A stretch of DNA of 64,000 bases, taken from the IMG/VR virus record IMGVR_UViG_3300022602_000078, positions 5,652 through 69,651 of that record. One strand, written 5' to 3'. The notes below the pieces were generated by a model that saw nothing but the letters and a program-made list of their open reading frames with translations, was not told the origin of the DNA and did not search any database. This DNA comes from a virus. Positions 1 through 64,000 of the stretch are shown piece by piece (the first letter of the stretch is position 1; the number at the start of each line of letters is the position of its first letter). A program made the position numbers and the translations under genes.

Positions 1-1225
1 TATTTGATCCTGCTACCGACTGCCAAGTTGCCGTATTATTAATGGAGTCCCAAGTTAATACATATCCATTGCTACCTGTACTAATAAATGTAGTTGACCC
101 TTGGGAATTTTGTATTGGAATTTGTCCGGGTGCCCCACCATTTATATTATTTGCTCGAGTAACAACACCGTAAATAGTACCCGCCACAACAACATCATCG
201 GCAAAATAACTGGGTCCATCGACTCCAATACCGCCTGACGTAATTTGTATGGTGTTACCTGCTACTGTTGTTGTATTAGAGCTTGTATTTTCCGCAATTA
301 ATGATCCTAATTGCATTGTAGCAAATATACCATTATTAATATAATAATTATTCGGTATATTAATCAAAGGCGATCCGATGTTAGTGCGTACTATTAGGTA
401 TCCATTAGTATTATTTCTTCCCAAAAACATTTGATTATTTTGAGTATCATAATAATGAATCACCAATCCTTTATTATATCCATCATTTCCGTGTAGTATA
501 GTATCATTAATTCCAACGCCTAAATCAATAACAGGATCTGTAATTGCGGTACTAGTAGAATTAACAATAGTTTGTGTGCCTAAAACAGTTAATGTGCCGC
601 CAATTACCGTATTATTTCCTACAAATAGATCTTGAGCAATGCCAACTCCACCTTGAGTAATAATACTATTACCCGATGTTGCTGTACTATCTGAATCATT
701 ATTTGCAATATATAAATTATTTCCTAAATACGCGCCGCCCGCAACAACCAGTGCTCCTATACTATTAGAAGAAGCCGATATTAAACTATCAATTTGAACA
801 GATTGATTAACATATAATCCGCCTGCTTGAATAGACACTGCTGCTGTACTAGTATTTCCTGGAACATCAGTTGATCCTAAAACGTATAAATTAGATGTGG
901 CGGTAATTACCTGACTATTAATATTAGTTGCATTTAATTGCGCACCAGTTAGACTATATGAAAGTCCACTATCTTGAATTAATTGACTAGTATTATCTGT
1001 GAATATTATTCCGCCTTGTTGAATTAAATTATTATCATAGATTCCATTGGCGATTAACGGTCCAAAGATTGAGGCAGTAGATCCTACTATTAAGTTTAAT
1101 GCAACTGATGCGCCACCATATGTTTGTAGACTTCCTGGTGGATTATTGGTGGAACTTGTAACATAAGATGCGTTAGCGGCTCCTACTATAAGACCATTGT
1201 TAACAATAAAATCTTGCAGTGCCAT
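1..1225 (-). CDS. Tail fibre / virion structural protein (partial, runs off window start)
   Basis: Not in the ORF track. ATG at 1225 reads MALQDFIVNNGLIVGAANASYVTSS...; Thr/Gly/Asn-rich with 'GALVVAGGAYLG' and 'SIITQGGVGIAQDLFVG' fibre-type repeats like the neighbouring genes. Confidence 0.75.
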   Translation of the reverse strand, partial: MALQDFIVNNGLIVGAANASYVTSSTNNPPGSLQTYGGASVALNLIVGSTASIFGPLIANGIYDNNLIQQGGIIFTDNTSQLIQDSGLSYSLTGAQLNATNINSQVITATSNLYVLGSTDVPGNTSTAAVSIQAGGLYVNQSVQIDSLISASSNSIGALVVAGGAYLGNNLYIANNDSDSTATSGNSIITQGGVGIAQDLFVGNNTVIGGTLTVLGTQTIVNSTSTAITDPVIDLGVGINDTILHGNDGYNKGLVIHYYDTQNNQMFLGRNNTNGYLIVRTNIGSPLINIPNNYYINNGIFATMQLGSLIAENTSSNTTTVAGNTIQITSGGIGVDGPSYFADDVVVAGTIYGVVTRANNINGGAPGQIPIQNSQGSTTFISTGSNGYVLTWDSINNTATWQSVAGSN

Positions 1226-1240
1226 TTAATGCTGCTCCAC

Positions 1241-1984
1241 TTATGCAGTCAACGCGGTTCTAAGGAAGGTAATTGTTTTGTTAGTAGCTGTGGTAGCTGC
1301 AAAATATAATGTTAAGTTTGATGATATTATCTGAACAGTCCAGACACCTAAATCATAGTTATTCCAAATTTTACCATACTCTGTTGCAACTGCAACACTT
1401 GATCCGTTGTGTAATGTTAATATTTCTAATGCTTCGTAATTAGGATTGTCATCTATTTGTACAATATATTTTGCACATCTATAATGAGAAATTGGATAGG
1501 AATCAATGGCAACTAACGAAGTAACACTAGTCGAAGTTATATTCGAAATAAAATCAGCGTAGGGCACTTGTAAAGAACTGGCATATATATTACCACCGAC
1601 ACCCAGTCCACCTTCGATAGTAACTGCACCAGTAATTGTGCTAATACTATCTGAAGTATTTAAAAACGAAACTCGATATGTAGTTGAATTTCCAAAACTA
1701 GTTACTTGTTGTAAAGATATAGTTGCGGTAGTTAATATAGCCGAACCATTAATTGTAGCGGTGCCGCTAATATTAACACCTCCGCTTATTCCTACTCCGC
1801 CGGTTATGACTAAAGATCCGGTAACCGGACTATTACTACTAGTAGCGGTTGTTACTTGTACCGGGGTGAATGAACTACTGGTATAACTAATCCATGCACT
1901 TCCAGTCCATATCCAAGTATTTGTTCCTACGGTATATGTTTCGTTTATTGTGGGGTTTGTTGGGAAACCTAATTGACCTGCCAT
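1241..1984 (-). CDS. Tail fibre-associated virion protein
   Basis: N-terminal 'FPTNPTINETYTVGTNTWIWTGSAW' module and 'GSLVITGGVGISG'/'GAVTIEGGLGVGG' repeats typical of myophage fibres. Confidence 0.65.
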   Translation of the reverse strand: MAGQLGFPTNPTINETYTVGTNTWIWTGSAWISYTSSSFTPVQVTTATSSNSPVTGSLVITGGVGISGGVNISGTATINGSAILTTATISLQQVTSFGNSTTYRVSFLNTSDSISTITGAVTIEGGLGVGGNIYASSLQVPYADFISNITSTSVTSLVAIDSYPISHYRCAKYIVQIDDNPNYEALEILTLHNGSSVAVATEYGKIWNNYDLGVWTVQIISSNLTLYFAATTATNKTITFLRTALTA

Positions 1985-1987
1985 ATC

Positions 1988-4804
1988 TTATAATCCTGTT
2001 GTGAATTGTATCCAGAAAGTATTTCCACCATCGTCGACATACTGTAGTTCTACGCCATAAGTAGTATTAATCCAGAAATCACCGACGTTGGGGTTATCTG
2101 GGGCATTGGTTGAAATTGTTATTTTGGGAGTATATAACAAATAATTTTGTTGAGGATTACCGTCTGAACTATATATACTTCCAGGAACATTTAATATATT
2201 AGTTCCAGTGGTAAAGTAACTACTTGTATTAGTAGAGGTAACCACATATGATAGTGATGAATCTGCCGATAATTCAGTCCAAGTATTAGTTGTTATCGAT
2301 AACGTCGGATAATAGATGTGATTAAATACTGTATTAATTAATACAGATGTCGAACTATTTGCTGAAAAACTAGGAATAACCCAAGTTGCTGTAGAACCAT
2401 TACTTTGTAATACAGTGCCATTTGCACCAATACCAATAAAACTAGTAGTTCCAGTAGATGATTGATAAGGAATACTTCCAGTAATTCCATTTGCTAAATT
2501 AGTAGCTGTCGAAATAGTACCAATAATTTCATTAACAACCTTTATACCTCTATAGAATGTTGCCTCACTAGTAACTATTAAATTACCTGCGATTCCTACC
2601 CCACCCAATATCGATAATGCTCCTGTGGGTTCTAATGCATTAATTGCTCCGCCGCCAGCAAGAGCTCCATAAGTTAATCCTGGTCCACTACTACTATATG
2701 TAGTGCCATTATTAGTTAATGTAAATCTATAAGTAGAATTATCTGTAAAAGCAGTGCCACTAGTTTCAACATTCAATAATAATGATGTTTCAATACCTGT
2801 GATAGCAGAAATATTAGTGCTAGCGGATTGTGTTGCTGCCAATTCCACTGTCGGAGTAGTAAATGCTCCTGTATAAACAGCGACTCCTTTAGTGATACGT
2901 ATATTACTTAAGTTGCCCGCAAAATATTGACTAAAATGTGTAGGACCGCGTGTTCCAATATCTAATAAACTGCTATCAGTTAAATTAACACCAGTTGCTA
3001 TTTGGCCTTGATAAGTTCCATTATAATAAACAGTTACCGTTCCGACATTGGCGACTATTGCAACATGAGTCCATTGATTAGGATTAGGTTCAGAAATACT
3101 AGTTGTAGTATCCCCGTATAATAAAAATCCATTTATAAATCCTACATCGATGGAAGTAGTTAAAGGTTGCTGACATAGTATAGGATAAACCGTTCCGATA
3201 GAATTACTAGTAGCATTACTCCAAAATTCTATAGTCCATGTGCTACCTAAAGCAAACGCACTGTTAGACGGAGCATATATCCATGAAGTAGTTCCATCAA
3301 ATACTAAACTACCCACTACAGGATAACTAGCCGGAATATATGTCCCATACCCCGTACCATCGACTGGTTGTGAAATTTTCCAATCGTAGTATAATCCAAA
3401 TGTTGTAGAATCAATGTGGCTGGCAAAATAAATTTGATCATTTATTTGTGTCATTCCCTGCACACCAGTAATTATAATTTCTGTGCCTGTACTAATACCG
3501 TTGGGCAAAGTATGTTGTATAATAACTGGATTTGAATTCGATGCTGCAGTAATCGTTGATATAAAAGTAGTAGCAGTAGCCCAAGTTCCAAGTCCTGCTC
3601 CTAAATTACTTTGAATTTGTGTGTATCCGAGACCATCATAATATAATAATGCTCCGATGTTGATTTGGTTATCAACCCCATCAACTAAATTATCGCCAGC
3701 AATACTAATATTTCCACTACCTTTAGTCATATTATTAGCAGTCTCATGACCAATAAACAAATTATAAGATCCGGTAGTTAAATTAGTAGCCAGTCTATCT
3801 CCTAAAAAGAAATTCATTTGGCCATTAATTAAATTGATAGCAGCATCTGTTCCGATAGCAATATTATCATTATATGAAGTTTCTAATGCTATCTGCCCTG
3901 AATTTGTTTGATATGCAGATGCATCGATATTAGCACCACTAGACGGATAAGTTACGTTTACATCTCGAAATAATTGAATATGAGTATTATCAATTGGTTG
4001 GGCATAAAATCCTGCACCGTTTAGTGTAGCAATAGATGTATCGTTCATAACAGTTGACGTGGCGCCAACAATAGTTACATATGTACCGGTGATTAATATA
4101 TCAGAATTATAAGAACTAAATTCTAAGTATAAATTAGAACCAGAAGTACTAATGCTTTGTATAAAATTTACAGGTATTGCATGTACTGTGCCGATATTTT
4201 TAAGAGCACTATCACCGATAGCAATAGTATTCGATAAATCAGTACCAGTAGATGCTGCATTATTTCCGACTGCTATTGTTTTTAATGCTGTACTAAGTCC
4301 ATTCAAAGTATTATAACCAATAACAATACTATTTTCACCGTCGGTAGTATTGTTAGTGGCTGTATTAAGTATACCTGTTATTGCAATATTATTATTTTGA
4401 AGATTATGATAAGAGCTTTGCCAGCCTTGACCAATAGTCAGACCATTAACATGTATATCCTCGCCGGTATATAATGTTCCCCATGCTGCTATATCACCTT
4501 GAACAATCAATGCTCCAGTATTAGTATTTGTAGCAGTTGTTCCGCCTTGTACTAAAACAGAAGTAGTTCCTGTTCCAATTAATGTTAAAGTTTGATTAAG
4601 TACGTTACTATATAAAGTGCCAGAACTAAACTGTATATTGCCCAGAGATGACGTGTAAGTAACAATAGATGCACTATTAGTAATCAGTGTATATCCTGTG
4701 CTTGTTGTGGGTGTAGGGCCTAATTGGTACTGTGTCTGTCCTAATGTAATATATCCACTAGGTGAACTGGTATCTAACGCTGCCCCACTTATTAAACTTG
4801 GCAT
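1988..4804 (-). CDS. Tail fibre protein with LamG/concanavalin-A-like lectin domain
   Basis: 'WTIEFW...NQWTHVAIV...VTVYYNG...YFAGNLSNIRITKGVAVYT' LamG-like motif; 'NTIAIGDSAL'/'NIAIGTDA' adhesin-like repeats. Confidence 0.7.
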   Translation of the reverse strand: MPSLISGAALDTSSPSGYITLGQTQYQLGPTPTTSTGYTLITNSASIVTYTSSLGNIQFSSGTLYSNVLNQTLTLIGTGTTSVLVQGGTTATNTNTGALIVQGDIAAWGTLYTGEDIHVNGLTIGQGWQSSYHNLQNNNIAITGILNTATNNTTDGENSIVIGYNTLNGLSTALKTIAVGNNAASTGTDLSNTIAIGDSALKNIGTVHAIPVNFIQSISTSGSNLYLEFSSYNSDILITGTYVTIVGATSTVMNDTSIATLNGAGFYAQPIDNTHIQLFRDVNVTYPSSGANIDASAYQTNSGQIALETSYNDNIAIGTDAAINLINGQMNFFLGDRLATNLTTGSYNLFIGHETANNMTKGSGNISIAGDNLVDGVDNQINIGALLYYDGLGYTQIQSNLGAGLGTWATATTFISTITAASNSNPVIIQHTLPNGISTGTEIIITGVQGMTQINDQIYFASHIDSTTFGLYYDWKISQPVDGTGYGTYIPASYPVVGSLVFDGTTSWIYAPSNSAFALGSTWTIEFWSNATSNSIGTVYPILCQQPLTTSIDVGFINGFLLYGDTTTSISEPNPNQWTHVAIVANVGTVTVYYNGTYQGQIATGVNLTDSSLLDIGTRGPTHFSQYFAGNLSNIRITKGVAVYTGAFTTPTVELAATQSASTNISAITGIETSLLLNVETSGTAFTDNSTYRFTLTNNGTTYSSSGPGLTYGALAGGGAINALEPTGALSILGGVGIAGNLIVTSEATFYRGIKVVNEIIGTISTATNLANGITGSIPYQSSTGTTSFIGIGANGTVLQSNGSTATWVIPSFSANSSTSVLINTVFNHIYYPTLSITTNTWTELSADSSLSYVVTSTNTSSYFTTGTNILNVPGSIYSSDGNPQQNYLLYTPKITISTNAPDNPNVGDFWINTTYGVELQYVDDGGNTFWIQFTTGL

Positions 4805-4816
4805 TACAATATCCTA

Positions 4817-5203
4817 TTATGAATTTGCTGTTTGCAGTATACTTAATACTAACTGCAATGTTCCTGCAGAGTCGGCATATGCTTGAATTTGATCTAATTC
4901 TTCAACAATCAGTTTGCCGCCCAATGGTATACCTGCATCATTAGGAGGTATTCCATAATTTAAAATTAATGTGCTAGTAGTTTGTCCAGCCTGTCCTCCA
5001 TTACCCTGAGCATCTGCTAAAATTGGTTTATTTCTATAGTGAGAAAATGTCAAATAATGCGTTTGGTTGGATACATTTGCTATCTGTGCCATCAAAATAA
5101 TTGATGTAACTCCGATAGGTGACGTGTACACAGATGTTGACGTATTATTTGTATTCAACAATGCTGTTTTGGTTAAAAATGTGTTTAACGGTAACTGTGC
5201 CAT
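4817..5203 (-). CDS. Small virion structural protein
   Basis: 128-aa beta-rich ORF ('VYTSPIGVTSIILMAQIANV...GKLIVEELDQIQA') tightly packed in the fibre operon. Confidence 0.55.
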   Translation of the reverse strand: MAQLPLNTFLTKTALLNTNNTSTSVYTSPIGVTSIILMAQIANVSNQTHYLTFSHYRNKPILADAQGNGGQAGQTTSTLILNYGIPPNDAGIPLGGKLIVEELDQIQAYADSAGTLQLVLSILQTANS

Positions 5204-5218
5204 ATAAAAAAATTCCTA

Positions 5219-8200
5219 TTATGTTATTGCTAATATGAATGGTGTCGTATAAGCATATAAGCTCTGTACAAAGGTTCTACCACTTAATACGCCAGTTGCC
5301 TGACTAATTACTAATCCTGTACCAATACGGAAATCACCGTTTTGATCAGTTGAAGTAAAGAATACCTTACCACTATTTAACTGAATTGTTTCCTGAGACT
5401 GTACAGGATCGGCAACTCCTCGTTGTGGTAATGCTCCATAGTTCGCTCCAGCACCTACATATTCAAATAAGTACCCAGACGCACTCAAATAACTACGTTG
5501 ATAAAAGTTAACAATGCACCCGTCTGGGAATAATAATGGATTTCTTATTCCTTCGGTTATTGATACAATATGATAGGTGCCTGGTCTCGACCAATAACTT
5601 AACCCAGCGTATACGCTATTATAATTGCCACCTGTTTCTAAATCATATATTATTTGTTGTAGTATTAATGAGACATCTCTTACGCATTTAGTAGCTTGCC
5701 CATCACTCATGGTGTATCCATCGTATACTGATGAATAATACTGCTGTACAAATGCTACAGTTTCTGCCGTTAAGAAATCAAGATTGTCTTGAATTAACGA
5801 TACTGCCGCACCCGATCCTGCAGGTATTGTTCCAGAAGTCTTAATTGATCTTGGGGGAACTACAGATTCCGCTTCAGCAAGACTACCGGCATTAACAATA
5901 TTAATTATATCTTCAAATCTTAAATCAATAAATGATTGTGATTCTATACCCCCAACAATAAGTTGATTAAACACTTGGGTAGCAGTATTACCAGTAGTAA
6001 CACTAACAGGTATATTAGAAATAATGTTATTTGTAACCAGTGATAAATGTTGAATTGATGCGATATGTGCAGCAATTTGACTAGTAGTTGGTCCTTGATA
6101 ACTGCTAGTAGTAGCTGCTGATAAAATATTTGTGCCTGGTGCATATGGTTGCTGAATCGATGGTGAACTAGTATCTACAGTATAATATGCATTACCACAG
6201 AAATATAATGTAAAATAATTAGGATTATCTACAAATCCACCGCCATTGGTTAATGCTTGGTTTAGTGTAATACTATTAAAGTTTACATCAGTTACTACCG
6301 TTCCTGTAGCAGCATACCATTTTCCATAATTAGGATTAGGTACTCCATGAATTTCTACATACGAAAGACTTTGATCAGGTAATGCATTTCCATTGACATC
6401 CACATACTGTCCAAATTCATTATACAAATATTGATAAGCATCATATTGATGACCGAATCGATCTTCGATATATACTGTATTACCGATATATACATCTGTA
6501 GTATCGATATTAGTAAGATTAATTGTTCCCGATATTAATGTACTAGTACTGGGTTGAGCATTTAGAAATCCCGGAAATCCTTGATTATTTAAATATGGGG
6601 TATAAATTAATGAACTAGAGGACTTACTAGCAAACGATGGAATCGATACCGGAGGAATAACCTCCATAACTAATCCAATGTGAGGTCTATTTCCTAAGTC
6701 TGGAACAAATATTTCAACTTGTCCTTGATTATTCGGCCAGTATCCTTGAGGATAATATTGATCTAATCCGGTAGGCCCTGGACTAAATGGGTAGGAACGA
6801 TTAATAGGATTATAGACGGTTCCGCTAAATTGTCTTTTTCCATAACCTTTAGCAATTAATGCGTAATTACCAAAGTTACAGTTAGAGTTGGTGATCGATC
6901 CAATTCCGCCATTATCGGCCAATACTGCAATATTATTAAAAATAGTAAACACCGATACTAACTGTGCATAACCATCATTAGTAATGTGAACGCCGATTCC
7001 GCCTTGTGTTAATTGCGTATATGCATCATAAACAAATGATTGAATCGGGCTAGTATCACTAATAACACTGCCGTCAACTAAACTACCTCCCATACCGCCA
7101 ATTTGATCAATAAGTCTATCATCCCAGGTACTAGCACTACCAGTATATTGTAATGAATATGTTTCTACTTGCGAATCTTGTAATGGAAAAATCTCTGTAT
7201 TACCGAAATACAATGTAGCATTAATTCCAAATCCTATAGTGGATGTACTTAATCCTATCAAATAAGTACCGGTCGATAGTTTTACTAATTCGGTAATGGT
7301 AGGAGCAATATTTACATCTGATCCATTGAGACCAGTTAATGCAAATAATGCGCTACCGGCATATATTGGAGGTGCAACGCTTGGACCATTGGCAATAATA
7401 CTGCTAATAATATTAAAATTTCTAGCCACTGCTTGTTGTGGCATATAATTATTACCATATGCAAAAAATGTATTAATAACCTGTGTCGATATTGTGCCAG
7501 TAACTATTGCAACTGGTTCATTGGCAATAATTTGTGCTGCTATACTAGCAACATAATTAATTGCTGCAGTTGTGGTTGATATTTGATTAGCAACATAGTT
7601 ATATGCTTGATTCCAATAACTTAATCCTGCTTGGATACTATTGCTATTTCCACCTAATAATATATCTTGGCTTACAGCGTCAACAATTAGTCCGGTATCT
7701 CGATAGCATAATGCCTGATCGTAATTGAAAGAATTTGCATTATATGTATTATTAATCCAAGCAACAATTTCTGCTTGTATGAATGATTTATTTGTTGTAA
7801 TAATATTATATGTAGCTAATGCGCTAGGGCTACTTAATTCTATTAAACTTACTGGACGTAATGGAGACGCCGCACTAGGTCCATTACTAATAATATTTGT
7901 AATAGTATTAATTGCTGTTACTAAGGTTGTTGCATCACCTGAAGAACCTGGTTGCATTCCTAATACTGGTGGTATTATTGTTTGATTCAATGTATATGTA
8001 GCAGTAAATGCCGAAAGAGTTTGATTTAATACTAATGCAGATGTTAACGTCTTTAAGAAATTAAATGCTGCTGCAGTAGGAGCAACTTCTTGTGGTATGA
8101 TAGGATCTGTGCTATTGCTGGCATAATAACTTAATCCCGCCTGAATACTTTGACGATTACCACCATATAATAAATCAAATACAACACTATTAATAATAAA

Positions 8201-11200
8201 TCCAACATCTCTAAAGCAGGTACTAGTATTATATGTAAAATCTGGATAATTGGCGGATACATATCCTAGTACTTCTCCGGCCAAATAATTAGTATTTTTT
8301 AATAATAATTGAGCAGTAATTTGAGTACTAGCCAATGTACTAGAAGTTATACCATTAGCTACAATTTGATCTGTCCAACCAGTAGTATTGCCGTTTAATA
8401 TGGTTAATATGGTTCCAAATTCTTGTTCGAGTTTTGCAATTTCAACACCAGTGGCTCCACCGGTACTGGTAGTAATCTGGGTACCAGTTGTATACCTATA
8501 AACACCTACTAATGCATCTGTGGCAGTGGTAATATTTTGTACAACCTTAATACTTAAACCTTGTAAGTAAGTAAATGCATCAATGGTAGGATCAATCTCT
8601 TCTGGGATATTTCCAAGATAACCATTTTGTGCATAATATTGTAAACCAGCAAAGTTTGATTGACTATATGTCGGTGTTGGGAACATCAGATCGATAACAA
8701 TACTATCAACAATAACACCTACGTCTCTAGCACATTTAATTTGATTGTATGGCAACGCCTTAGCTGGGTGACATAGGTTCCAATTAATATAATTAATAGT
8801 TTGTTCTTGAATGAATGTTCTATTAGCTTGTAGTAATATTTCTGCACTGACATAAGCAGCATCTGGTCCAGTGCTAGTATAACTTTCTGGAGCAGACCCA
8901 GGACCTTTTTCAATAATATCAATGGTAATATTGAATAAATTCTGTATTGAAAGTTGAGCAACTTCACCACCAATTAGATTAGAATTTATAATCTGTGTAC
9001 CTAATGGAATATTATCGGATGTTGCCAATGGTAATACCGTGCAGGTATTATTAACAACTATTTTTTGACATAAATCATTTAGATAATAGATTGAAGAAAC
9101 ACATTGTGAAGTTAATCCAGGTATAACACTAGTTACGCCATTAAAATAAGCTAGACCACTTTCAACGGATTTTTGGTTTCCGCCAAAGGCCATGTCGTAA
9201 GACATATTCTCTATTAATATTCCAGCATCTCTATAGCATAACTGTCTATTAAATGTTGCTGTAGTAGTTGCCAGTGTTTGCGAATATGCTGCTGCTTCTG
9301 CGGCTAAGAAGTTAATATTTTCAGTTAATAGATTATAAGAATCAATTACATATGTTGCTGTATTTTCTATTAATGATTGAGGAGTCTTTGGTCCGGCAAC
9401 ATCTGGCCCTTCATTAATGATTGATAAAATATAATCTATGCTATTTTGAACTGCTGCTACCTGATATGAAGATCCGAAGGCAACTGTAGAAGTAGTTTGT
9501 TTAACTGCCGTTTGATAAACACTTGGCACTGGTTGGCCAGAAATAATATAAGGCAAGTATCCATTAACAACATTTATAATTGCAGTACATTGAGGAATCT
9601 GATTTCCTAGAACAGTCGATGTGGTCAATGTTGTGTCTGTTACACTATATCCATAGTAATAGGTTCCGCTCTTGATACTTTGAATATTACCGCCATGTAA
9701 TAAATCAAAAGCCACACTTTCAATAATATATCCTGTATCTCTTAAACAAGTGGCCGTACTATACGCTGTAAAATGTAATGTATTAGTGATATAAGTTTGT
9801 ACTTCGCCAGCTAATGTTGGGATAGCTGTTATTAATGCCTTATAATCTGCTATAGTTGTAGCATTAGTAGATGGTAATCCACCGTATATTATAGTATCTG
9901 TTACTCCAACTGTTCCGTGTTGAATTAAATTAGTAACTGTGGTAAACAATTTAGAAACAGTAGTCTGATTCCCACCACTTACTAGCGGTACTGCTAATGA
10001 TTTTAGATAATTTATAGCACTTATTGTAGCATTTGTTTCAGCTGTCTGTTGTACAGATCCAACATCTTGTTTCCAATATTGTAAACCGACGAATGTACTA
10101 TCACTTTGACTAAAATATAATAAGTCATTAGCCACAGCATTAACAATTAAACCTATGTCTCTTTGAGTTTTTGATGAATCGGCATAATATGATGAGCTAT
10201 TAAATGCAGCATCCAAATATGCTACCGTTTGTGATTGTAAAAATGGTTTATTGGCTAACAATAATGTACGAGCATTAAAGAATCCTTGATTTTGTTGGCC
10301 GGCATTAATCGATTGTCCTATTTCAAGGCCAGGAGCATCTGTATAAACCCAAAGATCTCCGGTATCTAGTGTTGTAATAGCATCACCTAATATAGGCGAA
10401 CTATCTACTACAGATAACCAGTCTGTGGAAGTTATTGAACCTTTAAGTGTCAGCGTTGAATATAAAGTATTAGTATAGTCTGTCGAGCTTGATGCAACAG
10501 TACCTACATTAATCCATCCATTGACAGGAAGATTGTTAAATTTTACAATAATGCTACTTGTATTATATGCCCATGTTCCAGTACCTATTACCGATGGAAC
10601 TTGAATAGTTTGATCAGGTACAAACATCGTACCATCTTTCAACCATGGACCATTTTGATTAGTACAGTTTTGAATGTATGGCGAATGGAATAAATTAATA
10701 GTTGATCCGTTTACACTCGGCGGAAATGCAGTAGCATATGCGCCACGGTTATATCCTATTGCATATTGCCCGGGTAATAATCCACTTCGACCATTTAAGA
10801 AATTCATGTAATTGAGATAACATCCACTTTGTACATGGAACAAATCTTGTGTTTTATTAATTGGTTCGATAAATGTGGTACGAAGATCAGATCCTTTAAC
10901 ACTGGTATATGGTTTTAATAGAATAGGATTATTTTCATAATAGTGTCCAGGGGCTACAACAATTTGTGTACCTGATTGATAATATGGGCTATTGATAGCA
11001 CCACTAATAGTACGACAAGCACGGCTAGCATCCATCGCGCGACCATCATTGGTATCATCACCGTCCATAGTTACATATAATATGTTAGTAACTACTGGTG
11101 CAGTACCTAATGGTTCTTTACCTCGAACTCTTATTTCTCCGAATAAATCTACCATTCCGGCACCAACAGGGATAGTTGTTTCGGTGGCAGACAATCCTAA

Positions 11201-12166
11201 ATAATTTGTATAGATGTTATCTAAAATTGCATCAGGTAAGATTGAATCCCCGTATATTGATCCGGCTATTGCTAAATTGTCTGTCGTTAATCTACCATTA
11301 CCTTGGTTATCATAATTAGGATTATATGTTAAATGATTGGTTCCAGTATCTCCATAAAATACTGCTGCAATACCGCCGCTAGTTGTAGCGTTTACAACTT
11401 TAACAAATGTTGGAAAATATTCTTCATTATTGTTAGCATCAACAACTATTAATTGTTGTGCCTGAGTAGACGATGTGGCTTGTGCAATACGACCATATAT
11501 CCACCCACCTACTGCTAGATCTTGTTCAATACCGACGCCACCCGCAAAATATGCTGCTGCTGTTTTTCTTTCAGCTGTTGTACTAAAAATAGTTTGTGAT
11601 GCATATCCTGATGCAAGTAAATCCCCGTCGACAGTTGCTATAATTCCGCTATTGGGCGGATATTGATATCCTGTTCCTCCATATTCTGGGTATGTTGCTC
11701 CGGTAGGATTAGCTAAACTAGCAACGTTTTGTACACTTTTATCTAAAAAATTAGAACCATTACTGTTTAGTGTTAATACTCCGTCACTAGTCAATGAAAA
11801 TACAGTATCGACTGTAAAAACATATCCTCCGGAATTTGATGGATCCAATATAGCAGCATTTGCAGTAGGAACTGTTGTGCCTACTGCAGTTCCGATGGTT
11901 AATGCTTGATGGGTCAGTACACCTCCCGAGGAACCACCAATAGACAATTGAGTTGGACTTAACACACCTCCATTAGCGAGCCCTACTTGCAATAACGAAC
12001 TATTAATTGCTACTATGCCATCGGGCGTGGTACTTAGAGTTATATTTTTGTCAATAGCAACAAGTGGAGAACTATTTCCAACAGAAATGTTTACATTACT
12101 ATTTGCTACAATAGCTTGATTTTCATTGGGTGTTACATTTCTTGTTCCGGAAATACGAGTCGTCAT
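5219..12166 (-). CDS. Large virion/tailspike-like protein: pectin-lyase-like beta-helix with inserted phycobiliprotein-like helical repeats
   Basis: 2315 aa; beta-helix entry motif 'LYVTMDGDDTNDG...CRTISGAI...VVAPGHYYE...SVKGSDLRTTFIEP'; seven (C/T)-x-R-D-x-(G/S) repeats; late promoter and SD upstream. Confidence 0.75.
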   Translation of the reverse strand: MTTRISGTRNVTPNENQAIVANSNVNISVGNSSPLVAIDKNITLSTTPDGIVAINSSLLQVGLANGGVLSPTQLSIGGSSGGVLTHQALTIGTAVGTTVPTANAAILDPSNSGGYVFTVDTVFSLTSDGVLTLNSNGSNFLDKSVQNVASLANPTGATYPEYGGTGYQYPPNSGIIATVDGDLLASGYASQTIFSTTAERKTAAAYFAGGVGIEQDLAVGGWIYGRIAQATSSTQAQQLIVVDANNNEEYFPTFVKVVNATTSGGIAAVFYGDTGTNHLTYNPNYDNQGNGRLTTDNLAIAGSIYGDSILPDAILDNIYTNYLGLSATETTIPVGAGMVDLFGEIRVRGKEPLGTAPVVTNILYVTMDGDDTNDGRAMDASRACRTISGAINSPYYQSGTQIVVAPGHYYENNPILLKPYTSVKGSDLRTTFIEPINKTQDLFHVQSGCYLNYMNFLNGRSGLLPGQYAIGYNRGAYATAFPPSVNGSTINLFHSPYIQNCTNQNGPWLKDGTMFVPDQTIQVPSVIGTGTWAYNTSSIIVKFNNLPVNGWINVGTVASSSTDYTNTLYSTLTLKGSITSTDWLSVVDSSPILGDAITTLDTGDLWVYTDAPGLEIGQSINAGQQNQGFFNARTLLLANKPFLQSQTVAYLDAAFNSSSYYADSSKTQRDIGLIVNAVANDLLYFSQSDSTFVGLQYWKQDVGSVQQTAETNATISAINYLKSLAVPLVSGGNQTTVSKLFTTVTNLIQHGTVGVTDTIIYGGLPSTNATTIADYKALITAIPTLAGEVQTYITNTLHFTAYSTATCLRDTGYIIESVAFDLLHGGNIQSIKSGTYYYGYSVTDTTLTTSTVLGNQIPQCTAIINVVNGYLPYIISGQPVPSVYQTAVKQTTSTVAFGSSYQVAAVQNSIDYILSIINEGPDVAGPKTPQSLIENTATYVIDSYNLLTENINFLAAEAAAYSQTLATTTATFNRQLCYRDAGILIENMSYDMAFGGNQKSVESGLAYFNGVTSVIPGLTSQCVSSIYYLNDLCQKIVVNNTCTVLPLATSDNIPLGTQIINSNLIGGEVAQLSIQNLFNITIDIIEKGPGSAPESYTSTGPDAAYVSAEILLQANRTFIQEQTINYINWNLCHPAKALPYNQIKCARDVGVIVDSIVIDLMFPTPTYSQSNFAGLQYYAQNGYLGNIPEEIDPTIDAFTYLQGLSIKVVQNITTATDALVGVYRYTTGTQITTSTGGATGVEIAKLEQEFGTILTILNGNTTGWTDQIVANGITSSTLASTQITAQLLLKNTNYLAGEVLGYVSANYPDFTYNTSTCFRDVGFIINSVVFDLLYGGNRQSIQAGLSYYASNSTDPIIPQEVAPTAAAFNFLKTLTSALVLNQTLSAFTATYTLNQTIIPPVLGMQPGSSGDATTLVTAINTITNIISNGPSAASPLRPVSLIELSSPSALATYNIITTNKSFIQAEIVAWINNTYNANSFNYDQALCYRDTGLIVDAVSQDILLGGNSNSIQAGLSYWNQAYNYVANQISTTTAAINYVASIAAQIIANEPVAIVTGTISTQVINTFFAYGNNYMPQQAVARNFNIISSIIANGPSVAPPIYAGSALFALTGLNGSDVNIAPTITELVKLSTGTYLIGLSTSTIGFGINATLYFGNTEIFPLQDSQVETYSLQYTGSASTWDDRLIDQIGGMGGSLVDGSVISDTSPIQSFVYDAYTQLTQGGIGVHITNDGYAQLVSVFTIFNNIAVLADNGGIGSITNSNCNFGNYALIAKGYGKRQFSGTVYNPINRSYPFSPGPTGLDQYYPQGYWPNNQGQVEIFVPDLGNRPHIGLVMEVIPPVSIPSFASKSSSSLIYTPYLNNQGFPGFLNAQPSTSTLISGTINLTNIDTTDVYIGNTVYIEDRFGHQYDAYQYLYNEFGQYVDVNGNALPDQSLSYVEIHGVPNPNYGKWYAATGTVVTDVNFNSITLNQALTNGGGFVDNPNYFTLYFCGNAYYTVDTSSPSIQQPYAPGTNILSAATTSSYQGPTTSQIAAHIASIQHLSLVTNNIISNIPVSVTTGNTATQVFNQLIVGGIESQSFIDLRFEDIINIVNAGSLAEAESVVPPRSIKTSGTIPAGSGAAVSLIQDNLDFLTAETVAFVQQYYSSVYDGYTMSDGQATKCVRDVSLILQQIIYDLETGGNYNSVYAGLSYWSRPGTYHIVSITEGIRNPLLFPDGCIVNFYQRSYLSASGYLFEYVGAGANYGALPQRGVADPVQSQETIQLNSGKVFFTSTDQNGDFRIGTGLVISQATGVLSGRTFVQSLYAYTTPFILAIT
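7380..10280 (-). repeat. Six tandem ~140-172-aa protein-level repeats (a seventh lies near 5590-6080)
   Basis: (C/T)xRD motifs at aa 667, 807, 977, 1145, 1317, 1487 and 2161; each is preceded by an 'LxxNxxF(I/L)xxE'-like helix and most are followed by 'D(L/I/M)xxGGN'. Confidence 0.85.
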
Positions 12167-12183
12167 ATCTTGTTCCTTTAAAG

Positions 12184-12190
12184 TATTTAT
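12184..12190 (-). promoter_or_regulatory. T4-type late promoter (ATAAATA)
   Basis: Matches the gp55 consensus TATAAATA at 7/8; upstream of SD AAGGA and ATG 12166. Confidence 0.7.
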
Positions 12191-12194
12191 CGGT

Positions 12195-12719
12195 TTAGCT
12201 TATTCGTATCTCTATAGCTTTGATTAATACAGGGTCATTATGGGGCCATTCAGGATGCGCTTTAAATCTAATAATTACACCAAATGTAGGATCTTGTACA
12301 TTTTCAATAGTTAAATTAGTAGTCCATAAATCGCTTGAACTTCCATAAATTATTTGAGGTGCAATATCATATACTGCATGATTTTCGCCTATCGAATTAC
12401 CCGATAGACATAAATTTATACTATCATCCATAGCTCTTCCGTATCTATTAGTAGTCAATTGTACTTCTATACCAGAAAGTGTTTTAGGTAGATTGATAAA
12501 ATTAAATCCTGTGGCTTGTAAAAAGCATGTTTTATTTGTTAAATCAAGTTTAGGTGATCGAGCCTTATGATAAAGAGTTCCGATAGACTGTAATTCACCG
12601 TACACATTAGTTGTCAATTCTAAAAAATTATTAGTAGAATCCCAAGCAATATCTACATTCTCACTGCCGGGTTCATAGTATTGCGAAATAATTGTTGGAA
12701 CGGTCCAATTAGTAGTCAT
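12195..12719 (-). CDS. Hypothetical virion-associated protein
   Basis: 174-aa ORF with its own late-promoter-like GTAAATA (12725-12731). Confidence 0.6.
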   Translation of the reverse strand: MTTNWTVPTIISQYYEPGSENVDIAWDSTNNFLELTTNVYGELQSIGTLYHKARSPKLDLTNKTCFLQATGFNFINLPKTLSGIEVQLTTNRYGRAMDDSINLCLSGNSIGENHAVYDIAPQIIYGSSSDLWTTNLTIENVQDPTFGVIIRFKAHPEWPHNDPVLIKAIEIRIS

Positions 12720-12758
12720 ACCGATATTTACCTAATTTTATTTTATACCGAGTAAATG

Positions 12759-12782
12759 AAAAAAGGCTCCGAAGAGCCTTTT
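12759..12782 (-). terminator. Rho-independent terminator with cUUCGg tetraloop
   Basis: Minus strand AAAAGGCTC-TTCG-GAGCCTTTTTT downstream of the 12806..13705 gene. Confidence 0.9.
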
Positions 12783-12805
12783 CTCTATTAGCAGGTAATT
12801 GTAAA

Positions 12806-13705
12806 TTAAACTGCGTTTGTAGCAATTGAAACTACCGAACCGCTAGCTGAACCAGTTGTCCACTGAGCTCGTCCGCCGTCGGCAATTAAAAAGCTACCAG
12901 ACTTAGCATATTGATATAAAGTTGCATAATTCATTGTTAATTTACCAACAAAATATGTGCTACCATTAGCATCCGTAGCAATAACTGACATCTGTCCAGC
13001 AGTTAATGATGTTGATGTAGTTACTAAATTACAAATACCGGTGCCTTGAGCATTTTCTATTAGATAACGATGACTACCTTTTTGTTTAACAATAGTGGAA
13101 GTTACAGCACTTGTGCCGCCATCGACTACAGGAATGTATGCTGTTGTGGCAATAGTGCCAGCTACTAAATCAACTGAAGTTACACCTGTAGTAAATGTAG
13201 CACCTGATCCAACATCACTAAAAGTGATTACGTTTCCTGTTAGATTCGAATTAGCATTATTTAGAGAAAGACCTACAACCTTAGTACTTGGGTTAACTGC
13301 TAGTACATAAGTTGTTCCTGTGTTAATTCCTGTTCCTACAGCTTTCATACCAACATAGATACCATTAACTCCATTCAATGTTAATGTATTTGTAGTATTT
13401 GTAGTAACTGTGGCTGTTTGAGTTGTCGGTGCAACAACTGTAACAGTTGGAGCAGATTTATATCCGCTACCTTGATTGGTAACAGTTATCGAAGCAATCG
13501 CACCTGTTGAAGTAGTAACTGTTAATGATGCAGTAGCATTTAAACCTGCTGCGTCGTCGGGTGCTGAAACTAGTGCTGTTACACCAGTAGAATAATGTGT
13601 GCCGCCGGCATTTACAGATGCAGTCACACCTTGATATTGAGTCATTACTTCACCTGCGCCTTGAGCGTTAGTCAAGAAGTATGTTTGTTTAATTGGACGT
13701 CCCAT
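12806..13705 (-). CDS. Virion structural protein (possible head decoration/fibre)
   Basis: 299 aa, Thr/Gly/Ala-rich, 'SITVTNQGSGYKSAPTVTV' module; directly after the capsid gene with its own promoter, strong SD and terminator. Confidence 0.6.
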   Translation of the reverse strand: MGRPIKQTYFLTNAQGAGEVMTQYQGVTASVNAGGTHYSTGVTALVSAPDDAAGLNATASLTVTTSTGAIASITVTNQGSGYKSAPTVTVVAPTTQTATVTTNTTNTLTLNGVNGIYVGMKAVGTGINTGTTYVLAVNPSTKVVGLSLNNANSNLTGNVITFSDVGSGATFTTGVTSVDLVAGTIATTAYIPVVDGGTSAVTSTIVKQKGSHRYLIENAQGTGICNLVTTSTSLTAGQMSVIATDANGSTYFVGKLTMNYATLYQYAKSGSFLIADGGRAQWTTGSASGSVVSIATNAV

Positions 13706-13711
13706 TTTATT

Positions 13712-13800
13712 TTCTCCTTATGAAAACACAGCGTTCTAGGCTGTACGCGGTTGGATTTCCGCATAAAACTTACACTATGTAAGTTATACCATGTATTTAG
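13712..13800 (-). promoter_or_regulatory. Late promoter (CTAAATA) plus three-hairpin structured 5' leader
   Basis: Stems AACTTACA/TGTAAGTT, TATGCGG/CCGCGTA and ACAGC/GCTGT lie between the promoter (13794-13800) and SD AAGGAG. Confidence 0.65.
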
Positions 13801-13813
13801 TTTGTTATTCAAG

Positions 13814-13838
13814 AAAAAGCCCACACAAGGTGGGCTTT
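13814..13838 (-). terminator. Rho-independent terminator after major capsid gene
   Basis: Minus strand AAAGCCCAC-CTTGT-GTGGGCTTTTT. Confidence 0.9.
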
Positions 13839-13865
13839 GTCTCGTTTGAAATAATCTTTTATTGA

Positions 13866-15047
13866 TTATTGGAAACTTACATTGGCAGTATTAATACCAA
13901 CGCGACCTAGGTAGTCAGCAGCATTACCCAAGCTCGATGCGGTGTTAGTCAATTGGACATAACCGTAACGAGTTAGGAAGCCTACTACTGGCTCGAAGGT
14001 TGCTGGATCTAGTACAACGCCAGAGCTCATTAGAGGAATATAAGGGCAATAGAAAGCTGCGGCATCTGCCTCGCTTGAACCTTTATAACCAATTAGAACC
14101 TGGTTGCCATTTTGGGCAGTTGAATCAGCCATATATGCATCAACAAATACCTTCATTGAGCCATTTAATGTACCAACAAACTTAGTATTAGTTGGAGCTT
14201 CGAATGTACCTTCAGTTGTGCGAGCAAAAGCTGAAGTTGTTGCGCTCTGTAGAATTGTTAAAGCCTGATTCGATACAACAGCCCAGTTACCAGCACCACG
14301 ACGTGTGCGCTGAGCAATTAAGTTGCTTACACGATTGATCATGATTGCTAATGCAGCATGTTCGTCGCCGACGAATGTTGCTGTACCAGATACCAATGCC
14401 TGGTCGTATGTATATTCAAGACTTGCTAAACTGCGTAAGCTGTTTAAGATTTCTTGATCGATTTCAGCAGTAATTTCTTGAGCCAAAGCAGCCATAATTT
14501 CTGCTTCGATATCAATACCCTGCTGTGCTTGTGCATCCTGAGCAGCCTCAAAAGTCCAACGAGCAGATAGCTTGCGGCTCTTTGCTTCGACTGGTGCCTT
14601 GAGGATCTGGATGCTCATGCGCTTGCCGGGGGTACCTTCAAGTGCTGCTGTTGTTGAAGCTGCTGGAGTAGAGTTGCTACCGTTACCCGAATATCCACGA
14701 GCGATATTGAATGGGCTTAGTGCTTCTTCACCTGCTGAAACTTCTGTATCACTGTCTGCATAACGAACACGTAGTGTGTGGATCTGTGCAACAGGTCCTG
14801 TCATTGGCTGTACGCCGATGATTTCATTAGCAATAACAGTTGGCATCACGCGACGGATAACTGGTAGAATTACACGGTTAAGTGTTGCTACGTTACCTGC
14901 GCTTGTTGCGCCTGCTGTGGCTGATTCTGTAAGTGCGCGACGTGTGTTCTCTAAGCATACATTCATGCTTGCACGACGGTTACCAGATAGGCCTTCAAGC
15001 AGAGCTTCTTTGGTCTCTGACCATCTTTCATTTAATAACTGTGACAT
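13866..15047 (-). CDS. gp23: Major capsid protein (T4 gp23 family)
   Basis: 'ILPVIRRVMPTVIANEIIGVQPMTGP', 'AKSRKLSARWTFEAAQD', 'AFYCPYIPL', 'TFEPVVGFLTRYG'. Confidence 0.97.
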   Translation of the reverse strand: MSQLLNERWSETKEALLEGLSGNRRASMNVCLENTRRALTESATAGATSAGNVATLNRVILPVIRRVMPTVIANEIIGVQPMTGPVAQIHTLRVRYADSDTEVSAGEEALSPFNIARGYSGNGSNSTPAASTTAALEGTPGKRMSIQILKAPVEAKSRKLSARWTFEAAQDAQAQQGIDIEAEIMAALAQEITAEIDQEILNSLRSLASLEYTYDQALVSGTATFVGDEHAALAIMINRVSNLIAQRTRRGAGNWAVVSNQALTILQSATTSAFARTTEGTFEAPTNTKFVGTLNGSMKVFVDAYMADSTAQNGNQVLIGYKGSSEADAAAFYCPYIPLMSSGVVLDPATFEPVVGFLTRYGYVQLTNTASSLGNAADYLGRVGINTANVSFQ

Positions 15048-15077
15048 TTTATGTCTTCTCCTTGAAATATATTAAAT

Positions 15078-16163
15078 TTATTTTAGACCCGCTAACTTGC
15101 GGATATCTAAAATGTTATCTAAGCCTACCTCAGGCTTATGTTCTCGATTACCAGTCACTTCAGTGCCTTCAGTTAGTGTAGTTTTAGCTGCACGAACCTT
15201 ACCACCTTCCATTACTGTCGGTAGGTACTTGTCAAAAGCTTCTGCTAGTTTCTTGGTCTGTACAGATTCAAGTAACTGATGCATCAACTCTCTCTTATCA
15301 GCACCTAGAGGTGCTAGTAACTCGCCCATAACCTGCTTACGCTCCATTAAATCTTTGGCAACACGAATTTCTCGGTCCTTGGACTCAACAATGGTTACTT
15401 TTTCTGTTAGGGCTTGTTTGGCCTCATTCAATTCTTTATCTTTCTTAGCAATAATCTTTAACAATTTACTTGTTTCAGATTTCTCGTTTAAGTAAGAACC
15501 AGAATATTCTTGAGCAAACGCTTCATATATACGACGACCAAAATCGTTAGTGCGGGCATTGTCAATATCTTCTTTCAATTGCTTGATTTCAGATGTCAAC
15601 TTTTTAGTAACTGCCGTTTCAACAACTTTAGCCGAACGCTTAATGAAATTCTGACTGATCTCATCGAATTTGTTCTTGGCTTCACGTACTAGCTTAACTT
15701 TAGTTTCAGCTAAATCACGCTTGTCAACAGCAAACTCGTTGATTTCTTTTGCTAGAGCATGTACTACGAATTGCTCTAACTTAGCAAAGTTTTCCGAAAC
15801 TTTCTTGCGATCATTTTGGAATTCTACTAATTCTTTTCCTAATTGATTGATTACAAAACCTTCTAGTTTTTTGCTGTCTGCTGATACTTTATTTTTATAT
15901 TCAACTTGAGCTGCTGCTAGTGCTTTCTTGTCTTCATGCAATTCGGACATTTCTGCGGCTAATCTATCGTTTAACATCTTGTCGATTGCTTCAACCATTA
16001 CAGCCTTATCTTGGGTGTACTTTTGAGCAAATTCTTCACGAAGTTCTGCGGTGACTAGATCGCGATTCTCTTTAATTTTCTCAGCAAAAGCCGATTCAAC
16101 AACAGATTTTGTTTCTTCTGTCATTACACCTGCTTCTACTAATTGTTTGAATGCGTCCAACAT
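15078..16163 (-). CDS. gp22: Prohead core scaffolding protein (gp22-like)
   Basis: Coiled-coil, Glu/Lys-rich, 'GRRIYEAF' motif, several LxE protease sites; position between gp21 and gp23. Confidence 0.85.
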   Translation of the reverse strand: MLDAFKQLVEAGVMTEETKSVVESAFAEKIKENRDLVTAELREEFAQKYTQDKAVMVEAIDKMLNDRLAAEMSELHEDKKALAAAQVEYKNKVSADSKKLEGFVINQLGKELVEFQNDRKKVSENFAKLEQFVVHALAKEINEFAVDKRDLAETKVKLVREAKNKFDEISQNFIKRSAKVVETAVTKKLTSEIKQLKEDIDNARTNDFGRRIYEAFAQEYSGSYLNEKSETSKLLKIIAKKDKELNEAKQALTEKVTIVESKDREIRVAKDLMERKQVMGELLAPLGADKRELMHQLLESVQTKKLAEAFDKYLPTVMEGGKVRAAKTTLTEGTEVTGNREHKPEVGLDNILDIRKLAGLK

Positions 16164-16181
16164 TTACATTTCTCCTCGGGC

Positions 16182-16814
16182 TTATTTTAGACCTTTAATA
16201 ATTTGCAAGAGAGATTCCTGCAAGTATTTCTGGGCCTTTGGATCTTCTTTTACTTCTTGTGCTACCTTAAATGCTTTCATCCCACCACGTGAGTTCATGA
16301 TATGTTCATAAACCGGTGTGGGATAAGCTCCAGGAGCACTGGGTTGAGCAACTACGTCTACCGTGATGATCTCAAAATCAGATACATGGCCGTTCATGTC
16401 GTTAACATTGCCGCTACCACGAGAACTAACACCAAGTTTTACACCGCTTTCAAGCATAGTACGAACTAAGTTACCCATTGGAGTTGGCAAAATTTTCATT
16501 TTGCCGTATCCATTAGGACCTTCCATCCACATTTGTGTTATCATGTGGCTGACACGATCCAAATTAACTTTCAAATCATCTGGATGATCAACTTCGCCTA
16601 ACACTGAATATCCGTTTTGAATTTGGTCATTCAGTGTCTTTACCGCACTCTCAATTTCGTCTACTGGGTAAACACGTTGATTAGCGTTACGTATCCCACC
16701 TTGGATGGCAATGCCTTTTAAATAAAGACTCTTACCATCCTTATCATCACTCTCGAGTATAACTCCAGCTTGATCAAAACTTAGGTGTTCTTTTAGATAG
16801 CGTATTTGATGCAT
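16182..16814 (-). CDS. gp21: Prohead protease (gp21)
   Basis: 'NANQRVYP', 'LGEVDHP', 'GVKLGVSSRGSG', 'DVVAQPSAPGAY'. Confidence 0.95.
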   Translation of the reverse strand: MHQIRYLKEHLSFDQAGVILESDDKDGKSLYLKGIAIQGGIRNANQRVYPVDEIESAVKTLNDQIQNGYSVLGEVDHPDDLKVNLDRVSHMITQMWMEGPNGYGKMKILPTPMGNLVRTMLESGVKLGVSSRGSGNVNDMNGHVSDFEIITVDVVAQPSAPGAYPTPVYEHIMNSRGGMKAFKVAQEVKEDPKAQKYLQESLLQIIKGLK

Positions 16815-16825
16815 CTACTTCTCTA

Positions 16826-17872
16826 TTAAAGTTTCTTTAAGAAAGATTTGCTGCTACTGACCGAAGTCTGTCCAGCCTTGTCACCTGTACCTGAACCAAC
16901 TGGACCTGGGGTCTTGTTGTTCTGTGGCCATCCTGATTGCTTCTTAAGATTCTTTACACCAGCTTTTCCGCCTGGTGCGCTATTGGCTTCCCAATCTTTA
17001 CCAGTAAACTGCTCACTCTTTTCTGGAGTAATACCTTTGTTTACTTTGTTTGGTGAAGTTCCAGTGTTATGCTGGCCATCTGTGCCGCTATCTTGTGCAA
17101 TGTTCTTAGCATCTGCACCAGTTGTTGGCTTGCCTTTTCCTGAACTTACTGGGCTCTTTCCTTCTGAAGGAGCACTTACTGTTTCACCACTGCCAGAACC
17201 GGCGTTCTTGCCTTGTGCTTTTTGTGTGCTGCCTTTTTCCCAGTCATTTCCAACTTTTTCTACATATTCTCGAGTCATGCGGCGTGCTTCTTGCATACTC
17301 ATCATTTCATCTTCATTATCTTCTTCGCTATCGAAGTCACTATCATGTTCGCTGTGATCCATACCCATATCAGCTTCTTCGCTGCCTTGAGCTGCTTCTA
17401 ATTCAGCAAACGCTGCTTCTAATTCTTGGATAGCATTTTTGATATCTAAAATAGCATGATCTTCATCGGCTTCGTGGCCTTCTTTATCATCCTCACCGCC
17501 CATGACGTCTGCGCCGAAATCATCGGTTGCATCGCCTGGAGCAAAATCATGCTTATCGGCTTCTGAATCCTCTTCTGAATCCATTACATATGAATCTTCT
17601 AATTCTTCTTCTGCAGATTCTTCCATTTCTTCGTCTTCTGCAGATTCTTCCATTTCTTCGTCTTCTGCAGATTCTTCCATTTCTTCGTCTTCTGCAGATT
17701 CTTCCATTTCTTCGTCTTCTTTAGACTCATCCATCTCATCCTCTTCTTCAGAGATTAGATTTTCATAAATTGTACGTGATTTTTCTACTACGATCTCATG
17801 AAAAAGTTCATTTGCCTTTTCATGTTCTTCGTTAACTAGGTAATCTAGTAATTGTTCAAATTTGGTTGACAT
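16826..17872 (-). CDS. Acidic prohead core-like protein
   Basis: Highly acidic N-half and Gly/Lys-rich C-half; occupies the T4 gp67/68 position between portal and protease. Confidence 0.65.
   Translation of the reverse strand: MSTKFEQLLDYLVNEEHEKANELFHEIVVEKSRTIYENLISEEEDEMDESKEDEEMEESAEDEEMEESAEDEEMEESAEDEEMEESAEEELEDSYVMDSEEDSEADKHDFAPGDATDDFGADVMGGEDDKEGHEADEDHAILDIKNAIQELEAAFAELEAAQGSEEADMGMDHSEHDSDFDSEEDNEDEMMSMQEARRMTREYVEKVGNDWEKGSTQKAQGKNAGSGSGETVSAPSEGKSPVSSGKGKPTTGADAKNIAQDSGTDGQHNTGTSPNKVNKGITPEKSEQFTGKDWEANSAPGGKAGVKNLKKQSGWPQNNKTPGPVGSGTGDKAGQTSVSSSKSFLKKL
17612..17719. repeat. Four perfect 27-bp tandem repeats (EDEEMEESA)4
   Basis: Unit TGCAGATTCTTCCATTTCTTCGTCTTC at 17612, 17639, 17666 and 17693. 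Confidence 0.95.
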
Positions 17873-17911
17873 TGCAAAGTTCTCCTTTATATAGCGGCAA
17901 GGCTGTGTTAA

Positions 17912-17918
17912 TATTTAA
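17912..17918 (-). promoter_or_regulatory. Late promoter (TTAAATA) for the head core operon
   Basis: Late-box variant 40 nt upstream of ATG 17872, followed by SD AAGGAG. Confidence 0.55.
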
Positions 17919-18030
17919 GATAATTTTAAAAAAGGTGGAGAAAATAGGCCAAAAATGGAGAATTTTTAAACCTTATGATGATTTTTATTAAAAATATTTA
18001 GTTTTTAATAGCTATCAGTTAACTTAATAG

Positions 18031-18279
18031 TTATCGAGGGGGTGCTTCTGCAGAGGTAGGAGCGGCGTACATTTTACGAATAACATCAAGTTCTTCGTTC
18101 TTTTCTTTATCATGAGCCTCACCTGCTTTGCGTATTTCATTAAGATCCCGAAGTGTAAGACGCATCTTCCTTAAGTCTTTTTTATGCAATACGCTAGTGT
18201 CATTTTGACTCAAATACCGATCATCTGCTTGAGGATCAGCGTGATCGCGATTGAAATACATGAATTCTCTCAATAACAT
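18031..18279 (-). CDS. Small head-assembly protein (hypothetical)
   Basis: 82 aa starting 'MLLREF'; perfect TATAAATA at 18288-18295. Confidence 0.7.
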   Translation of the reverse strand: MLLREFMYFNRDHADPQADDRYLSQNDTSVLHKKDLRKMRLTLRDLNEIRKAGEAHDKEKNEELDVIRKMYAAPTSAEAPPR

Positions 18280-18287
18280 AGTATTGT

Positions 18288-18295
18288 TATTTATA
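18288..18295 (-). promoter_or_regulatory. Late promoter TATAAATA
   Basis: Exact T4 gp55 consensus 8 nt before the ATG. Confidence 0.75.
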
Positions 18296-18297
18296 AA

Positions 18298-21282
18298 TTA
18301 TTGAGCAGGAGATGGTTCGGCGCCGCCTTCTGAACCGCCCATGTCGTCTGGAATTGCACCTTCTGTACCTGGTGCCGGAGCTTGATTATTACTTAAATCG
18401 CCAAGATCACCGGCAATACCATTGGCAGTAATTCCTGCACTACGTAATTCTGCACTGGCAGATAATTCTGTATTTTTAGAAATATTCTCTTCTTTCCACA
18501 TATGCTCGTTTTCCGCAATTTCTTCAGCAGTTAAACCTAAGAAACGTTTCATAGCATATCTATTACTAACAAATGGTATAGCAACTACAGCGTTAAATGT
18601 ATTAACACGAGCTGTATCCATTTCTGCTTGACGGTATGAAGCAAAGTTTTGTGGTGGATTAAAACGAATATCAAAAATATTAGAATCTATGTTAATACCT
18701 TTGGCATGTAGATATAGTTTAAATTCTGTATCAAATGTATCATGCATTAGGCTTTGTAAACGTTCACAATATTTGTTAAAACGCAATTCTTGAATATATG
18801 CAGTGCCTACACGACCATCATTAAAATTACTACCCCCATCATCTGATCCGGTAGGCAAATAGCTACTGGGTATGCGTAATGCACGGAATAATTTGTTAGT
18901 AAAATATTTTAAATCGTCTATTTCTCCAAGATTTTGTCCACCTTGTAAAATTTCAACTTTACTACCACGACCTTCTGCTGTTTGTGGGAAGAAGTAATCT
19001 TCATTGATTGAATTTTTAACGAAGATTCCTGCGTCAATGGCAAAAGTATGGTAATTATTCCATCTTTCTTTTCCATCAATGGTTATAGTCCCGGTATCTC
19101 TGTTAAAAACTTTTTCAATTTTAACTATTCTATGATTAAAATTATCAATCTCTCTAACAAAATACTTCCAATTTTTATATCCAAACTTTTCTAATAATCT
19201 ATCTAATTTGCTATATCCAAATTTAGAAAAATCTATTTTGCACTGTGCATTTTTATAATCTAATGGTTTGCTGTTTTCATTTTTTACTAGTGTTAATAGC
19301 TGTGCATCATTGTCACAAAGTTCTAAAATAGCATCTTTATTTTTAATTCCATTTTTTACTTTATTCGCCACAAGTTGTAACATTTCAAAAGTTAAGTTTA
19401 ATGGTTGATTTTTAATTTTTACGCGAGTATTGAGATTAGAAATAAGTTTATTTGCAAATTCTGGATTACTGGCAATATATTCTTTTCTAGATCTGCTGGC
19501 ATTTTCTTTATAAGAATCACGAGTGGTGGGATCATTTTGTCTCATCCAAACTGACTTTTTCTGTGCAACACGAATGTTCCAAAGAGCAGTTAGACGCCCT
19601 TCTTCCGACATATTGGTCCAATGTTCTTTTAGTGTTTTACTAATTTTATCGGTTAACTGTCGTCTATAATCATCGCTCATGTTTTCCCAAAATTCTTTCT
19701 TTTGAGCAGCATGATACAGAATATGGTCTTCTTTATTCATATAGGTTAAATTTCTAGGATCATTATTGAATCTATTGTGATCTTTGTGATGAACCACAGT
19801 TCTAGGACTTAAACTATATTCCTCAAGATAACAAAATTCTTGATGTTTTTCTATCTTTCTAAAAAACTCTGCAACGGTTCTATGAGTCCATATCCATGAT
19901 TTTTTTTCATGGTCCCATACTTGTTGATAGTCATTACCATTAGAAGCAATATCTTCATTTTTAGTATTAAAAGAAATTAAACTATCTTTTTCTGTTAGAT
20001 CTTTTGCTTCAACAAATCCGCGGCCAAATACGGGAATTTTATGATCAGGCGTGCAAGTAAATGTCTTACCATTGTCTAATGTAATTTCAATTACATCTGT
20101 ATTTTTTCTTGTTATACCGGCCCAATCGATTACACCAGGAACTATTTTGCCTGTAACAGGATCACAGCTATAAGCCCAGTTTTCTTTGCCTTGCTCAAAT
20201 TCTTTTATAATTTCATTTAATGACAAGGTTCTACCATCTAACAAAGGAATTTTAGTTTCAAGGTCAAGGCATAACGGATTATAACTGGCGTCTATGACAC
20301 TTTGGCTACCACCATTTGAACTAGGTATTCTGCGTTGGTTTACTTCATTCTTTACACGCTCGACAAAACTCATAGCTAAGTGACTGGGCATATTACCTAC
20401 ATCAATATAAAATACACGACGTTCTGGCGCACGTTGTACACGATAGATAATAATAGCATCTTCTAATAATTCTTTTTGTTTGAATACTTTGAAGATTGTT
20501 TCCATCAAACTATTTCCGAATGGATAATTGTTATCCATTCCTTCGCTCATGCTGATATGTATTACATGTCGAGCGTCGATGGCATATTGATTTTGATTAT
20601 TGCTGAATCTACTACCGCTAGCTCCTGTAGGAAATGACCCCACCATGCCCCGACTTCCGCCGGCCCCGCCTTGCCCTGTACCATAACTGCCGCCGAATTG
20701 GCTTCCACCTCCTTGTATATTTGATGGTTGAATGGCAGTTGTGGCCAGGGTTTCAAGATTGGGATTAAAGTCTCGAATAACATATTGCTCAGGTTTTTTA
20801 CCATCACTTTCATTAACAATAACTTTGTCCACTTTAGCAGGATCAATATACATCCAAGCCTGAGTTTCAGGATCTCTTACAAAAAATGTATCACCATACT
20901 TAAAGGCATTTCTTACAATTTTAAAAATTCTTGTGTGAAACTTGTTTAATTTGGTCCATGTCTGCAGATATTTTTTAATGATTTTAATTTCAGTAGTAGT
21001 AGCTTGTTCTTTAAAAAATATTTGAAATGGAGTACCATTTTCAACATTAGACTGTGTACAAAATTCTGCTAAAATATCAAAAGCAGCATTGACTTCACTA
21101 TCCCAATCCATGGTATCATATTGCCCATAACGTTCAAGTCGATTAGGATGGCCAGAATAAACATCAGGCAAATAACTAGAGTAATTAGTTCGGCTGAGGC
21201 TACCGCCTGAATTCATTGATCCATTAACCGGACTTAATTGTCCTGAAGTATTAACGGGAGTAAAATATTTTTTCCAACTCAT
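18298..21282 (-). CDS. gp20: Portal vertex protein (gp20), intein-containing
   Basis: 'LLEDAIIIYRVQRAPERRVFYIDVGNMP', 'EDYFFPQTAEGRGSKVEILQGGQNLGEIDDLKYF', 'ELRFNKYCERLQ'. Confidence 0.95.
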   Translation of the reverse strand: MSWKKYFTPVNTSGQLSPVNGSMNSGGSLSRTNYSSYLPDVYSGHPNRLERYGQYDTMDWDSEVNAAFDILAEFCTQSNVENGTPFQIFFKEQATTTEIKIIKKYLQTWTKLNKFHTRIFKIVRNAFKYGDTFFVRDPETQAWMYIDPAKVDKVIVNESDGKKPEQYVIRDFNPNLETLATTAIQPSNIQGGGSQFGGSYGTGQGGAGGSRGMVGSFPTGASGSRFSNNQNQYAIDARHVIHISMSEGMDNNYPFGNSLMETIFKVFKQKELLEDAIIIYRVQRAPERRVFYIDVGNMPSHLAMSFVERVKNEVNQRRIPSSNGGSQSVIDASYNPLCLDLETKIPLLDGRTLSLNEIIKEFEQGKENWAYSCDPVTGKIVPGVIDWAGITRKNTDVIEITLDNGKTFTCTPDHKIPVFGRGFVEAKDLTEKDSLISFNTKNEDIASNGNDYQQVWDHEKKSWIWTHRTVAEFFRKIEKHQEFCYLEEYSLSPRTVVHHKDHNRFNNDPRNLTYMNKEDHILYHAAQKKEFWENMSDDYRRQLTDKISKTLKEHWTNMSEEGRLTALWNIRVAQKKSVWMRQNDPTTRDSYKENASRSRKEYIASNPEFANKLISNLNTRVKIKNQPLNLTFEMLQLVANKVKNGIKNKDAILELCDNDAQLLTLVKNENSKPLDYKNAQCKIDFSKFGYSKLDRLLEKFGYKNWKYFVREIDNFNHRIVKIEKVFNRDTGTITIDGKERWNNYHTFAIDAGIFVKNSINEDYFFPQTAEGRGSKVEILQGGQNLGEIDDLKYFTNKLFRALRIPSSYLPTGSDDGGSNFNDGRVGTAYIQELRFNKYCERLQSLMHDTFDTEFKLYLHAKGINIDSNIFDIRFNPPQNFASYRQAEMDTARVNTFNAVVAIPFVSNRYAMKRFLGLTAEEIAENEHMWKEENISKNTELSASAELRSAGITANGIAGDLGDLSNNQAPAPGTEGAIPDDMGGSEGGAEPSPAQ
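19012..20271 (-). mobile_element. Intein (420 aa) with HNH homing endonuclease
   Basis: Starts CLDLETKIPLLDG (block A), 'TCTPDHKI' (block B TxxH), ends 'HTFAIDAGIFVKN' followed by Ser; internal 'VVHHKDHNRFNNDPRNL...H' HNH motif; removal restores YNPL|SINEDYFF. Confidence 0.93.
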
Positions 21283-21285
21283 AAA

Positions 21286-23541
21286 TTAAAACGCCTCTAA
21301 CAAATTACCATTCAATGCACGAGTAGCATCATGAGTAAGACGGGTATTATCAGCCGTTTGTTTCATGTAATTTAATAGCTGCTGTGTAAGAGTATTTAAC
21401 TGTTTTAAGTCCTCGGATAGGGTATTTTGACCTGCACCAGAGATAATTTTCCCCATTTGTTCTGGTGTTACTACCGATTCGGTTCCATGTAAATTAACTG
21501 CTGTTTCTTTGCCCCAGTTTTCAAATAAATTTCCTGTTGCTCCTAAACTGCCGCCGGCACGGTTCGGTTCGGTCATTTTTTGTGCTGTAACTTTTATTTC
21601 TTCTAATCCTGATATCCGATTGTAATATTTTTCAAATGCCTTTTCGACTTCTGGTAAATCGGGCACAACTGGTGTTCCGGTTGCTCTACCGGTCGAATGT
21701 GGTGTATGTGCTTTTATATAGTTTTCAGCAAAATCTTTATATGCTGCTGCCTTTTCATCTTCAGGATTAGTTTCTGCTCTAGAACGAAGTTCTTCGGCTC
21801 GAAGTCTTGCCTGATGTTTTTCAGAAGATTCCATAAATGGATTTATTTTTCTTAAAAATGTATCTATAACCAGATCAAATAAGTTACTAAAAGCTGTTTT
21901 TAACCACGGTAATAAATCGTCTTCCCATAATTTTATAATAGGTGGTCCAATAACTTCCCAAATATTTTTAGCGGCTTCTGCTAATTTGTCCCATATTTTA
22001 GTAAAACCCCCTTTAAGGCCGCCTTCTTTAAAGGCTCCTGAAATTTCCGTTATAGATTTTGTTAACCAGTTTACTACTTGGTTAATTGCTTCTCCCATTG
22101 GTGTTATCTTTTCGCTTGCTATACCTAATAATGAATTACTAATATCTAATATAATAGAGTTAAACGGTGCTAGGATTTTATAAAACATGTTCATTATGTT
22201 CATGCCTAGTAATTTGAGACTTTGTTCTGCATTGCCTAATGCCGCTGCGTCGCTTACCGCAGATTTTAATTGATCTTTTCTTGCCTTTTCTTCAGCTTTT
22301 GAAATATCTCCTGTTCGTCGAGCTGCTTGTATCTGTGCTTGATTAAACAATCCTGAACTGAGTACACCGGTTACTCCCATAGAATTAAATAATCTCAATG
22401 ATGCATCATCCATTTGTTGGAATGTATTAGTTAACGTAGTAATAGATGTTTGACCGCTGATTATACCTCTAACCAAATTACCTATCTGCACACTCATACC
22501 ACCAGTAGTGATAGCCATATTGGTAGCTGCTTCATCTAATGGAGCATCTATACCTCTAAATTGATTTTTAACTACATTAACTAATGCTTCTCCACCCATA
22601 GCTTGAGCAGCAGCTAAGGCTTGGGTTACTCTTTTTGCTGCTTCGGGTCCTAAAGAATCTTTAAATGACTGCCATAGTTGTTCTTCTTCTGCTTTTTTTA
22701 CTGCCTTATCAAGCTGATCTCGTTGAATACCGGTTACCTTAGCTAATCCATCTAACTGAGTCATGTATTCTGCTGTATACTTTGCTAACTGTTCTGCTGT
22801 AGCAGCACCTGCTCGACCCATTGCACCTTGACCTTTGGTCATGGTTATTAACATTTCATTTGCTTGTTGAGCAGTATAGCCCATACCAAATATAGCTTCT
22901 CTAAACCTACTACGTGGACCAATTAAATCACTGCTGGCATCGGCAAACTTTCGAATCCCATCTGCTACGCTACCGCCCATAGTAGCAAATGTGTCTGAAT
23001 TGTCTTTTATAACTTTTTGAAATTCATCCAATGTTAATCCAGCAGCAGTTGCTATATTATGAACGGCTTGTAAACTACCACCAAAACTTGCGCCAGATTC
23101 GGTAAGTGTTCTATATGAATCCAATAGTCCTTCGGAGATCTTGACCATGCTGGAAAATATACTGGCTAATTTACCTATTCCCAATGGCAGCTCTGAAAAT
23201 GCATCAAATAAATCATGTAATCTTGCTTTGCCTTCCGCGGCTTTTTTTGCAAGATCGAATAAATTCATTCCTAATCCAGCAATGCTTCCAATAACATCAC
23301 CGATGACTCCTACAATACCTGAAAGAACATTAGATAATACACTAATGGCTTTAATCATAGGATTAAATTGTTTGGTTGCTTCTGTAGCCGCCGAAGCTAA
23401 TCCTCCTAACCCTTGACCAGTTCCTCCGGGCCCGCTTCCTGAGGTGGGTTTAAATGATCCGGCTAATTTTTTTAGAATTTCGGTCTGAGCTTTACTATTT
23501 TTAAGTAATTCGTCTAAAATTGCTTCCGCGGTACCATTCAT
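21286..23541 (-). CDS. Tape-measure-like / baseplate hub protein
   Basis: 751 aa, Ala/Gly-rich and helical with Trp/Phe-spaced repeats; C-terminal 'RAGGSLG...LHGTESVVTP'; adjacent to the chaperone-like pair. Confidence 0.6.
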   Translation of the reverse strand: MNGTAEAILDELLKNSKAQTEILKKLAGSFKPTSGSGPGGTGQGLGGLASAATEATKQFNPMIKAISVLSNVLSGIVGVIGDVIGSIAGLGMNLFDLAKKAAEGKARLHDLFDAFSELPLGIGKLASIFSSMVKISEGLLDSYRTLTESGASFGGSLQAVHNIATAAGLTLDEFQKVIKDNSDTFATMGGSVADGIRKFADASSDLIGPRSRFREAIFGMGYTAQQANEMLITMTKGQGAMGRAGAATAEQLAKYTAEYMTQLDGLAKVTGIQRDQLDKAVKKAEEEQLWQSFKDSLGPEAAKRVTQALAAAQAMGGEALVNVVKNQFRGIDAPLDEAATNMAITTGGMSVQIGNLVRGIISGQTSITTLTNTFQQMDDASLRLFNSMGVTGVLSSGLFNQAQIQAARRTGDISKAEEKARKDQLKSAVSDAAALGNAEQSLKLLGMNIMNMFYKILAPFNSIILDISNSLLGIASEKITPMGEAINQVVNWLTKSITEISGAFKEGGLKGGFTKIWDKLAEAAKNIWEVIGPPIIKLWEDDLLPWLKTAFSNLFDLVIDTFLRKINPFMESSEKHQARLRAEELRSRAETNPEDEKAAAYKDFAENYIKAHTPHSTGRATGTPVVPDLPEVEKAFEKYYNRISGLEEIKVTAQKMTEPNRAGGSLGATGNLFENWGKETAVNLHGTESVVTPEQMGKIISGAGQNTLSEDLKQLNTLTQQLLNYMKQTADNTRLTHDATRALNGNLLEAF

Positions 23542-23569
23542 AGTTTAAAAATGCCCATTATATTAGCAG

Positions 23570-23605
23570 ATAAATAAAAGATCACAGATCTTCAAGTTTA
23601 TTTAT
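23570..23605. promoter_or_regulatory. Face-to-face late promoters for divergent genes
   Basis: ATAAATA on plus at 23570-23576 and on minus at 23599-23605. Confidence 0.65.
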
Positions 23606-23616
23606 CGGAGAAAAAT

Positions 23617-24486
23617 ATGCAAAATAATCCTGTTCCAAAAAAAGCAAATCCTTTGGCCAACTATATGCGTCAGCCAAAGATTTATATCAAATTACCTAGT
23701 ATGGGTAATTATTGGCCCATGGGAAGTATTGTAATGCCCGATACCGGAGAATTACCTGTTTATTCCATGACTGCCAAAGATGAATTGATGTTTAAAACTC
23801 CAGACGCACTGATGAATGGACAGGCCATGGTAGAAGTTATACAAAGCTGTATGCCTAATATTAAAAACGCTTGGGATTGTCCTACTATAGATTTTGATGC
23901 TATTCTTATAGCTATAAGATTGGCTACATATGGCGATAAGATGACTATATCCCATAAAATTCCTGTAATTAACGAAGAAGTAGATCACGAATTAGATTTA
24001 AGAATGGTATTACAACAACAACAGAATAATCGTTGGATCGAACAAGTGGCGGTCAGTGAGGACTTTATTATATTTGTAAGACCGTTAACTTATAAACATA
24101 TGACTAAAACTAATCTTAAAAACTTTGAAACTTCAAGAATTTTAAATATGGTTAACGATGAAACTATTTCCGACGAAAAGAAAATGGAAATGTTTAATAT
24201 CAGCTTTACTAATCTTACCAAAGTCACTGTGGATTTGATTACAGATAGTATTGCTAAAATTGTTACTAATGAAGGTGAAGTATCTGATAGAAAATTTATC
24301 GCAGAATTTATTGCCAATTCGGATAAGGATATGTTTAAACAGGTACAGGAACATCTAACAGAACTTAAAAAGAATAATGACCTTAAATCTCTAGAGTTCA
24401 CTACTACAGAAGAACAACAAGCAGCGGGTGCTCCTGCCACTTATACAATACCAGTTAGTTTTAATAATTCTGATTTTTTCGACTAA
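23617..24486 (+). CDS. Baseplate hub / tail assembly chaperone (gp26-like)
   Basis: 'IKLPSMG...VYSMTAKDELM...DFDAILIAIRLATYG'; ends 'SDFFD'. Confidence 0.7.
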   Translation: MQNNPVPKKANPLANYMRQPKIYIKLPSMGNYWPMGSIVMPDTGELPVYSMTAKDELMFKTPDALMNGQAMVEVIQSCMPNIKNAWDCPTIDFDAILIAIRLATYGDKMTISHKIPVINEEVDHELDLRMVLQQQQNNRWIEQVAVSEDFIIFVRPLTYKHMTKTNLKNFETSRILNMVNDETISDEKKMEMFNISFTNLTKVTVDLITDSIAKIVTNEGEVSDRKFIAEFIANSDKDMFKQVQEHLTELKKNNDLKSLEFTTTEEQQAAGAPATYTIPVSFNNSDFFD

Positions 24487-24491
24487 GGCTT

Positions 24492-24710
24492 TTGACTATG
24501 ACCCTGCCTGAGATCGAGGCAGAAGTCAAAAAATTAGATCGAGAGTCAAAAGCCTTAAGAAAAGATACGTTTAAATTAGCTTGGTATATGAGAGGTGCAT
24601 TGACAGTAGATCAAGCATTTGGCATGGATATCTCAGATAGAGAAATTATATCCGAGATTATTAAAGAAAACATTGAAACTACTAAAACTACGGGCTTACC
24701 GCACTTTTAA
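24492..24710 (+). CDS. Baseplate/tail assembly chaperone C-terminal partner (gp51-like); possible -1 frameshift extension
   Basis: 'KLAWYMRGALTVDQAFGMDISDREII' resembles the short ORFs that follow tail chaperones; lies in the -1 frame of the upstream gene. Confidence 0.65.
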   Translation: MTMTLPEIEAEVKKLDRESKALRKDTFKLAWYMRGALTVDQAFGMDISDREIISEIIKENIETTKTTGLPHF

Positions 24711-25504
24711 CTTTTATAATCAATACGCTTTATTGACTTCTTAAGTATAGAAATTTCATCAAACTCCGCATCAATAATGGTTTTATCCACCGATTCTTTA
24801 AGTGGTTTTGCTGCTATTTGTTTTGATTCAAATCCTGCTCTAGTAAGACGTTGATCAATGTTAGCAAGTTGTTGTTTTAATTGAGTAACTTCATCATTGC
24901 CGCCGCGATTACTGCGTACACTCCTTTGTGGAGCACCATCTCCCTGATATCGATCTCCCCGATAAGGCTGTGAAGGTCCGCCGAATTTTTGTCCCGATCT
25001 AGCAGTATGATAACCTTTACCAAACCCTCCTCCGAAAGCTCCTATAGTTTGAGTGAGACCACCGGCTGCTTGTGCTGTAACATCACCTAATCCTTTAACG
25101 AATCCAGGAGCAGCACTACCTGCTTTTTTTGCAAGTTTACCTGCACCTTTTAATGCACCTTTCCAAAATCCCTGTTTGGCAGTTGCATCATTCGTAGTAC
25201 CAGTTGCGGCAGCAGTTGCATCATTCGTAGTACCAGTTGCGGCAGCAGTTGCATCATTCGTAGTACCAGTTGCGGGGGCAGCGGCTGTAGTCGGGGTTCC
25301 TACTTGAGGAGTATTAGGATCAAATGTTGCAGCAGTAGCAGGGTTTACCTGTTGTCCTTGGAATCTCATAGTTAAATTAGAAGGGTTTGTTGTCTTAGGT
25401 TCCGAAGAACTAGCTGTAGAAATAGATTTTCCGTCCGGACCAACTAACCCTGTTGGTGCAGTTTCAGCTTCTTGTAATGCAGATATTAATTGTTCGATTT
25501 TCAT
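24707..25504 (-). CDS. Low-complexity late protein, possible internal head protein
   Basis: Start revised to MKIEQL (25504) because TATAAATA at 25528-25535 abuts 25525 and SD GAAGGA precedes 25504; LxE sites; Ala/Gly/Thr-rich. Confidence 0.6.
   Translation of the reverse strand: MKIEQLISALQEAETAPTGLVGPDGKSISTASSSEPKTTNPSNLTMRFQGQQVNPATAATFDPNTPQVGTPTTAAAPATGTTNDATAAATGTTNDATAAATGTTNDATAKQGFWKGALKGAGKLAKKAGSAAPGFVKGLGDVTAQAAGGLTQTIGAFGGGFGKGYHTARSGQKFGGPSQPYRGDRYQGDGAPQRSVRSNRGGNDEVTQLKQQLANIDQRLTRAGFESKQIAAKPLKESVDKTIIDAEFDEISILKKSIKRIDYKS
25179..25275. repeat. ~3 tandem 33-bp repeats (ATGTTNDATAA)
   Basis: Unit GCAGTTGCATCATTCGTAGTACCAGTTGCGGCA at 25179, 25212 and 25245 (last copy partial). 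Confidence 0.93.
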
Positions 25505-25527
25505 ATACAATCCTTCAATTGACATTT

Positions 25528-25535
25528 TATTTATA
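25528..25535 (-). promoter_or_regulatory. Late promoter TATAAATA
   Basis: Exact consensus. Confidence 0.75.
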
Positions 25536-25546
25536 CTTCAATTATA

Positions 25547-25568
25547 TAAAAGCGAACTCTGTTCGCTT
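25547..25568 (-). terminator. Terminator-like hairpin closing the structured non-coding region
   Basis: Minus strand AAGCGAAC-AGA-GTTCGCTTTTAT. Confidence 0.6.
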
Positions 25569-25609
25569 GCCGTTTCGCTCACGCTCACAGCATTTTATGG
25601 ATTTCTTTT

Positions 25610-25960
25610 TAATTCATGCAGATTGTATAGTCAGACGGAACCATTTTACTGGCTCCGTCCTTCTTGGTTTTCATGCGAGTTGCACAGCCAAGACATTGGA
25701 TGTAGGTACTTAGTTTATACACCGCTCCATGGACTCTGTACTTTTCCTGCCTACTACGACACATTATATAGCTATAATGCCCGAAACTCGTTCCTGATCC
25801 TTCGGGTGTTTAGGAGTATTGGTGTTTTCGAATGACAGCAAGACATTCTATACCAAAATTTAGACCCTCAGGGGAATATTTCAGTATGTACGTGTGTGAT
25901 TTCTAATCACTTTTTCCACAGCGGTATTACTGCTGGCCCGCTAACCTTATGTGCTGTATT
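25610..25960 (-). ncRNA. Putative large structured non-coding RNA (unclassified)
   Basis: Longest gene-free stretch in the window, ~42% GC by hand count, at least six stems; G-U wobbles in three stems favour the minus strand. Confidence 0.55.
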
Positions 25961-25968
25961 GATTTGCC

Positions 25969-26229
25969 TTAGATGCCTTTAGGGAGCCATGTAACAAACT
26001 TTCCGCCACAAGTATTACAAATTACTTTACCTGAATGAGGACCAAATGGACCTCTAATGGGTTGCCAATTATGAGTTTCGTGTATGCCTAAATTAATATG
26101 TATATTTTTGGGATTTTCTAAACTAAACAATTTCCATTTTTTATCTTGAATTTCTCGCCTTTTTTTAGCCCATTCATAATGATCTATCTTATCGTATGCT
26201 TTGCGCTTTTCCCAATTTAATTTTGTCAT
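25969..26229 (-). CDS. Small basic protein with putative zinc finger
   Basis: 'HETH...GPHSGKVICNTCGGKFVTWL'; ATGA-coupled to the upstream GIY-YIG gene. Confidence 0.7.
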   Translation of the reverse strand: MTKLNWEKRKAYDKIDHYEWAKKRREIQDKKWKLFSLENPKNIHINLGIHETHNWQPIRGPFGPHSGKVICNTCGGKFVTWLPKGI

Positions 26230-26657
26230 TTTATTGATTTTAATATATGTGAACCATGTACCCTAACACGAATATGACCGTTATAATAATCATTTGACTC
26301 TAAAACTCTTCTTAATACCTGTTCTTTAAGCTCTAGATATGATGTTTGTGCTTTAGATGTGCAATAATGTAAAATTTCTCTGGTGAAGTTTTCTTTGCCT
26401 AATTTTGCTATGTCTTTTGTTAGTTCGTCTGAGGAGCCATAATATGTTTGCCAATCTGATTGAATTTTACTTTTAATTTTCTTTCTTTTCTTTTTGCCGT
26501 TCTTCAACTTTACAGTCTTGTAGGTCGTTTTACTAAATTTTGCTAATTTTTTGCCTATATACTTCCTACCTGTGACAACATTTACAATTATGTAAACAAA
26601 CCCCACGCAATCTTCTGGTAGTTCTGTTACTTCTTTTCCTTGATAGGTCCACATCAT
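26226..26657 (-). CDS. GIY-YIG endonuclease (short, endonuclease II/Seg-like)
   Basis: '[19 protein letters not shown]', 'YYGSS', 'FTREIL', 'YLE', 'YYN'. Confidence 0.85.
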
Positions 26658-27305
26658 TTTACATTCTTTTTGATAGAAGATCTACCAATAGTCCACCCAA
26701 CTCCGGGACATTCTCTGCTTTTAACAGAGTTACTACCTTTACTCCACCAACGCTGACCAATTAGTGTTTTTGCTTTTTTTAGTTTAACCTCGTCACTTTG
26801 CGTTCTTCCGGACATTGCTTGAGATTGTTTTAATTTTTGTTCTTCGGATTTAGGTCTACCTTTCCCAGCTAAACTCATTTTTAGTTTATGCTCTTCGGAT
26901 TTTGGTTTACCCTTATTCCCCCTAGCATTTTTGTTTCCTAATAATGATATTTTATTTTTCATAGAAATTGTAGGCTTTTTAATTCCTATTTGTTTCTCTC
27001 TGTTCTGTTTCTTCCATTCTTCTGATCTAATAATTCCGCTAGTGCCATCACCGCCGTCTGTTAAATTTCTTAAAATACCTGTACCTAAATCTTTTCGGCC
27101 ATACCAACGAATCATTCTTCGCTCTAATGCCAAAGCACCTATTTCGGTAAGATGATGTTCGAGGATAATAATTTGAGACAAGTCTTTTGGCTTGGCAATT
27201 TCGCCTTTTCGTTTAGTGGTTGATCGTTTGCCTTTACCCTTACCTTATATAATAAGGAGTGCCATCCTTTCGAAGGTAAGCATAGACATAGAATTGTAAA
27301 TACAT
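26654..27305 (-). pseudogene. GIY-YIG/NUMOD3 homing endonuclease broken by a single-base frameshift
   Basis: ATG 27305 gives [21 protein letters not shown]-stop; removing one base at 27245-27246 restores YYIGKGKGKR and joins the 26654..27181 frame ('[10 protein letters not shown]', NUMOD3-like '[10 protein letters not shown]' repeats). Confidence 0.85.
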
Positions 27306-27374
27306 TGCTGATAGCTCCTATAAACTGTTAGAGCCAGTGGATGCGTCAACATCGCGACTGGCACTTTTATTTAT
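27306..27374 (-). promoter_or_regulatory. Late promoter and double-hairpin leader of the homing endonuclease
   Basis: ATAAATA 27368-27374; stem GCCAGT/ACTGGC plus GATG/CATC; a second stem encloses SD AGGAG. Confidence 0.65.
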
Positions 27375-27404
27375 CTGATTACTAACAACTGTATTAATAA
27401 ACCA

Positions 27405-27599
27405 TTAAGCCGATTTGGCTTCCTTGCGAGCATTCTTTTCAGCAGTAATTTCATTACGGCGCACTTTAATTAATTTGCTCATCTCGGCCAATGCTTTGCG
27501 AGCACGAGTTCCAGCTGCGGAATTTCCTGACTCAAACTTAGAATTTTCTAATAGATATACGTCTAATGCTGACTTAATCTGATCTGTTGTTTCTGACAT
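27405..27599 (-). CDS. Histone H1-like protein Hc1 family
   Basis: 'ENSKFESGNSAAGTRARKALAEMSKLIKVRRNEI' matches the Hc1 core G-N-x-A-A-x-x-R-x-R-K. Confidence 0.8.
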   Translation of the reverse strand: MSETTDQIKSALDVYLLENSKFESGNSAAGTRARKALAEMSKLIKVRRNEITAEKNARKEAKSA

Positions 27600-27891
27600 T
27601 TTGTTTTTCCTCTTTTTTTAATTGTCGAAGCCTTGCTTTTTCTTCCAAAGCAATTTTTTTAGCTTCTAGCATCTCTTTTCTTTTTTCTCTAACCTGTTTA
27701 TAAACTAGCTTAGAAAGATTAAGCATCTCCTTTTCAATTTTACGCATAGCCCTAATCTGGCTACGTAATCGAATACTAGTGTCTAATCCTGTATGGGTAA
27801 TAAACACTCTATGGTAGTTATGTAATGCTACAGCACGATCTATATATTCTGAATATAGCTTTTGATATTGTTCTAAATAATCAGGCGACAT
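27574..27891 (-). CDS. Basic helical hypothetical protein
   Basis: 105 aa, overlaps both neighbours, Lys/Arg-rich C-terminus. Confidence 0.65.
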   Translation of the reverse strand: MSPDYLEQYQKLYSEYIDRAVALHNYHRVFITHTGLDTSIRLRSQIRAMRKIEKEMLNLSKLVYKQVREKRKEMLEAKKIALEEKARLRQLKKEEKQNVRNNRSD

Positions 27892-29665
27892 TTTCTACAT
27901 CAGTGCTATAATTGGTAAAACCATTTTCTTTAATGACACGTAATACATTGTTCACACGACCAATCAATTCGTCTTTATGTGAAATGAGATATATATTTTT
28001 TCCTCGTTCGCGAGCCATCTTTTTCAATACTGCCAGAGAGCTTTCTACACCGGCACTATCTAAACCGGCATCGATTAATTCGTCGATAAACAATAAATTA
28101 ATGCTTTGGTACAATCCTTCCCAAACATCTCGGAAAGAAAAACTTAAACTTAAAATTAATCTATTACGTTCTCCTCGAGACAAATTATCAAAGTCTAGTT
28201 CTTGACCTAGTTGTGTAATTTCTACTGTTAAATCATTTTGGAATACTACTTTGTGAGGTAATCCTAAACGATCGATATAATATGCTAATCTTTTGTTCAA
28301 ATAGTTTAAATTTTGATCAATAATTTTTTTACGTATAAAACTATCTTTATTCGTTAATAGTTTATGTAAGAATTCTTGGTGATCTCTTAGTTTTGTTAAT
28401 TCATTAATTGAATCCCAAGAAATATCTTGAATGGCGGATTTCTTTAAATCTTCGATTTGTTCTTCATACGGATTTTCTTCCACCATTCTTTCAGCAAGGC
28501 TTTTTTCTAAATTATCTAAATTATTTTTATGACCTAATGCTTCTGCTTCGGTATCGTAAAATGTAATAGGTCTGCGAGATAGTTTTCCTATTTCAGCAAT
28601 ATTAGCAGTAACACCCCCGAGGTCATCTTTAAGTTTAAAAAGATACGCAGCGGCTTCGTTTAAATTCTTTTCGGCTGCGGCAGACATTTCTCGATGTTTA
28701 TGATCCTGTAATTGCTGTTCACAAGAAGGGCAAGTATGATCTTTTAATTTATTTGCTTCCTTCTTATATTTTTCTACAGATTTTTCAGCCTGGGTAAGAG
28801 CTGATTCTAATGTAGCCTTCTGCTTATTAAGGCTAGTAATTTTATTATTATTTTCTTCCCAAGTTTTTAGTTCTATATGTAATTTTAATTCTTTATCGAT
28901 ATTAACCGATTCCAAATCAGCAATAGCCTTAGCAAGATTTTCTATGTCTTGTTCTTTTTTAGTATTCCATGCTGAACTCTTAATTCCTAAACTATCGATA
29001 CTTTTTTGTACATTATTGTTAGCAGTTTTAATTGCCTCGATACGATTATTTTCAGATAAGATAGCATCTTTGGATTCTTTAATTAATAATTTTAAGGCTT
29101 CTGCTTTTTCACTTAATAGTGTAATACCTAGTAGTTGTTCAATAACCTCACGTTGATCCGCAGCACTCATGCTTAAAAATGGTTCAGTATAAGTGTTTAA
29201 TGCCACAAGATGTTTAAACATTGTGTGAGACATTTCTAATTTTTGTTCAATAGTCTTTTGTGTCTCTCGACTATCACCTTGGCTATCGTCCTCACCGGCA
29301 TCGTCCATCTTTAATTGTTCTTCGTTAACATACAGTTTTAGTACGTTAGGTTTACGGCCTCTTTCGATTCGATACTTATTACCGTCTTTTTCAAATTCTA
29401 CGGTAACTAACATGGATTTGCCATTAATCTTGTTAATTAAGTTTTCTTTTCGAATGTTGGTTAATGCTTGTCCATATAGAGCATAACTTAGTGCATTAAT
29501 AATAGTAGTCTTACCAGTACCGTTTCTGCTGCCGGTATCCTCACCACCGAGATCAAGATTGCTGCCTAATACAAGAGTCAGCTGTTGTCGATCAAAATCT
29601 ACAGCCTGGGTTTGGTTTCCAACTGATAGGAAATTCTTCACGGTTATATTACGGATCTTAAACAT
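27881..29665 (-). CDS. gp46: Recombination endonuclease ATPase subunit (gp46, SbcC/Rad50-like)
   Basis: Walker A 'NGTGKTT', zinc hook 'CPSC', signature 'LSRGE', Walker B 'LLFIDE', H-loop 'LISH'. Confidence 0.95.
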   Translation of the reverse strand: MFKIRNITVKNFLSVGNQTQAVDFDRQQLTLVLGSNLDLGGEDTGSRNGTGKTTIINALSYALYGQALTNIRKENLINKINGKSMLVTVEFEKDGNKYRIERGRKPNVLKLYVNEEQLKMDDAGEDDSQGDSRETQKTIEQKLEMSHTMFKHLVALNTYTEPFLSMSAADQREVIEQLLGITLLSEKAEALKLLIKESKDAILSENNRIEAIKTANNNVQKSIDSLGIKSSAWNTKKEQDIENLAKAIADLESVNIDKELKLHIELKTWEENNNKITSLNKQKATLESALTQAEKSVEKYKKEANKLKDHTCPSCEQQLQDHKHREMSAAAEKNLNEAAAYLFKLKDDLGGVTANIAEIGKLSRRPITFYDTEAEALGHKNNLDNLEKSLAERMVEENPYEEQIEDLKKSAIQDISWDSINELTKLRDHQEFLHKLLTNKDSFIRKKIIDQNLNYLNKRLAYYIDRLGLPHKVVFQNDLTVEITQLGQELDFDNLSRGERNRLILSLSFSFRDVWEGLYQSINLLFIDELIDAGLDSAGVESSLAVLKKMARERGKNIYLISHKDELIGRVNNVLRVIKENGFTNYSTDVENVA

Positions 29666-30521
29666 TGTGTCCTTTTATTTTTTCTTTAAGTTCTTTTAAT
29701 GTTATCGAGCATTTAATGTATTTTGATCTATTTTCTTTATGTGGTAGCATTGTTAAATTACAAATATGTCCAATAATTTCTGGAGAAACATTATTTTTAA
29801 ACCCACGTGTGATGCTATACATGTGATCTAAATGATAATCAGTTCTCCCTCGCCTTTCATAATTTTCTAAAAGAGTTAAATTGTTTCTATTTGTTTCGGC
29901 CCATACTTTATTTTTATATAATTCAAATGCAGGAACTTCTTCTTCGGGTATAGCAGTACCGTTTTTTACCCTAATTGCTCGACATCGTTGTCCTATTGCT
30001 CTACTTTCTTCCGGTGTTCTTTTTGCAATAGTATTTTTATGAGATTCTACTGCTTTATGTTTTATATTAAAATCTTGTAAGGGATTTTCTACATTGTATT
30101 TTTCTAAACAAGTTTGTTTACGTTTATTGTTAACAAGTTGAATATCTTTATTTTTCCAAGTTTCTTGTTTTTTCTTTATTAATTGTTCGTGTGCTGTTTT
30201 ATTTTGTCGATAGTTTTTATCATATGTTGCATCTTTTTTTAATTTAATTTTGTCGACCTTACTAACATTATTAACACCGTATTTTTCTATTGTAGTATTT
30301 GATGCTTTTTCTCTGTTATTAAAATTTTCATCCCCATACCTTTCTTTTTTAGTTGCTTTATTTTTAGCGGTATTCTTAAAATTTTCATCCCCATATTTTA
30401 TTTTACAGGTTTCTCTTTTTCTCTTTTGTATTTCAGGACAGCCTGAGACACTTTTGCTACAACAAAATGTTCCATTTTTAAATTGATAAGACGCAGTTGT
30501 TTTACAATATTCACAAATCAT
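29658..30521 (-). CDS. Free-standing putative HNH-like homing endonuclease
   Basis: Likely start MICEYC (30521); repeated 'KxxxTxxxKYG' DNA-binding modules; C-terminal 'YHLDHMYSI...GHICNLTMLPHKENRSK'. Confidence 0.7.
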   Translation of the reverse strand: MICEYCKTTASYQFKNGTFCCSKSVSGCPEIQKRKRETCKIKYGDENFKNTAKNKATKKERYGDENFNNREKASNTTIEKYGVNNVSKVDKIKLKKDATYDKNYRQNKTAHEQLIKKKQETWKNKDIQLVNNKRKQTCLEKYNVENPLQDFNIKHKAVESHKNTIAKRTPEESRAIGQRCRAIRVKNGTAIPEEEVPAFELYKNKVWAETNRNNLTLLENYERRGRTDYHLDHMYSITRGFKNNVSPEIIGHICNLTMLPHKENRSKYIKCSITLKELKEKIKGHNV

Positions 30522-31524
30522 TATATATTTCCATAAGTAGTCTAGAATCAAATTGGTCTGATTCTATTGTATTTATGCTTTCAGTAACGATTTGATCTAC
30601 ACTTTCAAACTTGCTGTCAGGATTATCATCTATAATTCCTTCTAAATTAGTTTTATCTTGTATAAGACTAATTTCTCTAATATCATAATCATTAATAAAT
30701 GTTTCTTTGATGAAACTAGCTTCTTCAAAACTAATATCGATATCTAAGTTCACTTTAATATGCATCTTAGACTGCATAATTTCATCTTTACGATCGATCA
30801 GTTCAGATAATTTTATATTAATATACTTAGGAGCATCAGGCCATGTTTTAAATTCCGGCTTTCCTCCCCATCCCAAAATCATCATACCTCTATCATTATC
30901 ACCCGCATCAGCAAAATTGTGTGGAAATGCATTGCCAATATAAATTACTTTACCTTTTTGTTGACGTTTGTGAAAATGTCCACTAAAAATGTAATCAGGG
31001 CCATTAAAATCTTCGGCACGTAATTGGCCATGATCGGGCATTTGTATCATTGCGTTCATATAAAATAGCGGCAATTCAAAATGTCCAAATACATATTTGC
31101 TTTTTAAAGCCTTCATATTTTTCCATTCGTCACCGATTAACCATGGAACCAAAGTCACATCTCCTATTGTAGTAATTTCTTCTACGACAGTGACGCCAGG
31201 TATATGATGGCCAAACCCCGAACTATGAATCTCTCGGCTATCTTTATAAAATAAGTCGTGATTGCCGGGAAACCAAAAAAACTGTTCAAAGGCAGCTCCT
31301 AATTTTTCTAAACAACGGAGACTGGAGTCTAACGTATATAGATTTAAACTATTACGATGATGACTCCAGTCTCCCAGAAAGATACAAGTTTCGCAACCGG
31401 CTTCCTGCGCCTGTTCGATAAACCAGTCTACAAACTCCTCGCAATCTTTGAGATGTGTAGGCGAATTGGACTTTAGACCAAAATGAATATCTGTCATCGC
31501 GGCTACTTTTTTAAATAAACCCAT
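30511..31524 (-). CDS. gp47: Recombination endonuclease nuclease subunit (gp47, SbcD/Mre11-like)
   Basis: Phosphoesterase motifs 'TDIHFG', 'FLGDW', 'PGNHD', 'GHFE', 'SGHFH'. Confidence 0.95.
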   Translation of the reverse strand: MGLFKKVAAMTDIHFGLKSNSPTHLKDCEEFVDWFIEQAQEAGCETCIFLGDWSHHRNSLNLYTLDSSLRCLEKLGAAFEQFFWFPGNHDLFYKDSREIHSSGFGHHIPGVTVVEEITTIGDVTLVPWLIGDEWKNMKALKSKYVFGHFELPLFYMNAMIQMPDHGQLRAEDFNGPDYIFSGHFHKRQQKGKVIYIGNAFPHNFADAGDNDRGMMILGWGGKPEFKTWPDAPKYINIKLSELIDRKDEIMQSKMHIKVNLDIDISFEEASFIKETFINDYDIREISLIQDKTNLEGIIDDNPDSKFESVDQIVTESINTIESDQFDSRLLMEIYNDL

Positions 31525-31654
31525 TATATTTCTTTGGCCTTATATCCGTTATGGAATTCCTATATTTTTTGATTTTTCTAAAACAGTATCGGCACATTGG
31601 CCGATCTGCCTTCGGAATTCGTTTTCAAAGTATAACATACGACCATCTTCAATT

Positions 31655-32563
31655 TCAACCTTCGGTAGAATCTTCTTCAGCAGTGTCATTGCTTTTGGGC
31701 ATACGAATATTTTTATATATTTCTGCTTGTCGAGCACTTTCCACAGCAAATTCTTGACTATTTTGTCTAGTTGAACTAGGTGTTAATCCTGCTTCTTCTA
31801 GCAAATCGTCTCGAATATTCTGACTTTTCTTTTCCAAATTTAGTATTCGAGTAAATGAATTAGTTACGGCCGCAGTATAATAAGCAAAGGGATTTTCGCT
31901 TTTACTTTCATCAAATTGTAGTCCAATATGACTTAGTTGTAGAATAGCTTGCCCTCGCATTTCGTCGACATATGTATAACCGCGCCAATTGCTACGTTGT
32001 GCATAGCGTTCGCTAAGTTTAATATACATTTTACCTAAATTTTCAGTAATACGTCCATGATCTTTGGAAAATTTACCAGTTTTGATTCCGCCTTTCCAAT
32101 GACTTTTACCCACGCATATTAATTCGCCATTATCATCATATTTCCAATGTTGGAATGGGGGAAAATTTACTTTATCGTGATTATCGGCGCGTGTTTTAGT
32201 AGTTTTCTTGCGTCCCGGAGCCAATGGAATATGATCAAATGTCATAATCCTAATAATTACATCTGTTTTAGCGATAGTTTTGTAATCGGCAATACATTCC
32301 GATAATTTAATTTTTTTATCACCGCTAGCTCTAGCAACGGAAAATGCTTGAATACCCAATCTTTTAGCACGATTACGTTTAGCATCTGCTATAGTTCGAA
32401 TATTAATCTTATCTAAACTTGTTAAAATAATATCATATTGATGATATTCGGGTTTACTAAAACTAGAAAATGAACATTTGCTTTTATGGATCTCTGCTAA
32501 CAAGTCTTTATTATTTAGGTATTTTATTTTTCTTGTGATTATCGGTATTCCGGCGTTTGTCAT
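31655..32563 (-). CDS. gp55: Late transcription sigma factor (gp55-like)
   Basis: 'YLNNKDLLAEI', 'NWRGYTYVDEM', 'FDESKSENPFAYYT...NSFTRILNLEKK'; upstream of gp47-gp46 as in T4. Confidence 0.9.
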   Translation of the reverse strand: MTNAGIPIITRKIKYLNNKDLLAEIHKSKCSFSSFSKPEYHQYDIILTSLDKINIRTIADAKRNRAKRLGIQAFSVARASGDKKIKLSECIADYKTIAKTDVIIRIMTFDHIPLAPGRKKTTKTRADNHDKVNFPPFQHWKYDDNGELICVGKSHWKGGIKTGKFSKDHGRITENLGKMYIKLSERYAQRSNWRGYTYVDEMRGQAILQLSHIGLQFDESKSENPFAYYTAAVTNSFTRILNLEKKSQNIRDDLLEEAGLTPSSTRQNSQEFAVESARQAEIYKNIRMPKSNDTAEEDSTEG

Positions 32564-32587
32564 TCTTATTATTATCCTTGTAGTGCA

Positions 32588-32615
32588 ATTATAGCATAAA
32601 TTTGTTATTTGTCAA
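32588..32615 (-). promoter_or_regulatory. Consensus sigma70 promoter for the gp55-gp47-gp46 operon
   Basis: TTGACA-16 nt-TATAAT with extended -10 (TGnTATAAT). Confidence 0.85.
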
Positions 32616-32651
32616 CAAATTATCGTATTAAATTAGCATTTTATTTATTGG

Positions 32652-32658
32652 TTAAATA
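32652..32658 (+). promoter_or_regulatory. Late promoter (TTAAATA) for the baseplate operon
   Basis: Late-box variant upstream of SD AAGGAG and ATG 32677. Confidence 0.6.
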
Positions 32659-32676
32659 GCATATAAGGAGTATTTT

Positions 32677-33447
32677 ATGGCCGAGGTTACTTCAATACAA
32701 GATGGGGAAGAATTATCACAGGATGCTAATGCGCCCAGTGAAGTTGTAGTAAGGGCTGCTGTTAATTTAAATGGTGGAGAACCACCTGCTGATCCGCCTG
32801 TTCGAGTTACTACAACAAATGCACAAGGACAAGTTATTACCCCCACAGATTTGCGGGTCAAAATAATAGTTCCAAAATCTTATATAAGATCATCCACAGC
32901 GGGCCTTGCCAATGAATTATATAATATACAAGGTATAGTTTTTCCATACACTCCTCAAATTACATATGATGTTAAAGCAGATTATTCTCCAGTTAATCCT
33001 ACTCATGGAAATTATACTCAATATTTTTATCAACATAGTTCAATCGGTCCTATTAATATTAACGGAAAAATCACAGTTCAAAATGATAAAGACGCTGGGG
33101 TTTATTTGGCCATAACACATCTACTTAAAGCATTAACAAAAATGAAATTTGGAACAGATTTAGATGCTGGATCGCCTCCTCCTATTTGTAGATTAAGTGC
33201 CTATGGGCAGTATATGATGCGCGATATACCGATTGTTATAAGCTCTTATAGAATAGATCTTCCGCCTGATGTTGATTATTTTACCTTGGGTAAAAATACA
33301 GTCTACGCTCAATATAAACAAGCAATGGTTCCTATCGTATCTACAATTAACATAACTTGTTATCCGATGTATAGTAGGAATGAGTTATCGAAATTTTCAG
33401 TTGATAATTTTCTTAACGCATATGCCGCTAATTCACAATATCTATAA
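32677..33447 (+). CDS. Baseplate/tail-tube initiator-like protein
   Basis: 'GIVFPYTPQI', 'GSPPPICRLSAYG...IPIVISSYRIDLP' tube-initiator-type motifs; first gene of the baseplate module. Confidence 0.65.
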   Translation: MAEVTSIQDGEELSQDANAPSEVVVRAAVNLNGGEPPADPPVRVTTTNAQGQVITPTDLRVKIIVPKSYIRSSTAGLANELYNIQGIVFPYTPQITYDVKADYSPVNPTHGNYTQYFYQHSSIGPININGKITVQNDKDAGVYLAITHLLKALTKMKFGTDLDAGSPPPICRLSAYGQYMMRDIPIVISSYRIDLPPDVDYFTLGKNTVYAQYKQAMVPIVSTINITCYPMYSRNELSKFSVDNFLNAYAANSQYL

Positions 33448-33453
33448 TCTAAT

Positions 33454-33756
33454 ATGACTACATATAAAAACGACAGTCCTTATTATGCAACCACTTCCAC
33501 TAATGCTGGATATCTAGGTGTGATGACCTATCGAGATGTGCCGTATCAATCTGATGATATTTTATTTACAGTTACTAATGAATATCAATATCGTCCAGAT
33601 TTATTAGCATATGATTTGTATAATAATTCTAATTTGTGGTGGGTATTTGCTATGAGAAATCTTTCCACAATTAAAGATCCGGTATATGATCTTGTAACAG
33701 GCACACAAATTTATCTACCTAAACTTAGTACATTAAAAAAAATATTAGGAATATAA
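33454..33756 (+). CDS. Baseplate wedge protein (gp53/LysM-like)
   Basis: 'YRPDLLAYDLYNNSNLWWVFAMRN...GTQIYLP'. Confidence 0.85.
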   Translation: MTTYKNDSPYYATTSTNAGYLGVMTYRDVPYQSDDILFTVTNEYQYRPDLLAYDLYNNSNLWWVFAMRNLSTIKDPVYDLVTGTQIYLPKLSTLKKILGI

Positions 33757-33757
33757 T

Positions 33758-36610
33758 ATGGGTGAATTGAAAACAGATAATACAGATATTGTTCAAAAAA
33801 CATATACTTTATCTAGATCCCCTGTGGAAACCGAATCAGTACAAACTAAATCTACAGCAACTAATATTTTAAATTCTTATAAATCTTATACATATAATTT
33901 TACAATGGCTGTTTTACCAATAGAAATGGCCAGCGATCCTAATACATATAGAACTAATACAACAGGCAATGATCCTCTAGCAGGATATACTATATTAAGA
34001 TCGGGCGGAAAAGGAGGGCAGCCGTTTAAAGCTCCTGATTTTGCAACACCAGAAAATTTGCTTACTGCAGAATTTAATGCTGATCTTCCTCGTTACTCAT
34101 CATCTGAAAATATTACTAATTCCGATGGTACTATTACCGAAACCCCTAGAAGATCTTTAGGCGTAAATGTAGAATCTCAACAGAGATTGTCTTTAATAAA
34201 AGAAGGTCCGGGGATAGTTACAGATTTTAATAATAGTCCTTGGGTAAATTTTGATTATTATATCGATAATGTTGAAATAAAAACGATAATGGCTCCATCT
34301 CGAGCTGCACACACAACTATTGTACAATCGATATCGTTTGACGTTTATGAACCTTATAGTGTTAGTGGATTTTTAGAAACAATACAAGTAGCAAGTATAA
34401 CGGCGGGCCATATTAATTATATGCAAGCAGTATTTCTATTAAGAATAAAATTTTTAGGATACCCCGATGATCAATTGGATCCAGGAGAACCCGAAACAGT
34501 CGATAAAAGTACAAGATATTTTCCTTTTCATTTTACAAAATTAGATGTTGATGTGACAGAACAGGGTACTCGATATCATTGCCAAGCGGTTCCTATGGAT
34601 CAATTAGCACTTGGACAGTCTAATCGTTTACAACGACCTATAAGAATAGTCGGGGAAACAGTGGCAGAAGTTTTAACCAATTTAATGGTTAGCATTAATA
34701 ATGGCATATATGCAGATGCAAAAAGTGGTAAAGAACAAATTGCTGGTCCAAATACAAATGATACTTATGCTATCGAATTTCCTTCTATTGTAAATAAAAA
34801 ATGGGATACTACAGTACCTAATACAATATCAAAGTCAAAAGTCGCTAGGTTATTTTTACAAAAAAGTATTTTCGGATTTCTTGATCCAAAAGACGCAAAA
34901 TCCAGCAATTACAAATTTGACGATGAAGAAGGAGCAACCTATGCAAATACTCATGTTAATCCTACTGATGTAGCTATGGTATTTCCGGCAGATGCTAATA
35001 TAAATGAAATTATTGATTCTGTTATACGCGATAGCGATTATTTAAGCAGTATATTAAGCAATGATACCTTACAAGTTGATTCAAATGATATGATCGACTT
35101 TTGGAAAGTAACTTTAAAAGTTGAAATAGGGCCGTATGATTTTGTATGGGGAAAAAATTCTAAAAAATATACATATCGTGTTGCACCCCATAAGATACAT
35201 TATACACAAATTCCGGGATTTCAACAAACTAATGCAGATCCTGCAAAATTACAAAATTTAATATTAAGAAATTATAACTATATCTATACTGGCCAAAATG
35301 TCGATATATTAAATTTTAAATTAAATTTTAATACATTGTTTTATGAACCATTGGCTAGAGCAATGGGTAATAATCAAATAATACCTAGTAGTGAATCATT
35401 AGTTCCTGGTGAAACTGCTGAACAAAAGAAAAAAGCACAAACTGATTTAGAATCAATACAAAGAAAATTTATTGGTAGACCTGTAACACTTCCAGATGGA
35501 TTTGCAAGTAAATTAAATCAAAAAAACGCAGGCATTCCATCAAAAGATCCTTTTGCTATACAAGCAAAAAATATGTTTAATTCATTATTATCAAATTCCC
35601 AGTATAGTATGTTAAAGGGGGATCTTGAAATAATCGGCGATCCTTTCTATTTGGTTACCGGCGGATTGGGAAATTATTTTCCTGATCAAAATGAACTCAC
35701 CCCCGCAGAAACAGTGGATGGTGAAGTCAATCATAATTATTCGCAAGTATTAATAGAAGTTGATTTTAAAAATCCCGTAGATATCGATGACAGATCGTTG
35801 TCAACTAATGGAACAGGAATGGCAATTTTTGATAATAAGAAAGTTTCTTTTACAGGAATATATATGGTCACGCAAGCTACTTCTGTTTTTAGAGAAGGCG
35901 TATTTAAGCAACATTTAAATCTTATTAGAATGGTAGCAGTTGATGTGGATCCTAAAATAAAAGTTATTCCGATCGAACAAGTAATGGAATCTAACCCTAA
36001 TCCTTATGATAAGTCAGTTCCCGATGCAGGCAAAGAAAAAATAGTCAAAACTCCATCATCTATACTTAATTTAATAAAAGGTATTCAAACTGTCGAGGGG
36101 TCTATTCAAAATGCTATTAATACTATAAACAATAAAATTAACGGTGGAATTAGTGCTGCTCAAGCAGAACTTAATAGTGTAATGAACACTATCAAGGCTG
36201 AAATATCACCAGTTACTTCTACAATATCGGATATAACATCGAAAATTCAGGGAGCTTCATCTGCATTATCTAATGCCGCAACGAAATTAGGATTAACCCC
36301 AGGACAAACAGCATCTTTATCATTGCTTCAAATACAAACAATGGTAAAAATAGCTCAATCTCTACCGCAAAATTCTAATTTGTCGCAATCATTAGCTAAT
36401 GGTCTTGTACTTACATCTGCGGCATCGTTATCTAATATACCTCCAGCACAACCTGCAACAATAGCACCTCCGACGGGACAAACCATTAATGGAAAATATT
36501 ATACATTTGAACAAATACAAGCTAATAAAGATGCTAGTGATGCATCGGGAATTCCTTTAAGTGCATACTATGGTATAAGTTCTTCTCAATCAACAGGAAA
36601 AGGACTTTAA
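33758..36610 (+). CDS. Baseplate hub protein (gp27/VgrG-N-like)
   Basis: Position between gp53-like and gp5; 'LEIIGDP' and 'FTGIYMVTQATSVFREGVFKQHLNLIR' hub motifs. Confidence 0.65.
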   Translation: MGELKTDNTDIVQKTYTLSRSPVETESVQTKSTATNILNSYKSYTYNFTMAVLPIEMASDPNTYRTNTTGNDPLAGYTILRSGGKGGQPFKAPDFATPENLLTAEFNADLPRYSSSENITNSDGTITETPRRSLGVNVESQQRLSLIKEGPGIVTDFNNSPWVNFDYYIDNVEIKTIMAPSRAAHTTIVQSISFDVYEPYSVSGFLETIQVASITAGHINYMQAVFLLRIKFLGYPDDQLDPGEPETVDKSTRYFPFHFTKLDVDVTEQGTRYHCQAVPMDQLALGQSNRLQRPIRIVGETVAEVLTNLMVSINNGIYADAKSGKEQIAGPNTNDTYAIEFPSIVNKKWDTTVPNTISKSKVARLFLQKSIFGFLDPKDAKSSNYKFDDEEGATYANTHVNPTDVAMVFPADANINEIIDSVIRDSDYLSSILSNDTLQVDSNDMIDFWKVTLKVEIGPYDFVWGKNSKKYTYRVAPHKIHYTQIPGFQQTNADPAKLQNLILRNYNYIYTGQNVDILNFKLNFNTLFYEPLARAMGNNQIIPSSESLVPGETAEQKKKAQTDLESIQRKFIGRPVTLPDGFASKLNQKNAGIPSKDPFAIQAKNMFNSLLSNSQYSMLKGDLEIIGDPFYLVTGGLGNYFPDQNELTPAETVDGEVNHNYSQVLIEVDFKNPVDIDDRSLSTNGTGMAIFDNKKVSFTGIYMVTQATSVFREGVFKQHLNLIRMVAVDVDPKIKVIPIEQVMESNPNPYDKSVPDAGKEKIVKTPSSILNLIKGIQTVEGSIQNAINTINNKINGGISAAQAELNSVMNTIKAEISPVTSTISDITSKIQGASSALSNAATKLGLTPGQTASLSLLQIQTMVKIAQSLPQNSNLSQSLANGLVLTSAASLSNIPPAQPATIAPPTGQTINGKYYTFEQIQANKDASDASGIPLSAYYGISSSQSTGKGL

Positions 36611-36613
36611 TTT

Positions 36614-38710
36614 ATGACAATTAATAAAAGATCTTTAGCACCATTACCATCAGCTGGTCCATTCATAGGAGAAATAACTAATCATTTAGATCCTTCATAT
36701 ATGGGAGGAGTAGAAGTTGCATTAATTAAAGGTATTCCTGGAGATGTTGATAGTCAAGATTTTGTTTATCCTGTACAATATCTTAATCCTTTTTATGGAG
36801 TGACTTCGGCAAGATTCGAAGGTAATGATAGCACAAATTTCAATGACGTACAAAAAAGCTATGGAATGTGGTTCGTACCACCCGATGTAGGAACTAAAGT
36901 TTTAGTTATTTTTGTGGACGGCGATCCTAACCAAGGATATTGGATGGGATGTGTAATGGATGATTATCAAAATCAAATGATTCCGGGTATTGCTGCTAGT
37001 AAAAATTCTGCAGTGACTCGGGATCATATTAATACATACGGTACTACATTATTACCTGTAGCAGAAATACATAAAAAAAGTCAGAATATAAATGATGAAT
37101 CAGTAATAGATAATATACCTAAAGCAGTCCATCCGTTTGCTGATAGATTATTACAACAAGGATTATTATTAGATACTATAAGGGGTGTAACTTCTAGTTC
37201 GGCTAGAAGAGAAATACCCAGTGCTGTATTTGGAATTAGTACCCCAGGTCCTGTGGATACTAGAAATGGAGCTAAACGTGGATCAATCGGATATCAAAGT
37301 TCTCGTCAGGCTCCAGTTAGTAGATTGGGAGGAACAACCTTTGTAATGGATGATGGAGACCTCAATGGTAATAACGAATTAGTGAGAATACGTACAAGAA
37401 CTGGGCATCAAATTTTACTGCATAATTCTTCAAAGTTAATTTATATTGCTAATGCTGAGGGAACTGCTTGGTTAGAAATGACCAGTCAAGGAAAAATAGA
37501 TATCTATGCTGCTGATTCGGTATCTATTCATAGTGAAAATGATATTAATCTTCGTGCCGAACGAGATATTAATTTTGAAGCAGGCCGAAATTTAAATATG
37601 GTGGGATTGCAGGGAATTCAAATAGAAAGTCAATCAGAATTAGCAATTATATCATCGGATAATGTATATATTCAAACTGATGGAGAAATGAATATTAATT
37701 CCGAAGGCGATTTTAATATTGAATCGACAAATAATTTTAATGTTATCGGTGATAACTCAGTTAAGATTGAAAGTTCGGCCGATGTGCATTTATCGGCAAA
37801 AGGTACAATGTATCAAGGATCTAATAGTGATTTCAATGTATCTGCGGGTGGCAAATATTTTGAAACTGCACAACAAATTCATATGAATGGACCTACTGCT
37901 GCTACGCCAACAAGTCCCGCTGCTGCGTCACAGGTAGATACATTGCCGAGATTTTCTTTACCAAATACTCTACAACCTAGTTCTTGGACCGGCAAATATT
38001 TTAATGCCGATAACTTTACTACAATATTAACCAGAATACCCACACACGAACCTTACCCTCAGCACGAAAATATTAACCCTACCCAATTTAATACAATCGG
38101 TACCGATGCCCAGGCAACTGGAGGTCCGACATCACAAATATCAGGAGGGGTATCAAAGCATATTTCAAGCCTAACAACTTTTAAACCTAATGTAAAAGCA
38201 GCTCCTCCTACCCCAACAGGAGATACCGCCAGTAAAAATTTACAGGCATTTTTATGGATGATTAGAGTAGCGGAAGGAACTGATACCATTAATGGCTATA
38301 ATACTATGTTTACCGGCAAAACATTTAATGTTACCGATCCAACTATAAATGGAATAGCAAATCCCACATACAATTATGCCGTTTTTCCGGGAATATTGAA
38401 TAGCGCAAATGGTAAAACTTCTAGCGCAGCTGGCGCATACCAATTTACATCTAAAACTTGGCAAGGTTGTCAGAAAGCTCTTAATTTGCCTGATTTTAGT
38501 CCCGCAAGTCAAGATAAGGCGTGTGTTTATCTATTATCCCAAACTAATTCTATAAATGATATTCAAAATGGTAATTTTACAATAGCAGTATCTAAGAATA
38601 AGAAAATATGGGCCAGTTTACCGGGTGCAAATTATCCAGGACAACCTATGCAAAAGTTAAGTGATTTACAAACAGCTTATCTAAAAGCAGGAGGAACAGT
38701 CGTTGCTTAA
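36614..38710 (+). CDS. gp5: Baseplate central spike (gp5-like) with C-terminal lambda-type lysozyme
   Basis: OB-fold 'PPDVGTKVLVIF...YWMG', beta-helix repeats, then 'AFLWMIRVAEGT...SAAGAYQF...TW...DFSPASQD...WASLPG...GQ'. Confidence 0.88.
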   Translation: MTINKRSLAPLPSAGPFIGEITNHLDPSYMGGVEVALIKGIPGDVDSQDFVYPVQYLNPFYGVTSARFEGNDSTNFNDVQKSYGMWFVPPDVGTKVLVIFVDGDPNQGYWMGCVMDDYQNQMIPGIAASKNSAVTRDHINTYGTTLLPVAEIHKKSQNINDESVIDNIPKAVHPFADRLLQQGLLLDTIRGVTSSSARREIPSAVFGISTPGPVDTRNGAKRGSIGYQSSRQAPVSRLGGTTFVMDDGDLNGNNELVRIRTRTGHQILLHNSSKLIYIANAEGTAWLEMTSQGKIDIYAADSVSIHSENDINLRAERDINFEAGRNLNMVGLQGIQIESQSELAIISSDNVYIQTDGEMNINSEGDFNIESTNNFNVIGDNSVKIESSADVHLSAKGTMYQGSNSDFNVSAGGKYFETAQQIHMNGPTAATPTSPAAASQVDTLPRFSLPNTLQPSSWTGKYFNADNFTTILTRIPTHEPYPQHENINPTQFNTIGTDAQATGGPTSQISGGVSKHISSLTTFKPNVKAAPPTPTGDTASKNLQAFLWMIRVAEGTDTINGYNTMFTGKTFNVTDPTINGIANPTYNYAVFPGILNSANGKTSSAAGAYQFTSKTWQGCQKALNLPDFSPASQDKACVYLLSQTNSINDIQNGNFTIAVSKNKKIWASLPGANYPGQPMQKLSDLQTAYLKAGGTVVA

Positions 38711-38716
38711 ACAACG

Positions 38717-38723
38717 ATAAATA
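38717..38723 (+). promoter_or_regulatory. Late promoter ATAAATA inside palindrome ACGATA-AA-TATCGT
   Basis: 5 nt before ATG 38729; no SD. Confidence 0.65.
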
Positions 38724-38728
38724 TCGTC

Positions 38729-39175
38729 ATGCCTTATAAATCATTAGAAATTACAAATCCTACCCCATCAAGTCAACAATTTGTTGCTACTAATCACAAG
38801 TATTCGGGATTTAGTACAATTAACAATACAAATCCTGGATCAAAACTATATGACATTGATTTAATAAAGCAAGATCTTATAAATCAATTTAATACAAGGA
38901 CTGGAAGCAGGGTAATGAATCCTACATTCGGTACTGTTCTATGGAATTATCTAATGGAACCATTGACTGATAATATTAGGGAATTATTACAAACCGAAGT
39001 TACAAAGATATGCTCGTCAGATCCTAGAATACAACCTATCTCAATTAATCTTACTGAATATATAGATGGATATTTGTTAGAATTAACAGCAAATATAGTA
39101 GGAACAAATCAATCTGTTAATATGTTGTTAACATTTGATCAAAATCTTGGGCTGGCATCGGCAGCGCAGCAATAA
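38729..39175 (+). CDS. gp25: Baseplate wedge / sheath initiator (gp25)
   Basis: 'DIDLIKQDLINQFNTRTGSRVMNPTFGT...LMEP...DPRI'. Confidence 0.9.
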   Translation: MPYKSLEITNPTPSSQQFVATNHKYSGFSTINNTNPGSKLYDIDLIKQDLINQFNTRTGSRVMNPTFGTVLWNYLMEPLTDNIRELLQTEVTKICSSDPRIQPISINLTEYIDGYLLELTANIVGTNQSVNMLLTFDQNLGLASAAQQ

Positions 39176-39221
39176 TATGCTAAGTTTATTATTACAATAA
39201 ATACCAAAGTAAATTAAAATT

Positions 39222-42200
39222 ATGTCAATTCCAACAACACCATCTAACATATTAACCACAGAAGATTGGGTCAAAAAGTATCGATCTTATCCCAATGCCG
39301 AATTCCAAAGTTATGATTTTGATACATTAAAACGCATTTTAATTGCTTATCTTCAAGAGAACTATCCCGAAGATTTTAATGATTACATTAATAGCAGCGA
39401 ATACATTGCATTAGTTGATTTAATAGCATATCTCGGGCAAAATCTTAGTTTCCGTATTGATTTAAATGCTCGTGAAAATTTCTTAGAGACTGCACAACGT
39501 AGGGACAGTATTTTACGATTAGCACAGCTAATAAGTTATTCGCCCTCTAGGAATATCCCAGCCTCGGGAATTTTAAAAATAACAGCAATATCTACCACAG
39601 ATAGCGTTTTTGACAGTACAGGTATAAATCTATCCAACACTACTGTTGTTTGGAATGATTCTACGAATTCAAATTGGTATGAGCAATTTATAGACATTCT
39701 TAATGCTGCTATGAACGCCAATGCTGGTTTTGGAACACCTTTAGACAGTTTAACCATTAGTGGCATTTTAACTCAGCAATATCAGGTCAATAGTTCGACT
39801 AAAGATGTGCCTATATTTGATTTTACAAAAAATATCAGCGGCACATCGATGAATTTTGAAATTGTACCAGCAACGTTATCCAATGGAACGTCTGTATCTG
39901 AACAATCTCCTCAACCCGGAAGTAAATTTAGTTTTCTTTATCAAAATGATTATCAAGGTAATTCAAGTTCTAATACTGGATTCTTTGTTTATTTTAAACA
40001 AGGGCAATTGGGAGTATCTAATTTTACATTAACAACTCCGGCAGCTAATGAACTTATTGGTGTTAATATTAATAATATTAACAATAATGATGTTTGGTTA
40101 TGGCAATTAGATTCTAATGGAAACTATTCAACCTTATGGACCCAGGTTCCGGCTATTACAGGTAGTAGCGTCATTTACAATAGTATTAATGCCGATGTAC
40201 GAAACATTTATAGTGTAACTACTAGAGATGGAGATCAAATAGATCTAAATTTTTCTGACGGTAGTTTTGGTAATCTACCGCAAGGTGTTTTTTCTTTATT
40301 TTATCGACAAAGTAACGGATTGTCTTATACTATAAGTCCTCAACAAATGAGTGGTATAGTTATTAAGATTCCTTATGTTAATCAAAATGGTCAAAATCAG
40401 ACGTTAACGATGACATTAGGATTACAATATACTATTTCTAATAGTTCAGGCGCTGAATCTAACGCCAGTATACAATTAAAAGCACCACAGGCATATTATA
40501 CACAAAATAGAATGGTTACTGCCGAAGATTATAATATCTCACCATTAACATTAGGTAGTGATATATTAAAAGTTAAAAGTGTGGCAAGAGTTACTAGTGG
40601 TGTAAGTAGATACTTTGAATTAAGTGATGTAAGTGGAAAATACAGTTCAACAAATATATTTGCATCTGATGGTATATTATATAAAAATAATTCCGAATCA
40701 AATTTTACATTTACATTTGCTAATCAAAATGATATTTGGAATGTTATTAAAACACAGGTAGAACCTATTGTCGCGGATCCGGCATTACTGTCATTTTACT
40801 TCGATCAATATAGAACTCATGCTCCTATTGTTTTAGATCCTACATTGGAATTGTCATGGAATAAAGTTAGTACTACTACTGGACAATCGACCGGATATTT
40901 TCAAAATAGTACCGGGCCTATTAGTGTAGGTACTTATATATCTAATAATTTAAAATATATTACTCAAGGAGCCATGGTTAAATTTGTTTCTCCGGGTAGG
41001 TTAGCGCATTCCGATCCTAGATATAATCCTTCTTTAAATTATTTTACTCCTGCGGGTAAATTGGTAAAAAATAAAGGAAGTAATGGCCAATCATATGCTT
41101 GGGCAATGGTTAGTCAAGTTATTGGCAATGGATCCGCCCTAATTGGAAACAATGGACCTATTGTATTAAGTAATCTAATTGATAATGCTGCAATTCCTGT
41201 GGAAATTGTTCCTACCTTTATTAGCGCCTTTACTTATTCATTCGAATCCAATTTAGTTACCTTATGCCAATCTCAACAGAATTTTGGATTAACATTTGAT
41301 AATATATTAAGAACCTGGACAATTATAGCCGATACCAATTTAGATTTGATAAATTCATTTAGTTTAATAAACCAAGGCGATTCTTCTGGACTTAGTTTAG
41401 ATGCTAGTTGGATAATAGCATTTGTTTGGACTGGTAATAGCTATGAAGTGAAATATAGATTTACAAATTATATATTTCAAAGTGTTCAAGAAACAGCATT
41501 TTACATAGATCCTAATAATGTAAATTATGATTTTGTCAGAAATACAGTTGTAAAAGATCAAATTAACATATTATCTATAAATTCTTTAAACACAACTACT
41601 AGTGTAGGATTAGGTAAAGATTATCAATGGCAGATAGATGGAAATATTACGGAAACAGATGGATATGTAGATCCTAGTAAAGTTGAAATTAGTTTTTATA
41701 ATTACAATAATTCAGGACAAATTTCAGATCCTGATGCTTATAATAATATTGTACAACCATTTAGCACAGATTCTATAACAGGATATCAAGATAAATTTGT
41801 TTATTTTCAAGTGCAATCTGATGGACAAACATATGCTCCTGTAGATAGTGGAATATTTACTGCATATCCAACTCCTGATGCTGTTCCGACATCTGGACCA
41901 AATGCACCTAATAACGGAGATTTATATTATTTTTATGATTCTTCTTATAATGTTGTGAACAAATATGTTTCGGCAGGTATTCGTCAATATAACACTACAG
42001 TATATTGGGAATATGTTCCTGGCTATCAAGTTTACTCAGGACGATCGAATTTAAAATTTCAATACTTACATAATAGTGGAGAAGATACAAGAATTGATCC
42101 TAGTAAAACTAACATCATTGATATCTATTTACTGACAGCAGATTATGATACTGCTTATAGAACATGGTTATCTACTGGAGTAGGCCCGGCACCATTGGCT

Positions 42201-42686
42201 CCTACTAGTAATAGTTTGTCACTAAATTATTCTGCATTATTAGAACCTATTAAAACTATTAGTGATCAATTGATTTTTCAACCTGTAAGTTATAAAATAT
42301 TATTTGGTAGCCAAGCAGATACTAATTTACAAGCTACATTTAAAGCAGTTCAAAGTTCTTCAAGTATTGCTAGTGTTAGTAATTTACAAGGAAGAATACT
42401 AACTGCTATTAATGATTTCTTTTCCTTGCAAAATTGGGATTTTGGTCAATCATTCTATTTTAGTGAATTATCCACATATGTAATGAATTTATTAACACCA
42501 GATATCACAAATTTTGTTATAGTTCCTAATTCAGAAAATTCTTTTGGAAGTCTGTATGAAATAACATGTCTTGATACCGAATTATTTGTAAGTGGGGTAA
42601 CAGTAAATAATATAGAAATTATTAGTGCGATTACTGCCAGCCAATTAAATCTTACAAATAATATAATTACTAGTGCTGGAAATTAA
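39222..42686 (+). CDS. gp6: Baseplate wedge protein (gp6-like)
   Basis: 'DFDTLK...LVDLIAY...ENFLETAQRRDSILRLA...Y', 'FSDGSFGNLP', 'ESNASIQLKAP...QNRMVTAEDY'. Confidence 0.88.
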   Translation: MSIPTTPSNILTTEDWVKKYRSYPNAEFQSYDFDTLKRILIAYLQENYPEDFNDYINSSEYIALVDLIAYLGQNLSFRIDLNARENFLETAQRRDSILRLAQLISYSPSRNIPASGILKITAISTTDSVFDSTGINLSNTTVVWNDSTNSNWYEQFIDILNAAMNANAGFGTPLDSLTISGILTQQYQVNSSTKDVPIFDFTKNISGTSMNFEIVPATLSNGTSVSEQSPQPGSKFSFLYQNDYQGNSSSNTGFFVYFKQGQLGVSNFTLTTPAANELIGVNINNINNNDVWLWQLDSNGNYSTLWTQVPAITGSSVIYNSINADVRNIYSVTTRDGDQIDLNFSDGSFGNLPQGVFSLFYRQSNGLSYTISPQQMSGIVIKIPYVNQNGQNQTLTMTLGLQYTISNSSGAESNASIQLKAPQAYYTQNRMVTAEDYNISPLTLGSDILKVKSVARVTSGVSRYFELSDVSGKYSSTNIFASDGILYKNNSESNFTFTFANQNDIWNVIKTQVEPIVADPALLSFYFDQYRTHAPIVLDPTLELSWNKVSTTTGQSTGYFQNSTGPISVGTYISNNLKYITQGAMVKFVSPGRLAHSDPRYNPSLNYFTPAGKLVKNKGSNGQSYAWAMVSQVIGNGSALIGNNGPIVLSNLIDNAAIPVEIVPTFISAFTYSFESNLVTLCQSQQNFGLTFDNILRTWTIIADTNLDLINSFSLINQGDSSGLSLDASWIIAFVWTGNSYEVKYRFTNYIFQSVQETAFYIDPNNVNYDFVRNTVVKDQINILSINSLNTTTSVGLGKDYQWQIDGNITETDGYVDPSKVEISFYNYNNSGQISDPDAYNNIVQPFSTDSITGYQDKFVYFQVQSDGQTYAPVDSGIFTAYPTPDAVPTSGPNAPNNGDLYYFYDSSYNVVNKYVSAGIRQYNTTVYWEYVPGYQVYSGRSNLKFQYLHNSGEDTRIDPSKTNIIDIYLLTADYDTAYRTWLSTGVGPAPLAPTSNSLSLNYSALLEPIKTISDQLIFQPVSYKILFGSQADTNLQATFKAVQSSSSIASVSNLQGRILTAINDFFSLQNWDFGQSFYFSELSTYVMNLLTPDITNFVIVPNSENSFGSLYEITCLDTELFVSGVTVNNIEIISAITASQLNLTNNIITSAGN

Positions 42687-42688
42687 TC

Positions 42689-45600
42689 ATGGCAACTAAT
42701 TTTATTCAGTCGGTTAATTTACTTCCGGATTTTTTACAGACAGATAAGAATACAAAATTTCTTGCCAGTACAATCGATCAATTAATTCAAAAACCTCAAT
42801 TAGAAAGGTTAGATGGATATATAGGATCTACCAATACTCCTACATATACCACTAGTGATGTCTATATTTCTGAATTTTCTAATTTAAGAACAGATTATCA
42901 ATTAACTCCATCATTAATTGTCCAAGATGAATTAGGAAATATTAGTAGTGTTGTTGCTATAGATGATCTTGTAAATGAAATTAATCTTTACGGCGGAAAT
43001 ACAGATAATTTTGATAGATTATTTAGATCTGATTTTTATTCATATGATCCGAAAATAGATTGGGACAAATTAGTAAATTACCAACAGTATTATTGGTTAA
43101 TTAATGGGCCAGATCTATTAATATTGAATAATGTGGAAAGTGTGGTATCGAATATTCTGGGTCGTACAACATATTCCATTAATGGAATAACATTGTCTAA
43201 TGGTATGAAAATATCATTCGATAATACTGTAGAAACTTTTTATCAAAATAAAGAATTTTTTGTCGAGGGGGTTGGAACATCAATAGTTTTGATCGATCTT
43301 TCTACTTTGACAGGAACCGAATCGGTAGATACATTATATACGGATTCATTTGATGCTAGCCAGTTTGATCAATATCCATTTGATGGAACAGTAAAACTTC
43401 CATTAAGTCCTGATTATATAACAATTAATCGAGCCAGTCAAGATTTAAATCCTTGGACTCGTAATAATCGATGGGTTCATGCTGATGTAATTGCAGCATC
43501 AGCTGCTGCAACTAATCAAATACCGGTATATCCTTCAAATTTACGAGCTACTAGACCTATTATAGAATTTGCAGCGAATTTAAAACTTTATAATTTCGGA
43601 ACATCAGGAATACCTAATGTCGATTATATCGATAATACTATAACTGATGTTTTTTCTACAATATCAGGTTCGACCTCCACTGTTATAATAGACGGAGTTT
43701 CTATAGCACCAGGAACAGCAAAAAATAATACAGTAATATTCCTTGCTGATAATAATCCTGCAGTTGCTGGAAAAATTTATCAAATTAATTATATAACTAT
43801 AGCAGGTCAATTAAGATTAACATTAACAGAAATCGATACATTGATAGTTGGATCCGCAACTGCAGTTAACTATGGTAAAACAAATGCCGGAACTAGTTGG
43901 TGGTATAATGGATTAACATGGATATATGCTCAACAATATACTACAAATAATCAAGCACCACTATTTGATTTATTCGATGATCAAGGCCATAGTTATAGTG
44001 ATACTACATACTATTCTAGTAATTTTACTGGAAATCAGATCTTTGGGTATGGGGTAGGAACTGGAATTTCCGATCCTGTATTAGGTTTTCCATTACAATA
44101 TAAAAATAATTTAGATCTTAATGCTGCTTATTTGTTTCAAAATTATTTCATGAATGATACTATTACTATCATTGAAGATAATCAACTAACACTTATTCCT
44201 ACAAAAATAACGTATTTTAAAATAGGGGAAAATTATTTTAATGTGTGGAATAAAGCAGCAGAATATCCCATACCTGTATTAACCTCAAATTTAACTGCCA
44301 CTACATCTACATATTATAATTTACCATTAGGACTTACTAATAATCCTTTAAATGGCCCTATTAAATCATTTACATTAAGTGATTTAACTAATCATGTCAA
44401 TACTATGGCATCTAATACTCTTTCAGGATTTGTAGCAGCTAATACTGCTTCGACTATTTTAGTACCTGGTAATAGTAATTTAAGAGATATTGGAGATATA
44501 TCAATTTATGGTAGCAGACTGATATCGAATATTAATCCTATGCCATATGCCCACTTGTTTATCGGTACAAAAGAAAACAGTGTCATTGACGCATTAACAA
44601 AGGCAGCAGATCAATATAATCAATTTAAAATGGGGTTTTTAAAAAAAATCTCAGCAATAAGTATTCAAACAGATCCTGTTCTTGCTGTTGATACTGCATT
44701 ATCGGAAATGAATGCTAATAAAACATCCGTTTCGTCTTATTATTTTTCAGATATGGTTCCTTATGGAACAGATTTTATTTCAAGAACTTGGACAGTTATT
44801 AATAGTGCTAATACAGTTTACCCCATAACATCACCGTATGATCCTACGGCATTAACATTAAGAGCAATACTAGTTTATGTAAATGGCACACAATTAATTT
44901 ATGGACAAGATTATGAATTCGTTGCTAATGATCCATATGTTCAATTTTTAATTACATTAAATGTCGGCGATGTGATTATTATCAATGATTTTACAAATAC
45001 TAAAGGAAATTATATTCCTTCTACCCCTACCAAATTAGGGTTATATCCTAAGTTCACTCCTAGAATTTTTCTTGATAATACGTATATTATTCCGGTTAAT
45101 GTAATTCAAGGTCATGATGGTAGTATTATGACCGCGTATAATGATCATAGAGACGAGATTATTCTTGAATTTGAAAAAAGAATTTACAATAATATTAAAT
45201 CAAATTACAGATCAGAATTATTAGATATTAATGTATCTTCTCCTGGCGCATATAGAACTAGTGATTATTCTATAGATGAAATTAATACTATAATACAACA
45301 AGATTTTATTAAGTGGGCAAATTATTACGGAATTGATTATACTGTTAACACAACATTCAATCAAGATAATTATTTTACTTGGAATTATACTAGCGGATAT
45401 AATAATAATACTAACACATTATTATTTGGATCTTGGAGAGCTATTTACAAATATTTTTATGACACCGATCGTCCACATACCAATCCTTGGGAGATGTTAG
45501 GATTTAGTGAAGAACCTAGTTGGTGGGTAAATCAATATGGAGAAGCACCATATACTTCTAATAACGATAGTTTATGGGATGATCTTGAAGCAGGCAGTAT

Positions 45601-48600
45601 TGCTCAAGGACCCACGGCAGGAATCAACACTTTATATGCTCGTCCTGGATTATCAAATTTAATACCAGTGGACAATCTGGGAAATTTAATTGATCCTATA
45701 ACTCTCGGATTAGCTAAGAATGTTACCTCGATAACTAATACCCAATCTTGGAAATTCGGTGACCAAGGAGCCGGAGAAACTGCATGGAGACGTAGCAGTT
45801 ATTGGCCATTTGTTGTACAAAAAATGTTGGCATTAACTCGTCCTGCCACATATGCTTCATTAATGTATGATCCTATTAATATTAATAAGAATATTGCCGG
45901 ACAATGGACTTATGGTTCTAATTACGAATTTTTAAATCTTAAGAACATGCCGATTCAAGGGTTAAATGACACATTAACTAGTGGTTATAGTGTTTATGTA
46001 AGTGAAATCGGGCGTCAACGAACGGGCAATTATAATCAAAACTTATATAACAATCTAACTAATTTAAATGTAAATTTATTTTATAAAGTAGGCGGATTTG
46101 TTAACAATACGGAATTGCAAGTTATTATTGATGCAGTGGATCCCACTAGTACAAGTCCTGGATCTATATTACAGCCAGAAGATTATTCAATTATTTTAAA
46201 TGTTAGTAATCCTATTCGAGCTAGCGCAATCTCCGGAATTATTATACAAAAAAATAATAATAAATTTTTAATTAAAGGATATGATACACAAAACCCATAT
46301 TTTAGTGTATATACATGTATAAGAAATGCCAATACACCTACAATTACTATAGGCGGAGTATCGACATCATTTTTAGTATGGGCACCTAGTATTTCAAATG
46401 GTGATACTGGATTAACATCAGAACAGACAACTACAGCTAATTCGGCGGCCTCTGGAACATTTTATCAGAAAGGACAAATTGTTTTTTATAATGGAAAATA
46501 TTATGTTGTACAAATAAGTCATAAATCTGGTCCTACATTTGATGAAGAATATTTTCAGCAAATAGCTTCATTACCGATTACTGGAGGAACCACAGTACAA
46601 ATTGCTGCAAGATTTGATAAGTCTTCAGTTGAGAAAATAACTTATGGAACAGAATTATCTACCATACAACAAGTATATGATTTAATAATCGGGTATGGTG
46701 CATGGTTACAAGATCAAGGTTTTTCATTTGTAGAATATAATTCAAATTTACAATCGACATTAAATTGGGATTATACATCGAGAGAATTCTTATATTGGAC
46801 TACACAAAATTGGGCCGATCAAAGCGTAATAGCCTTAAGTCCATTTGCTAATCAAATAGTTTTTAACTTATCTAATTCTGTAGTAGATAATATATTTGAT
46901 AGTTTTTATCAATACAATTTATTACAAGCAAATGGAGTTCCATTTCCACAAGATCAATTATCAGTAACTAGAAATAATGGTATATGTACAATACAGACAT
47001 TAAATTCAGTTAATGGAATTTATTTTGCTAGATTAAACTCTGTACAAAAAGAACATGCGATGGTGTTCAATAATTCTACAATATTTAATGATACAATCTA
47101 TGATATAGAAACTGGTTATAGACAAGAAAGAATGAAATTAGTAGGATTTAAAACTGCTAATTGGAATGGTGATTATTTTAGTCCAGGGTTCATATACGAT
47201 CAAGCGGTAATAACTAATTGGAAACAATATACAAAATATATCGTGGGAGATGTTGTATATTATGTAGGAAATTATTATTCTGCGGCAAGAAATTTGGATG
47301 GATCGTCGACTTTTGATTTTACTCAATGGAATTTATTAGGTAAAAAACCTGTCGCTCAATTATTGCCAAATTTTGATTATAAGATTAGTCAGTTTGAAGA
47401 TTTTTATAGTCTTAATATTAACAATTTTGATTCATCTGTACAACAAGCAGCACAAAATTTAATAGGATATACACCACGTAATTACTTAAACAATATTTTT
47501 TCAGATCCTATTGCCCAATATAAATTCTATCAAGGATTTATTAGGGAAAAAGGAACAAAGAACGCTATTACAAAATTAGCTCGCGCTAGTATCAATACAT
47601 TAGATAGTAAAATAGAATATAATGAAGAATGGGCATTTCGTGTAGGTTATTATGGATCTTATTCCTCATTTAATGAAATTGAAGTTCCTTTAATCGAAGG
47701 ATCTTTTGTTGATAATCCTCAAATTATTAGTTTTGTTGACAAACTTCCTTCCAGTACTTCACAATTAATTGAATATGCATTGCCCAGTAATTTGGCTATT
47801 GTGCCTCAAAATTATCAAGCAAATAATACTTTTGTTACAACATCATCGAGTGATATATTTCGATTGGACGTTGCTGGTTATCCTCGAATCGATGATGTCG
47901 ATTCAACAATATTTAATCAAGATGCTATATTAAATCTTACTAGTACAATTTCTATTAGTAAAGGCAGTACAATATGGTTAGGCAATACTACCAATAATGA
48001 TTGGGATGTTTTACGTTACACATTATCTTCCGCTAGGGTCGTTAGTTTAATAATTGACAATACAGTAGAACATCAATTTAATTTAATAACAGACAATAGA
48101 CACAATTTATCAATAGGACAATTTATTTCTATTGCCGAATTTGATGCACTGGTAGACGGTGTTTACCAAGTTAATACTATTCCTAATATTAATGAATTTA
48201 CAATTATTAGTACTGCATCTTTTATCACTGTTAATATTAAACCTAGTACTCCTGGTTTATTGTTTACATTTAATAGTGCTAGATATGATAATTTTGATGG
48301 GTTACCCACTGATGATATATTATTAGATTTAAATAAAAATTCCATTGTATGGACTGATGATGACGGAACAGGAAACTGGGCAGTTTATCAAAAAATAAAA
48401 AATTATGATGACAATCTTATAAGACAACACCCGCTCTCATCTGGACAGAAATTAGGGTGGAGTATTAGTAAAAAAAGAAATTCTAATATTTTCTTAGTTG
48501 GTGCTCCGGGGTATATGGATTCTAAAAATTCAGGAAATGTTTCTGTTTATTTAGAACATTCGGGATTTCTTCCTTTACAATTCGATTATGGCATTAATAA

Positions 48601-51600
48601 TAATTCTATCAACACATATTGTTCATTAGATTTTGAAACAGGATTTGGACAAAGTGTAATATATGATGATACTTATAGCACATCTTCTTATGGTTTAATG
48701 TTTGTTGGAGCACCATTAGCTAGCAATGTTAAATGGACTAATACAGGAACAGTAAACACAGTTACTACAGTTGCTACTCCATCAATAAATGTTCAAGAGG
48801 GTTTAGTAAAAATTAGTAGTATTAACCCTAACATAATTAATGAAGTCACACAATTAGTATTAGCAAGCCCATATCCTAATAGTTATGAACAATTCGGACA
48901 TAGTTTATATGAAGCAGGATTGCCTTCTGCAAGATTATTATTAGTTGGAGCACCACAAACAACTAATTCAGGACCAGGTAATGTATATGCTTATTGGATA
49001 TCAACTACTACAAATGATATAGCAAATAATATTTCCTATATAGGAAATGTTAGTACATCATCCATTACTAGGGTAGGTAGTTTATGGGGGAACGCGATTA
49101 GCGGATCTGCGAATGCTGAATATATAGCAATCGGAGCTCCTGGGTATTTTACAGGAACGGGGTTAGTATCAATATTTGCGGGAGTATCACTTACATATTC
49201 GCAAACAATAATTAGTCCTTTTGGAAAAACTGGAAATTTCGGAGAATCAATTGCCCTTAATACTTCGGGAAATTATTTGTTTGTTTCGGCTCCTAATTCT
49301 AGATCATCTAATCAATCTTATGGTAAGGTTGCAGTATATAATAATGAATCGGGAATTTATACACTAACACAAATTATATCAAATCCTATTCCTGGAATAG
49401 GAATGAAATTCGGTCAAGCAATAGACGTTAATTCCGATGCTACGGAATTAACAATTACCGCATTAGGTACTAACAAACATATTATTGATACATTTGATGT
49501 TTACTCTCGCCCATTATCAAATAGTAAATCTTTATTCAATACACCATATGTAAATGATTCCAACAGTATACTTTCAGATGTTCCTACTACTTTTGATTTG
49601 GGATCGACTACGTTTTTTGATACTATAATTTATTCAGGTACTGCATATGTTTATAACAGAAAACAAAATTTATTTAAATTAGCAGAAGAATTAGTACCAT
49701 TAGATACTAATACGGGAACTAATTTTGGATTTAGTCTCGCGGTTAATGATAATACCATTTATGTAGGAGCACCTGCTTATAAAAATAAAATATCTCCGGA
49801 TAATGCAGTTAGTGCATTTACTCAGTATTATAAAATTAATCAAACAGCAACAAGCTGGAATTTATTAAGATACCAGGATCGATTAGTAGATGTTGATACT
49901 ATACAAAAAATAACAGTATTTGATACATTTAATGATGATGTATTAAGTTATTTAGAAGTTATTGATCCGTTAAAGGGTAAAATAGCAGGAATTGCGGATC
50001 AAGAATTAAAATATAAAACATCATTCGATCCTGCGATATATTCTATATCCAATAATTCAACGGTTAATAACCTTAATACCAATTGGCAAGATTCGCATGT
50101 AGGAGAGTTATGGTGGGATTTAAGTACAGCAAAATATACTTGGTATGAACAAGGTGAACTAGAATATAGAAGAAATAATTGGGGAGCATTATTCCCAGGA
50201 TCCAGCATTGATGTTTATGAATGGGTAGAATCAACATTATTACCTAGCCAATGGGCTGCCCAGGCAGATACTACAACAGGATTGGCCTCTGGAATTAGCG
50301 GCCAACCAAAATATTCTGATAATAGTGTATTATCTGTAAAACAAGTCTATAATAAAATTAGCGGTAATTTTACAAATTATTATTATTATTGGGTTAAAAG
50401 TTCGATAATAGTCCCTAACGCTTCTAATAGAAGAATATCATGTAATGATGTAATATCAATAATTTCTAATCCTAAAACTTATGGATTACAATATGCCGAT
50501 ATTATATCTAGTAATGCTGTAGCCGTAGCTAATATAGATAATTTGCTAGTCGATGACAGGATAAATTTGAATATTTCATCTGATATTATTAATAATTCTA
50601 TTCCTCGACATACGGAATGGTTATTATTAGAAGAAAATAATCAAAATAGTGTACCAAATGCATTATTAGAGAAAAAATTATTTGATAGTTTAATGGGACA
50701 TGATAATTTAGGAAATCCTGTTCCAGATCCTGCACTGTCTCAACGACAAGCATATGGTATCGAAATTCGACCACGGCAGTCTATGTTTAAAAATAGAATC
50801 ACTGCCTTAAGAAATGTTATAGAATTTACCAATAATATTTTAATTAATGAACGTATTGTAGGCAGTTATAGTTTTGAAAATTTAGATAAGCAAGAATTAC
50901 CTCCAGATAGTTACAGTAACACTTATGATCAAATAGTAGAAGATGATGACGCATTATCGTTAATAGACACTACTGGTTTTGTAACAGCGATTTTTACTTG
51001 TACTCTTACAACAAGCACGGGTCAAATATTAGGTATTGATATTATAAATTCCGGAATGGGATACTTAGTTAATCCTACAGTTACAGTAGAGGGAGATACC
51101 TCAGGGGCGTTAATTACCACAGAAATTAATACTGCAACCGGAGCTATTCTTTCTGTATCAATTATTAATCCCGGAGCAGGATTTGTGACGGCGCCCACAT
51201 TAACTGTTCGTCCATATACAGTTATTGTTCAAGCAGATTTTACTTCTAACGGTAAATGGGCCATATATAGTTATATTAATAATAACTGGATTAAAGTAAG
51301 AACTCAACTGTATAATACTACATTATATTGGAATTATGTCGACTGGATCAGCCCAGATTATAACAAATATATCAATTATGCTGCTATTGTTAATGATATA
51401 TATGGTCTTAATGAATTAACTTCTTTAAGCAGCGGCGATTATGTAAAAATTAATAATGGAGGGTTGGGTAACTATATTATAGTAGAAAAGGTTGAATCAG
51501 GCGTTCTCGGCAATTTCAATAATAATTTTAATGTAGTATATTCTCAAAATGGTACTATACAGATTTCAAATAATCTATGGGACATACCAGATAGTAATTT

Positions 51601-54600
51601 CGGATTTGATGAAATAAACACATGGGATCAAACCCTATATGATCAAATTCCAGATTTAGAATTAAAATATATTTTAGCAGCAATAAAAGAAGATCTATTC
51701 ATTAACGATTTAAAGGTTAATTGGAACTTGTTCTTTTTCACAGCAGTAAAATATGCGTTATCTGAGCAAAAACAATTAGACTGGGCATTCAAAACATCAT
51801 TTATTAGTGCAATTAATTATGCAGGAGAATTAAGTCAACCACCCGTATATAAATTATTGGATACTACTAATTTTGAAGATTATGTATCGGAAGTTAAACC
51901 TTATCATACACAGATCAGAGAATTTATAACCGATTATACTGTGCTAGAACCTACAAATTCTTATACAACAGATTTTGATTTACCATCGTATTATGATAAT
52001 ACCTTAGGTAGATTCAATAGTATTCAATTAGGAAATCCATTATTGTCTGAGTATCCTTGGAAATCTTGGGCGGATAATTACACTTATCAAATAGGTAGTA
52101 TCGAGGTTGCAAAATCTGGTTCGGGGTATACTTCTGCACCGACTGTAGTAATAACCACAGCTACGGGAGATACCGGTTCGGGAGCAAAAGCAGTCGCTTA
52201 TATATCATTAGGTAAAGTTTCTCAAATCGAAGTTATTGATTCTGGGTCGGGATATGTTATTCCTCCAGTAATTACAATAGTTGGTGGCGGCGCAATTACC
52301 ACTGCTACAGCATATCCTTATCTATCAAATAATGTAGTTAGAGAACCTACTATTACAATGAAATTTGATAGAATTAGTTCTACATCTTCTATAACAACCT
52401 TACCGGTAGTTGATTCATTTATTGCTAATGGGCAAACAGCAGATTTTATATTATCATGGCCTGCAGTTCCAGATAAAACTAAAATAAAGGTAACTAATAG
52501 TTCTACACAGGTTTTCCCATCAGATTACACAATAATTTATTATTCTAATTCTTATAATGGATTTAATACAGTTTATAGTAAAATTGTATTTTTAAATTAC
52601 GTGCCTGCAATTAATAATTTAATAACAGTTTCTTATATTAAAAATATAAATGTCTTGACTGCTGCCGATAGAATATTAAATTATTATTCTCCAACATCGG
52701 GTATGCCGGGCGTAGACCTTGCTCAGGTAATGACAGGTATCGAATATCCAGGAACTAATTTACAAAGTCCAGGATTTTTTGATAATACTCCTTTAGATAC
52801 TGAAATTTCAGGTGGTGATTTAGGATACACTGTTGCTACTGGTACAGAAACAACTGATATTATTATAGATGGTGACGGATTTATTACTCCTAATACTAGT
52901 TATGGGCCTGAGGAATTAATTCCCGGTGAAATTAATGAAAGTTTAGGCATTAATGTTTACACTAAGAATAGCAATGGGTCACCAATAGTATTATCGTCAT
53001 CATTCGATATATTTGCTGGTATAACTGCTATTAGAACAATGTCTATTGTTCCTCCGGATTATGCTAGCATCCTAGTAGCTTTTGAAGGCACAATTTTTAC
53101 ATATGTTCCCGAGAACAATTTTTCAACTTCCACCACTTATCAGTATTCAATCGATTGGCAAACTAATCAAATGATTATTCCTCCGCAGCCAAAAAGCGGA
53201 AAACTATCATATAGTATTGTACAAGAAGGAGGGTTGTCGACCCCACATCAAACAGGATTTATTGATTTTTCTACAGTGAATACTGTTACTACTTCAACAT
53301 CGATTATTCAAGTAAGAGGAATAAGTGGCGGTGATACTGTTAATTCTGCGTTTGTCACGATAAACGGACAATCTATTACTACTTCTACTATTACATCTCC
53401 CTATTATTCGTTAATTGACGGAATTGTAACAGTTTATGGATTGCCAGCAGGTATTAGTACTATTACTGCATGGTTTTTTGGAACTTCTCATCAATTGTTT
53501 AACGAAATCAATGAACAAGTATTTGAAATCACTGAAGGACTCATTCCCAATATTGCAACCCCTCAACAATATCTATTACCATTGACATATCCTCCGGGCA
53601 ATGTTAAACCTGAAATAGCAAGTGTTTTAGTTGAATTTTATAATAGTGTTACAGGAGGAACTCGTTTATTAATACCTCCTCATATTGATTATTATCAAAT
53701 AACTTCTGATGAAGTTAAAAATCCTGTATTTCTTATTAATAATTTAAATGGTGCCGGTAATGTTTATAACACTACTAATGTTAGAGTATATATTAACGGT
53801 TCACAATTAAATCCAGGATTCGATTACTCTGTTCAATCAGATATTAATAGCTATGTAACAATACTAACAAAATTATTCGTTAAAGATGTAGTAGCAATTT
53901 TAAGTAAACCGGGATACAATGATGGTAATCAAAATATTGATTTACAAAATTATGAATATGATATAGAAGACGGCAATTTATATCTATGTGTACCACCAAA
54001 TAATGGGTTAGTATTAACAGGATGGAATATTAATAATATAGGTGAAATTAGAGTTATCACATATACTAATCAAGATGACATGATGATAGAAACACAGTCA
54101 TTCTTCGGCAATGATACCGGACGTTTCCAAGTTGTTAGACCTATATTAAATGAAAATTATGTTTGGGTCACAGTCAATCAAGTTCCTATCGTTAATTTTG
54201 TTGATTTTAATATACTTGATGACCAAGTTACAATTCAATTATCCGATAAATTTGTATTAACTAGCGCAGACATTATAGAAATAATTAGTTTTAATAGTAT
54301 CGATTCTGTCGCCACTGTGGTTGGATATAGAATATTTGAAGATTTATTTGATAGAACACATTTTACTCGATTGAGTCATCATAATTCAACTTATCTAACA
54401 AGTCCTTTATATTCGACTAGTACCAACATTTATGTAAATGATGTATCGATATTAACACCTCCATCCGATGACAACGCTATACCTGGTGTAGTATTAATTG
54501 ATGGGGAACGTATAGAATTCCTTAGTATTGATTATTCTAATAATGTTTTAGGACAACTTCGTAGAGCAACACTAGGAACAGGTCCTAAAGATGTCAGTGT

Positions 54601-55600
54601 AATAGATACAATAGTATTTGATCAAGGATCTTTACAGAATATTCCTTCATACAGTGAATCTATATTAGTACAAAGTACATTAACTACAGCCGGAACGGTT
54701 GTTTATTCTATATCAACTGCATCCACAGTTACAAATTATAATGTAGGATCGATATTTACAGGTACATTTATTAATGATGGTATTACATTATCGCCATTGA
54801 TTAACGCAATTGATCAAGTAACAGTATATTATGGTGGACGATTATTGAATAAGGTAGGAACATATCAGCAAGATGTTAATATATCTTACAATTCTCCAAT
54901 TATAAACTTTAATACATCCACTTCGGCCGGGCTTATTCAAGTACCATTTGTACAAGATTTACCCATTACAACTAATATTGGTGATGCAGGAATTGTATTG
55001 AATATATTAACAACATCTACTCCGACAGCCAATATTACTGCAGAGGTATCGGCAGGATCAACAATACTTCCTATCTATGGATATATTGAAGCATCATTAA
55101 TTAATATAGGGGATTATGTACAATGTGTATTTTATTCCAATGGTGGGCCGGTATCTGCAATTCCCGATGGAACTACTATAATTGATTTTACAACCGTAAG
55201 TGGATTTGTAAATAATATAACATTAAGTACTGCTACTATTATTGATTTGCCAACAAGCCCAGTAACGATTGTAACAATTTACCCTTATACAACTTCTAAT
55301 CAAGTTTGGGTATATGAAAATTCCACAGACCCTAGAGCAGTTAATGGGTATGTTTATCGAGGAGTAACTTATACTCCTCCGGAATTTACAATAACTACTT
55401 CTACTCAGCAAATTAATCTGAATATTGCAGCCGGAATAGAAAATGGTGTTAAATTAACGGTGGTACAGAAACAGATTTCCACAGCAACTTGGTGGAATTA
55501 TGGTGTATCATTATTAGATAGTACTACGGTGAATGCGAAATTCTTACAAAAAGAACTATCTGCGATACCCACTGCGTATTATTATGGTAACAATCCTTAA
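42689..55600 (+). CDS. Giant (4303 aa) baseplate/virion structural protein with FG-GAP-like repeats
   Basis: Single open frame after gp6 (gp7 position); repeated 'FG.S.....L.VGAP' propeller motifs; CBM5/12-like 'YQKGQIVFYNGKYY' and 'YIVGDVVYYVGNYY'; 'GSGYTSAPTV' modules. Confidence 0.8.
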   Translation: MATNFIQSVNLLPDFLQTDKNTKFLASTIDQLIQKPQLERLDGYIGSTNTPTYTTSDVYISEFSNLRTDYQLTPSLIVQDELGNISSVVAIDDLVNEINLYGGNTDNFDRLFRSDFYSYDPKIDWDKLVNYQQYYWLINGPDLLILNNVESVVSNILGRTTYSINGITLSNGMKISFDNTVETFYQNKEFFVEGVGTSIVLIDLSTLTGTESVDTLYTDSFDASQFDQYPFDGTVKLPLSPDYITINRASQDLNPWTRNNRWVHADVIAASAAATNQIPVYPSNLRATRPIIEFAANLKLYNFGTSGIPNVDYIDNTITDVFSTISGSTSTVIIDGVSIAPGTAKNNTVIFLADNNPAVAGKIYQINYITIAGQLRLTLTEIDTLIVGSATAVNYGKTNAGTSWWYNGLTWIYAQQYTTNNQAPLFDLFDDQGHSYSDTTYYSSNFTGNQIFGYGVGTGISDPVLGFPLQYKNNLDLNAAYLFQNYFMNDTITIIEDNQLTLIPTKITYFKIGENYFNVWNKAAEYPIPVLTSNLTATTSTYYNLPLGLTNNPLNGPIKSFTLSDLTNHVNTMASNTLSGFVAANTASTILVPGNSNLRDIGDISIYGSRLISNINPMPYAHLFIGTKENSVIDALTKAADQYNQFKMGFLKKISAISIQTDPVLAVDTALSEMNANKTSVSSYYFSDMVPYGTDFISRTWTVINSANTVYPITSPYDPTALTLRAILVYVNGTQLIYGQDYEFVANDPYVQFLITLNVGDVIIINDFTNTKGNYIPSTPTKLGLYPKFTPRIFLDNTYIIPVNVIQGHDGSIMTAYNDHRDEIILEFEKRIYNNIKSNYRSELLDINVSSPGAYRTSDYSIDEINTIIQQDFIKWANYYGIDYTVNTTFNQDNYFTWNYTSGYNNNTNTLLFGSWRAIYKYFYDTDRPHTNPWEMLGFSEEPSWWVNQYGEAPYTSNNDSLWDDLEAGSIAQGPTAGINTLYARPGLSNLIPVDNLGNLIDPITLGLAKNVTSITNTQSWKFGDQGAGETAWRRSSYWPFVVQKMLALTRPATYASLMYDPININKNIAGQWTYGSNYEFLNLKNMPIQGLNDTLTSGYSVYVSEIGRQRTGNYNQNLYNNLTNLNVNLFYKVGGFVNNTELQVIIDAVDPTSTSPGSILQPEDYSIILNVSNPIRASAISGIIIQKNNNKFLIKGYDTQNPYFSVYTCIRNANTPTITIGGVSTSFLVWAPSISNGDTGLTSEQTTTANSAASGTFYQKGQIVFYNGKYYVVQISHKSGPTFDEEYFQQIASLPITGGTTVQIAARFDKSSVEKITYGTELSTIQQVYDLIIGYGAWLQDQGFSFVEYNSNLQSTLNWDYTSREFLYWTTQNWADQSVIALSPFANQIVFNLSNSVVDNIFDSFYQYNLLQANGVPFPQDQLSVTRNNGICTIQTLNSVNGIYFARLNSVQKEHAMVFNNSTIFNDTIYDIETGYRQERMKLVGFKTANWNGDYFSPGFIYDQAVITNWKQYTKYIVGDVVYYVGNYYSAARNLDGSSTFDFTQWNLLGKKPVAQLLPNFDYKISQFEDFYSLNINNFDSSVQQAAQNLIGYTPRNYLNNIFSDPIAQYKFYQGFIREKGTKNAITKLARASINTLDSKIEYNEEWAFRVGYYGSYSSFNEIEVPLIEGSFVDNPQIISFVDKLPSSTSQLIEYALPSNLAIVPQNYQANNTFVTTSSSDIFRLDVAGYPRIDDVDSTIFNQDAILNLTSTISISKGSTIWLGNTTNNDWDVLRYTLSSARVVSLIIDNTVEHQFNLITDNRHNLSIGQFISIAEFDALVDGVYQVNTIPNINEFTIISTASFITVNIKPSTPGLLFTFNSARYDNFDGLPTDDILLDLNKNSIVWTDDDGTGNWAVYQKIKNYDDNLIRQHPLSSGQKLGWSISKKRNSNIFLVGAPGYMDSKNSGNVSVYLEHSGFLPLQFDYGINNNSINTYCSLDFETGFGQSVIYDDTYSTSSYGLMFVGAPLASNVKWTNTGTVNTVTTVATPSINVQEGLVKISSINPNIINEVTQLVLASPYPNSYEQFGHSLYEAGLPSARLLLVGAPQTTNSGPGNVYAYWISTTTNDIANNISYIGNVSTSSITRVGSLWGNAISGSANAEYIAIGAPGYFTGTGLVSIFAGVSLTYSQTIISPFGKTGNFGESIALNTSGNYLFVSAPNSRSSNQSYGKVAVYNNESGIYTLTQIISNPIPGIGMKFGQAIDVNSDATELTITALGTNKHIIDTFDVYSRPLSNSKSLFNTPYVNDSNSILSDVPTTFDLGSTTFFDTIIYSGTAYVYNRKQNLFKLAEELVPLDTNTGTNFGFSLAVNDNTIYVGAPAYKNKISPDNAVSAFTQYYKINQTATSWNLLRYQDRLVDVDTIQKITVFDTFNDDVLSYLEVIDPLKGKIAGIADQELKYKTSFDPAIYSISNNSTVNNLNTNWQDSHVGELWWDLSTAKYTWYEQGELEYRRNNWGALFPGSSIDVYEWVESTLLPSQWAAQADTTTGLASGISGQPKYSDNSVLSVKQVYNKISGNFTNYYYYWVKSSIIVPNASNRRISCNDVISIISNPKTYGLQYADIISSNAVAVANIDNLLVDDRINLNISSDIINNSIPRHTEWLLLEENNQNSVPNALLEKKLFDSLMGHDNLGNPVPDPALSQRQAYGIEIRPRQSMFKNRITALRNVIEFTNNILINERIVGSYSFENLDKQELPPDSYSNTYDQIVEDDDALSLIDTTGFVTAIFTCTLTTSTGQILGIDIINSGMGYLVNPTVTVEGDTSGALITTEINTATGAILSVSIINPGAGFVTAPTLTVRPYTVIVQADFTSNGKWAIYSYINNNWIKVRTQLYNTTLYWNYVDWISPDYNKYINYAAIVNDIYGLNELTSLSSGDYVKINNGGLGNYIIVEKVESGVLGNFNNNFNVVYSQNGTIQISNNLWDIPDSNFGFDEINTWDQTLYDQIPDLELKYILAAIKEDLFINDLKVNWNLFFFTAVKYALSEQKQLDWAFKTSFISAINYAGELSQPPVYKLLDTTNFEDYVSEVKPYHTQIREFITDYTVLEPTNSYTTDFDLPSYYDNTLGRFNSIQLGNPLLSEYPWKSWADNYTYQIGSIEVAKSGSGYTSAPTVVITTATGDTGSGAKAVAYISLGKVSQIEVIDSGSGYVIPPVITIVGGGAITTATAYPYLSNNVVREPTITMKFDRISSTSSITTLPVVDSFIANGQTADFILSWPAVPDKTKIKVTNSSTQVFPSDYTIIYYSNSYNGFNTVYSKIVFLNYVPAINNLITVSYIKNINVLTAADRILNYYSPTSGMPGVDLAQVMTGIEYPGTNLQSPGFFDNTPLDTEISGGDLGYTVATGTETTDIIIDGDGFITPNTSYGPEELIPGEINESLGINVYTKNSNGSPIVLSSSFDIFAGITAIRTMSIVPPDYASILVAFEGTIFTYVPENNFSTSTTYQYSIDWQTNQMIIPPQPKSGKLSYSIVQEGGLSTPHQTGFIDFSTVNTVTTSTSIIQVRGISGGDTVNSAFVTINGQSITTSTITSPYYSLIDGIVTVYGLPAGISTITAWFFGTSHQLFNEINEQVFEITEGLIPNIATPQQYLLPLTYPPGNVKPEIASVLVEFYNSVTGGTRLLIPPHIDYYQITSDEVKNPVFLINNLNGAGNVYNTTNVRVYINGSQLNPGFDYSVQSDINSYVTILTKLFVKDVVAILSKPGYNDGNQNIDLQNYEYDIEDGNLYLCVPPNNGLVLTGWNINNIGEIRVITYTNQDDMMIETQSFFGNDTGRFQVVRPILNENYVWVTVNQVPIVNFVDFNILDDQVTIQLSDKFVLTSADIIEIISFNSIDSVATVVGYRIFEDLFDRTHFTRLSHHNSTYLTSPLYSTSTNIYVNDVSILTPPSDDNAIPGVVLIDGERIEFLSIDYSNNVLGQLRRATLGTGPKDVSVIDTIVFDQGSLQNIPSYSESILVQSTLTTAGTVVYSISTASTVTNYNVGSIFTGTFINDGITLSPLINAIDQVTVYYGGRLLNKVGTYQQDVNISYNSPIINFNTSTSAGLIQVPFVQDLPITTNIGDAGIVLNILTTSTPTANITAEVSAGSTILPIYGYIEASLINIGDYVQCVFYSNGGPVSAIPDGTTIIDFTTVSGFVNNITLSTATIIDLPTSPVTIVTIYPYTTSNQVWVYENSTDPRAVNGYVYRGVTYTPPEFTITTSTQQINLNIAAGIENGVKLTVVQKQISTATWWNYGVSLLDSTTVNAKFLQKELSAIPTAYYYGNNP

Positions 55601-55609
55601 TTAGCTTAG

Positions 55610-55617
55610 TATAAATA
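55610..55617 (+). promoter_or_regulatory. Late promoter TATAAATA
   Basis: Exact consensus 6 nt before ATG 55624. Confidence 0.75.
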
Positions 55618-55623
55618 TATTTT

Positions 55624-56283
55624 ATGGAACAGTCTAAAATTATGAATAATCAATTACAGTCCCGAGAAAATACAACGATTGCTCGCCCTAATGAGCAAGG
55701 TACGGTAAAAATTCAAGGTCACATTAAGATATTTGATCCTGTAACTAATGAAGTTTTTGTCGATAAACGTAATGCTATAAATTATGAAAACTTTTCATTA
55801 GCCTTGGCGCAAAGTATGAGCAATCAGGGATACGGTACTATCTCACAAATGGCTTTTGGAAATGGAGGAACACAGATAGATGATACGGGAATTATAACCT
55901 ATCTTACCCCAAATACTGTGGGTCCAACTGCTGCCCTTTATAATCAAACATATAGCAAAGTAATAGATGCTAGTTTACCCAGCGATCTAGATCCTGCTAG
56001 AAACTTTATGCAGGTACGTCATGTATTAGGAGCGGCATATAGTGATATTTTAGTTAGTTGTTTGTTAGATTTCGGTGAACCAGCTGGGCAAGCTGCTTTT
56101 GATAATGCTACGAATCTCAATGGTACATATATTTTTGATGAATTAGGGTTAATGGCTTATACTTCAACAGGAGATAGCTTATTATTAACTCATGTTATAT
56201 TTCATCCCGTACAAAAATCATTAAACAGAATGATTCAAATTGATTATACTGTAAGAGTGCAAAGTTTAACAAACGGAATGTAA
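55624..56283 (+). CDS. Baseplate/tail-fibre attachment structural protein
   Basis: 'GHIKIFD...KRNAI', 'MAFGNGG', 'FDELGL...LLTHVIFHPVQKS...IDYTVR'. Confidence 0.65.
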   Translation: MEQSKIMNNQLQSRENTTIARPNEQGTVKIQGHIKIFDPVTNEVFVDKRNAINYENFSLALAQSMSNQGYGTISQMAFGNGGTQIDDTGIITYLTPNTVGPTAALYNQTYSKVIDASLPSDLDPARNFMQVRHVLGAAYSDILVSCLLDFGEPAGQAAFDNATNLNGTYIFDELGLMAYTSTGDSLLLTHVIFHPVQKSLNRMIQIDYTVRVQSLTNGM

Positions 56284-56284
56284 T

Positions 56285-57103
56285 ATGTCATATACTCTAT
56301 TAAACAACGATGGATCGGTTCTAGCAATATTAGCAGATAATACCATTGACCGACAATCCACTAGCCTTACATTAGTTGGAAGGAATTGGATTGGATATGG
56401 ACAGTATTTAAATCAGAATTTTATTAATATATTAGGAAATTATTCCAATGCTAATCCACCATCTACTCCATTAAAAGGACAATTATGGTATGATTCTGTT
56501 GGAAAAAGATTGAATATTTACGACACAGATTTTAAACCAATTAATGGTGCTATTATATCGGCAACACGACCTGTGGATTTAAGTAATGGGGATTTATGGT
56601 GGAATTCTAATAGCGATGAATTAAACATATTATCAAATAATATCTTATATACTGCGGGCGGATGGAATATTAGTTCTGATACAGTAATATATGATGTAAC
56701 TAATTCATTTCAATTGCCTGCCACAATAATTGAAAATGATGGAGTAATCCTAGGATATTATAGTAATGTCGCATCCTCAATCGGTACATTAAACACTACA
56801 TCTGTTTATATAAGTGCCATTACTCCATCTGCAGTTCAAGGTTTAAATATTTTAGGAGATATACAGGCTTCAGGAGTTGTTTATAGTAATAACTCATTTG
56901 TAAATAATTCAATTACAGCAACTAATGTAACAGTAACAGGTAATATAATACTACAAGGTTCACCCCCCAGTACCCCATCGAGCCCCGGCACTGTAGGGCA
57001 AATCGCTTACGGTTCTACAGGAACTAATTTTAACTATCTGTTTGTTTGTACAGCTACTAACGCATGGGCGCGTATACAAATAACAGATACCGGCCCATGG
57101 TAA
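56285..57103 (+). CDS. Short tail fibre-like protein
   Basis: N-terminal ~110 aa paralogous to the next gene (TSLTLVGRN..GYG...NQNF...GQLW). Confidence 0.65.
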   Translation: MSYTLLNNDGSVLAILADNTIDRQSTSLTLVGRNWIGYGQYLNQNFINILGNYSNANPPSTPLKGQLWYDSVGKRLNIYDTDFKPINGAIISATRPVDLSNGDLWWNSNSDELNILSNNILYTAGGWNISSDTVIYDVTNSFQLPATIIENDGVILGYYSNVASSIGTLNTTSVYISAITPSAVQGLNILGDIQASGVVYSNNSFVNNSITATNVTVTGNIILQGSPPSTPSSPGTVGQIAYGSTGTNFNYLFVCTATNAWARIQITDTGPW

Positions 57104-57120
57104 AATAAAAAGATAAAACT

Positions 57121-58335
57121 ATGCCATATACATTAAAACTATCAAATGGAACAGTATTAACTACGGTTAATGATGCTTCTTTAAATATTTCCACAAGTCT
57201 AACATTTGTAGGAAGAAATTATTCTGGATACGGCAGTATAATAGATCAAAACTTTGTTTATCTATTACAAAATTTTGCTAATTCCACTATGCCTACTAAT
57301 TCTATTCAGGGGCAACTTTGGTTTAATACTGGTAATCAACAACTTAACGTTAATTATAATGGTAATGTTATTGGTAATGCTTTTAAAAGTTTAGCTTATC
57401 TTAATACATCTACTACACAACCTGCTAGCTTAAACAATGGCGATTTATGGTGGAATGGATCTCAATTAGCAATTTGTAATGGTATCGATTACACTACTAT
57501 AATCGGACCGCCGGCCAATGCTCAATCATGGGTATTTGATAATTCAAGTTATTGGGATCCAGTTTTATATGATTTAAACACAGATGTTCCGGGGATTACT
57601 CCGATACTTACAATAGCTTCTTCAATTACTACTAGTACAACTAATAATTATAATATTCCTGCATTATTTCCTTCCTCAGGGAATCTTCTTGACACTTTTG
57701 GAAATGGTGGTATAGTACAAGGAATAACTTTAGCAGGATGTGATGAAAATGGATCTAGCCAGCTTGCCGGAAATTATTTCTGGGGAACTGCTGCGGAAGC
57801 ATTATCGGCATATGTTAAAACCACTCCAACCTCTAATAATGGAAGTTTTTATGTACCATTTTTTAGTGATTTATCGGGAAATCAATCGGCTTATACTACT
57901 TCGACTTTTTATTTTAATCCGGCTAATAATGTATTACACGTTACTGCCAGTGCTGCATTATACGCAGATTTAGCAGAAAGATACGAAGCAGATACTGAGT
58001 ATGAAATCGGAACGGTAGTTGTAATTGGGGGTGACAAAGAAATCACAGTTACTACTGTGGTGGGTGACATGGCGGTAGCAGGGGTTATTTCACGTAATCC
58101 TGCTTATATGATGAATGCCGATGCAGGCAACGACCAAACTCACCCATATGTAGCATTAAAAGGTCGTGTAATGTGTAAAGTAAAAGGACCGGTAAAGAAA
58201 GGACAATCTTTAGTTACTAGTACTATTCCTGGATATGCTCAAGCATATTTAGGAACAGAGAATCCTAGATCTATTTTTGCAGTATCATTGCAAGATTTTG
58301 TGGGTGAACAGGGATTAATCGAAGTTAAAATTTAA
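57121..58335 (+). CDS. Tail fibre with C-terminal intramolecular chaperone (peptidase G2/IMC-like)
   Basis: 'YADLAERY...GTVVVIGG...AGVISRNPAYMMN...VALKGRVMCKV...KGQSLVTS'. Confidence 0.75.
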   Translation: MPYTLKLSNGTVLTTVNDASLNISTSLTFVGRNYSGYGSIIDQNFVYLLQNFANSTMPTNSIQGQLWFNTGNQQLNVNYNGNVIGNAFKSLAYLNTSTTQPASLNNGDLWWNGSQLAICNGIDYTTIIGPPANAQSWVFDNSSYWDPVLYDLNTDVPGITPILTIASSITTSTTNNYNIPALFPSSGNLLDTFGNGGIVQGITLAGCDENGSSQLAGNYFWGTAAEALSAYVKTTPTSNNGSFYVPFFSDLSGNQSAYTTSTFYFNPANNVLHVTASAALYADLAERYEADTEYEIGTVVVIGGDKEITVTTVVGDMAVAGVISRNPAYMMNADAGNDQTHPYVALKGRVMCKVKGPVKKGQSLVTSTIPGYAQAYLGTENPRSIFAVSLQDFVGEQGLIEVKI

Positions 58336-59216
58336 ACAGCCATTGGTGCTTTAATAGTAGTATGGCTTTGATAATTTACTAATTCGATATCTTCCATTTC
58401 AAAATCGGTAATAACATTAACTTCAGAATTTAATTTTAATTCTGGAAGTGGGAACATCTCACGAGATAATTGTTCTTTTACTTGGTCAATATGATTATTG
58501 TAAATATGAGCATCCCCAACAGAAATAATTAAATCGGCAACTTCTAAATCACAGACCTGTGCTAACATATGTGTAAACAACGCATATGATGCAATATTGA
58601 ATGGCATTCCTAAAAAGAAATCCGAAGATCTTTGATACATATGACAACTTAATTTACCATTATTAACATAAAATTGTGACATTACATGGCATGGCGGCAA
58701 CGCCATTTGGTCAATTTCTCCAGGATTCCATGCAGTAATAATATGTCTTCGGCTATAAGGATCGTCCTTAATACCTTGCACAAGTGCTAATAGTTGATCA
58801 TGGTTTTGTAATACAACTTTGTTAATACGTATTAAATGTTTACGCCATTTACGCCATTGTACACCATATATACGACCTAAATCCCCTTTATGTCGTTGAT
58901 TATGTTTATTAACCCAATTAGGAGCACGAGCATTATCAGTCCAGATTGTTGTCTTATCTGTATAACGCTCGCCGTGTAGAATTTCTCTTAAACGGAACTC
59001 ATCTCCGCTGCCTTCTAAAAACCAAAGTAATTCACTAACGACGGCTTTCCATGCTAATTTTTTAGTTGTAACAGCAGGAAACCCTTCAGTTAAATCGAAC
59101 CGCAATTGAAGACCAAAGATACTACGAGTACCAGTACCTGTTCTATCAGGACGATCCTCGCCATTTTCTAAGATATCTTTTAATGCATTAAGATAAACTT
59201 GTTCCGAATAGCTCAT
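58332..59216 (-). CDS. thyA: Thymidylate synthase
   Basis: 'DRTGTGT', 'ELLWFLEG', 'SRRHIITAWNP', 'MALPPCH', 'YQRSSDFFLGMPFNIASY', 'GDAHIYNNH'. Confidence 0.97.
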   Translation of the reverse strand: MSYSEQVYLNALKDILENGEDRPDRTGTGTRSIFGLQLRFDLTEGFPAVTTKKLAWKAVVSELLWFLEGSGDEFRLREILHGERYTDKTTIWTDNARAPNWVNKHNQRHKGDLGRIYGVQWRKWRKHLIRINKVVLQNHDQLLALVQGIKDDPYSRRHIITAWNPGEIDQMALPPCHVMSQFYVNNGKLSCHMYQRSSDFFLGMPFNIASYALFTHMLAQVCDLEVADLIISVGDAHIYNNHIDQVKEQLSREMFPLPELKLNSEVNVITDFEMEDIELVNYQSHTTIKAPMAV

Positions 59217-59860
59217 TCAACTTCTTCAGTAGCAGTCTTTTTAGAAGTTCTCTTTTTAGGAGGATCAATTAGATCTGCTTGTTTACGAAGCTGTTGTGCT
59301 TGTTTAAACAATGAATCGGCACGTGAACGTAATTCCGTAGGAGTTAACTCAATGGTAGATGCGGTTTTGGTAGTTACGGGAGTAGAATCTTCTCCCGCAT
59401 TTACACTAGAACTAGTAGTCTTAGTAGGGTCATCTATTACACTAGTATCTGCCCTAGGCTTAGGACTAGTATCGTCTTGTATTGCTAATTCATCTAATGC
59501 AACACCTCTTTGTTCAGCAATAATCATATTCAATTGATCTAATGAAATATCTTCTGACGAACGAGTGGTTGGAGTCATGAGAATGCCTGCCGTGGGAACT
59601 TTTTTCAGTTGCCCACGGTTATGCAGCCATTGAAGCATATTGTTGCCATCAGGAAATTTTCTTACAGCTAGTATTTCAGCAAGTTCATTAGCCTGTTGTC
59701 CTTCAACACTTTCAACTAATTCCATTAACGTATCATGATAAGACTGACCAAGACTGCCAGTTCCTACAACTAATGCGTGACCCGAATCACCTGGAATAGT
59801 ACGATAAGCTACAACGATTCTTGCCCCGTTGTTTTTCATTTTTCCTATATGCTTCATCAT
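59213..59860 (-). CDS. Hypothetical phage protein
   Basis: Start revised to MMKHIGKMKNNG (59860), preceded by SD AGGAG. Confidence 0.75.
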   Translation of the reverse strand: MMKHIGKMKNNGARIVVAYRTIPGDSGHALVVGTGSLGQSYHDTLMELVESVEGQQANELAEILAVRKFPDGNNMLQWLHNRGQLKKVPTAGILMTPTTRSSEDISLDQLNMIIAEQRGVALDELAIQDDTSPKPRADTSVIDDPTKTTSSSVNAGEDSTPVTTKTASTIELTPTELRSRADSLFKQAQQLRKQADLIDPPKKRTSKKTATEEVE

Positions 59861-59873
59861 AAAATTTCTCCTA

Positions 59874-60113
59874 TTATGCTGATGGGGCAGCAGGTGTATT
59901 TGCAGATTGTGCTGCAACAGCACTAGTTAAAAACTTATTGAGACGATCGAATGCAGCACCCACAGTGCTGGCTTCGGCTGCTTGGAAAGCACCGCGACGA
60001 ACTGCTGTATCAACAATAGCAGCAAGATTTTGTAAATCTTGAAGACTTAATTGTACTGGTGCAGTATCTGCATTGCCGGCGGTAACGTCTTGTGTCATGT
60101 TTTGATTATCCAT
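59874..60113 (-). CDS. Hypothetical protein
   Basis: 79 aa, SD AAGGAG, 'LSLQDL...IVD.A.RRGAFQAAE...VG'. Confidence 0.75.
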   Translation of the reverse strand: MDNQNMTQDVTAGNADTAPVQLSLQDLQNLAAIVDTAVRRGAFQAAEASTVGAAFDRLNKFLTSAVAAQSANTPAAPSA

Positions 60114-60114
60114 T

Positions 60115-60408
60115 TTAAAAAATCTCCTTGTTGTGTTTATAAATGTAGGGACATCCTAGCATTAGCATAGTAACCTCCCTAAAATCCTCTATACCTATTT
60201 CAATTACTTCAATCATCTTATTATTATGATCTACCGAATATTGTTTTTTAATCGCATACCTACTATTTAAGTGGTAGTTAACCCAGTGGTCTAATAATTT
60301 GATATCGGTTAACTCTACACTAATTTTGGCAAAATGTTCAGGTATGAACATTAGTTTCCTAAGATTCAATACACTTAACGGATTAACTTCTTTTCGATTC
60401 AATGACAT
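60115..60408 (-). CDS. Hypothetical protein
   Basis: 97 aa; TATAAATA at 60422-60429 upstream. Confidence 0.7.
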   Translation of the reverse strand: MSLNRKEVNPLSVLNLRKLMFIPEHFAKISVELTDIKLLDHWVNYHLNSRYAIKKQYSVDHNNKMIEVIEIGIEDFREVTMLMLGCPYIYKHNKEIF

Positions 60409-60420
60409 TAACTATATACT

Positions 60421-61647
60421 TTATTTATAATAAGCAGTTTGCCCGAATGGAGAAATGATATTTTCGTTCCCATGAATAATGAATAGTGTTTCACAATAAT
60501 TCTCATCTCCCCAAGTATAATTTGGGTATCCATCGGTAAACATGATGAATCTTTTGGGTTGAATATCATTTTCTTTCATGTAATTCCAATTACATTCAAA
60601 CATAGTACCGCCACCACCTGTTAATTCGTAGGTATCTAAATCATCGGTGTTATCGCTGGTAAATTCTGCATAATTATAAATTTCAGTGTCAAAACACCAT
60701 AATTTAAGTTTAAAGTCTTTATATTCTTCCATAAGACCTTTAACTTCGCTAATCATTTCTCGAGCCATCACGTTAGTAATACTACCGCTCATGTCAAAAG
60801 AAACAGCAATATCAATGGTTTCTTCGTTCATCATACCAGGAAGAATAGCCCCACTTTGCTGACTTTTTCGGTTGGGTCGATTAAAACTAAAGTTGCTTTT
60901 AATAATACTTTGGATATTCATTCGAAGCATTTGCCGCCAATTCATTTTTGGTTCGGTATAGTCCTTAATCATGCGAGCGACACCTGCAGGAATTTTATCT
61001 GCACCTGCTGATTGTGCCGCAGCAATCATTGCTTCTTTAATTTCATCTCGAATTTTTTGTTTTTCTTCGGAAGTAAGTTTAGGGCGACCACTATTATCAT
61101 CCTCATTTCCTTCACCATCGAGATGTTCGTCTAATAATTCTCCTAATTTATCAAAATCAATTTTATCGGCTTTTTCATAAAGATCATTATAAATTTGTTC
61201 ATATGACCAACCGCGATATTTGTTATCTTGATAGATTTGAATCCATTCTGGAGATTCACCGATACGTTCATCTTTTAGAATTTGATTAACAGCATAATCG
61301 GCAGCGATATTTGATAATGTTGGATCTCTGTCATTTCGACGACCCATATGATCGAAAATATTATGAAGGACTTCGTGAGCAAATCCAAATTCCGCTTCTT
61401 TGGGTTTAAGTTTATTTACAAAATCGTTATTGTAATAAAATTTACGACCATCTGTAGCTAATGTTGGTAACCAATCAGTAGCATCGACTAGTTCCAATCT
61501 TGTAGCGAGATTTCCAAAAAATGGATGTCGCAACAGTAATCCAATACGAGCAGTAACAAGTTTTTCGATAATCTTATTTTTTTCAGATGTAGTAAAAACT
61601 TGTTTTTCAATAACAACTTTAGTTTTTTTATTTGCAGTATTGGCCAT
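60421..61647 (-). CDS. HEXXH metallopeptidase-like + VWA domain protein (DUF2201-like)
   Basis: 'TLATDG', 'AHEVLH', 'NIAADYAVN'; MIDAS 'DMSGS', 'GGGGT', 'FTDGY'. Confidence 0.88.
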   Translation of the reverse strand: MANTANKKTKVVIEKQVFTTSEKNKIIEKLVTARIGLLLRHPFFGNLATRLELVDATDWLPTLATDGRKFYYNNDFVNKLKPKEAEFGFAHEVLHNIFDHMGRRNDRDPTLSNIAADYAVNQILKDERIGESPEWIQIYQDNKYRGWSYEQIYNDLYEKADKIDFDKLGELLDEHLDGEGNEDDNSGRPKLTSEEKQKIRDEIKEAMIAAAQSAGADKIPAGVARMIKDYTEPKMNWRQMLRMNIQSIIKSNFSFNRPNRKSQQSGAILPGMMNEETIDIAVSFDMSGSITNVMAREMISEVKGLMEEYKDFKLKLWCFDTEIYNYAEFTSDNTDDLDTYELTGGGGTMFECNWNYMKENDIQPKRFIMFTDGYPNYTWGDENYCETLFIIHGNENIISPFGQTAYYK

Positions 61648-61677
61648 ATAAAACCTGTTTTACAATTTATCAACAAT

Positions 61678-61706
61678 AATGTATAAGAAGTTATCTTAAA
61701 TGTCAA
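61678..61706 (-). promoter_or_regulatory. sigma70-type promoter
   Basis: TTGACA-17 nt-TACATT upstream of ATG 61647. Confidence 0.6.
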
Positions 61707-61730
61707 AAATATGTTCTTGCAGGCATATTT

Positions 61731-62810
61731 TTATTCCATAGCAGAAATAATATATTTTCCATATTTTTCGTGGAAACGATCAAAATTCTTTAATTTGCTG
61801 GCATCGAATGGTAATTGATAAGTTGTTAAAGCGGTTTTAGCACCCATAACAACAAGTTCAGTTGGGAAATTATCCATCATAAAACCAAAGAAATAATCCG
61901 CCATTAAATCCCAATTTTTAACCTTGTTTTTATGAGCTGCACAAAGTTCATAACACAAACTGGTAGTCAATGAATACATTGCTGAAATTTCTTTAATTTC
62001 ACTTTTTTTGATAACGCCATTGAGAATTTGTTCTGGTTTAGGCATTTGTTTAGCAACTTTACGATGTGCCATAAACTTAACAGCCAATCCTTCTCCAACC
62101 GAACCTGCAATAAGATTGGTCAATGTATGGTCATCAAGATCATCATCTTTAAGAATATCGCTAACAAAACTCCAGCTACGAGGTGTAGCAAATGCTCGGC
62201 TAGAACTTTTTGGATCAAAATCATATAAATCTTGTTTAGCAAATCCTAGATAGCCTACGACCTGCTCATGAATTGTATTTTTTACAGCCCATTCATGCCA
62301 ATCTTCGAATTCAGTACGCAATTCAAGATGCAAGAACCGATTTTGCAATGGCGCTGGCATACGATAAGTAACACCTTTATCACTTTCTCGATTACCGGCA
62401 GCAACAATGCTAACCCCTTTAGGTAAAATATACGTACCCACTCGACGGTTAAGAATTAACTGATATGCAGCGGCTTGTGTAGCAAGTGCAGCAGAATTAA
62501 GTTCATCGAGGAAAAGAATATCGGTACTATTAGGATCGCTGGGCAATTCGATAGGAGGAGCCCAAACCATGGTATTTAGAGAACCATTGTAATAAGGAAT
62601 ACCTTTAATGTCTGTAGGTTCCCAAAGGCTTAGTCGAATATCTCGAACTGTCCTTGATTGTTCTTCACCGATTTGGTGAACAATCTCTGATTTACCAATT
62701 CCTGGAGGTCCCCATACAAATACTGGCCTCTGAATATTAATACATTTACGAATACTGCGTTTAGCTTCATTCGGTGTACAAGTGCGATTTACGGAAATTT
62801 GCTCGGGCAT
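61731..62810 (-). CDS. MoxR-like AAA+ ATPase
   Basis: Walker A 'GPPGIGKS', Walker B 'LFLDE', 'AAGN', 'PLQNRF', 'TPRSW'. Confidence 0.92.
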   Translation of the reverse strand: MPEQISVNRTCTPNEAKRSIRKCINIQRPVFVWGPPGIGKSEIVHQIGEEQSRTVRDIRLSLWEPTDIKGIPYYNGSLNTMVWAPPIELPSDPNSTDILFLDELNSAALATQAAAYQLILNRRVGTYILPKGVSIVAAGNRESDKGVTYRMPAPLQNRFLHLELRTEFEDWHEWAVKNTIHEQVVGYLGFAKQDLYDFDPKSSSRAFATPRSWSFVSDILKDDDLDDHTLTNLIAGSVGEGLAVKFMAHRKVAKQMPKPEQILNGVIKKSEIKEISAMYSLTTSLCYELCAAHKNKVKNWDLMADYFFGFMMDNFPTELVVMGAKTALTTYQLPFDASKLKNFDRFHEKYGKYIISAME

Positions 62811-62851
62811 ATCATCCTCAAATTTAATGTTAAAGTAGATTTATCTAATTG

Positions 62852-62888
62852 ACTGGTATAGTTTATATTAAATTACCAGTATTGTCAA
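62852..62888 (-). promoter_or_regulatory. sigma70-type promoter with overlapping inverted repeat
   Basis: TTGACA-17 nt-TAAACT; ACTGGTA-N15-TACCAGT brackets the -10 box. Confidence 0.65.
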
Positions 62889-63292
62889 TATGATTTAAGT
62901 AGTGCTACCTTTGTCGATAAAAATCTTTCTACATTTCCTTCAAAAAGAATTAATTGTACTGCCATTTTATCATCGAATATATAAATTTCCGAATTATGCT
63001 TATATTTATACCCTTGTTGACTTATAAACCAAGGACAATTAATATAACGATCTAACCATATAACTAATTGATTACTATAAAAAGTTATTTTATGCTCTAA
63101 TTTTACACAATAAGGTTTTATATTTGCGGTTTTTATTGATTCAAATCCCTCCTCGGTAAGTCGTAGCCCTCCTTGGGATTTGTTTCTAGGATTTTCCCAC
63201 CAACGATATATGAGTTTTTTAATGGATTTAGGATCCGTCTCTAATCCTAGAATTTCGGCTATCTTATTGGTTATTTCAATTTTTGGATTCAT
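62885..63292 (-). CDS. Hypothetical phage protein
   Basis: 135 aa, 'WWENPR...GGLRLTEEGF'; overlaps the upstream gene. Confidence 0.75.
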   Translation of the reverse strand: MNPKIEITNKIAEILGLETDPKSIKKLIYRWWENPRNKSQGGLRLTEEGFESIKTANIKPYCVKLEHKITFYSNQLVIWLDRYINCPWFISQQGYKYKHNSEIYIFDDKMAVQLILFEGNVERFLSTKVALLKSY

Positions 63293-63584
63293 CTAATAGC
63301 TTTTCACCGGTGGTTAATTTAAATACAGAAAATTCATCGGTACTGAATAACTTATTTAATTTTTCAGATAAGTTAAAAGCATGCCCAGCATTGGAAAATG
63401 ATACTTTTTTATATTTTGGACCTAATTGTTGTCCTATTAAACTAGAAATTTTAAGATTAATTGGACGATCTTGATAAAATACCGCCCAAATTGCTTCTGA
63501 TTCTAAAACTTGTTCTGTTTTATATGTTTTTTTACTGGTTGTTTCTAATAACACTTTGGGTTTTGGGCGCGACATGATATACAT
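63276..63584 (-). CDS. Hypothetical phage protein
   Basis: 'MSRPKPKVLL...IWAVFY...PKYKKVSFSNAGHA'; both a sigma70-like promoter (TTGACA 63617-63622, TACTTT 63594-63599) and a late box (63606-63612) lie upstream. Confidence 0.75.
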   Translation of the reverse strand: MYIMSRPKPKVLLETTSKKTYKTEQVLESEAIWAVFYQDRPINLKISSLIGQQLGPKYKKVSFSNAGHAFNLSEKLNKLFSTDEFSVFKLTTGEKLLDESKN

Positions 63585-63623
63585 AATCTCCGTAAAGTAC
63601 GTATATATTTATCAAATGTCAAT

Positions 63624-63845
63624 TTAAAATTTTCCCCCGTCCATGTTAATTGAAATAACACTATTAGCATTATTGGTAACAATATCATCTAATTTCCCAC
63701 TTAACCGTGTCATAACTATACTTAAACTGTTTTGCAAATCTGTAGCATCTTTAATAGATAATACAACATTTTTTTGGTTACTTTTAATAGCAACTCTTAC
63801 GCGATCTAGGAAATCTTCTATAGGTAATGTGTTTAATTGTTTCAT
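63624..63845 (-). CDS. Hypothetical protein
   Basis: 73 aa ending 'MDGGKF'; ATGA overlap with the upstream gene. Confidence 0.7.
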   Translation of the reverse strand: MKQLNTLPIEDFLDRVRVAIKSNQKNVVLSIKDATDLQNSLSIVMTRLSGKLDDIVTNNANSVISINMDGGKF

Positions 63846-64000
63846 ACTTCGTTAAACTTATTTAACAATAGTTTTGATTCTAATTCCGTTTTAACAGGAC
63901 CGTGAAATGTATATCTTTCTAATGTGATCAGTTTTGGACAGAAACTTTTAACCCATCCTTTACGAAATTTAATAACGTAATGCCCTGCACAATACTGACT
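63842..64000 (-). CDS. Hypothetical protein (3' part only)
   Basis: Open frame SQYCAGHYVIKFRKGWVKSFCPKLITLERYTFHGPVKTELE...-TGA entering from the window end. Confidence 0.7.
   Translation of the reverse strand, partial: SQYCAGHYVIKFRKGWVKSFCPKLITLERYTFHGPVKTELESKLLLNKFNEV

Follow-up and report, generated by a model that had tools for sequence, protein, structure and literature searches.

Structured RNAs abut nuclease genes in OMEGA/HEARO pairs and in TIGR-Tas systems, as at the locus described here, and bridge RNA resembles the idea, developed below, of an RNA that pairs with both strands of its own DNA. The phage RNA reported here differs from all three in showing neither co-segregation with a protein nor an array or variable guide. 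The Ssn nucleases are similar in that a single-domain GIY-YIG protein is encoded beside DNA hairpins. However, in the accessible part of their description (PMC11893778) repeats spread genome-wide lie on both sides of the Ssn genes, but the motif and hairpin considered here occur together once in the complete genome of a relative (G004), and our protein is a member of PF19835 separated from the hairpins by a long RNA.

A different parallel is offered by ColE1 RNA II, a non-coding RNA that forms a persistent hybrid and is trimmed by RNase H to a primer, with the helicase loading on the displaced strand (available sections of PMC5043065). The phage RNA would likewise be a structured non-coding RNA of several hundred nucleotides, with a possible link to RNase H and a putative helicase-loading region downstream. 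It differs in belonging to a phage rather than a plasmid, in showing no sequence likeness and no identified counterpart of the antisense RNA I, and in its co-varying direct repeats and pseudoknots, which those sections do not describe for RNA II. Finally, the orphan Rfam motif Polynucleobacter-1 (RF01718; model length, 141 nt) was listed from Burkholderiales and from fresh water and estuary with no function given in the accessible text of PMC2864571, where we found no phage, nuclease or repeat context for it and where the supplementary drawing seems to reach further 3′ than the model.

Here we describe an RNA from the window, by which we mean the whole 64,000-nucleotide stretch of IMG/VR virus record IMGVR_UViG_3300022602_000078 that was analysed. 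The RNAs that share its genomic slot fall into several interchangeable sequence classes, the window's being class C. It is one of a set of exchangeable RNAs that fill a conserved jumbo-phage slot; Rfam holds just a fragment of sibling classes from this family, and the window's RNA represents a real, apparently undescribed class. The class, the slot and the repeat rule presented below were undescribed in the literature searched, which was mostly open-access and was represented in part (including PMC7318152 and PMC6102473), and a term search of the main text of bioRxiv 10.64898/2026.10.21.760802 was negative.

Covariation and pseudoknots in a gene-free stretch

The class C RNA is a structured non-coding element of about 350 nt on the minus strand at 25611–25958 (ends approximate), as supported by a 56-sequence alignment, the consensus fold and pair counts. 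An AGGC motif lies ~10 nt upstream, here and in relatives. The sequence-only reading had singled out a gene-free stretch of raised GC content at this place, and both properties were found: the window's list of ORFs of at least 100 aa has no entry within 25526–25968, and GC content is 0.425 over 25611–25958 against 0.345 for the whole window. Other gaps of 400–500 nt are also present in the window by the same list. That reading had suggested a comparison with Rfam; a scan of the window at gathering thresholds and at E ≤ 10 left the class C RNA unmatched, with chance-level matches only. It could not match the element to a tRNA, tmRNA, RNase P RNA or group I or II intron, and no Rfam or ARAGORN model of these kinds matched the region. 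Elsewhere in the window, an Rfam freshwater-2 RNA (RF02980, 74.9 bits) is located at 13703–13784 on the minus strand, ahead of a gene start.

Searches with blastn gave no match to class C or class A RNAs among cultured phages. Scanning GTDB with class A/B RNAs returned six matches, all in metagenome-assembled genomes and five of them on contigs shorter than 5 kb, and so gave no indication that these RNAs form a family in bacterial chromosomes. A promoter scan of 25400–27700 gave two weak sites, below the shuffle count.

Folded as a single sequence, the element is mildly better than its shuffles, a weak signal on either strand (z = −2.57 for the minus and −2.27 for the plus strand). Comparison among relatives provides strong evidence for a predicted RNA fold. 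A search with a 17-base motif led to at least 119 viral stretches, from which 62 non-redundant full-length copies were extracted and 56 were aligned (alignment A1). The structure was obtained from RNAalifold, to which three crossing helices were added by hand, one by mutual information and two by inspection. It comprises 59 pairs in 12 helices, with 97.8% of 3300 cells paired across the 56 sequences. Compensatory change on both sides was observed at 30 of the 59 pairs, with 0 of 500 shuffles as high and slid controls at 30–44%, all pair counts being made on the same alignment from which the structure was derived. The presence of a conserved, covarying RNA, unmatched in Rfam, beside the GIY-YIG gene is confirmed.

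Both predicted pseudoknots covary in this alignment, and the third added crossing helix is invariant. In pseudoknot 1 (25836–25956, minus strand), the 5′ end of the RNA (25952–25956) would pair with a hairpin loop at 25836–25840; 100% of cells are paired, and two of the five pairs change on both sides. In pseudoknot 2 (25702–25816, minus strand), a helix formed by 25813–25816 and 25725–25728, with both-side change at all 4 of its 4 pairs, crosses a helix formed by 25749–25754 and 25702–25707, with such change at 2 of 6.

The stems that had been proposed from the single sequence fared differently. Four of them (AGCGG/CCGCT, GTGATT/AATCAC, GTAGG/CCTAC and GACGGAGCCA/TGGTTCCGTC) are supported as helices 2, 4, 10 and 12, of which 2 and 12 are nearly unvarying and are less informative on covariation. 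The stem GCATTATA/TATAATGT does sit in a hairpin slot, one of variable length in alignment A1, and was left out of the pair count. The stem TCTTGG/CCAAGA with its inner GTGC/GCAT appears in the single-sequence fold alone and is missing from the family consensus. The long-range pairing GTATAG/CTATAC was unsupported, the same bases pairing with 25881–25887 in a covarying helix.

A conserved slot with exchangeable RNAs

The phages with this slot are kin of PA5oct, RaK2, PBECO4 and CBB, and the slot lies between the gp46/nuclease genes and the baseplate hub. In the window, the upstream operon (27881–32563, minus strand) encodes gp46/gp47-like recombination nuclease subunits and a late sigma factor, as identified by synteny with annotated PA5oct, RaK2 and CBB, and the other boundary is a baseplate hub gene (23617–24486, plus strand) identified by family matches. 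The RNA is preceded by a stand-alone GIY-YIG nuclease gene (26226–26657, minus strand; PF19835, phrog_447), assigned by family match and structure comparison, and by an 86-aa basic ORF with CxxC (25969–26229, minus strand), an optional insert. This zinc-finger ORF has no Pfam, PHROG or Atlas match of 0.9 or more, occurs in 9 of 80 class C pattern loci and is dispensable for the RNA locus. A gene resembling those of homing endonucleases (26654–27305, minus strand), its frame broken near 27245, is inserted just upstream of the conserved GIY-YIG gene, with a hairpin-like leader near it at about 27320–27370, and a 64-aa histone H1-like Hc1 protein (PF07432, E 5e-13; 27405–27599, minus strand) is encoded in the operon before the nuclease.

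We examined the best 80 of 518 confirmed GIY-YIG relatives, of which 10 end too soon and 70 are informative. A structured RNA was found in 69 of the 70, in 63 cases within 700 nt of the stop codon and in six behind an inserted ORF. Starting from the RNA, class A/B loci whose flanks suffice have a GIY-YIG gene upstream in 75 of 77 cases. The same holds for 71 of 80 class C pattern loci for which long flanking sequence was taken; the nine others comprise two that are too short, two chance matches, two with a PD-(D/E)xK resolvase gene and three from another kind of phage. RNAs of the family also occur behind genes for a PD-(D/E)xK resolvase, RNase HI or, as a positional analogue, EndoVII. Among 28 resolvase loci, many of them near-duplicates, none has a GIY-YIG gene and 26 carry the RNA or the downstream module: 15 have a class A/B RNA, nine (of one lineage) have an RNase HI gene immediately followed by an RNA of a further class, whose 5′ end is C-like, and two have another class together with the downstream module, while the last two have nothing. 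Sequence bodies and ends also occur in other combinations, as in a chimera whose 5′ end is of class B and whose 3′ half is of class C (L050, 3426–3720), in a new body under a C-like 5′ end (L365, 3620–4060) and, behind a resolvase gene, in a new body under a B-like 5′ end (L387 and L389).

Polynucleobacter-1 matches the 5′ part of sibling classes A and D, over ~140 nt, and scores 48–119 bits at 5 of 12 loci scanned. The window's class C lies below the gathering threshold (37 bits) and is unmatched even at E ≤ 10; with zero RF01718 matches in the window, its membership in Polynucleobacter-1 was rejected. The classes that bear this motif share with class C the genomic slot and a 3′ repeat–hairpin–repeat end, which points to kinship, and the orphan motif gains a phage context as a piece of a larger family.

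In cultured relatives, gene-poor gaps of 0.8–1.5 kb occupy the same slot in PA5oct, CBB and Phosso, and in Phosso an annotated RNase HI gene directly follows the syntenic gap. The slot of RaK2 is a 364-nt gap, in which such an element was not found by eye. The CBB gap is kept in 72 records. In its eight aligned copies, helices covary at 39 of 96 pairs, and the seven copies that reach far enough have a TATAAT box. They also share a direct repeat whose sequence differs between two phage groups, both repeat copies having changed, and a U-tailed hairpin between the repeat copies, with more hairpins downstream. A co-varying repeat was not found in the PA5oct or Phosso gap, the former carries annotated small CDSs, and Rfam gave no match in the four cultured syntenic loci. 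The accessible part of the PA5oct RNA-seq paper names four ncRNAs, none of them at the slot, and a search of its supplement by slot coordinates returned unrelated host rows only. We regard the CBB, PA5oct and Phosso elements as positional analogues of classes A–D, the likeness being one of position and architecture. Such an analogue is also present in the cultured E. coli phages 121Q, PBECO4 and Sharanji (record host K-12 MG1655), and the question of an origin, taken up below, is therefore testable.

The class C RNA and its downstream hairpins are also found in two much smaller genomes that lack a GIY-YIG gene, G008 (30.1 kb, 98% complete) and G009 (29.5 kb, 100% complete). Both are siphovirus-like (L392–L395), and their ORF families are head, tail and miscellaneous only. 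No polymerase, primase, helicase or initiator was found among their 66 ORFs of at least 70 aa with Pfam, in a scan that excluded one 1323-codon G008 frame, or among 30 G009 ORFs with PHROGs. Of 12 small-phage relatives for which at least 9.5 kb of sequence ahead of the capsid gene was available, only two match a known RNA class, both of the G009 strain. In L399, a long, non-coding, hairpin-rich stretch (5456–6368) matches G009's RNA in position.

Repeats, DNA hairpins and a candidate replication origin

In classes A–D, the 3′ end of the RNA consists of two copies of a 6–7-nt word, ~47–59 nt apart, that flank a hairpin. In the window, the word GCATGAA is located at 25670–25676 (copy 1, identified from the sequence and A1 relatives) and at 25613–25619 (copy 2, from the class C copies), on either side of the terminal hairpin at 25635–25658 (98.9% paired), all on the minus strand. 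The 6-mer copies are identical in all 61 parsed of the 62 class C sequences, and the 7-mer copies in 60. In class A, where copy 2 was chosen independently of copy 1, the copies are identical in 119 of 119 and 137 of 137 cases (overlapping sets), with four common variants. The first base of the class A repeat changes 30 times on the tree, each time in both copies, and 16 of 16 independent pairs went the same way (p = 3e-5). Neither the class A nor the class C alignment has a column that covaries with the repeats as a complementary third strand would. A duplex between the two copies was rejected, since the most stable mixed form is never seen and class C would hold a C–C mismatch. Strict identity of two short repeats for which no complementary partner was found in the RNA is an unusual evolutionary signature, and it points either to copying or to an RNA that pairs, out of register, with the DNA from which it comes. 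Identity would be required if copy 1 of the RNA paired with template-strand DNA at copy 2, or if one copy were copied from the other, and it may arise in one of these ways.

A second internal correspondence involves the invariant AGGAACGA at 25788–25795 (minus strand; invariant columns of A1). The GGAAC within it has the sequence of the terminal hairpin's 5′ arm and is thus the complement of the 3′ arm, which is invariant. Class A has an internal base that covaries with a terminal-hairpin pair, being complementary to one arm (89%) and identical to the other (82%), and the invariant strand of class C stands to its terminal hairpin as this base does. Judged by its complementarity, GGAAC is possibly a switch or a DNA-pairing strand.

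Immediately downstream of the RNA, 25536–25610 (minus strand) contains putative single-stranded DNA signals, namely an A-rich tract, a motif of the form GA-GC-loop-GC-GA (25575–25586) and a hairpin (25551–25567). The motif is found behind 53 of the 62 class C RNAs versus 0.08% of base shuffles, for a pattern drawn from the same loci on which it was scored. In the family at large, the RNA is followed by an A/T-rich tract and hairpins. Loops of the types C[TTC]G, C[GTA]G and C[GCA]G are the most frequent in these hairpins, on both strands, and differ from the loops within the RNA. Loops such as C[GTA]G are typical of single-stranded DNA, and we take the motif to resemble plasmid primosome assembly sites. 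The sequence-only reading had called the window's hairpin terminator-like; the hairpin exists, but a terminator scan did not call it, and its counterparts in relatives mostly have DNA-type loops. The window itself contains the motif, but its last hairpin loop is AGA and the combined motif test failed. In the complete 347-kb G004, where 27 tRNAs are encoded and, away from the slot, a permuted tmRNA, the motif with hairpin occurs once, at the slot, and the bare motif 13 times. A DNA-type module lies downstream of every class examined, small phages included. Ahead of the next gene, TATAAATA (25528–25535, minus strand) is presumably a match to a T4-type late promoter.

Among the ideas put forward in the sequence-only reading, an origin primer would fit this evidence best. 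Specifically, we propose, as a reading that may equally well prove right or wrong, that the slot holds a replication-origin module of Rak2/PA5oct-like jumbo phages, in which a ColE1 RNA II-like RNA is combined with single-strand initiation signals. This proposal starts from the observed structure, fixed slot, class exchange, repeat identity, downstream module and neighbouring genes, and would add to them transcription, an R-loop, priming and roles for the repeats and the nuclease. A transcript from the gp47–gp46–nuclease operon, or from a promoter of its own, would fold into a multi-pseudoknot RNA whose 3′ part would form a lasting hybrid with the DNA of the hairpin-and-repeat region. RNA repeat 1 would pair with DNA repeat 2 on the template strand, which would account for the rule of repeat identity, and the internal RNA strand would pair with one hairpin arm. 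RNase H (from the host or the phage) or the neighbouring nuclease would trim the RNA–DNA hybrid to a primer, and the displaced strands would expose the downstream DNA mini-hairpins for helicase and primase loading. Hints of RNase H for R-loop processing come from gene neighbours. In the complete GIY-YIG genomes G004 and G006, no match was found to RNase H, to a PD-(D/E)xK resolvase or to EndoVII (the EndoVII search having no positive control), and the RNase H would therefore be the host's.

In favour of an origin we count the fixed slot, occupied in 69/70 GIY-YIG, 75/77 class A/B and 26/28 resolvase loci; the RNase HI neighbours in 9/28 loci of one lineage and in Phosso; the non-coding slot gaps of cultured relatives, with covariation in the CBB gap; the DNA-type downstream loops and the single occurrence of motif and hairpin in G004, at the slot; and the presence of the class C RNA in ~30-kb phages without replication-gene matches. 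Counted against it are the mere 364 nt of the RaK2 slot, the match to a known class in just 2/12 small-phage relatives, an RNA more elaborate and more conserved in sequence than a primer needs, the four PA5oct ncRNAs that lie elsewhere in the accessible account, the lack of an RNase H, EndoVII or resolvase match in G004 and G006, the likeness of the CBB, PA5oct and Phosso elements to classes A–D in position and architecture only, with no co-varying repeat found in PA5oct or Phosso, and the window's AGA loop, which fails the motif test. We also count against it that no replication-linked skew switch was seen at the slot in G004, in a test that was uninformative. A literature search for a described origin in Rak2-like jumbo phages gave a sole mention, which concerns lambda, and the slot provides a concrete candidate. 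The RNA of G008 and G009 fits, without proving, a captured origin cassette, and these phages are possibly satellites or host-dependent replicons.

The alternative that survives best, although we consider it rather unlikely, is a large trans-acting RNA (a ribozyme, scaffold or self-assembling RNA) for recombination, packaging or host takeover, whose repeats would be twin protein sites or symmetric contacts and for which the DNA hairpins would be a separate neighbour. Such a function would suit the many invariant unpaired purine runs, the two pseudoknots, the long-range three-way covariation of class A, modular chimeras such as L050 and L365, and the single nuclease copy per record in 5/5 records. 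However, it leaves unexplained why the DNA-type module accompanies every class examined, also in the small phages, and a tolerant protein site would allow mixed repeats, which were never seen over ~30 changes.

A bolder form of the origin proposal, which as one joint reading we hold to be improbable, is an RNA-guided origin with captured, incompatibility-like classes. The RNA would recognise its own DNA on both strands and serve as the initiator instead of a Rep protein, the classes would be exchangeable in the manner of incompatibility groups, and the ~30-kb phages, lacking replication genes, would replicate as satellites of jumbo phages.

The neighbouring nuclease and other alternatives

By structure comparison, the GIY-YIG nuclease has an I-TevI-like catalytic fold (compared with 1ln0: Z 8.7, rmsd 2.4, 77 aligned). 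It carries a basic beta-hairpin, which is long, and lacks a separate DNA-binding domain; a PDB sequence search with this protein gave nothing significant. Residues Y22, Y33, E109 and N126 are invariant in 46 GIY-YIG sequences, and we take them to be equivalent to the corresponding I-TevI residues; the usual catalytic Arg of the family is not evident in the nuclease sequences. The label 'NAD synthetase', given to phrog_447 in PHROGs and in many phage records, stands beside a fold that is that of a GIY-YIG nuclease.

A particle in which the RNA guides or activates this nuclease, with the repeats as guide or target, had been suggested from the sequence and now appears very unlikely. The adjacency on which it was founded stands and is tight, with the stop codon at times within the RNA 5′ end, and a nuclease that has invariant Y22, Y33, E109 and N126, a basic hairpin and no DNA-binding domain would be a suitable partner. 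However, RNA class and nuclease are not inherited together: the classes are scattered over the nuclease tree with 21 changes against a minimum of 5, on a quick tree of 149 columns with class labels assigned by pattern rules under which some class B loci count as A, and the nucleases of L010 (class C) and L014 (class A) lie on zero-length branches. The particle is further weakened by the RNAs found without the nuclease, by the zinc-finger ORF being present in 9/80 loci, and by distant GIY-YIG homologues in cultured phages, 0 of 9 of which have a gap of at least 300 nt behind the gene; nor was a variable guide-length segment seen in the RNA. An obligate RNA–nuclease co-occurrence of the OMEGA kind was rejected, as the classes are scattered on the tree and each partner is found alone.

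The link between nuclease and RNA is positional, not obligate. On the simplest reading, the gene slot would be filled by the junction-cutting nuclease that a given phage possesses, and the RNA would belong to the place. Most simply, the GIY-YIG protein would then be its clade's junction-resolving or structure-specific nuclease, swapped elsewhere with a PD-(D/E)xK resolvase or EndoVII.

Also very doubtful is a cis-regulatory leader or attenuator that would link the end of the recombination operon to the late genes. The mutually exclusive pairing of the class A terminal hairpin, the U tracts after repeat 1 and the position at the end of an operon would be expected of such an element, but the gene that follows is not constant, and often it is convergent or preceded by a separate TAAATA motif. 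Moreover, leaders are seldom this large or exchanged as whole classes. A template RNA for a reverse transcriptase (retron/DRT) was rejected, PF00078 being present in 0/5 records, including the complete DTR genome G004, against 3/14 in the control.

Two further observations concern other parts of these genomes. G004 contains other gene-free gaps of raised GC content at 1–2077, 84496–85001 and 303534–304258, with no Rfam match at gathering thresholds. In the window, a 994-aa ORF (18298–21282, minus strand) carries an internal insert; we take the ORF to be portal-like and the insert to be an intein with an HNH domain.
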